64,000 nucleotides of DNA from Piromyces finnis finn. Lineage: Eukaryota; Fungi; Neocallimastigomycota. The position numbers and the translations under genes are program-made. Below the pieces are notes generated by a model, which ran no database searches, was not told where the DNA came from, and saw nothing but the letters and a program-made list of their open reading frames with translations. The stretch spans positions 62,001-126,000 of the forward strand of contig MCFH01000028.1 in NCBI GenBank assembly GCA_002104945.1, written 5' to 3'. Positions 1 through 64,000 of this stretch are shown piece after piece; position 1 is the first letter of the stretch, and each line of letters opens with the position of its first letter.

Positions 1-3000
1 GGTGAATCTGTAGGTTATCAAATTCATTTAGATTCAAAGAAAGGTCCAAGAACTCGTTTACTTTATATTACAGTTGGTATATTATTAAGAATGTTATTAG
101 ATGATGAAAATATGGCAGGTTCAACTGGTGTAAAATTGAAAGGTGTTACCCATGTTATTGTAGATGAAGTTCATGAAAGAAATTTACTTACCGATTTTTC
201 ATTAATTGTATTAAGAGATTTATTAAAAAGTAAACGTGCTGATTTAAAATTAATTGTCATGAGTGCTACATTAAATGCTCAACTTTTTTCTGATTACTTT
301 AGCACTAATACCGTGAAAACACCGATTTTGGAAATTCCTGGTTTTACTTTCCCAGTTCAAGAACTTTATTTAGAAGATCTTCTTGAAAAAACTGGTTATT
401 TAATTCCAGAAGATCAACATAGTGAAAATAGATTAATACGTCAAGGTCAAAGTATAAGATACAATATAACAAGAAAACCACCAGCTACAAAATCTTCTGA
501 TCCAAAATTTTATGATTTTTGGAAAACTAATTATCCAAATTATTCAGAAGATACTGCCAGATCTATTTCATATTTGAGAACAGATAACTCTATTATACAA
601 AAAATGTTAGAATGGGAATTAGAATTAATTGCAGAAACATTAAAATATATTTTTGAAGAACAAATATTTACACATAAAGTTCCAGACGATGTTGCAATAT
701 TAGTATTTTTACCTGGTTGGGATGATATTAACCGTTTACAATATATATTAAGTCAGTATCCAATATTTATGGATCCAAATAGATGTATAGTATTACCACT
801 TCATTCATCTGTATCTCCAGAGGCTCAAAAGAAAGTGTTTGAAAGACCAATGAAAGGTCAAACAAAGATTGTATTAGCTACTAATATTGCTGAAACTAGT
901 GTTACCATTGATGATGTTGTATTTGTTATTGATTGTGGTAAGCACAAAGAAAAAATATATGATCCAGTTACCAATCTTTCCAATTTAGAAGTGACATGGA
1001 TTTCTAAAGCTAACTCTAGACAACGTATGGGTAGAGCTGGTCGTGTACGTAATGGTTATTGCTATAAACTCTATACCCGTAAGCGTTATCAATCAATGGC
1101 AGATTATCAAATGGCCGAAATTTTACGTACTCCGTTAGAAGAAGTATGTTTACAAGTTAAAGTGTTAAATTTAGGTATGGCATCTGACTTTTTATCACAA
1201 GCTATCGAAGCTCCACAAGAACTTACAATTCAACAAGCCTTACAACTTTTAGAGATTGTTGGAGCTATTGATAATCAGGAAAACTTAACAACATTAGGTC
1301 GTGCATTAGCTTTGATTCCATTGAACCCAAGAATTGGTAAAATGTTAATCTACGGTTCATTATACCACTGCCTTGATCCAGTACTTACAATAGCCTCTGG
1401 AATTTCTTACAGAGATCCATTTATTTTAACCAATCAAGTTGATCGTGATAAGGCCCGTCGTGTCAAACTTGATTTTGCCATGAACTCCAAAAGTGATCAT
1501 ATCGCAATATTGAATGCATATGATCAATGGGATCAATCTGAAAATAAAATGCAATTTTGTCAAGATCATTTCTTAAATTCTTCTACTATGGAAACTATGA
1601 AAGAAATGAAAGATCATTTAAAAAAGCTTATACTTAGTCTTTTTGGACTCATTACCTATGATGAACAAATCAACGATCCAGTAATTATTGAAAAAATTGC
1701 TAAATTAAATGAAAATTCTTCCAATATGGAATTAATTAAGAGTATTGTACTTAGTGGTGTCTATCCAAATGTAGCAAAGGTTCATTTACACATTAAAAAT
1801 TCAACTTCTCAAAAGAAAAAAGCAAATAGTGAAGGAAAATTAAAATATTTATTGGCAAAATCTGGTCAAAAAGTATCTATTCATCCTGTAAGTGTTTGTT
1901 TTGGTATGAAATTAGAAGAATTTTGTGATAGAAGTATTGATATTAATGGTAATGCTATTACACATGCTAAAGGAACAGACGAAGGTGGCTATTGGTTAGC
2001 TTTCTTTGATGTAATGAAAAACGGTGGTGTCAAAAGTTCTAGTATGATGCGTGATACTTCAGTTGTTAATGGACTTAGTGTCTTATTATTTGGAGGTGGT
2101 ACACATTCAATTGAAGAACTTGAAAGAAACAAAATTATTTTAAAGATTGACGAAGGAGTTCAATTCATGACAGATATGACCACCGCCAAAGCTATTATTA
2201 ATGCTCGTCAGTCAATGTTGGATGTCATTCGTTGGAAAATTGTTAATAAGAAAGAAAGAATGAGAATATTCAGTCAGGATCAATTGGATTACATTGACCA
2301 ATTAAATGACAAGATTATTGAACAAGTAATGAATATTATTGAAAAGAAAAACTTTAACGTCTATGACAATAGTGTCTACTACAACGGCATGATGCCAATG
2401 GCTTCCAAGGACCAAAACTATATGATGATTCCAGGAAATAATGCCTATGCTACCACTGCAGGTTATGGCTATCCAACTGTAACTCCAATATATCCAGTTA
2501 TGGGCTATAGTGTTCCAGGATATAGAAATTCTGTGATGGAACAAGGACAAATGAAGAATAGTGCATTTGATGATGAAAGTGTCTACTCTATCACCGAATC
2601 TAACGATAGTTATGCCTATTATCCAACTCCATTAAATAACACCAACTTCACCAGTCAACCATCCATTTTGAGAAACGATGAAGTTTTAGATAGCTGGAGT
2701 AATTATGATGATGTTTCTTCAATTCACGAATCCCAAGAAACTGCCGTATATCAATCTTCTAATTCTCCAATACCATCACATCATTCAGCCTCCTCTTCCA
2801 CGGCCAATCTTTCAAAAGGCAACTCACAAACCACACTTTCTTCATACAATGCCTCCAATGAAAGTTTAGCTAAGCATGAAGGACGCCACAGTAGAAATAA
2901 TTCCAGTACATCCAAAGATAACACCAGTCATGAAGGCAACCATTGTAATGAATCAATAGATAAATCCGAAAATAAATCCACAGTAAAGCCCTACTTAACT

Positions 3001-4038
3001 TATATAGCACCACCACTTCAACAAAAGTATCAAAAATACGATAAAAACATTCACTCCTACAATAATCCATCCAATTTACCTTCACCAATGATTCAATCTC
3101 TTAAGCAACAAGAGGCATTTGAAAGAAACTATTCTCGACAATCGTCAAGTTCCTCGATTTCTTCTAATGCCAATGAAGAATCTGCTATGCCTGTTCAAGG
3201 TTCATTATCAGCCCATCGCGATGAAAGTCAATCTATATCTAAAAGAAGACAAAGTTCAGATTTAGAAAGATCCTTCAATTCCAATAATTATGAAACTAAC
3301 CGTACCACTTCCTTTAATAGAGATGAATCCTATAATGATAACAGTTCATTCAACACCAATTCCTCCAACTACTTCCCAAACAAAAAGAAGCATTCCTCCT
3401 ACTTATTTAATCAAAATAAAAACAATGGAAATCAATATGAAAACAACTTTAATAAAAATGAAAGTATGCGTAATGGAGGTTACAACAATCAAAATTTAAG
3501 AAACAATCGTAACCGTTATTCAGATTCCAATTTAGTTGATCAATATCAAAATTCATCTTATTATAATAATGGTACTACTACTAATAATAATGGCTATGGA
3601 GGTAATAAAAAAATGTTGCGTTATTCCTATTCTTCCTATTCTACAACCAATAACGGTAATATGAATAGTGGTATGAATAATTCAATGCCTATGAATATGA
3701 GCAATAATCGCAATGGTGGTAATTTCAATTCCTATCGTAATTCCATTAATATGGGAAGTCTAAATAACCCAAAATACAACAATGGAAATAACTATTATGG
3801 AAATGGCTATAATAACTATAATGCCGCTGCTTCTGCCGCCAACAACAATAACTACAATAATTATAATACCAACAACAACAATTATAATAATTACAATAAT
3901 AATAATGGTAATTATGATTCCTACAGTACTAAACAGAACAATAGACGTAGTTTCAACAATTCAATGAACAACTCCAACAATAATTATTATTATAATGGTA
4001 TGAATAGGAATTCCAATAGATATTCTCAGCGTTATTAA
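1..4038 (+). CDS. DExH-box ATP-dependent RNA helicase (DHX36/DHX57/DHX30-like), 5'-truncated by the window edge, with a long S/N/Y-rich low-complexity C-terminal tail
   Basis: Frame 1 is open from base 1 (GESVGYQIHLDSKKGPRTRLLYITVGILLRM). Motifs: DEVH, MSAT, FLPGW, LATNIAETSVTIDD, QRMGRAGR, HA2-like region (GRALALIPLNPRIGKML), OB-fold-like IHPVSV. No intron in the visible part. Confidence 0.93.
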   Translation, partial: GESVGYQIHLDSKKGPRTRLLYITVGILLRMLLDDENMAGSTGVKLKGVTHVIVDEVHERNLLTDFSLIVLRDLLKSKRADLKLIVMSATLNAQLFSDYFSTNTVKTPILEIPGFTFPVQELYLEDLLEKTGYLIPEDQHSENRLIRQGQSIRYNITRKPPATKSSDPKFYDFWKTNYPNYSEDTARSISYLRTDNSIIQKMLEWELELIAETLKYIFEEQIFTHKVPDDVAILVFLPGWDDINRLQYILSQYPIFMDPNRCIVLPLHSSVSPEAQKKVFERPMKGQTKIVLATNIAETSVTIDDVVFVIDCGKHKEKIYDPVTNLSNLEVTWISKANSRQRMGRAGRVRNGYCYKLYTRKRYQSMADYQMAEILRTPLEEVCLQVKVLNLGMASDFLSQAIEAPQELTIQQALQLLEIVGAIDNQENLTTLGRALALIPLNPRIGKMLIYGSLYHCLDPVLTIASGISYRDPFILTNQVDRDKARRVKLDFAMNSKSDHIAILNAYDQWDQSENKMQFCQDHFLNSSTMETMKEMKDHLKKLILSLFGLITYDEQINDPVIIEKIAKLNENSSNMELIKSIVLSGVYPNVAKVHLHIKNSTSQKKKANSEGKLKYLLAKSGQKVSIHPVSVCFGMKLEEFCDRSIDINGNAITHAKGTDEGGYWLAFFDVMKNGGVKSSSMMRDTSVVNGLSVLLFGGGTHSIEELERNKIILKIDEGVQFMTDMTTAKAIINARQSMLDVIRWKIVNKKERMRIFSQDQLDYIDQLNDKIIEQVMNIIEKKNFNVYDNSVYYNGMMPMASKDQNYMMIPGNNAYATTAGYGYPTVTPIYPVMGYSVPGYRNSVMEQGQMKNSAFDDESVYSITESNDSYAYYPTPLNNTNFTSQPSILRNDEVLDSWSNYDDVSSIHESQETAVYQSSNSPIPSHHSASSSTANLSKGNSQTTLSSYNASNESLAKHEGRHSRNNSSTSKDNTSHEGNHCNESIDKSENKSTVKPYLTYIAPPLQQKYQKYDKNIHSYNNPSNLPSPMIQSLKQQEAFERNYSRQSSSSSISSNANEESAMPVQGSLSAHRDESQSISKRRQSSDLERSFNSNNYETNRTTSFNRDESYNDNSSFNTNSSNYFPNKKKHSSYLFNQNKNNGNQYENNFNKNESMRNGGYNNQNLRNNRNRYSDSNLVDQYQNSSYYNNGTTTNNNGYGGNKKMLRYSYSSYSTTNNGNMNSGMNNSMPMNMSNNRNGGNFNSYRNSINMGSLNNPKYNNGNNYYGNGYNNYNAAASAANNNNYNNYNTNNNNYNNYNNNNGNYDSYSTKQNNRRSFNNSMNNSNNNYYYNGMNRNSNRYSQRY

Positions 4039-5026
4039 ATTTAAACAAACACGAAAAAAAAATTTCTTTTTTATTTTATATTTCATTACCATTTTAAAAA
4101 ATTTTTTTTTTTTTTTATAATTAATCGTTTAAATTTTTGGAAAAGTTTTTTTTTTTTTTTTATAAACTCTATCATGGTGAAAAGGGAAGTTTTTATAATA
4201 TATATAAAAAAAGAAACACTATTTTACAGATGACATCATATATATAGATTGTAACATTTTTTTTTATTTATTTTCTTTTATATTTGTAATACATTTAATC
4301 AGCAGCATCCTTCTCCATAATAATAAATAAAATCACAAATTTTTATTAAACATTTAATATATAATATATTATTTTATCATTTTCTATTTAAGTAAATTTT
4401 TATTATTATTTTTTTTATTTTATCCATTTCATTAATTCTCTATTCAAAATAGTACAATCTTGAAAGCGATCGTTTAAAAACAAACAAACACTTTTTGAAA
4501 GATATCATATTTTTGTATACATTATGTTTACATCATCTTTAGTATTGTACTTAATTTTCAATTTAACTATTATAGGTTAGAAGATAAATCAAAAGAGTGG
4601 AGATCTCTATTGATGGATAAATTATTTTTAATTTACCCCACTCTATTTAAGAATTTTAATTAAAAAAAAAAAAAAGAATATTATTATTTTATAAATTAAA
4701 AAAAAGTTTTAATTTTTAAATATTCAACTTTAAAATCCAAATCACTATTGAATGTTGGTGGTGGTGGTGGTAGATTTACCAGTAATTACTTTGAATAAAG
4801 ATAACGTTACTTTCAAATTAAACTTTTTAAATGTGATTATTATTATAACAATGTACGTACCTGCATTACATGAAAAAAAAAATTATGTAGTTTAGTTCTA
4901 TAAATAATTAATTTTAAAAATATTTATAATCTTATCCATAGTTATTAGTATCCTTTTAATAATTTTTATAGTTATAATACTTTTTTCTTACATTTAAATA
5001 TTTCCTTTCTTTTTAGAAAATGTCAA

Positions 5027-5132
5027 TTTTATTTATTCATTTATTTATTTATTTATTCATTTATTTATTTATTTATTTATTTATTCATTTATTTATTCAT
5101 TTATTCATTTATTTATTTATTCATTTATTCAT

Positions 5133-5167
<35 letters not shown>

Positions 5168-5172
5168 TTCAT

Positions 5173-5222
<50 letters not shown>
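5027..5222. repeat. (TTTA/TTCA)n tetranucleotide microsatellite
   Basis: Seen directly; it explains the spurious ORF 5020..5265. Confidence 0.95.
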
Positions 5223-5223
<1 letters not shown>

Positions 5224-5795
5224 CTTCTCATAATTTTTATTTTCAATTTAGCAATTGCTTGCTAAAATCGGCCTACATTCCATTTTATATATTAATAATG
5301 TAATTAATAATGTAATGTAATTAAGATCATTTAATATATATTGCTCATATATCCATATATATAACAATATATGATATATTTAGTTTTGTATTATAACAAT
5401 AATTAATAGTATATTATGAATCTAATGTAATATATAATCTCAATATATTCCTATATCCCATTTATATTTATAAGTAAATTAATAAAAAAAGTTTTATCCA
5501 TAAATAATAATTAATCTATTGTATGTACTAGAGGATAAATTATAATATTATTATAATATATGTATAATATATGTAGTAATTAACATTTATTTAAATATTT
5601 ATATTAATAATACAAATTGGAATATATTATGTTTTAAATATTAAAGGATGATTTAGAATATAATAAATAAATTCATAATAATAATAAGATTATGGAAAAT
5701 ACAAAAAAAAAAAATTAATATATAATAGCTAAAAATTAGCTCAATTTATGTAATTTTTTTTTTTATTTTATATTATCTAGATAGTATATAATAAA

Positions 5796-7568
5796 ATGTC
5801 ATCATTATTATCTACCGTAGGTTTAAATAAAGTTTCTTTATTAAAGCCAGCTGCTACTGCTTTAGCTGCTTCAAAGCTTCCATTAAACACTTTAAAGTTA
5901 AATCAAGTTAACTTAAATCAACATTGCTTATTCTCTAATCAAACTTCTTTATTAGAAGAATCTAAGTGCAAGAATGGTCAATGCAAAAAGGCTGCTGCTA
6001 AGAGATTAGGCAAAAAGAAGGCTCCATTCGATCCATCAAAAATTGATTACAACAACTTCGAAGGTTATGTTCACTCTGTTGAAAGTATGGGTTCCTTAGA
6101 AGGTCCAGGAAACCGTTTCTTATTATTCGTTACTGGGTAAGATTAATAAATATATATATATATTTTTTTTTATACTAATATTTTTTAAGATAAAAAAAGA
6201 AAAAATATTATCTAAATTATTAAAAAATATAATGTGAAATTACTTAATTTTTAATAAACTCATAATAATAATAATAATAATAGTAATACTATAGTAGAAG
6301 TAAAAGTAATAATAGTAATAATATGGTAGAAGTAAAAGTAGTAATAGTAATAGTAATAATAGGGTATAAGTAAAAGTAGTAATAGTAATAGTAATAGTAA
6401 TAGTAATAGTAATAATAGGGTAGAAGTAAAAGTAGTAGTAGTAGTAGTAAAAAATGAAAATGAAAAAATAAATATATGATTAATGATAAAATAAAATAAA
6501 AAAAATAGAATATATAATATATATTATAACAAATTCTGTATAATTTCGAAAATTAACAAATAACTAAATAAATAATATTCTATTGTTATAATAATATAAA
6601 GTTGTCCAGCTAGATGTATTTACTGTGAAAACCCAGATACCTGGCAACATGTCAATGGTACTAAGATGGTATGTATATTTATTAAAGAAAAAATATATAT
6701 ATATTTTACATTTAAATATTGAAAAACAAAGTATTAAGATTATACTCTTTCAATTGATTATGAAAATATAGAGAGTTGGTGATTTAGTTAAGAGAGCTAG
6801 AAACTTAAAGCCATACTATGAATTCTCTGTTGGTGGTGGTGGTGTTACTTGCTCTGGTGGTGACCCATTATCTCAACCAGAATTTGTTTCTTCCTTCTTC
6901 CACGCTGTAAAGAAGGATGTTGGTCTTCACACCTGTCTTGAAACTTCTGGTCAAGGTACTCAATACGCTTGGGATACCGTTTTACCACACACTGATTTAG
7001 TTTTACTTTGTAAGTGAAAATAAGATTATAGTATATATATATAATATTTTTTAAATTATATATTAATTATTTTTTATTCTATATAATTTATAATTATAAT
7101 ATAAAAATAACTGTATTTTCAAAATTGATAAATTAAAATATATTTTTCATAAACAAAAATAAAACGAATTAATTAAATTCAATGTAAAAAGGTATCAAGC
7201 ATCCAAATGCTAAGAAGTACAAGGAAATTACTAGAACTTGTGAATTAGACCGTATGATGGAATTCCTTAAGGAACTTGAAAAGCGTAACATTCCATGGTG
7301 GTGTAGATACGTTGTTATTTCTGGTCTTACTGATAATGATCAAGATTTAAAGGAATTAGTTGACATTTGTAACAAGTCCAAGACCTTAGAACGTGTTGAT
7401 TTATTAGCTTACCACACTTTAGGTGAACACAAGTGGAAGGAATTAGGTTTAAAATACATTATGGGTAGCAATTTAATTCCAAAGAAGGAAAGACTTTCTG
7501 AAATTGCTGAATACTTAAAGAAGAACCTTACCAACAAGGATGTTGTTGTCAACAGTGGTGTTGAGTAA
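5796..7568 (+). CDS. pflA: Pyruvate formate-lyase activating enzyme (radical SAM) with an N-terminal organellar (hydrogenosomal) leader; exons 5796-6136, 6602-6668, 6772-7009, 7192-7568
   Basis: Spliced product reads [36 protein letters not shown] (CxxxCxxC), GGGVTCSGGDPL, HTCLETSG, DLVLLCIKH, RYVVISGLTD, LLAYHTLGEHKW, collinear with E. coli PflA. All three GT-AG introns keep frame. Confidence 0.95.
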
Positions 7569-8017
7569 ATTAAGAATTACCCATTCAATATCTAATATAT
7601 ATATATTTGTATATATAAATATATTTTATGAAGTTTAAAATATATTCTATTCTATCCCAATATAAGATTTTTAATTATTAAAAATTGATTTATTTTGCTT
7701 TTTTTTTTTAAAAAAAAAAAAAAAAGAAAAAAGAATAAATCGTTATTATATAAATATTTATAATTTATTTTGTAAACAAAAACAAAAATAATAATAATAA
7801 TAATGTTAAAGAATAATAGTATTCTAAAATAAAAATTTTACTATAGAAGTTGAAAATAAAAATAAAAATAAAAATAAAAAAAAGAATAATAAAACAGATC
7901 ATCTCTTTAAACGAATTAAATAATAATAAAGCATCTATAAATATAATTAAAAATTATAATAAATAAAAATAAAAATTAAAAAAAAAAAAAAAAAGATAAA
8001 GAGTAAATTGCCATTGA

Positions 8018-8049
<32 letters not shown>

Positions 8050-8437
8050 CTCTTCAGCGGCGGAAAATAACACTTTATAAAAAATAAAGTGGAAAAAGGT
8101 AATTCTATTTAAATTTTTATTTTGAGGTTTCTTTTTTTTTTTTTAAAGTTATATTCCATTATTTAGTGATTGATGATGGTTTTAAGTGTTATTTTGCGGA
8201 ATTCCACACTAATGAAAAACCGATAATAATTTGTAATTTTTATCCATATTGATTGTTTTATATATATAAAAAAAAAAAACAAAAACAGAATACCAATAAT
8301 GTTGATGTCGGAAGAATAGGGTAAAGAAAAAAAAAAAAAAAAAAAAAAAAAAAATTATGATACATCAATGAAAATGACAGGAATTTTGATGTATATAGAA
8401 TGAAAAGGGTTAGAGGCCCTTTTTAATCATGATCCAT

Positions 8438-8476
<39 letters not shown>

Positions 8477-9707
8477 TATATATAATTCATATATAATCTT
8501 TATTTTTTTTAAAAAGAAAAAAAAAATTAAAGAGAATATTAATTATTACATATTCTATTCTACTTTTTCCTATTAAAATATCAATAGTAGAATTTATAAT
8601 TATTAGTCTTAAAAAGTAAATGGGTTTTTTTATGTATTTTTTTAGAATTAAAAAGAATTTTAATTGTTACGTTTTGTTAATCTAAATATTTGTATAATGT
8701 TAAAAATGAAAGGAAAAAAACTGAAAAGAAAAAAAGTAATTTTTCATTATACAAATTTAAATAATAATAAATGAATAAAAAATTATTTCTTTTTCAAAGT
8801 TTTTTTTTTTTTTGTTTTTATTTCTTACTAAATTTATTATTATTATTTAAATTTCCATATTATACGTTTTTATTGAATAAAGTTATTATATCTAATCTAA
8901 AAAAAATTGAAACCCATAGATCTTTGAATTATCAGTAAATAAAGTTATTTGAATGGTAACTATTGGATTAAACAGGACTTTCTAAATTTCATTTCAAAAA
9001 GTTTATGCATGTATACATGCAAAAAAAAAAAGTAGACAGACATTTTAAGAAAAAGATAAAATGTCTTTAAAAAATGAAACCTTTTTTTTTTTTATTCTTA
9101 CATAGAAAAAAAAAAAAAAGATTTGAATAGTTATTTTGAAATGAAGTATATGACTAGAATAATATTTTTCTTATTCATAATAACAATCTAGTTTCAAATG
9201 AAAAAGATATTTACTTTTGTTGTATAAAAACAAAGTTTTATAGGAATTTAGATTTTTTTTTTTTTCAAAGTGTATAATTAAAAGATATGTGTAATTGCAT
9301 AGAGACATGTTTTATACATACATGAAAATAAATAAAAAATGTATACTACTTTATGAATATTGAGAAAAAAGGTATTAATACTAAATAATATAATCGATTT
9401 AAAATTGTAATATAAATATTATATAATTTAGCTTTTTTTTTTTTTTTTTTTCCTAACTCCTTCCTCTAAATATTACTTTTTCTTTTTTTTAATATTTAAA
9501 TGATAAGAATAATATTTTAAAATAAAATAATAAAAAGAAAAGATATGATAAATAAATACTATAAATAAACAACATCATTAAAGTTATCAAAATATTGTTA
9601 AATTTCTATAAGATACTTTTTCTTTTTAATACACACTAACGAGGTAGGTCGTTTTTTAATAATAATAAAAAACTCTATATTTAAATAATCATTTCATTCG
9701 TCAATTC

Positions 9708-10236
9708 GTTCCAGTTTTTATCCTGGTTGTTAAGGCGTTTCCTTAGCATACATAAGGCTTCTGGTTCGACCCCGCAGATGTCAGTGCCTGTGGATTTTCC
9801 CACTGGGTTTGCCATGGGTTGGGTTATGATATTCAGGTAAGTATAAATGAACTTTCTAATTTACTACTATGATAATAACACTCGTCTAGCCGGCCTGAGA
9901 GGGTCTAGTGTACATGGTACATTCCAAATTAGAACTTAATAAGTGGTGACTTAGGCTATGCCAAAAACACATAATATTCCTTAATCAATTTAAGTGTAAA
10001 CATTAGGGGGCGGTTGACACGTGATCAAATTGACTATAAGAGGCTTAGCATTGTAGTTGTGAAATATCGTACAACGACATGCATCTAATGTACATGGATT
10101 AAGTGAGCGTCGAAGCTGAAGAAACAGTATGACAGACCAGGAGGGTCACAACCACCTAGCAATAGGAATGAGCCAACGTTTCTCTAAGAACCACCATTGG
10201 AGCTAACTCTGATCGATGGGAGAAATGCACTCGGAA

Positions 10237-10283
<47 letters not shown>
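9708..10283 (+). mobile_element. tRNA-derived SINE-like retroposon with poly(A) tail and 15-bp target-site duplication
   Basis: TTCATTCGTCAATTC occurs at 9693-9707 and 10284-10298. A44 tail at 10240-10283. Head has a D-arm/A-box-like TGGTTGTTAAGGCG, an anticodon-like hairpin CCTTA-N7-TAAGG (9741-9757) and a B-box GGTTCGACCC (9763-9772). It is a GC-richer island in very AT-rich DNA. Confidence 0.82.
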
Positions 10284-10285
<2 letters not shown>

Positions 10286-11349
10286 CATTCGTCAATTCAT
10301 AAAAATTAATAAATTTTAATTATTGAAATGAAAAAAAATTTAATCTTCAACTTTTAAATTTTATTAAATATTAAAAAAAAATTTTTTTTTCTTATTTCTT
10401 TTTTACTACAAAATTTCTTTATTTTGTATTAAAAAAAAAAAAAAAAAAATTCTATCACAAATTGTTGATAACATTTGGAAATTCAAATTGTAATGCATTT
10501 CCAAATTTCATAATTATATAGAATAAAGATAATATTAGTTTATAGAAGAAAGAAATATTTATTATTATTATTACTAGATAAACTTTTCTTTTTTATTTTA
10601 TTTTAATAAAAGGTAAGATATAATATTAATGATTATTATTTAAATAATTTTCATTGAAATTTCAAATTTTCTGTTCCAAAAAAAATTAATCAAATCTGTG
10701 AAATTTATTTTTCATCCTTTTTTTTTTTTTTCTTATTCTTATTTTAAAGAAAAATAAATATTCGTTAAATAGTTTAGTATTGTTTATTTTTTTTTTTTTT
10801 TCCAATAAATATATAAAATATTAAAGTATAATAAATGATTTCAATGAATTGAAATGGACATTTGTTTATTTGAATTGTTTTTTATTTTATTTTATTTTAT
10901 TTTATTTATTTTTTATTTTTAAATAAAACATCAATAACAATATAAAATACAGAATAAATAAAATATACAACAATATTCATTCTTTAACACTTTATAAGTT
11001 TTGTATTATAAATAATTCATACATATAAATAAAAAGACAAAATAAAAGTTGATAAAATAGCGATTTTAATTATACATTGTATTTTTTTTAGAAAAATAAA
11101 TTTTTTAAAAGTATTTTTCTTTTCCTTTCTTTTAAATTTATACTCTTACATAGATATATAAATTTTATTTTATTCTTTTAATGTACATATTTTAAATATA
11201 TATATATTTTATAATTTTAATAACTTCTTTTCATGTAAACTTAATTATATAATTTTTTATAAATAACTTCTTTTAATAATTCATATAGTAAAATAATATA
11301 CTATATTTTATTTAAATATAATAATATATATTAATATAGATAATTCAAA

Positions 11350-13851
11350 ATGAGAAGAATGAAAGTGGCGATGGATTCATCATTTGATCCATCTATATTT
11401 AATGCACCACTTACCTCAGATATTTCTTTGACTTCTTTATCACAGGCATCTGTAAATCCAAATTCTTCCCTTTCAATTACAGGTTATTACTATTACTATT
11501 ACTATTACTATTACTATTACTATTACTATTACTATTATTATTATTATTATATTCCTTAAACTTATTATATTTATAATTTGAAATTATTTTTTTTTAAAAA
11601 AATAAATACTAAAAATATACTCTTTTCGGTATACAACATTTTCTTTGATAGAAATGTCATTAAAAAAGCTAGAAAATCCACAATCAGTTATGATTATTTC
11701 AAAAGCTCAAGATAATCATGTTATTCGCTTAACCCAACAATTAGTGTATTGGCTTGTAATGTCACCAAAATCTGAAGAACAAGAAATTAGAGCTTCTCGA
11801 GAAATTCATATGTAAGTATAATTGAAATATTATTATTAATTTAAAAGAATAATGAATATATTATAATAATAATAATAATAATAAAAAAATTATGAAATTC
11901 TCATCATTTATGTTTTTATTTTATATATAATGAAATGTCAATTCATTTTTATCGATATGAATTCCTTTTTTATCACTACTATTGAATTAATATAAAGTTA
12001 TATTGATGGAAATTTAGCTCATAATCCAATATTTAATTACGAAAAATTATTAAAAATTCATCCAGATTTTAGAAGATTATTACATTTTTGGACGCCACAA
12101 TTTTGTGCAGAAACAGTAGGACTCTATGATTTGATTGATTTTATTATTACATTAGGGGGTGATGGTACTGTGTTATACGCATCATGGCTTTTCCAAAATT
12201 CACAAGTTCCACCAGTAATTCCAATTCATATGGGATCTTTAGGTTTCTTTACTGTATTTAACTTTAATTATGTATTTATTATTTTATCACGACTTCTTTC
12301 AAATAATGAAGCTTCAAATAACAAAGAAGATGAAATAAAGGAAGAAGACAGAAATGATATGTCATCTGGTTATTCAGGTTTTTTAAATGGTTATAAAGGT
12401 AAATCTAATACATTTATAGGACTTGAAAATTGTAAATCTTCATCAGAAGAATTTTATACAGAAGGCAAAAGTGGGTTATATTTTAATAACCGTGTTCGTT
12501 TTGAATGTACTATTTGGCGTTGTGCTAAAAGAAAAGGTGCTGACGATCCGGAATTAATTGCATATAAGCAAAGACAAAGAGAAAGAAAAAGAATACAACT
12601 TGAATTAGATAGAATTATTCCGGTAAAGCCAACGGAAAAGGGTGATGATGTTATTAATCAATTTAAAACTGAATATAAAACAGATATAGATAATAAATCA
12701 GATGATCTTTTTGCTGGTCCAGAAGAACAAAAATTTGATAATTTACCGGATAATCATACTAGTGGAGATCATCAAGTTTCATTAAACCCTGCATCTAAAC
12801 AACAATTATCATATTTGCATTCTCCTTCATTTATTTATACACCACCAAATGATATAAACTTTAAAGATAGATATTCTCGTCCAGTACCTACAGAAACTTT
12901 CCATATTTTAAATGATGTTGTTGTTGATAGAGGACCAAGTGCTTATATGAGTCATATGGAACTTTATGGTAACAATCGTCATTTAACTACTGTACAAGCT
13001 GATGGTTTGGTTGTTGCTACCCCAACAGGTAGTACTGCTTATTCTTTATCAGCTGGTGGTCCAATTGTTCATCCTCAAGTACAAACAATGATAGTCACAC
13101 CAATTTGTCCACGTAAGTATATTAAAATTTTATATATGTCTAAATATTTTTTTTTTTTTTTTTTTTTTAAAAAAAAAAGTCAATACTAATATAAAAAAAC
13201 GTATCACCTATATTTACCCCTCCCCTCTCATATTTAATCCTTTTATATATAAATATAATATAAATAGATACTTTATCCTTTAGACCTATGCTTTTACCAA
13301 ATGATATAGAATTAAAAATTATGGTACCTAAAGATTCTCGTAATACAGCATGGGCATCATTTGATGGAAGACATCGTATTGAATTAAAGCAAGGTGATTT
13401 CATTACAGTCACATCTAGTCGTTATCCAATGCCAACAATTTGCTTAAATGGACAATCCAATGATTGGTACAATAGTTTAAGAAGATGTTTAAAATGGAAT
13501 GATAGAGTTAGACAAAAGGCCTTTACATCACAGGATAGTTATATACCAGGACCTATATCAGTCAGTGCATTAAAATCAGAATTAGATGATGCCATAAATT
13601 CTATTATGGAAAATGCATCAGCGCTTCATCAAAATACAGCTAATAGTAATAATGGTGGTGAAGGTTCTGAATCTGTAACCATTAAAGAAATACCTATGAC
13701 CCATCCATTATTTTATAATTCCTATGATCCAAATAGTCGTTTTAGTGATAATGATTTATTATACCATTCCAATTTATATTCAAATCCAAATACCAATAAT
13801 TCTGATAATTTAGGTGCTAAAGTATCCTATCATGATATTGGTTTTGTCTAA
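11350..13851 (+). CDS. ATP-NAD kinase (Utr1/Yef1-like); exons approx. 11350-11482, 11652-11811, 11998-13112, 13268-13851
   Basis: [58 protein letters not shown], spliced [23 protein letters not shown]. Confidence 0.93.
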
Positions 13852-14261
13852 AAAAAAAAAAAAAAAAAAAAAAAAGAAATATAATTTAATTTATCATTAA
13901 CACACACACACAAAAAAAAAAGTAAAATAAAAAGATTATACATGGTATAATAATTATAAAGATATTATAATCATTAAAGCCTTTATATTTTTTTAATAAT
14001 AAAAAACGAAAATAATAATAAATAAAAAAAAAAAAAAAATAGGACATACGAATATACATAATAAAAGAAATATCTTTTTTTTTTTTTTTTTAATATATAA
14101 TTTAAATAATTTAAAAAAAAAAAATTGTATATTGTAAATAATTATTTCAAGATATATACAATTTTAAAAACAAAACAAAAACAAAAAAAAAAAAAGATCA
14201 AGGTCATGACAATTATTTTTCATCCTACTTGACATTATAATTAATACTAATAAAAAAAATA

Positions 14262-14295
<34 letters not shown>

Positions 14296-14626
14296 TTTCC
14301 AAGTAGGGTTTTTTTTTTTTTAATCTATAGATTTAAAAATTGCCATCCAACTACCACACCAATTTAATGATTTTTTTTTTTTTTTTTTTTTTTTTATTAT
14401 TGGTTTTATTTATTTATTTTATTTATTTATAATTGAATTAATTGATTTTTATCTTTTTTTTTTTTTTTTTTACTTTAATAAAATGCATTAGTTATATGAA
14501 AATAAATTTTCTTTTTTTTTTTTTTAATATTATTATTTTTTGTAAAGTTTTTTTTTTTTTATTTTTCGCTTTTATGTGTCTACTACTATATTTTAATTAT
14601 GTTTTTTTTTTTTTTTTGTTATATGC

Positions 14627-17600
14627 TTATACAGAGTTAATAATTTCGTCAGCCTTAGTTAAAGCTTCAATCATCTTCTTACATTCTCTTCTACGTTGTA
14701 AAGTCATGTCGGATTCCTTTAATAATTCTTCAAAGACATCCTTTTGGTAAAGTTCAGATAAAAGATGACGTTGTAATTCATCCTTGGAGTGATTAACTAA
14801 ATTAAGCATAATAGCCTTTGGTACAAGATCAGCAACAGTACGCTTAACAATAGCAAAGTAGGATTGTAATAATAATTCTAATTTTTTTTAAAAGTTTTAA
14901 TAGAAAATTAATTTATTTTAATGTCAGGGATTAGATTTTTTTTTTTTTTTTTAAATAACAAATTAAAATACTTACTAATCATTTCAGTTTCCATGTATTC
15001 ACGTTCAGATAAGTTACCAGAGGCCTTTAAAACTGGTGGTGGCTATATTAATTTATAAAACATTAAATGTTAAACTTTAAAAGAGTAAAATAATACATAT
15101 AATAATTTTAATATTTACGTTTTCAAGAACTCCTGGCTTCTTCTTTTTAGAGAAGAAGGAACCAAAGAAGCCGGTATTTGAATTTGATGAAGTATCATCT
15201 AATGGAGAACTAGCTCTCTTGTCCATACTAAGACTGTTCTTTTGATTTATTTTTTCTTGAACTTTAGCCATAGCCTAAGTTTTTTTAAAGAGGAATTATT
15301 AATTTTACAATTAACTTTTTTTTTTTTTTTTTTGATTCATCAATTTAATAATTTCCTTTTTTTTTTTTCAACTAACCTTATGACCACTTAAGAAATCTGG
15401 GTGAGCAGTGTTAATATAGCAGGCTTCAGCACTGATATTATGGAAATAATGATTTTATGAAATTAAAAAAAAAAAAATTAACAATAAATATTTTTCTTTT
15501 TCAAAATTAGTATCTTTCTATTATTGTACTTACGCAATAATGCTTTGAACAAGTTTATTAGTTGGAATAAGAGAGGTTTTGAAGAAAGTAATAACAGTAG
15601 AGTAAAATTGTTCCTTTAATGATGGGAAACGCTTAAAGACCTAAATTTTTTTAAAAAAATTTTTTTTTTTTATAATCAATATATGTTTAATATATAAAAA
15701 ATAATCGAATTATCTTAAAATCTAGAAATTAATTTGATAACTTTTTTTTTTTTTCCTTTTTATTTTATACTTACTTGTCTTTGAAGTAATTGATTTAAAA
15801 TACGAACTAATTCATCGTAAATCATATTAACACACTTTAAACTTGGATCTTCTAAACGCTTAATTTGTTGTTTGACTAAAACTTCAAAAGCAGTGCTGCC
15901 AACAAATAAAGCTGGTGATGAACCCTATTGATGTTGTTGATGATTAGATACTACTTTCAACGTTATTGGATAATTTATAGAGTTAAACAATACTTACAGA
16001 TGAATTGTACATAATAGTTCTTATATCAACATCCTTAATTTGATCAAATGGATCCATACTTGTGATAGCATCTTTAAAACTGTCATGGAAAACGTAACTA
16101 ATACGAGCACCACCACTAAGTTCGAAACTAGATAAATCATTTGAATTACCATCAATAATAGTACGGAATTCACTGCAGAATTCAGTAATAATATTTAAAA
16201 CTAAATTGGACTAAAAAAATATTGACATTTATATATATATATTATATTAAAACTAGTGAATTAATATGAATACATATTAAAGAGCTGTATAACACTTACG
16301 TGACTAGTGATATCTTCACCTAATGGATCACCAAGTTGAGCAAGCTCAGCTTGGTATTTTTGAAGGGAGGCTGCGATTTTAATCTTAATTTCAGGTAAAG
16401 TGTTTCTAATGTGGTGCATTAAAATCTTTTTATTTTGATAATTATTAAATTAAATTTAGTTATTGATACTTTTACCTTTTATCTAATTAATTGTAAACTT
16501 GCTAGTATTAAAAAATTTACCATATTTAATTTACGGGCTAAGAATGGAGTACCACAATATTGAGCCTTACTTTTGTAAGATGCATGATGTTCGAAGAATT
16601 GCTTTTCTGATTCAAGAGCCTTAGAAATTGATTTATTAGTTTCAATATCTCTTTGACCACGATTGACAACTGGAACGTAACCTAAACGTAATGGAATGAT
16701 ACGACCAGCTAAAATATCAATTACATCTGTACCAGAATCCATTAAATCAACCTTGGTTAAGACACCAATGGTACGAACACCTTCTGGATCAACTTCTCTA
16801 GCTAACTTAAGACCATCAGAGTTAGCAAGATCAGTGTTAGCAGCAGTAACAGCTAAAATGATTGCATTTGGTTTTGTAATATATTTTAAAATCATATCAC
16901 GGATAAGTCTTTCAATATCCTTTGGTTGGTCACCAACTGGAACTTTAGTAAGACCTGGAAGATCAACTAAGGTTAAAGTAAGAACCTTTGGAGAGAAGAT
17001 ACGGAGGTTAATTGGTTGATCACTGATTCCAGCATTCTTACCAACCTTAAGTTCAGTTTCTTTTTCAATTTCTTTTCTAATTTCAGTAAAATCGTAGAAT
17101 TTTTTGCCTGGTAAATGTAAGAATTCACCCCATTCATTCATGTTTTGTTCACTATCTTCGTATTCATTAACATTAGCGTTTGAATGAGAAGGGGATTTAG
17201 ATAAAGTTGGTGATTGAGTAGCACTAGCTGGTGCAGAATTGGTTAATCCATCTCTTTTATTAATTAATTGTAAAATTAAAGGTCTACGAGTGACAATACC
17301 AGTACCTCTATTATTGTTGTTATCATTATTGTATTTTCAATATTTTTTTTTTAATTGTTGGATAATATTTTTACGGGCATTAATTTGAATTTTATTGTAA
17401 AAAGAGTTGATTAGATTTTTATTAATTTTTATTTTAGTATCAAGTACTCGAGATTTTTATTTTATATTTTACTTAAATTTTGTTAAATAATAAAAAAATA
17501 TATATTAGTTTTAACATAAGTACCTTGGTAAAAAGTCTCTTCCAACAATGTTTTCTAAAACTGAACTTTTACCACTACTTTGTGAACCAATAACTACAAT

Positions 17601-17759
17601 CTATTGTACCATAAAGAAAAGTTAAAATTTATTTAACAATATTTAAAAATTATTTTATATAAATATAGTTACTTGTGGAAGGTCAATTGGATTTTGAACG
17701 CCAACGGTAGAGAAGGCATCTTGAAGTTTGTTAATTGTCTTGATTAAGTGACTGTCCAT
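14627..17759 (-). CDS. VPS1: Dynamin-related GTPase Vps1, multi-exon
   Basis: Starts [16 protein letters not shown]. Contains [25 protein letters not shown], an exon encoding [14 protein letters not shown], and a GED end ([21 protein letters not shown]). GT-AG introns on the minus strand. Confidence 0.93.
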
Positions 17760-19827
17760 TATTATTTTTTCTTTTTTATTGAATTTTTATTTATATGAAT
17801 AAAATATTCTATATTTTCGAACAAAAATATATGTGTAAAGAGATATATTAATATTAAAATAATTATAATACTGTAATATAAAAATTAAAAATCATTTTTC
17901 AAATTTTTTTAATATTCTTTATTATAAACTTGTGTAGTAAAAAACAAAATATTTTATCTTCTCGGTAATAAATAAAAATTTGCCACTAATTGATAGAAAT
18001 TAAATAATATGACAAAAATACAAAAAAACATTTTGAATTATGTAAATTTCATATATATTTTTATTTTATTACAATTTTGTTCTGATTGATTTTGAAATTT
18101 TTGATAAAATTACATATATTTCCAATTTTCATTTATTATAGTCTAATATTTATTTTGATTATTTTATTTTATCATAAATTTCTAATATTACTGAATAAAT
18201 CACTTTTTATTAAAAAAGGGACTATTAACTCTATTATAACATATTAATATCTTTTTTTTTTTTTTTTAATTACCTGTGTTATATTTATGGTTTTTTTTTT
18301 TTTTTGTTGTTGTTGTTGTTTTAATAGCTTTATTATTTGTAATTTATAAATTATAAATAGTTGTATTTATTAATTATAATTTTACAAATTAATCTATAAA
18401 TTATGGCCTTTTCAAATGATTTATTTATTTTTTTTTCTCTGAATATTACTATACAATATTATCTTAGGAATAAGCGTCAACTTATTAACTAGTTAATAAA
18501 GATAATATTTTATGGAAAAAAAAAAAAAAAAGAAAACAAATCAATATTTGATTTTGTTAGAAAATTGAGAAAGTAAAGAAAAAAAAAATTTTTTTATTGT
18601 TATTTTTTACATATATATAATTTTAATTAAATATAATTCTATATATATAATATATAATATATTAATCAATATATTTAATTATACTTTTTTTTTTAAAAAA
18701 AAACTTATCATGTACTACAACTTTTTTAATGAAAAATTAATTAAATAATTAATAATTTATTCATTTATTTATTAATATTAAAATTTATTATTTATTTAAT
18801 TATATCCATTGATTTAAAAAAAAAATGTTAAAACTCGTTTAATTTTACAAAATGGATATTCTGTAATGAAAATAACTCATATTTCTTAACATTTTATTGT
18901 GAATGGCGGAATCCATTAATGATATTCGACTATATTAAAGTTTATCAAATAACGGGCTATTTCTGTCTTCAAATGTCAATCATACAATTCAGTATTTATA
19001 GCAAGGATGTTGTAAGTATAGTATTGTGTTTAACTTTATGATTTATTATTAATAGTTTTTTTTTTAAATAATTATGAGTATACTTGTTATTATAAAAATT
19101 ATTCAAATATACTTAAAATTTATATTTTAATAAAATTGTGTGAAAATCATTCAAATATATAATTAAAATTAATGTCATATTAATTATGACTTTAATCATT
19201 AAAGTTTAAAGATTTATTTGAATTGTTCTTATTTTTGATTTGTACGACGTGATGTGACAGTAGTAATAATAATAAAAATTTTAAAAATTAAAAGAGATTT
19301 CAATATTGATGGAATTTATCTATAACATTGATCCTATTAGTATCTTAGAACATGTTAAGATTGCTCATATATAGAATAATATTTATACATTTAATTATTA
19401 TATTAATATTAATTGTAATAATCACTTTTAATAGTGTTAAAGATGTAAAAATAATGATTAATCTAGTATTTTTTATAATAATAAAAGATTTTAAGCATTG
19501 CTAATACCATTGAATAACTATTAAAAGTAGATTGGGCAAAATATATTATTTTACTTTGTTATTATAACTTATTTTGGTAGAATTTTAATAATTTCTATTT
19601 ATATAAGTAAAGATAAATTGTAATTCTCACAATTTAAATACTAAATAGTTATTAGAAAATGCATGTTGAAAATATATGAAAAGTATTTATAATAATATTA
19701 AAAATAGAATTAGATATTTTAGTTTTTTTAATATATAATTCATGTTGATTTTTTTAAGATTATTTATATTAATAATATTTATTGATTATTCTTATATATT
19801 TACACCATTTAATTTTAATTAGAATGC

Positions 19828-19957
<130 letters not shown>

Positions 19958-21214
19958 GAAATGCACTTAAAAGAGTTTGTCATTTTTTAAACTAGAATTT
20001 TTTAAAAAAAAAATTAATCTATGAAGGTTAGGTGGTTAATACATTTTTATTTTTACATTAAATTAAAAAGTAAATAGTACAAATTTTAAAAAAAAAAAAA
20101 ATTTTTATTTATAAATTATAATAAATAATAATAAAAAATAATAATATTTATTTATCACTTTTATGAAAATTAAAATTTCTTTTTTTTTTTTTTTTTTTAA
20201 TTTTTTATAAAAATATTTATATATAAGATATATAATAATAAAAAAATAATTGAACTTCATTTTTATTATTTTTTTTTATATTTATATATAATCATTGAAA
20301 CTTTTTTTTTAATTTTTTTTTAGTTATAAAAAAAAAAAGAAAATAAAAAGGAAAAGGATTTATTTATAAATAAAAATATAAATAAACATTTTTTTTTTTT
20401 AAAAAAAATACAGCACAATCAATAATAAATTTTATCATTGAAAATAGATAAAATACAGTTAGTATAATCATTCATTTATTCATATATATATCATAATAAA
20501 ATCCTAAAGGCCAACAATTATAAACATTTTATTTAAGAGTAAGTAGAATATCATTTTTGAATATGTGTTTTTTTTTTTCATTTTATATAGCATATATATA
20601 GGCTTTATTTATATAATTTAATCAAATAATTATATAATTTGAAAAACAGAGTATTATTATTATATGCACATTATCGTTAATATTTAAAGTATTTATATTT
20701 TATATGGAATATTTTTATACTTTATTATTAATGAACGGTGAATATATGATAAAGTAGCAAAGGAAAAATGAATTGAATTTTGCATTAATAACAGTTTTTA
20801 TAATAATATTTACTATATAGTTTTTAGATAGTTTTTTTTCTTTCTTTTTATATTCTTTAATTGAATTTTCTATATTAATTAATAGTATTGGTAATAATTT
20901 TATAATATTTAAAAATAATAAACAATTAGTATCCAATTTATATTAATTATTTACAAAGATAGTATTTATTTAAAACTCTTATTAATAGTATTAATAAAAG
21001 TTAAGCTAAAGAGGAATTGTTTAAAGTATAAATATATAATTATTAGAATAAATATATAAATATTTATATCATCACTACTAAAAATGAAATAAAAAAAGAC
21101 TTTTATAATTGATCAACCATTTATAGATAATAGTATATTTATTATTGTAATAATATATCTAAATTAAAAGTAAAATATTTACATTTATTAATAAATAGAA
21201 AAGACATTTTCAAG

Positions 21215-24200
21215 ATGAATACAAGAAAAAGTAATAATGGTAATGAAAGAATGCAAGGAGGAAGATCTCGTGGTAATCAAAGAAAGGATCATTTTAGAGA
21301 AGGTGGAATGAATTCTTTTCATAATAATAACTATCAAAGGTAGATATACAGTATTTACACTAATAATAATATTTTAGTAAATCAAAATTGTTCGACTAAT
21401 AAATTTAATTATAATAATCTAAAGACAAAAAATGAAGAATTCTAATATGATGAACAGAAATGATTCCTTTTCTAAATCTCAAGAACGTTATGAAAATAAA
21501 GATTCAGATTTTCCAGCTTTAGGCGAAACTCCAGATAGAAGAATGCACGATCGTTTATTATTCGTAATTATGAATATGGTGGTAAGTAAAATTATTATAT
21601 AATAATACTGAACTATAATTTTGTTTGATTAATTATGTAAAAATTTCTTTGAATTTAAAGGGAACAAAAGTTGAAGTTACTACTAAAAATGGAACTGTAA
21701 TTGAAGGTATTTTACATGGTACAAATACTGAAAGTGAATTAGGTGTTTGTTTAAAAATGGCAAAGAATATAACAGGTGAAAATAGTCAAAATAATTCTTA
21801 CATTCCAAATTTAATTATTATGGGTAAAGATTTAGCCCAAATTTCTGTCACTAATCTTGAATTAAACAAGCAAGAAAGAATGAGTTCTAGAGATAGTAAG
21901 ATTTTTTTTTTTTTTATTGAAATAAAAAAATTTCAAGTATTAATCTTATTTCATTTTATATTAGCATTTAAAACTGATTTAGCTATTTCTGGAAAGACTG
22001 GTGAAATATTTGAACGTCAATTACAAAAATGGGAACCAGAAAAGGATAATTATGATGTTAGTCTTGAACTAACCGATGATGGTAATGAAAAATGGGATCA
22101 ATTTGCAACCAATGAAAAATTATTTGGTATAACAACAGATTATGATGAAGAAATATATACCACTGCACTTGATCGTACTAAAGCAGATTTCAAGAAACGT
22201 GAACAAGAAGCAATTAAAATTGCAGCTGAAATCGAAAAGGCTTCAACTGAAAATATTCACCTTGCTGAAGAACGTGGTCAATTAATTGATGATGCTGATA
22301 TTGATGAAGAAGATAGATATGGTGCTGTTATTCGTAAACCAGGAAAGTATGTACCACCAAATCTTCGTAAACAAATGGAAGCCAATAAACAATCAAATAA
22401 ACAAAATACATTTGAACAAAAAAAGGATAAAGATAGTAAAGCAAAAACTGAACAAAAATCAAATGACAATAAAAATAAATCAACTACTACAACTAATACA
22501 TCAACTACTACAACTACTACATCTAATAACACAAATAATAAAGATACAGAAAGTAAAACAGCATCAGTCAATGCATCATCAAATAATAATACCAATGCTT
22601 CAGCAGTTAAAGGTCCATTGGCCAAAATTGAAAAGAAAACAAATTATAATGAAGCATCTAATAAGAGTGGAACAAATCAAAATAATATCCAAGAAGAATT
22701 AATCAACCACTTCAGACAATTCTCAAAAAAAGAAAAGGAACATTTACAACAAAAGAAACAAGCTATTATGAAAAAAGAAAAAGAAGGTATATTTAGTGAA
22801 TTTAAATTATTTAGTGAAAGCTTCAAACTTCCAGAATTAAAAGATTTACCATCAGACAAAGATTTATTAGATTCAGCAGATAAGACAGGAAAAGAATTAT
22901 ACAAAGCAAATATTGAAAAGGAAAAGAAAGAAACTTCTAAAAAAGATATACCAAAGAAAGAACCAGCTAATAATAAACAACCAAACCTTAAAAAATCAAT
23001 TACTATACCGCCAAATAATGACGATTCATTAAATAACAATGTTACTTTATCAGCTTCTGCTGCATCAACCAATACTACTAAGCAAAACTCATCATCAAAA
23101 TCAGTAAAGACTCCAGTGTCCGCACAAGCTTCTTCAGCTTTAGGAAAAACAGATAGCAAAAACGAATCCGCTGATCAAAAGAATAAGAATAATAATGATA
23201 TGACTGTTTCTGCATCTGTCAATTCTACTGCCTCAACAGAATCAAAGAGTACATCATTTAAATTTAATATTGAAGCTAGAGAATTTAAACCAAATCCATC
23301 TGCAACAGAATTTGTACCATCAAAGAATTTGTCTCAAAAGGGTTCATCTCAATCATCTAATGAAAAGGGCAATATATTCAATAAGAGAAATCAAAAAGGC
23401 AATATTTCTATTCATTCTATTTTTGTTAAAGGTTTCTTAAAAACAAACAATCAAAACACTAAAAATAATAATGCTAATATTAACCAAGGATCAGCTACTT
23501 GGAACTATGGTTCAAAACCATTTAAATCACAGTTTTCAGTTTCTTATGATGATGCTATGTACCAACCAATGGATCAACAATTTGGTTATTACATTCAACC
23601 AATACCATATCAAGTAAATTTACGAATTTTTTACTATTTTAAATGAATTAAATCTTAGATACATTTTAAATAACGTATATGAATTTTTTTTTTTTATTAA
23701 AATTAGGGACACCCTGTCATAAGAAGACCATACATTCCAATTTCTATGCAACCTGGATACCCTGTTAATGTAAAAAATTTTTTATAACTAAATTTATATT
23801 GAATATGTGATTAAATGTATATATATATTCCAATAAATATAGTATGTTCCAGCCCCAGCTTATGCAGCTCCAATGACTCATAACAGACCTGTTTATCCAC
23901 CAAATATGATGGGTCCACCAATGGCTGCTAGAATATATCAAGGTATATTTTGATATTATATAATATTTGTATCTCTATCTTTAATTTTACGCTAGATCGG
24001 TGTTATTAAAGCATCCTATTAATGTACAAATTTACTATTAAATTACTAACTATTAGGTCCTGTAATTGTTCCTACCTATCCAACTGAAATGATCCCACAA
24101 TTTTCTAATACTGTAATGATTCCACAACAACCAATTGTCATTGATCCAGGTATGATACCAACTGCCCAAGGCATGCCACAAGTCTATATTGCAGATCAAA

Positions 24201-24347
24201 TGATGGGTAATTATAATTATTAGTATAATAAAACTATTTCCATATAATAATACTTTTTTATATTTATGTATATTAATTTCCATGTCATTTTTTTAATAAA
24301 TAAAACAATAAGCAGAAGTTCCACCAGAACAACAACAACAATCATAA
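21215..24347 (+). CDS. PBP1: Ataxin-2/Pbp1 homolog (LSM, LsmAD, PAM2, Pro/Met-rich C-terminus), multi-exon
   Basis: Upstream exons encode MHDRLLFVIMNMVG and GTKVEVTTKNGTVIEGIL (LSM). Also FKTDLAISG, WDQFATNEKLFGITTDYDEEIYTT (LsmAD) and FNIEAREFKP (PAM2). Confidence 0.9.
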
Positions 24348-24634
24348 ATTCATAGATAAATAAATTTAATCAACATATTTAGAAGAAGCAAATATTAATT
24401 TACAAAATACCAAATAGTATTTTAAAATACTACCACTTTATAGTTGAACATATCATTTTTTTATTATTTATTTATTTTAAATTAATTTTTTTATTTTTTA
24501 TTTTAATATCTTGAACCATTTTTTTTATCTTGATTATTATTGTTTTTTATATATATTTCTTTTTTTTTTTTTTTTTTTTTATCATTTCTAAGAAAACATA
24601 TAATATAGGAAGAGGAAAAAAATACAATTTATTA

Positions 24635-24668
<34 letters not shown>

Positions 24669-25051
24669 AATAAATAAATAAATAATTAAAAAAAAACAAA
24701 AAAAAAAAAAAAAAAAAAAGAAACAAACCAAAAAAACAAAAACGAAAAAACAAAAACGAAAATAATTAATAGCAAATACAAATAAAAACAACACAGAGCA
24801 TAAAATAATAATACTAATAATACTAATACTAATACTAATAATTATAATAGTAATAATCAATTATCTAAGGTAATTTTTTTTTAAAAAAAATAAGAAATTG
24901 GAAAACACTAACTATAAAAATAAATATTTTAATAGTAGGTTAGATTACTTTGTTGTAGTCATGCAAATAATTTAATAATTTTGTGGTTTTATATTTTCTC
25001 TTTTATTTAAAAGTAATAATTAAATGTAAAAAATAGCATCATTCTTTTTCT

Positions 25052-25083
<32 letters not shown>

Positions 25084-26129
25084 ATATATTTACATTTTAT
25101 TTTTAATTTTTTTAATTAATTTTTCTGCAGATATGAAGGATAAAAATTTATTTATATTATTAAAAAATAAATAAATAATAAATAAATAAAAGTTTAAAAA
25201 AAAAAAAAAAATGAAAAGGAAGAATAAAACAAAAAAAAAAAAACAAAAATACAAAACTAAAAAAAACAAAAAACAAAAAACAAAAGTAAACAAGAAAATA
25301 ATTTTTTAATACATAAAAAAATAAATGTAAATGTAAAATATAAATATAGAGAAATATAATTAAATCAAAATCATTAAAGTATTAAAAAGACAAACATAAC
25401 ATAAATTCATAAATGTAATCATCATTATGTAAATATATACAAGATATATATAGTTTCAAATTTTTCAAAGATGTATTATAAATTTTTTGAATTTTTTGAA
25501 TTTATGTTTAAAAAAAAAAAAAAAACATTAAAGTAATGATAAGAATAGAAAAAAGAAAAAAAAAAAAAAGTTTACAAAATATTTCTTTTTATGTTTTAAA
25601 ATTATATATATATATATATATATTTTAAAAGGGATTGTGTATGTGTCTAATAAAATAATTTATTTCCCTTTATTTTAGTTTTACTGATATTCCTCTTATT
25701 ACTAAACATTATTCATTTCTTTTTTTTCTAAACTTTTTTTTTTTTAATATGCTGTCATGCTAAAGAAATTCAAGAGTTTATTCATATATGAAAAGGAAAA
25801 TCATGTATGGGGAATACTATCTAAAATATTATCCTAATTTAAAATTTATTAATGCTACATATGTGATATAAGGTCTAATTGCATAGTATATATAAATAAC
25901 ACTTTGTTAAAAAACAGCAACTATAATAAATTTTAATAATGAAAATTATATTTTAATATTTAAAAATTTAATTTAAATTTTTTAATTAAAATTTTTTATT
26001 ATTTTTTTAATAAAAAGGATATATATATTTTTTTAAAAAACTCTATCTTTTTTTTTTTTATACACTTTTACTATTTTTCATATCTATTTCTTTTATAATT
26101 AATATTAAATAATAAAAAGTAAAAAGAAA

Positions 26130-27808
26130 ATGTTAAGTTGTTACGGTATTGAAACTCATTCACCACCTTCACCAAGAATTGGTCATAGTATTCATTATTT
26201 AAAAAAAAGAAAAGAAATTATATTGTTTGGTGGTGCTAGTATAGAGGAAGGTACAAGCAATGAAATATATATATATAATATTCTTAAAAATACTTGGACC
26301 AAAAATAAAGTAGTATATCAAGAAGTAAATGGAAAGTTATCAAAAATTCCAGAACCAAGATATGAACATACAGGTATTATAATTGAGAATGAAAATGGGG
26401 AAGAAGAATTATTCATTTTTGGAGGAACAACAGGAAATAAATTATTAAATGATTCATTCATATTTAATTTTAGTAAGTACATTCATTAGACTTTAATGTT
26501 TCTATTATAGTAGTATTTTGAATATAATATATTTTTTAATATTTCAAAACAATTTATTTATTTTATTTAATTCTATTTTTTTCTTTAATTCTATTATTAA
26601 ATATATTTCAAAAATATTATTGTTATATAATTAATAATAATAATAAAAAAAAAAAAAAAAAATGGAACCAACTTATTTAAAATAATAGCTTCAAATGGAT
26701 GGAGAGAAATTAAAACAACTGGAGATATACCCACACCTCGTTCTATTAATTCAGGTGTTTATGTTAATAATGAATATTTAAAAAATTCTATAGTTATTTT
26801 TGGAGGAAGCCAATATAATACTCAACCCGTCAATGATTCATCAACTTATATATTGAATTTAGGTAGGTTCTATATTATTATTTTTATTTTAATAAATCTT
26901 TATTATAATATATGGTATTATAAGTTATTTTATTTTTATGCAATTAACATAGGCATATATGAATGTTAATTTTAATAAATATTTAAAACTAATTTTATAA
27001 TAATTCAATCACTACATTTCATTTTACTGCTAGATTCAATGGAATGGAAAAAATACAATATTATTCCATCACCATCTATTCGTTTAGGTCATACTGTAAC
27101 ATATAACCCAATTAATTCAGAAATTTATTTATTTGGAGGAATGAATAATGGAGAGGTTTATAATGATTTATGGAAATTAAATTGTTGTTCTTTAAAGTGG
27201 GAGAAAATAACAGATGATGAAAAAAACTCTCCAAAAGGACGCTCAGGCCATACCGCTGTTATTGATTCAAATAATTTGTATATATTTGGTGGAATGCAAC
27301 ATAATCCTCCTCATGTTTTTGAAGACATTAATCTTTATAGTATATGTAAGTGGGATATATTACTCAAATATTATATTGTATTATTGTATAATTTTCAATA
27401 AAGTGACCCTTCATTAATCAACTTGATATTTTATAAAAAAAAAAAAAAAATAACCAATAATAATATAAATTAGTGGAAAAAAAATGGAAAGTTATTAATC
27501 CAGTTTTATGTACATCTGAATCCTATAAGCCAAGATTAGGTTTAGCTTCATGCCTAGTTGGTTCACCAAAAACAAGAACAAATACAAAATTATTAATGGC
27601 TAGTGAGGGAGAATCAACCTTTGAAGGTGATGTCAATCAAGAAGATAAAAAAGAAAATACATCAAATGAAATACAAGAAATTCGCTTTGATGAAGAAAAT
27701 GCCTACCTAGAAAACATTACAAAAAATAATACTGTTAAAAATATTGCATTATTTGGTGGTGCAGATTTTTATGGTATTTATAATGATCTATATTTAATGA
27801 AATTATAA
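26130..27808 (+). CDS. Kelch-repeat beta-propeller protein, RABEPK (Rab9 effector p40)-like; 4 exons
   Basis: Repeats SPRIGHSIHYL..FGG, PRYEHTG..FGG, PTPRS..FGGSQYNTQPVNDSSTYIL, RLGHTV..FGG, GRSGHTAV..FGG. The second and third resemble human RABEPK PRYEH and FGGGERGAQPVQD as recalled. Confidence 0.8.
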
Positions 27809-28664
27809 TTATAGCAATAGATTAATATGTTTTTTATTATTATAATCTATAAAGTAAAAAAAAAAAAAACATCATCCTTTTTTTCATATTTTAAATAATA
27901 ATTTATAATATAATTAAAGTGTCTTATAATGATAAAAATACCAATAGCAATAGCAATATATACATTAATATTATCATATTTTTATGTATATTTGCTTTTA
28001 GTAATAATTTATGTTAATATATTGTTTTTTTTGACAGTTTTTTTTTATTAAAAAATTTAAATATTTTAGACTTTCTAAAAAACCAGCTATGATTTATGAT
28101 TTATAGTTACACAAATCAATTTTAAAAAAACATTTTTAAAGTAAATAAAAAAAAGAGTTTTATCTTATTTATTAGTAACATTTTATTAAAGATGTATATA
28201 TTTAAGAGTTTATTAATATTTTATAATCTACCATTAAAGCTAAAAATTATTCTGGTTTAAATAAACAGTATTCCAGTATTCTATATAATAATTTATATAA
28301 TATTATATTTGTAAAATAATAAATTTTATTAATATATAAAATATTTGTTGTTGTACCACACAAAAATAAATTTTTGGTAATAAATTTATAATAATAATAA
28401 TTATAATAATAATAAAAATATATATTTTTTAAAAAATAAAGAATTAAAATTGAAATCCGCATTGTATTATCATATTAAAGAAATTGATGTTGTTTTTTAA
28501 TAGAAACTTTTAAGTAGAAGAAAAGGAGGGAAAAAAAAGGAAAAGAAAAAAAAATTAGTTATTATATTCAATATCTGCATTTAAAAATATTTTAAATTAT
28601 TTAAAATAAATTTTAAAAATATAATTCAAAATCATTTAAAGTTCAAGGTATCATATAAGAGATA

Positions 28665-33251
<4,587 letters not shown>

Positions 33252-33830
33252 AATGAATGTGAATATTTAACAACGACAATAACAAAAAAACCAACCGACA
33301 ATAACAAAAAACCAAACAACTAACAAGTAAACCAATAAAAAAACTAATTATATAATTTATTAATTTATTATTACTATTTCATTTTTTTTTATTTCTTTTT
33401 CTTTATTATACACTCTTTTTATATTATGTATATAGTACAATAATTTTATCACTTTTATATCATAAAAATACTAAAGAATTAAATAAATAAATAAATAAAT
33501 ATTAGTACTGCATATGTTATTCATGGATTCATATTCATTTATCAACGCTCTATGTAAAAAGAAAAGTTTAAAAATCTCAATATGCTTTTCATCTTTCATA
33601 GTTATAATAACCTTTTTAGTTTTCCAATTTTTATTGATGTTTAAATTATTACAAAATTTATAGGTTTTTCCTTTCATATTTTCATTTTTTTCTTTATTTT
33701 TTAATTTTTTTTTTTTAAAAAATTATTTTGAATTCTATAATTAAAAAAAAAAAAAAAAAAGAAAAAACATTTCAGATAAAAAATTTATTTGGTGTATTCA
33801 TTATATTATTCCTATTTTATGAAGGTATTG

Positions 33831-33935
33831 CTATAGTAAACCATGAGATCTAAGTCGTAAAACCAATTCTTCAATTCTTTTATCTTTCAGTAATAATAAT
33901 TGTTCCAATTTTGATGTTTTAACTTGTAGTATCTA

Positions 33936-33980
<45 letters not shown>

Positions 33981-36057
33981 AATGAATAATAATTTGTTAA
34001 AAAAAAATATTATAGAACAAAAAATATTAAATAATATATTTATATCAAATAAATATATACATCAACTGTTTCTTGAAGATCATTTATTAATTTATCTTTT
34101 TCTGACAATTCACCTATAAGTAAATCATGGTTTTTTTTAATGAAATCTAAATAATTCGTATTTTTATGGTATATTGAAGAATATTCATTATCGTCTATAT
34201 CTATATATAAAATTTTATATAATATGGATAATATTTTTAAGAATAGAAAAGTTAGTTAAATTTAAAATGAAATATTTGTATACTTTTAGTTAAAACTATT
34301 ATGATTATGAATATGAATAACTTTATTTTTATATCTTTTTTTTTTTGATTAACATACTCTCTGTATTATTATTTTTATTTGATTTGTATTCATGTTCATA
34401 ATTATTTATATCAGTATTGTCAGTAGTTTTTGATGATCGTGATTCATTGCTAACACTTGATTTTAACTTTGTATTTATTTTATTCTTGGATTTAGACATT
34501 GATTCAATAGAGGAATTATTTTTAATTAAAGATTTATTAGATGATTTTGACGATTTTATAGATGTTATTTTTGGTTTTGACATAGATTTTTCAAAGTGAG
34601 ATGAATTTATTTTTTTCTTCTCATTAGAGATAGTATTATTTGAAGAAGAAAATGTTTTTTTTATTTTAGAAGTACTACTTTTTTTCTTACTTTTAGTAAG
34701 ACTATTATTTTTAATTGTTGAGGATGTGATATTAACATTAGTTTTATTTATATTGTTATCATCCTCTATCCCATTCATATTACTCTCATTTATATTTATA
34801 TTGCTGCTTTTTCCAATAGTATTATTTATATTAGTATGATTTATCTTTTCATTAAAGTGATGTTGACACTGACAACAATGAAAATGTTCTTCGGATGAGT
34901 TACTATTTTCTTGAATAGAATTATTATTAGAAGAAACATTGGTTTTTGGTGATGGGGTATTATTATCGCTTTTTGGTGTGCTACATTTTGATAATGAGTT
35001 ATGTTGATAAATACTTGAAACAGGTCCTAATGTTAACGATCCATTGTCAGGATTATTATTAATTGTTGGAAATTCGCCTTTATAAACATAATAGACAATA
35101 TAAAAATATATATATATAAATTTTAATATTATCATCATTATTTTTATCATCCCCACCATTATCATAACTTTTTTTTTTTTGTCGATTGATATTGTAATAT
35201 AATAATTATAATTTTTTTTTTAATTTTACCATTAGTAAGATTTTCATTACTATTATTATTTGTAAGAGTTACAAAACTATTTGCAGATACAGATCTTGTT
35301 GTTTTCGGATGACGTTTTGTATATTCATTAATCTTTTATAAATATATATATATTAATAGTATTGATATATCAGTTCAAAATGAATTCAAGAAAAAAATAT
35401 GGAATAGTATTAATAAATATTAAATTATTAATATTAGTAATAATAATAGAGTATTATAAAACTAATAATTATTTTTACTTTTATTTTTAAATCTATCAGT
35501 AATTCTTCTACTTTTCCTGATACACAATTAATAACATCATTTATTTGATCTTCTGATACCTTGAAATCTATTTTGTTAAAAACTTTATCTATTATTGATA
35601 TATCAATAACAATCTAAATGAATATATTACTATTATTTTTTATTTTTCAAAAAAAAAAAAAAAAAAAAAGTAAAATATCTTTTTATTAAAATTTAATTTC
35701 ATAAACATACTATTCAGTGTATTCCAGTTATATTGTTTATGTGCGATAGAATTTGCAGGTGAATAATTATGTAAATCTATTAGTTTTGGACAATAATATT
35801 TTATAACCTCTGCTGTTGAAACTATTATATATATATTAATATGTCAAAATCATATATTTATTATTTCAATATTGAAATAATTTATTTATATATATTGAAA
35901 ATTTCAAAATAAAATGATTTAAAACAGGTATATATATTTTATTTCTACCTCCATCGCTAAAATCTCTAGAAAAGTTTTTTTTTGGTCTTGATAATGGCAC
36001 ATCATCAATCCAATAATATAGGTCTTTAATTTTTGAACTTGATAGTTTTTTTGACAT
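33831..36057 (-). CDS. SPEF1: Sperm flagellar protein 1 (SPEF1/CLAMP): N-terminal CH domain, long S/K/N-rich linker, C-terminal coiled coil
   Basis: LYYWIDDVPLSRPKKNFSRDFSDG, DLHNYSPANSIAHKQYNWNTLN; terminal exons ELSEKDKLINDLQETVD and ILQVKTSKLEQLLLLKDKRIEEL. ORF 34329..35165 supplies the linker. Confidence 0.88.
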
Positions 36058-36993
36058 TTTGAACTTTTCAATTTTTACTTTTATTATATTCTCTGGTAGT
36101 TCAATTCAGTTTTCATAAAAGAATTTTTTTTATAATATTTATGTACATTTATTTTTAAAATCCCAACAACTTGTAAGTTACTTTTGATACTTTATTATTA
36201 AAAGACTATTTAAAAACTTTTAATAAATATATATAAAAATTGTTTTTTTTTTTTCCTCAGTAAAAATAACAGTTATAAGAAATTTAATTCTACAAACAAA
36301 GTACAGTTTACTTTTTTTTTTTTTTTTTTATATATTCACAAGTTTCAATCTATTTTGAAAAGTTTTATTAGTTTTTCTTTAAAATGACTTTTTTAATATT
36401 ATGCTTTTTTTTTTTTTTTTTTACAAAATTTATTAACAATGCTCTGATAAATAATACATACAAATAAATAAATGTTTTATATTATTTCAAAAAAAAAAAA
36501 AAGTAAAAAGAAAGCACTTTAAATATCAAAAAATTGATTTTTTTTTTTTTTCCCTTTTCTTCTTAATTTATTAATGCTGTTAAATTGATGATACTTTTAT
36601 GCTTGGTTTCATATTAAGATATTATAAAAAATAAACTTTTATATTTTCATTTAAATTGTTTACAAAATTTATATGAATAATAAATTTTAATAACTTTAAA
36701 AAAATTTATTTTTTTTTTTTTCAAATTTAGTTTTAAAAAGGTATTTTTTTTTTTTTTAAAAAAAAAAAGAGTATTTAAAGTTAATATTCATTTTTCCTTT
36801 GCATCTTTAATATTTAAACCTTTTGTAAAACGATGATATCTTTCTATATGCTTTTTTATTTTTTTTATAAAATGGAATTTTTTTTAATGTATTATTGTTA
36901 TGCTGATGATGATTTTAATTCCTTTATTTTTTTATTATGATGAGTAGCTGTTAACTTTATATATAATAACTAATTTTCTGAATATTGTAAAGT

Positions 36994-38091
36994 TTAGTTA
37001 ACATTAAAATTATTATTTTTTAATTCTTTTAATTTTTGACCAGTTAATGTAATTGGTGTTAAATCTTTTGGTCTAGTAAATATTTGATAATGGCAAACTC
37101 CTTTAACACTCTTTTTGTCTGGAGTATTTGAGAAATAGATGATGTCAGATTCTGGGAATTTTTCATGTAAAATTTTTCCAGCATGTTCTCTAGTAAATTC
37201 TTCAGAAGTCCATAATACAAAATGGCCAATATTTGGTTCAAGCCAATAAGGAAAATCATTTCTTCTTATAGTATAGTAAACATCTTCTGATTCAAAAATA
37301 AGTTTTTTTGTATCACTCTTTGGTTCAAATGCTTTTCTAATACCAGTTTTTTCATCTATAATTTCGGAATATCCCATTACAACAATTTTTATGTAATCTA
37401 TTTTTATTTAATATGAATATGTATTATTAATATATAAATAATAAAATAAATATAGAAGTTTAATACGTTAAATAAATAACTTATAAATAATTTATAAATA
37501 ATTTATAAATAATTTATTTTTTCTTTTTTAATTTTTATAATTTTATATTAAATGTTTTTTTTTTATGTTCTTTAAAAGTTAAATTTTTTTTTTTTTTTAA
37601 TTTTTTCAATAAATTAAATAATTTATCTATTATTATTTACCATTAATAGAAGAATATTTCTTTTTCAATACTTTCATCCAATTCATATAAACGGCTTCAT
37701 CAGCAGGTGATCTTACCATTACTTCAACTGAATTTTTTTCAACTATATATTTCATTTCTTCCCAATGAAATGGTCGAGCCATTTTAACTTTTTTATTTTT
37801 AATAAGTTCAATTTTTTCTTCACTATCAATAATAACATCTTTTGGAAATGTTTTTGGAGTTGATGAAGACATATGACGATATATTGTATTAAGATAAGAT
37901 GAATTGAAAGAAATTGAATTTTTATTTTGGATAGTAATGCTTTTATTAATTAATAAGGGTATTGAAACGTTATTAACAGTTAAGGCTGTTGAATGATAAG
38001 AATTTAAATTAGTTTTTTGAATATTATAAGTAACGAAATTTGAAATTGGTTTAATGACTTTAATACTATTATTTTTTACAGAACTTAACAT
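36994..38091 (-). CDS. DUF3605-family (HIT-like; GIG1/YPL067C-like) protein with a probable organellar presequence; exons 38091-37641 and 37397-36994
   Basis: The two ORFs join in frame across a GT-AG intron. Motifs FHWEEMKYIV, RRNDFPYWLEPNIGHFVLWT and KSVKGVCHYQIF match my recollection of DUF3605. Confidence 0.72.
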
Positions 38092-38221
38092 TTTATTTTT
38101 TTATATTTAATATTATATTATTTAATGAAATTGGTAATATCAACTTTTATTTATTATTCCTTGATTATTTGACTTTAAAATATGAATTTTGTTTAATTAG
38201 CTTATATATTTTATGTATTTC

Positions 38222-38258
<37 letters not shown>

Positions 38259-39348
38259 CAATTTATACTTTATTAAAAAAAAAGAAAAAAAAAAATTAAT
38301 GTATTTTTTAAATTTTTATTTAATTATATAAAAAAAAAACATTTTAAAATTTAATATAAAAATATATATTAAAGTTGTCTTTTACTTTTAAACGTTGAAA
38401 TAAAAGATTTTTTTTTTTTTTTAATTTCCTTGATGATATTGTTGGTTGTTGTTTTTTGTTACCATTTATGGTCTTTACAACTAAAAAGAAACAATAACAA
38501 ATTAATAGAATATTTTAAAATATAAAATTAATGCTATATAAAAGCGCTATTTTATAATGATTTTTTCTTTATTATGATTATCCTTTTAAACATAATCATA
38601 AAATATAAAGATTTCTTTTAATTTTAAATAATTAACTATAAAGTATAAAGTGTTTTATTTTATTTATGCCATTATAAAAGTTATCCAAATATCATAATAA
38701 ATGGAAGAAATATGCATAGAGTAGTTAAAAATTTATTTACATATATTTAAAATTATTGTAATATGCTGAAGAAAGTGTTACACTTTTTATATATCCGTCA
38801 TCATGATTATTTATCATTTTATTTATTAATGAATATTTTTTTTCTTTTGTAACATTACAAAAAGTTTGAAAGTTCATTAATAAAATGTTTTTGTGTTAAA
38901 GAAAGAAAATGATTAAACCATTTTTATGAATGTAAAAAAACCTTTAAATAAAGGATTTTTAAAATGAAAAAATGAATATATTGAATATTTTAATATTTTT
39001 TCATTGAAGTAATATTAATTTTAATGATTGGAATAACTTTATTAAAAAAAAGTGATAATTAGATCATCACGTTTGAAAATATAATAATCAAAAAGTATTA
39101 TTAATACTATTAAATTAGTTTTAATAATTTTTAATTTAATTATATATATTCTATTACTATTATTATAATTGTGAACTATCACCACTACTACTTCATTGCT
39201 ACTACTATTTTTATTATTATTATTACTATTACCAACATTATCACTACTACTACAACTCCAACCATTTCTGTTATATTACTATGCTACAACTCCAACCATT
39301 TCTATTACCACCACTACAAAAACAACTCCAATTACTACCATTTCTACT

Positions 39349-39722
39349 ACTTTCTGGTCATCGCAATGCTATATTTTAATTAAACAAATAGATTTCCCTT
39401 GCTCGTACCAGTTCTAAGTTGGTTGTTAATTGTATACCAGCCAGAAAAGCTAAAGCTTGTTCACTTTAAGTTCGTCAAGAAGTCTTTCAGCTAGTGAAAG
39501 TCAGAAGTTCTTAAGTCAGCCCCCAAGCTGTAGATCAGAGGCCCAATATATCCAATCCTTATCTCAAAATTACGGATTTTTTTTTTTTCGACTTCCCTTA
39601 TCTACATTGTTCTATCAACTAGAAACTGCTAACTTTGGAGATCTTCTGAGGGTATGAGTACAACTAGGTATGAAAATTATTATTTCCCCAAGATTTCAAG
39701 GACTCACAGGAACTCACCGTCA
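39349..39722 (-). pseudogene. Degenerate 28S (LSU) rRNA fragment A
   Basis: The reverse complement contains ctagttgatagaacaatgtagataagggaagtcg, gataaggattgg, aacaaccaacttagaactggtacg and taattaaaatatagcattgcgatg, all conserved eukaryotic LSU blocks in the right order, with many substitutions and a short deletion. Confidence 0.9.
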
Positions 39723-42511
39723 TTCCAATTACTACTACCATCACTACTACCACTACCACTACCACTATCACTATTACTATTACTACTACTATCACTTCTT
39801 CTATGGCGTAATGTTACATGTATTTTTTCTGTATTTAATGGATCATTTATCCTTCATGTTTTGGATAAATTAATATTAAGAATACCAATAATTTAATTAC
39901 AAAAAAACATAATATATTGTAATATAATACATTTAATTATAATTTATATTAATCTAATTTAATTTCATTATTTTTTAATAATTCCTCATTAGAAAATGGA
40001 AATTCTCGATGTAAAAGGAAATTAATTTAATTATTTCATATAATAAGAATACATTCTATTATATGCAATAATAAAAAGAAATAAACAAATTTTAGTTTAA
40101 TTAAACTATTAAATACATTAATGTATTAATAATGTATTAATGGATGTATCAAAGGATGAAATATAAAAATTCAATGGTAAACAACATATTATAAGTTTAT
40201 TATAATATATGAACAATTGAATATTATTATATAATAATATTGATCTATATATTAAATTGTAATTAAAAACTAAATATATTTTCCATATATCGAAGTATAA
40301 TTTAAATAAATAAAATAATTATATGTATAAGATAAATATTTTATTATTTGTTTATAAATAAATAAATAAATAAATAAATTAATAAATAACTAAATAAATA
40401 ACTAAATAAATAAATATATAATTAAATAAATAAATAATTAAATTAATAAATAAATTAATAAATAACTAAATAAATAACTAAATAAATAAATATATAATTA
40501 AATAAATAAATAATTAAATTAATAATGGATAATAATATTAATATTATTGTTTGGTTTAATTAAAATTATAATTAAATATATTCTTATTATTTTTATTATT
40601 TAATATAGTAAATAATAGTAAAAAATAATAACAATAATAAACATGTAATAATAATAGAAAAGGATTATATTTAATATTAATTATTATAATAAAAGGAATA
40701 GTACTATTGAAAAAAATAGCTTTATAATTATCAAAGGATTCAACTTAAGAGATGTCTTTTTTTTTTTTATTCTAATTCATTAACTCTACTAAATCTATAT
40801 TATACTTTATTTTCCTTATAAATAATTAGTTTGCTTAGTCTGCTTAGCAATAAATAAAATCTGGCTAAAATTAACTAAACCCTTTTTTTAAATTTAATTA
40901 ATAAATAAATTAATAAAGAAAAAAATTTTTTATATTTTTTTTTATATTTCTTTTTTTTTTTTTTTTTTTTCCCTTTTTTCTTACTTTTTACTTTTTTTTT
41001 CTAAAAGGAAAAGACTAAAAAAAAAAAAAAAATAAAAGCTTTTTTATATTAAATATAATAAATAAATATTTTTTTATTATATTTTTATTTTTTCTTTTAA
41101 GAAATTAAAATAAATTAAAATAAAAAAACATTTATTAATAAAAAAAAAATTACTTTTTTTTTTATTATTATAAAATCTATTATTTATATTTATATATTGA
41201 AAAATATATTTCTTTTGGTTAGTGATTTTTATTTATATATATATAACTAAATATATGTATTCTTTTTTTTTATTATTTTAAAACATGTTAATTGTGTATA
41301 AAATTATACATTATGTATATAAATAATAAAAAGCTTTAATGTAAATATCAACATTTACCTTCGGGCAACAGACATAAAAAAAAACATAAAAAAAAAAAAA
41401 ATTACATTCAAGTTAGAAATCGATAATAATAAACAATAAATAAATAAACAAATATTAAAATTTATTCAAAATTCAAAATAATAGATAAAATAAACCAATT
41501 TAGGCAATTTCAAAAATGGAGTAAAGTGATTTTATTATATATATATATATATTTTAAAAAAAGGAGTTTGAAAATAACAAAACAAAACAAAAACAAAAAT
41601 TAAAAAATTAATAATAAATTGATGTACTTTTAATTATTCAAGCTAAATAAAAAACTAAAATAATCAATATAAACAATAATTGTAAAATAAATAAATAATA
41701 AATTAATAAATATAATCAAAATAATGCTATTTTTTGTTTATTATTACCGAAAATAAAGTTGTTGTTGTTGTTTTATGATTATTAAAAAATGTTAATTATT
41801 TTTAAATATTTAGGATATAAATATATATAAAATAAATATTTTAAATATAAAATATAGATAATATCATATCATATATGGCAATAGAAAACAAAATGTATTA
41901 TAATTTTGATATTTTAATAACCATTCTATTCATTATTATTACATATAAAACATTTTTTATTATTTTTTTCAATTTGAATTTAATACTGAAAAAAAAAAAA
42001 TAAACAAAATAAATAATTTTAGGGAGGGAGGAAAACAACAAATAGAAATAGTTTTACAAATTTATAATCTTATTTAAAATTTATTTATAATGATAATTTT
42101 ATATAAAAGCACAATTAATGGAAATAAAAAAAGTTTTTTTTTTTTTTTCTTTTTTAATATTTAAAAAATATAAATTATTAAAATTTTACTAACAATCTTT
42201 TCCTTATATATATTTGTCTTTATAAATATATTTAACAGTATTTTTGAAATATAAATAGTATAATATATTATATATAAATAATAATATAAATATTTAGTTG
42301 CAAGTGTAATAATTAATAAATAATTTATAGATATAAATAATTTTTATTATTATTGCAACAATAATTATTGTTATTACAATTAATTAAAGCAAAATAAAGT
42401 CACTATATCAACAAGTTATTTATTGATTAAATCAACAAATACAATTGCCAATAATAAATATATATAAAGGAGATTTTTGTTTTTTTTTTTGTAAGAAAAA
42501 GTTAAAATAAA

Positions 42512-45500
42512 ATGTCAACCATTATTCCACAAATTGCTTGTAAGAATTCTTTTTTTATACTACTATTTTTATTATTTAATGATATAAATTACATTAATAA
42601 ATATTAACGTTAACCTGTTTTTTATTGTGAATTTTTTTTGACAGACCGTTCCTCTGAAGGATTATCAACTGCTTTAGGACCACCAGTTAATCAATTTTAT
42701 AATCTCTTCAAGACGTATGCAATTTTCTACTTTTTTTTTTTTTAGAAAAATTAATAATAAAAATTTTCAAAAATAAAAACTAATTTTAATTATTTACAAA
42801 ATCTATTCTAATATTTAATTAGCGTCCCAAATGTTAAATTATATCAATACACTTCTGATGGTAGATTCTTAGGTTATGTTAATCAAGATGGGTATGATTA
42901 GTGGCTTTAAAAAATATTAAATATTAAATTATATGTTATGTATTATTTGTATAAATATATTAATAATTTCATTCTTAATTATAGTGTTACTATTCTTGAC
43001 GCTATCTCATATGAACCAATTCGCGAATTTAAGAAGACTAATGTTATTGATATTAACTTTTCCCCAAAGGGAAAATTCCTCGCTCTTTACACAAAATTCG
43101 GTAAATACCTACTATTGTAAATCATTGAATAATGAATTGCTTTGTATTCGGGAACAATGCAAACTAACAATACAAATAATAATCAAAAAAAAAATTTTTT
43201 TATATCTTTTATGTAATTAATTATTAAATAAAATTATGAACAAAAATAGTTAAAAGTCAAGATCCAGATATTCAACCACACAACATGTTCATTTATGAAG
43301 TTAGTACTGGTGAATTAAAGATCACATTCGTTCAAAAATCACAAAACAATTGGAAAGTTCAATGGACAGATGATGAATCTGTTTGTGCTAGATTAGTTAC
43401 AGGTGAAGTTCACTTTTACGATACTAGAAAGTTTGATCTTGGTAAGTTATCCTTGATTATTTATAAATCAATTATTTCTAAATCTAACCATTAAACTATA
43501 TTGAAATGAATAAACAAATAATTTATCTTTTTATGTACATTATATACACATATAATTTTGTTATTTTAATTTTTAAACAAAAGGTATTCGTTCAAAACTT
43601 AAATTACCACAAATGACTGCTTTTTCCATGTCTCCTGGTAGAACACCATCTGTTGCTGCTTTTGTTCCAGAGAAAAATGTAAAATGATATATTTATATTG
43701 TATATAGAAAATTGATATTCCTATCCTTATATTGTAATAATAACAATAATATATATATATTAAAATATAGGGTGTTCCTGCCTCTATTAGAATCTTTAGT
43801 CTCGGTAATTTTGAGGTTCCAATTTTAATTAAGACCTTCTTCAAAGCTGATAGCGTTGAAATGCTTTGGAACAAATTAGGTAATTAGCAAAAATTATAAT
43901 TATTTCTTATATTATACTAAAATTAACGATTTCATATTAATGATGTATTTTTAATTATATAGGTGTCAGTCTTCTTGTATGGACACATACTGAAGTTGAT
44001 GCTTCCGGTTTAAGTTACTATGGTGAGGCCTCATTATACTACTTTTCTATTGCAGGAAAATTTGAATGCCGTGTTCCAATTGGTAATTTTAAAAAAAAGT
44101 TTACTTGCTTATTTATTATTAAAAATATAAAATAAGTTATTTTAATAGTAATGAATACTCATTTAATATCAATATATACAAAATTTAAAATACAGAACCA
44201 GGAGCTCCTATTCATGATGTTTCATGGAGTCCAAATTCCAAAGAATTTATTGTTATTCACGGTTTAATGCCATCTTCCGCTACACTTTATGATTGGCGTG
44301 CAATTCCAATTTATGATTTCCCAAAGAATCACAGAAACTTTGTTAGATACAGTCCTCATGCAAGAAATATCCTTTACATAAAAAAAAATTAATAATATTT
44401 AAAACATTTTATTTATAATTATTTCATCCTTAATTCAAAATTGATCTTACTTATTTGTATAGCTGGATTTGGTAATTTAGCTGGTGAAATGGTAATTTGA
44501 TTGTAAACTTTTTTCACAAAATATTTGTTTTAATGTATTAAAAAATGTTTTTTAAAAAACACTATTTTATGAACAAGTAATAATAATAATAATAACTTTT
44601 TTTTTTTAAATTATACTTGTATAACAACAGGATTTCTTTGATAGATTGACTTGTCAAAAGGTTGGTCATGCTCAAGCTTCTAATTCATCATTCTGTGATT
44701 GGTGTCCAGATGGTAGACACGTTATTACTGCTACATTAACACCAAGATTACGTGTTGATAATGGTTTCAAGATTTGGCATTATTCAGGTGTTAAGCTTTT
44801 TGAATGTGATATTAAAGAACTTTATCAAGTAAATATTCATACTATTAAATTGAATCATAAAAACATTAATTGTAGATAGAGATAAGCTTTAACAATTTTT
44901 CATAATAATTATTTTTTAATATCAATATTATCTATAGATAAGCTGGAGACCAATTCATCAAGATGCCTTCCCACCACACAATAATTTATCCCCACCACCA
45001 AAGGGATTAATTGAAGATACTTCAAAAGCCACAGGTAAATTCATTAAAATATAATAAATAAATATGTAATTTTTTTATTAGTAGTAGTATGATAAAAATT
45101 TCAAATATTAATTTTTACATGATGGGTTTTATGATAAATAGAAAAGAAACCTGTTGGTGTTTACAGACCACCAGGTGCTCGTGCTTCTGCTTCAAATTTA
45201 TCTTTACGTGAAAACGCCATGTCTTCCTTATCCATGACTTCTAATGATAACAACGTAAAAGATGGTAAATTTATTATCTATTTTATATCTATACATATAT
45301 ATTGTATAAATTGTAAATATGATTTTATTATAAAATTGGTTATTTATTCATATTAAAATTTTACTTCAAAATAAAAAGACAACTTATTACATCCACCATC
45401 TGGTTTAAATAACAATATTAATAGTAATGCTAATAATCCAAAAAGAGCAAATATAAAGAAACAATTATCAAAAAGACAAATGAATCAAGGAAACATACCT

Positions 45501-45739
45501 GCCATGAGTCAAGTTAATAATACTAATGGTACTAATGGAAATAATGCTATTAATATTAATACAAAGAATCAGAATAAAGGACAAAATAAGAATCAAAATC
45601 AAAAACAAGCCCAAAATATCCAACAAAACAATCAAGGACAGCAAAAGAATCAAAACCAAAGTAATAGTGGTAGTACTTCTCCACAACAAACTATAAATAA
45701 CGTAAATAAGAAACCTAGAAATAAGAATAAGAACAAGGG

Positions 45740-45770
<31 letters not shown>

Positions 45771-46139
45771 AATGGTCAAGCTCAAGTTTCAAGCTTAAAC
45801 CAAAATCAAGGACAACAACAACAGCAAAGAAAGCAAAAGAAGTCCAAGTCTAGTATAGATTTACAAAATAAAAATAACAGTAAACCATCTTCACCAACCG
45901 GTTCATCAAATCAAGCCAGTTCTCCCACCGGTCCAAATAAGAATCCAAATCACGAAAATCAAAAGAAAATAAAGACATTACAAAGAAAGTTACGTGAAAT
46001 TGGTGAAATCAAAGCCAAGCATGCTGCTGGTCAAAAGTTAGAACATACCCAAATTATTAAGATGGAAAAAGAAAATGAATTAGCTAAAGAGTTAGAAATT
46101 TGTTTAGCTAAGCAAGTTCAAAATAACAATCAAAATTAA
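42512..46139 (+). CDS. EIF2A: Translation initiation factor eIF2A (WD beta-propeller) with a Q/N-rich linker, multi-exon
   Basis: PIHDVSWSPNSKEF, AGFGNLAGEM, WCPDGRHVITATLTPRLRVDNGFKIWHYSG, YRPPGAR, and C-terminal KKIKTLQRKLREIGEIK. Confidence 0.94.
44367..44450 (+). other. U12-type (minor spliceosome) AT-AC intron in eIF2A
   Basis: 5' site ATATCCTTT (44367-44375), branch TCCTTAAT (44427-44434), 3' end AC (44449-44450). Removal gives SPHARIICIAGFGNLAG in frame. Confidence 0.88.
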
Positions 46140-46971
46140 ATTGAGAAGAATTCAACTCTCTGATTCTCAAAATAATTTTCAATACAAATAAAAAAAAAAA
46201 AAAAGAAAGAAAAAAAAAAAAAGAAAAAATAATTCCTATTAAAATATGAAAGATACATTTTTTGTCGAAACTTTGACAAAGCAAAAGAAAATTTATACAA
46301 TACTTTTTGTAAATTATTTAACTTATCATCCTTCTTTCACCATTTTAATACAATGTTTTTTTTTTTTTTTTTTTTTTTAATTATTATTTTTATTATTTAT
46401 ATAATAAAGTGATAATTTCCAGCCAAGATTCCAAAAAATAAAATTAAAAAAAGGAAAAGAAAAAAGGAGAAAATTTTAAAAAAATTATTTTTTACCTTGA
46501 GAAAAAAAAAAAAAAATACCAACCATAAAATATGTTCACTTAAAAAGATAGGATATTTAAAAATAATAATAATAATAATAATAAATTAAAAAAAAAAGAA
46601 ATGAAAGAAAAGTTTAAAAAAAAAAAAATAAAAGCAATATTTAATGGAAAAAATCAAGAAAGAAAAAAAAAAAAAAAAAAAAAAAGAATCCGTTTCAATT
46701 CACTAAATTTTTAAGTTGAATTTAATAAGAAAGAAATATATATATATTTATTATTTTTATATTAATTCACATTCCTAACAACGATATTCTATATTTTATT
46801 CACACATATATATTATCCTTTTCTTTTTTTTTTTTTTTTTTATTTAGCAAATTAAATGATAGACTAATAATATATAAAAAAAAGAAATGAATACTATTTT
46901 CCTTTAATATGGAAAAAGAAGAAAACATCATAGATTAATTTAAAATAATATAGCAACATTTTATATTACAA

Positions 46972-47002
<31 letters not shown>

Positions 47003-47136
47003 GTAATTATCTTTTTTATTCCCTTTATTTTTTTCCTTTTCTTTTCATTTTTATTTTATTTTATTTTTTTTTTTTTTTTTTTTTTATAGTATATTCTCTA
47101 TAAATTAAAAAAAGAAAAAAAAGAAAAGAAATATAA

Positions 47137-47174
<38 letters not shown>

Positions 47175-47846
47175 TTAAAAAGAAAAAATAAATATATACA
47201 TAAAAAAAATATAAATATAGTAAGTAATATAATGTCACATATCATATAACAAAAAAAAAAAAATAATAATAATAAAAAAAATAAAATAAAAATAATAATT
47301 ATAATATACTAAACTATGGTATACATAAATTAATTATAATTTTAGATAGAATGAAAATTAATAAATTTTAAATTGAAATAACCTGGGTTATATATAAATA
47401 TAAATATATCACATTTGAATAGGAAAATAGAAAAAGATGATGCTTTAAACCATCGGAGTAATTGTTATTGGGAGGTGGTTACAGGGATTGAGTAAAATAT
47501 TAATAATAAACATTAAAAAGATGGATAAAATTTTTCAAAGTTTTTTTTTTTTTTTTTGAATAAACGGGAATAATTTATGAACATTCTGTAAGCCTATCAT
47601 TCTTGAATAGCTTTAATATTAGAATTATGGAATGGAATATATAGATTTCTAATTTTTTTTTTTTTAATTCCTTCATTTTCTATTTTGTTATTTATCACAT
47701 AAAAATAATGGATAATATAAAGGTGATTTGAATGATAGTTGTAAATGTTATTATATTGTTACTTTTCTTTCCTTTTTAAATATTATTAAAATTGTAGCCT
47801 AATTTTGTAGAGTTGGGTTATTTTCAATGATTTCATTATGAACCGT

Positions 47847-48064
47847 TTAATTATTTACTGTTTTTTCTTTCGTTGTTATTTCAATTTCGTTTTCTTCTTC
47901 TAATATTACAAAATTCTCTTTACCTTTTCCTTTCTTAACCTTTAGAATGTATAATAATATAATAATGAAAAAGGCAGCCTATATATTTTTTATTATTTTT
48001 TAAAATATATATATATTAATATTTATTTGTTGTTGAAATAAAATAAAATTAATTATTATTATTA

Positions 48065-48107
<43 letters not shown>

Positions 48108-48116
48108 TACTACTAC

Positions 48117-48152
<36 letters not shown>

Positions 48153-48158
48153 TACTAC

Positions 48159-48195
<37 letters not shown>

Positions 48196-48849
48196 ATACT
48201 TACTTCAAATATAAATATCATAATGAAAAATAATAAAAACATTGTATTGAGACTTATTTGATAAGTTGATTTAACCCAAAAAATCATGAATACTTTTGCT
48301 ATAAAATAACAGCCATAAATAAATTCAAAAAAATACATGAACTTTGTATTTTTCTTTATTTTTATTTAAATTATAAAGAATATATATGTAATATAAAATA
48401 AGAAATGTTAATCTTTCTTCATTTATTTATTTATTTACTAATAAAAAAAAAGTTATTCAATGCAATTTATTATTAGAAAAAAATTTTATACTTACTTTAC
48501 TGATTGCAAGAAATAATAAACATGATAATAAAATAGATGATGAATATACAGCAATTAAAGCATTTTTAAGAGTGCTAACCTCTTCACTAGCAAAATTTAA
48601 ACAAAAAATTCTTAAAGCACCAATACCCTAAAATTTAAAAATTTAAAGTAATTTATAAAAATATATATATATATATTTAATATTTCTTGATTAAGTTATA
48701 ATAAAAACTGGTGTTGAATAAAAAAAACATAAATAGAAATATGTATATTATGTATATCTATATATATATTGAGAATGTTTTATAATTACAATAAAATACA
48801 AGTTACAAGACAAAATTGTAGATTCACTTAACAAAAGTGATAAACCCAT
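47847..48849 (-). CDS. Uncharacterised ~157-aa four-TM protein, copy 1; exons 48849-48790, 48627-48496, 48353-48204, 47978-47847
   Basis: Four phase-0 exons joined by GT-AG introns, with no stops. Four hydrophobic segments and a charged tail. Exon structure mirrors copy 2. Confidence 0.75.
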
Positions 48850-48931
48850 TTTTATTATTTTCATCATTTTTATAGTTTTTAATTTTTTTATTATTTATTT
48901 ATCTTGTTTGTTCTTTAAATAATAATTATTT

Positions 48932-48967
<36 letters not shown>

Positions 48968-50553
48968 TCTATTTCGTTTAATTCTATTTGATTTTCCTTG
49001 AATTTCGTTTTTGCCTTGTTTTACTTTTTTATTTCATAAACTATAATTTTTTTTTTTTTTTTTTTTTTTTTTTGGAAATTAAAATTATATTAAATTAAAT
49101 GATATATTAAAACTTGTTTCTTATTGGTGAAAATTTTTATTTTTTGTTTTAAAAAGTTTATCGTAAATTCTAAAATTCTAATCTTAGTTTTTAATTGAAG
49201 AAACTTTTTAACAATTATTAATAATCAAATAAGTGTAATGTATGCTCTTTTTGATAAAAATTGTAACATACTGCCAAGTATTTTATAAATCTAACATTAT
49301 TATTTTATTATATATCATGTATTAAAAAAAAAGAAACATTTCTTTTTTTTTTTTATTGATTGTAAAATAAATAATCAATGATTTTCAAATAATACTTGTA
49401 CATATAACATGGAAGCTATGGTTGAACATTATATAATTAATCTATTTTTTTTTTTTTCATCTTTTAAAAGATATAAATGAAAATGTGGTTAAATGTTTGG
49501 TAAATCTTATACAAAGAATTTAGATTTTCAGATTGATTATTTAACGAATATATATTAGTTATTAAAATAATAGTTTTTATTTATGAACTATAGTTTTTTA
49601 TAATAATATAATTAAAACAATAATGTATAATAAAATTTTTAACTACATTTAAAGTAAATTCTATCGATTGATTCTTTTATTATTTAATGACAGTATTAAT
49701 ATATATTTCTTTTGTTTATCGCTTTATATAATAAAAGAAAATAGATCTATGAAAAAAAATGGGTCCAAAATTTAATGTGGATTTAAATATTAAAATTTTT
49801 TGAATATTGATTATTCTAACAAAATATTTTTCATTAGAATAAAGGATTAAAATGAAAAAAGCAAAGGAAGATAATATAATGAATATAAATTACAAATTAT
49901 TTATATCTATTCATCTACATTTATAAATAACTCTATAATTTCTATATGCTAATATTTGTTTTTCTATTAAAAAAAAAAAAAAAAGTATCATTCTAAAGGA
50001 AAGGAATAAAATATATCATAGTATTTCAATAAAAGATAATGTAATAAACAAAGAACGATTTAATTATACATTGCTAAAAATTTCAATATGTTTTATTTAA
50101 TCACTAGGAATTTGTGTAGATTATCTAGTTTGCTATATATATTTTCTTTAAAAAAAGGGTATCAACAATAAAGAGAAACATTCTCCTTTTTTTTAAAAAA
50201 TAAATGTAATATTTTTTAAGAATATTATTATTATTTTTATTTTTTATGTTTATTTTTATCCTTTAATTGGTATTAATATATAATTTTTTACAAACATTAA
50301 AATATTATTTTAAAAAGGGGAAAAAATCTTTTCCTTTTTAAAATTAATAAATAATTTATGACTGAAGATAAAACTATATTTATTCTCCTTTTTAATAGAA
50401 TAAAAAAGGGAATTTCAATCTTCATATTTCTTTATTTATTACTTTCTATAAAAAAAGAATGAAAAATAAAATTGATTCGGGTGATAACTAATATATTAAT
50501 CTATTGTTATTACCTCTTTTTTATATATGTCAATTTTCTTTTTTCTTTTTTAT

Positions 50554-51427
50554 TTAATCACGAGCTGACTCGAGTTCAACAGTTTCATAATCAGTTGCTT
50601 CCTTTACATTTACTTCTTCTTCGGATGTTTTCTTAACCTCGTTTTCGTCTAATTTTTTAAATTCTACTTTGTATCGCTTATTGTTATTTTTTTCTTCTTC
50701 CTTAATGTGGAAAAATAAAATAACAGGGAAGAAAAGCTATATTTTTAAAGTATATATATTTTAATATTTACTTAGTATAGTATAAAATAAAAAGAGTTAC
50801 TTTTTTTTATAATACTTACTTCAAGTATAGTTGCTATCAAAAGACCAATTACGAAAAATGCATCTATTACACTATAAAAATGATAAATTTTTGACCAAAT
50901 ATTGAGGAATACTTTTGCTATAATATAGCATACATAAATATATTCAAATAAATACATCATTCTTATATTGTCCTTTATTTGTATTTAAATTTTTATATTA
51001 TAAAAATTCAGAAATATTAATAATTTTCTTATTTATTTTTTAATTGAAAAAAAAAAAAAATAAGAAAATTAATTTACTATTATAAAAAAATATTTCTACT
51101 TGCTTTTACAAGAGCAAAACATAATAAACCTGATGATAAAATTAATAATGCATATAGGCTAACAAACAATTTTCTTGAAAAGTCAAATGTTTCATAATCA
51201 ATACTGAAACATATAATTCTTAATACATTTATATTCTAAAATTATAAACATTTAAAATAATATATAAAATTATTATCATTTTATATATATATATATCTTT
51301 TTAATTAATTTATAGTAAAAAGAGGTTAAAATTATAAGTATAAATATATAAATATATATTGAGAACATTTTATAATTACAACAAAAGCTAAGTTACAGGC
51401 AGAAACTACTTTACTAAATGGAGTCAT
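50554..51427 (-). CDS. Uncharacterised ~171-aa four-TM protein, copy 2; exons 51427-51380, 51235-51104, 50972-50820, 50736-50554
   Basis: Paralogue of copy 1 (ACNLAFV/SCNLYFI, LRIICF/LRIFCL, MYLFEYIYVCYIIAKVF/MYFFEFIYGCYFIAKVF). Exon 2 is 132 nt in both. Intron 2 has a GC donor. Confidence 0.75.
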
Positions 51428-51499
51428 TTTTATTATTTTTTTAAATTTTATAGTTTTCTATTATTTTATAATTTGTTTTTTGTTTTTTTGTTTTTTTTT

Positions 51500-51650
51500 G
51501 TTTTTTTGTTCTTTAAATAATAATTGTTTTGTTTTAATTCTATTTTTGTTTTTTTGTTCTTTAAATAATAATTGTTTTGTTTTAATTCTATTTTTGTTTT
51601 TTTGTTCTTTAAATAATAATTGTTTTGTTTTAATTCTATTTTTGTTTTTT
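51500..51650. repeat. 48-bp tandem repeat, about 3 copies, upstream of 4-TM copy 2
   Basis: GTTCTTTAAATAATAATTG starts at 51508, 51556 and 51604; one related copy lies upstream of copy 1 near 48910. Confidence 0.85.
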
Positions 51651-53555
51651 GTTTAATTTCGTTTTTATTAAATTTTGCTTTTTTTTATTTTATTTCAAAG
51701 AACAAAAAATATTTTTTTTAAATTTATTATAAATTAAATTTTTTTATTAAAACTTGTTTTTTATTGGTGAAAATTTTGTTTGTAAAATTTATCGTAAATT
51801 CTAAAATTCTAATCTTATTCCTCATTTAATATCCATCTTTATGTAAAAAGGATTATAACAATTGTTAATTATTAACTGTCAGATAAGTGCTATGCATGTT
51901 CTTTTTGATAAAAGTATTTAGATTTATATAATAATAATTTTATTATTAACTATAATGAATTTAGATTTAAAAGAAAATATAAATACATGTAAATATCCTT
52001 ATATTAAGCATTATTATTATTTAGTATTTTTTATTATGTAAAATATAACTAAATTATATTAATATTACATTAAATAATTCATTCTACACCATATAATAAT
52101 ATAAAATGATAATGACACATTATTGTTTTAATTAAATAAAAAAAAATTATATAACTTTCATCATATTTCAAACTTTTCTTTATAAAGTAGAATTATTATA
52201 GAAAATATTATTTTGATAACATGTGAAATATACCTATATAAATATATTACTTTTTCTATAGGATTATACTCGTATCCAAAGTGTTGAATATTAAATCTAC
52301 TATTGAGATTTCAGAAGCATTTATTTCTAGTAATAGGTAATACAATCGTACAGCATAAATAAAAAATAAGTTATGAATCATTTAAGTTATCCTACTATAA
52401 AAATAACACTACAAACCTATATATTAATAAGTTTTATTTTATATTTTGTAAATACACTAAAATTGAAAACATTATTAAATGTATAAAAAACTCTTTAAAA
52501 ATGAAATAAATATTTAATTGAAACTTAAATTTCTATTTATTTAATGTTGGACTATTTTTAGTTTCAACAAATATTCAATAGTTTTATTTTTAACCTGTTT
52601 ATTCTTTAATTGCTTTATTTCCATTTTCTTCAAAAATTTTTCTTTCATTTTGAATTTTTCTTCCTTCTTGATAATTCCAAGGTATCTCAATATAATTAAG
52701 TATTAGGCAATCTATATTTTTTTAAAAAATTCTGCTACTAAATTTATTGCGATGATAGTTTTTCAAATTTTCCTATAACATTTAAGATTATATTTTAAAT
52801 AGTAATATTTTATTTAACCTTTTTTAATTTAACAAAAAAAATAATAATGGTAAAAAAGAAAATATTTATATTTTCATGATTGAGTGAAATTATTAGTAAT
52901 ACTAATGTTGTTAAGAATATAATATCTATTATTAGTTTAATTATATTAGAATAACATATGCACAAAAGCATATATACTAAAAAAAACAAACTAATAAAAT
53001 TAAAATAAATATTTATTTATTTATTGATATATAATATAATATTTTTATTAATAACTATTTTGAATATTGTTATAACAATATTTTTTTATTAAAGTAGTAA
53101 TAATATTTTGATAATATTATTAATATAGAATAATGAATATATAATAATAAATAAAAATAATTATTCTTTTTTTTTATTGAATAATAAATATAAAATCTAG
53201 ATTTTTAAAATTATAATTCCTTATATATTTTATATATATATATAAGATGGAACATCTGAGGTTAAAACTAGTTGTGATAGTTTATCTAGTTTATGATATA
53301 ATTACAAAATTTTGAGAAACTTCCAAAACTATTAATAAAGAAGCAAAAAGCTATTGTAATTGTTAATTGAAATACCTTTCTTTCCACAGCCTTAAATATA
53401 TTATCCATTAAAAAATAAATTATAACTTTATTAAATTAACTCTTGCAATACATACTAGTTTGAATAATAGTTTAGGTTTAATGATAATACTAATAGTATT
53501 ATTTAGAGATTTTCACAAAAAGTTTTAGAAAAAAAGAAAGAAAAAACATTACTTT

Positions 53556-54733
<1,178 letters not shown>

Positions 54734-57192
54734 ATTAATAATTAATGAAATTTTTTTGTACCACTTTAAAAAAAAAGAATATTTAAAAATTTAATTTTGT
54801 ACTACATTTGAAAAACAAAATCACACCAATAAAAATGATGGAAAATAATTTTAAAAAATAAAGATGAAAAAAAAAATCATTTAGTTAAAGAGAATAATTA
54901 ATAGTATTAATAAGAATATAGTTAATACTATAAAAGTGTTAATCGTAAGGATAGTTTGATAATGCAAAATAGTTAATAATTGAGAGTATTATCTATTATT
55001 ATTAATATTATAACATTGATAATATAAGACTAATTGATGTTGATAATAATCATTATTGAAATGGTTAATAATTAATTAATTATAATAAATTAATTATGAT
55101 AATTATAATAAAAATTTAAAAACAAATAATTTTCAATTAATAATATTAATTATAAACCACCTAAAAAAAGCATATTGAATAATGAAAGATTAACAAAACT
55201 TTCATCACTCTTGTAAAGTATATAATAAACAAAACATAACAAATATAGTAAGAAGATTAGAAAACATCATTATTATCATCATCATTAAATTAATTATTAA
55301 TAGTCATTTGATTACTTTTTTTATATTTCCTTTATGAAAACTATATTTTTTATAATATTTCCATATTTTCATCATTCCATCTTTACTAGATTTTTTTTTT
55401 ATCATTAACCGGTAAAGATTATAAATTCTCTTTGTAGAAAAAAAAATACAAATTTAGAATAATTTTTTATTAAATTTAAATAGTAAAACATTACCATTAT
55501 CAATGTAGAAATACATTTAAGTTATTCCCATATTTAAATTGACATCGACTAACTCTTTCTAATAAGAATGGTCATGTAAAGTTACCTTTTGGTAAAAAGG
55601 TCACTTTTTATTAAAAAATTTTTATTTTAAAAAATGTTATAATACATTGTGGTTACACAAAATATATTATTAATAAAATAATTAAATAAATTTATAATAA
55701 TTAAAGTTTGAATAAATTTTTATATAGTTTCAAGAATTGTTTAATAAAACATATAATTAATATATTATCAAATGGATTATTTATTTGAAATAAATGAGTA
55801 ATTAAAAATTTAATTAAAATATACCATTTTAATATAATATTTTGTCAACATTCTCAATATAGAAAATTTAATATAATTAAGGTTAGTATCGTTTTAGTTT
55901 TATTATTATGTAAAATTTGATTAGTATTATAAAGAATATTTCTATACCATTTTAATATATTATAATTATATTTTAAATATTATATTTCAAGCTCATCTTT
56001 TAAACCTTTTTTTATAATAAAAATAAAAATAGGTATTTGATCTGGTAGGGTAAAATACCTTTTAATCATGGTGTATTTATACCAGAAATAGTTAAAAAGG
56101 TTCAAACCTATTAAATCATTTTTTTTAATTGAAAGAAATTGAATTAGGTTAACTAAATAGATAAATCATATTTGTTATTTTAAATCCTATTCCTTTAACT
56201 AATAACACGGAAAGGATAGTATAATTTTGTCCTATTTATTTTTATGTCTTTCAAAAAAAAAAAAAATTAACCAGAAACCTAAGCTAAAATGAAGTATTCT
56301 TTAACAAAGATTTTCTGATAGAAATTTTTATTGTGGAAAATTTATTAATTTCTATTGACTTGTTTGGATATATTAATAATTTATTTTTCCATTTAATATA
56401 ATATATATAATATATATTATTCCTATAGAATAATTAATTTTATTTCTATTAATTTTATTTTCAATTTCATTAGTTCACACTTAATTTATAATTATTTATA
56501 ATTATTAAAATAATACTAATCTAATACTAATCTTTAATAATTAAAATTTTATTATTTATAATGATTTTATTATTAATTATGATTTTATTATTTATTATTC
56601 ATAATATTAATAATTTATAATATTATATATTCTTTATTTTTATTATTCGTTTATTTGTTTGAAATCTTATAAATGAAACAACAATAGAAAAAAAAAATTT
56701 TTTTTTTTTAATAGAAATTTTAAATTATTTTGAATAAATTACACAATTTTTTTTTATAATAATTAAACTTTTTATAAAAAATAATAAATTAAATAATAAA
56801 TAAAATTTTATATATAAATAAAAAACAAAAATTTTTTTTTTTTCTTGTTAAAATATCAATAAAAAAAAAAAAGGTAACTTTAAATAAACAAATAGAAATT
56901 ATTTAATAATTAAAAATAATAATTATAAATAACAACAACAGTATATATGTAAAAGTGTTTTATAAACATTAAACTGTTGTATTAAACAAAAGTATCTTTA
57001 ATACACTCTTTTAATAAACATATATAGATAGAAAACAATTATTAAATATTTCTATTCAATTTAATTTAATTTACCCAAAATTGTAATAGAGATTATAGAT
57101 TAAAAAAAAAAAGATTATATCCTATTTATAAATAAAAATAATTTAAGGAAATTTTTTAAAAAAAAAATACATAAATTAGAATAAAAAATAAA

Positions 57193-64000: not shown

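Follow-up and report, generated by a model that had tools for sequence, protein, structure and literature searches.

The stretch of DNA analyzed here, a 64-kb window on the forward strand of a contig of Piromyces finnis, a member of the Neocallimastigomycota, harbors the gene for eIF2A. The coding region is divided into 14 exons and 13 introns and maps without a mismatch onto the public protein ORX48093.1 (P0001; 729 aa), an eIF2A-domain-containing protein of the same species, which was recovered with 100% identity over exon 11 when this exon served as the query of a profile-free search. The assignment to eIF2A follows from a full-length domain match, in which residues 211-404 of ORX48093.1 align end to end with positions 1-194 of the Pfam profile PF08662 (eIF2A) at 258 bits, and from the solved structures 8dys_A (human) and 3wj9_A (S. 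pombe), which are matched by individual exons. Exon 9 corresponds to residues 292-344 of 8dys_A, residues 269-322 of 3wj9_A, and profile positions 61-112 of PF08662. The window is very AT-rich, with about 12-33% GC in 2-kb bins, and an Rfam scan of its 64 kb revealed no RNA gene. The last eIF2A exon (45378-46136) encodes a long Asn/Gln/Lys-rich low-complexity tail, which is far longer than in Synchytrium and other orthologues and is typical for the AT-rich P. finnis genome.

Table. Features of the eIF2A locus and related loci in the P. finnis genome. Plain numbers are positions in the window; other features are given by locus (L) and by genome contig (G000:C).
Feature	Position	Strand	Basis or remark
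eIF2A coding region	42512-46136	+	14 exons, 13 introns; equals ORX48093.1 (729 aa)
Exon 9	44196-44366	+	ends ...RYSPHAR plus base a, which opens an Ile codon
U12-type AT-AC intron (intron 9)	44367-44450	+	84 nt, phase 1, about 10% GC; sole boundary pair reproducing the protein
U12-type 5' splice-site motif ATATCCTTT	44367-44375	+	sequence and motif search
Branch-site motif TCCTTAAT	44427-44434	+	motif search; pairs with the genome's own U12
Terminal AC	44449-44450	+	sequence and boundary test
Exon 10 (41 nt)	44451-44491	+	tt closes the Ile codon, then ICIAGFGNLAGEM
In-exon AG after TTTGTATAG (decoy)	44461-44462	+	resembles a good U2-type acceptor; acceptor implied by the Piromyces sp. E2 model
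GT-AG intron after exon 10	44492-44630	+	boundary test against the public protein
Exon 11	44631-44828	+	DFFDRLTCQK...KELYQ; protein mapping, PDB and Pfam matches
U11 candidate	L002:1501-1615		about 550 nt from the SNORD14-like snoRNA
SNORD14-like C/D box snoRNA	L002:2162-2325	-	52 bits, cut-off 64
U6atac/U4atac loci	L003:1501-1649 (G000:C112:211500-211648); L004:1494-1639 (G000:C90)	+ (both)
U11/U12-48K (SNRNP48) orthologue gene	L005 (G000:C1:1439545-1442619)	-	CHHC zinc-finger exon and DYKRRRKSYRAKNIKITK exon
SNRNP25-type ubiquitin-like domain exon	L077 (G000:C167:844352-844471)	-	35 bits
CENATAC/CCDC84, three collinear exons	L078-L080 (G000:C112:739085-740745)	-	sequence match
Eight further AT-AC introns	L057, L058, L059, L061, L066, L067, L068, L075 (G000 contigs C1, C2, C13, C112, C153, C161, C164, C189)		ATATCCTTT and TCCTTAAY motifs
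71-nt repeat copies	G000:C29:18963-19033, C29:21318-21388, C64:9190-9260, C113:815079-815149, C113:817433-817503		U12-motif pattern match

At intron 9, the forward strand reads ...cat gca aga a/ATATCCTTTACAT...TCATCCTTAATTCAAAATTGATCTTAC/tt att tgt ata gct gga ... ggt gaa atg/gtaatt, in which the codon of residue 324 (Ile) is split as a/tt, giving a phase 1 intron. Excision of the segment yields SPHARIICIAGFGNLAGEM, while reading on from exon 9 leads to a TAA after nine codons; thus, the segment cannot be coding. The boundaries were examined by taking every pair of positions within a few bases of each gap, joining the short flanks, and comparing the product with ORX48093.1. Exactly one solution, ATATCCTTT...TTAC, was obtained for intron 9, and GT...AG boundaries fit all of the remaining 12 introns. 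Both results agree with the sequence-only reading, according to which the other introns traced are GT-AG or GC-AG and no GT or GC donor can restore the protein at this place. No GT or GC donor considered here rescues the protein either; use of the nearest GT (44341) would remove the conserved VRYSPHAR and disrupt the frame.

Beyond its termini, the segment carries both signals of the U12 class: the 5' site fits /RTATCCTT from the first intron base, and the branch box fits TCCTTRAY near the 3' end. The branch adenosine lies at 44433 (or 44432), i.e., 17-18 nt from the intron end, where the earlier reading had also placed it; the optimum for this distance is 11-13 nt, so that 17 nt is slightly longer. 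Taken singly, neither motif exceeds chance in the window, since RTATCCTTT occurs at 6 sites against 3.2 expected and TCCTTAAY at 6 sites against 9.6 expected. In the proper order and on the same strand, the two are combined within the window at intron 9 alone, and the motif densities predict about 0.04 such pairs per window even before placement on exon boundaries is required. The five other RTATCCTTT sites are regarded as chance matches, which have neither a canonical TCCTTAAY branch motif nor a contrast between exon and intron; one of them has a relaxed TTCTTAAT 198 nt downstream.

Since ORX48093.1 is itself a model, the junction was tested against outside rulers, with the exons searched singly. 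In S. pombe eIF2A (3wj9_A), the last Arg of exon 9 corresponds to residue 322 and the first Asp of exon 11 to residue 337; the respective positions are 345 and 360 in human eIF2A (8dys_A) and 113 and 128 in PF08662, leaving 14 residues in between in each of the three. Removal of the AT-AC intron yields precisely these 14 residues, IICIAGFGNLAGEM, and is the sole excision that links ...RYSPHAR to them. The Synchytrium orthologue reads RIICLAGFGNLSGEMDFWDR at the junction. When exon 10 was read in frame with the upstream intron sequence and compared with the PDB, chance matches alone were returned.

A metagenome scan with exon 11 as the query additionally recovered five contigs (L006-L010). All 13 introns are missing from these contigs, which match the exons at 85-95% nucleotide identity and are therefore taken to be spliced transcripts of related anaerobic fungi. 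They represent RNA of relatives rather than of P. finnis, and these relatives are known here from spliced sequence alone. All five read ...CAAGAA/TTATTTGTATAGCTGG..., translated as SPHSRIICIAGFGNL, which corresponds base for base to the predicted junction, so that a shift of the intron by one base in either direction is incompatible with them. The AT...AC termini are thus fixed both by the single solution against ORX48093.1 and by the AGAA/TTAT junction in five orthologous transcripts. A sixth contig (L011), with 71% protein identity, has equal length at the junction. The more distant metagenome eIF2A loci (L012-L055) have no intron at the position of the AT-AC intron, which has no bearing on the ancestral state.

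The sequence-only reading had further held that standard predictors would get this gene model wrong. This expectation fails for P. finnis, where ORX48093.1 contains RIICIAGFGNL and, thus, the exact 44366/44451 junction, but holds for Piromyces sp. E2, whose eIF2A model OUM62102.1 (P0002) reads ECRVPI/AGFGNL and thereby passes over exon 9, the exon in front of the AT-AC intron. Transferred to P. finnis coordinates, the E2 model would appear to link a GT donor at 44083 with the decoy AG within exon 10, which is unused in the five orthologous transcripts. In the same model, the middle part of the protein precedes its N-terminal third, which points to a scrambled model or assembly. For annotation, the E2 gene illustrates that AT-AC introns beside decoy AG sites cause exon skipping by predictors; consequently, the gene sets of Neocallimastigomycota need screening for ATATCCTT...TCCTTAAY...AC.

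An intron of this class implies, as the sequence-only reading had pointed out, a working minor machinery elsewhere in the genome. A search of the P. finnis genome (56.5 Mb, 232 contigs) with Rfam models returned candidates for all four minor snRNAs named there. U12 (66.6 bits, cut-off 53) and U6atac (52.1 bits, cut-off 33) lie above their Rfam cut-offs, and U4atac (49.2 bits, cut-off 53) and U11 (38.2 bits, cut-off 39) lie just below; with these two marginally under the threshold, all four were counted as encoded. The U4atac candidate scores about equally on the U4 model but is distinct from the major U4, for which the genome has a gene of its own (89.9 bits); the major U6 is encoded by two genes. 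Its predicted duplex with U6atac amounts to -40.1 kcal/mol, compared with -24.8 and -27.4 kcal/mol for the cross pairs, which is specific to the cognate partners. The box GAGUAAGGAU of U12 is predicted to pair with AUCCUUAAUUC of the intron with one A bulged, and the predicted pairing with the eIF2A 5' site is weak for both U11 (-3.2 kcal/mol) and U6atac (-2.7 kcal/mol).

The P. finnis U6atac has GCCGA in place of the usual AAGGA. The form [GU]CCGA is the published CC variant of U6atac, which has been described in cnidarians, Acanthamoeba, Physarum, moss, and oomycetes (Lopez et al. 2008, PMC2396436). A canonical U6atac copy was sought with AAGGAGAGA...TTAGCAC, and this search gave a single chance match (L056) that fits no Rfam family. 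The U6atac also reads UUGGCAC, compared with UUAGCAC in the Rfam consensus, which turns the AGC triad into GGC. Inspection by eye shows UGCCA in the U4atac partner, in place of the UGCUA of human U4atac, a difference that would preserve the pairing of stem I; U12 has a C at the opposite position. A SNORD14-like C/D box snoRNA, scoring below its cut-off, adjoins the U11 candidate.

The protein search covered U11-48K, SNRNP25, CENATAC, and PDCD7. Three of these four minor-specific proteins were found: a U11-48K orthologue, the SNRNP25 domain, and CENATAC. For SNRNP48, one of the markers that the sequence-only reading had named, the DYKRRRKSYRAKNIKITK exon matches solely human SNRNP48, at residues 201-246 with an E-value of 2.3e-9. 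PDCD7/59K gave no match in the P. finnis genome. Taken with the snRNAs, i.e., U12 and U6atac above and U4atac and U11 just below their cut-offs, these proteins bear out the earlier view that the minor machinery is present.

The eIF2A intron has counterparts in the genome. The motif RTATCCTT-N30-60-TCCTTAAY gave 25 hits genome-wide, compared with 17 for a reversed-pattern control; as this raw count is uninformative, the loci were judged individually by open frames on both sides. Of the 20 loci fetched, 19 were distinct non-repeat hits and the remaining one represented a repeat family; at least 8 of the 19 show AT...AC ends with long open frames (34-133 codons) on either side. In these eight introns, the branch adenosine is 11, 11, 12, 13, 20, 23, 25, and 29 nt from the 3' end, several of the distances exceeding the textbook range. 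Their host exons include Vac14-like, BRCT, and POLR3C domains, the Vac14 and POLR3C matches being below the Pfam cut-offs. The repeat family consists of five identical 71-nt copies (GTATCCTTATGTATTTTCATAC...TCCTTAAT), which were set aside as a repeated element because they are devoid of flanking open frames and are not introns.

Based on these findings, a pathway for the removal of intron 9 can be proposed. The U11/U12 di-snRNP would bind the 5' site ATATCCTTT, where the U11-48K protein may assist U11 because the base-pairing of the latter is weak, and U12 would bind the branch site TCCTTAAT and leave the branch A, 17 nt before the 3' end, bulged. After displacement of U11 by the U4atac/U6atac.U5 tri-snRNP, cleavage at A/T...A/C would join AGA A to TT ATT, generating ...SPHARIICIAGFGNLAGEM..., a conserved β-strand of the eIF2A propeller.

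Terminal dinucleotides by themselves do not settle the type of spliceosome, a few AT-AC introns of animals being excised by the major (U2-type) spliceosome, and the weak pairing of U11 and U6atac with the eIF2A 5' site could be read in the same direction. Such an origin is nevertheless extremely unlikely for the P. finnis intron, since its 5' site has the complete U12-type form ATATCCTTT and not a U2-type ATAAGT-like form, its TCCTTAAT box, with the branch A 17 nt before the intron end, is predicted to pair with the U12 encoded in the genome, its 3' site lacks a pyrimidine tract followed by AG, and the same pair of motifs is found again in other AT-AC introns of the genome. We infer that excision of the segment in P. 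finnis is the work of the minor spliceosome rather than of some other machinery.

The choice of acceptor deserves separate consideration because TTTGTATAG/CT resembles a strong acceptor. Joining the 5' site mainly to this AG would produce a 96-nt AT-AG intron and, with the reading frame kept, a protein shorter by four residues (ART-GFGNL), and the gene model of Piromyces sp. E2 takes the equivalent AG. However, the four residues would be lost from a strand of fixed length in the S. pombe, human, and Pfam eIF2A, the product of the AC site is present in 5/5 orthologous transcripts, and the AG is 29 nt from the branch A, making predominant use of this site very unlikely; splicing to it could be a rare by-product. 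A reading without any intron, in which the segment is inserted DNA, an artefact of the assembly, or a lesion of a pseudogene, has the missing GT-AG pair as its sole point and a vanishingly small probability: the rest of the gene is intact and matches the 729-aa public protein, the composition of the segment is intron-like (10% GC versus 38% in the upstream exon), and both U12 signals sit at its exact boundaries. With unique boundaries, the two motifs, the 14-residue fit, and the transcripts of relatives in agreement, the segment at 44367-44450 is almost certainly a U12-dependent (minor-spliceosome) AT-AC intron of phase 1. The sequence-only reading was thus right about the intron class, the eIF2A gene, and the host, an anaerobic gut fungus.

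The novelty implied by that reading does not hold. In the survey by Larue and Roy (2023, PMC10639083), minor introns and minor snRNAs are already reported for P. finnis and Neocallimastix, and Dikarya are described as being without any. The eIF2A intron belongs to the same species, intron class, and machinery as the minor introns reported there for P. finnis and Neocallimastix californiae; it sits in an annotated model of the kind read by such surveys, and eIF2A is unnamed in the accessible text of PMC10639083. It is a real U12-type intron, but the public gene model already includes it and its class has been published for the species, which makes it one more example and no discovery. As a single-locus, independently checked confirmation of the 2023 survey, i.e., that a functional minor spliceosome persists in anaerobic gut fungi, it adds little.

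Comparison with mammals is possible at the level of genes. VAC14 and POLR3C are in the human and mouse minor-intron gene lists of Olthof et al. (2019), and the P. finnis genes with Vac14-like and POLR3C domain matches likewise have AT-AC introns, a likeness that concerns the gene and not the intron position. EIF2A was not found in the accessible text of the same lists, which is possibly incomplete; thus, mammals may not share this minor intron of eIF2A. On this partial text, the stronger proposition, that the intron is not ancient and animal-shared and was either retained only in a fungal lineage or acquired as a rare lineage-specific gain, appears rather unlikely. Under this proposition, the intron might in addition throttle the production of eIF2A, a factor for non-canonical initiation, as minor introns are often described as slow to splice.

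Like the U12-type AT-AC introns known from animals, plants, and early-diverging fungi such as Rhizophagus irregularis (Larue and Roy 2023), the eIF2A intron has /ATATCCTT at its 5' site and a TCCTTAAY branch box near the 3' end, terminates in AC, and is in phase 1. As elsewhere, the host is an old gene of core cellular function, and the genome contains U11, U12, U4atac, and U6atac. The P. finnis intron differs in its extremely AT-rich setting, its shortness (84 nt), and the distance of 17 nt between branch A and intron end. Furthermore, its cognate U6atac belongs to the CC-variant type with GCCGA, and the 5' end of U11 reads AAAAGAAAAG, which together account for the weak predicted RNA pairing with the 5' site. 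The eIF2A locus would offer a clean test intron for the recognition of a canonical 5' site by a CC-variant U6atac and a divergent U11.
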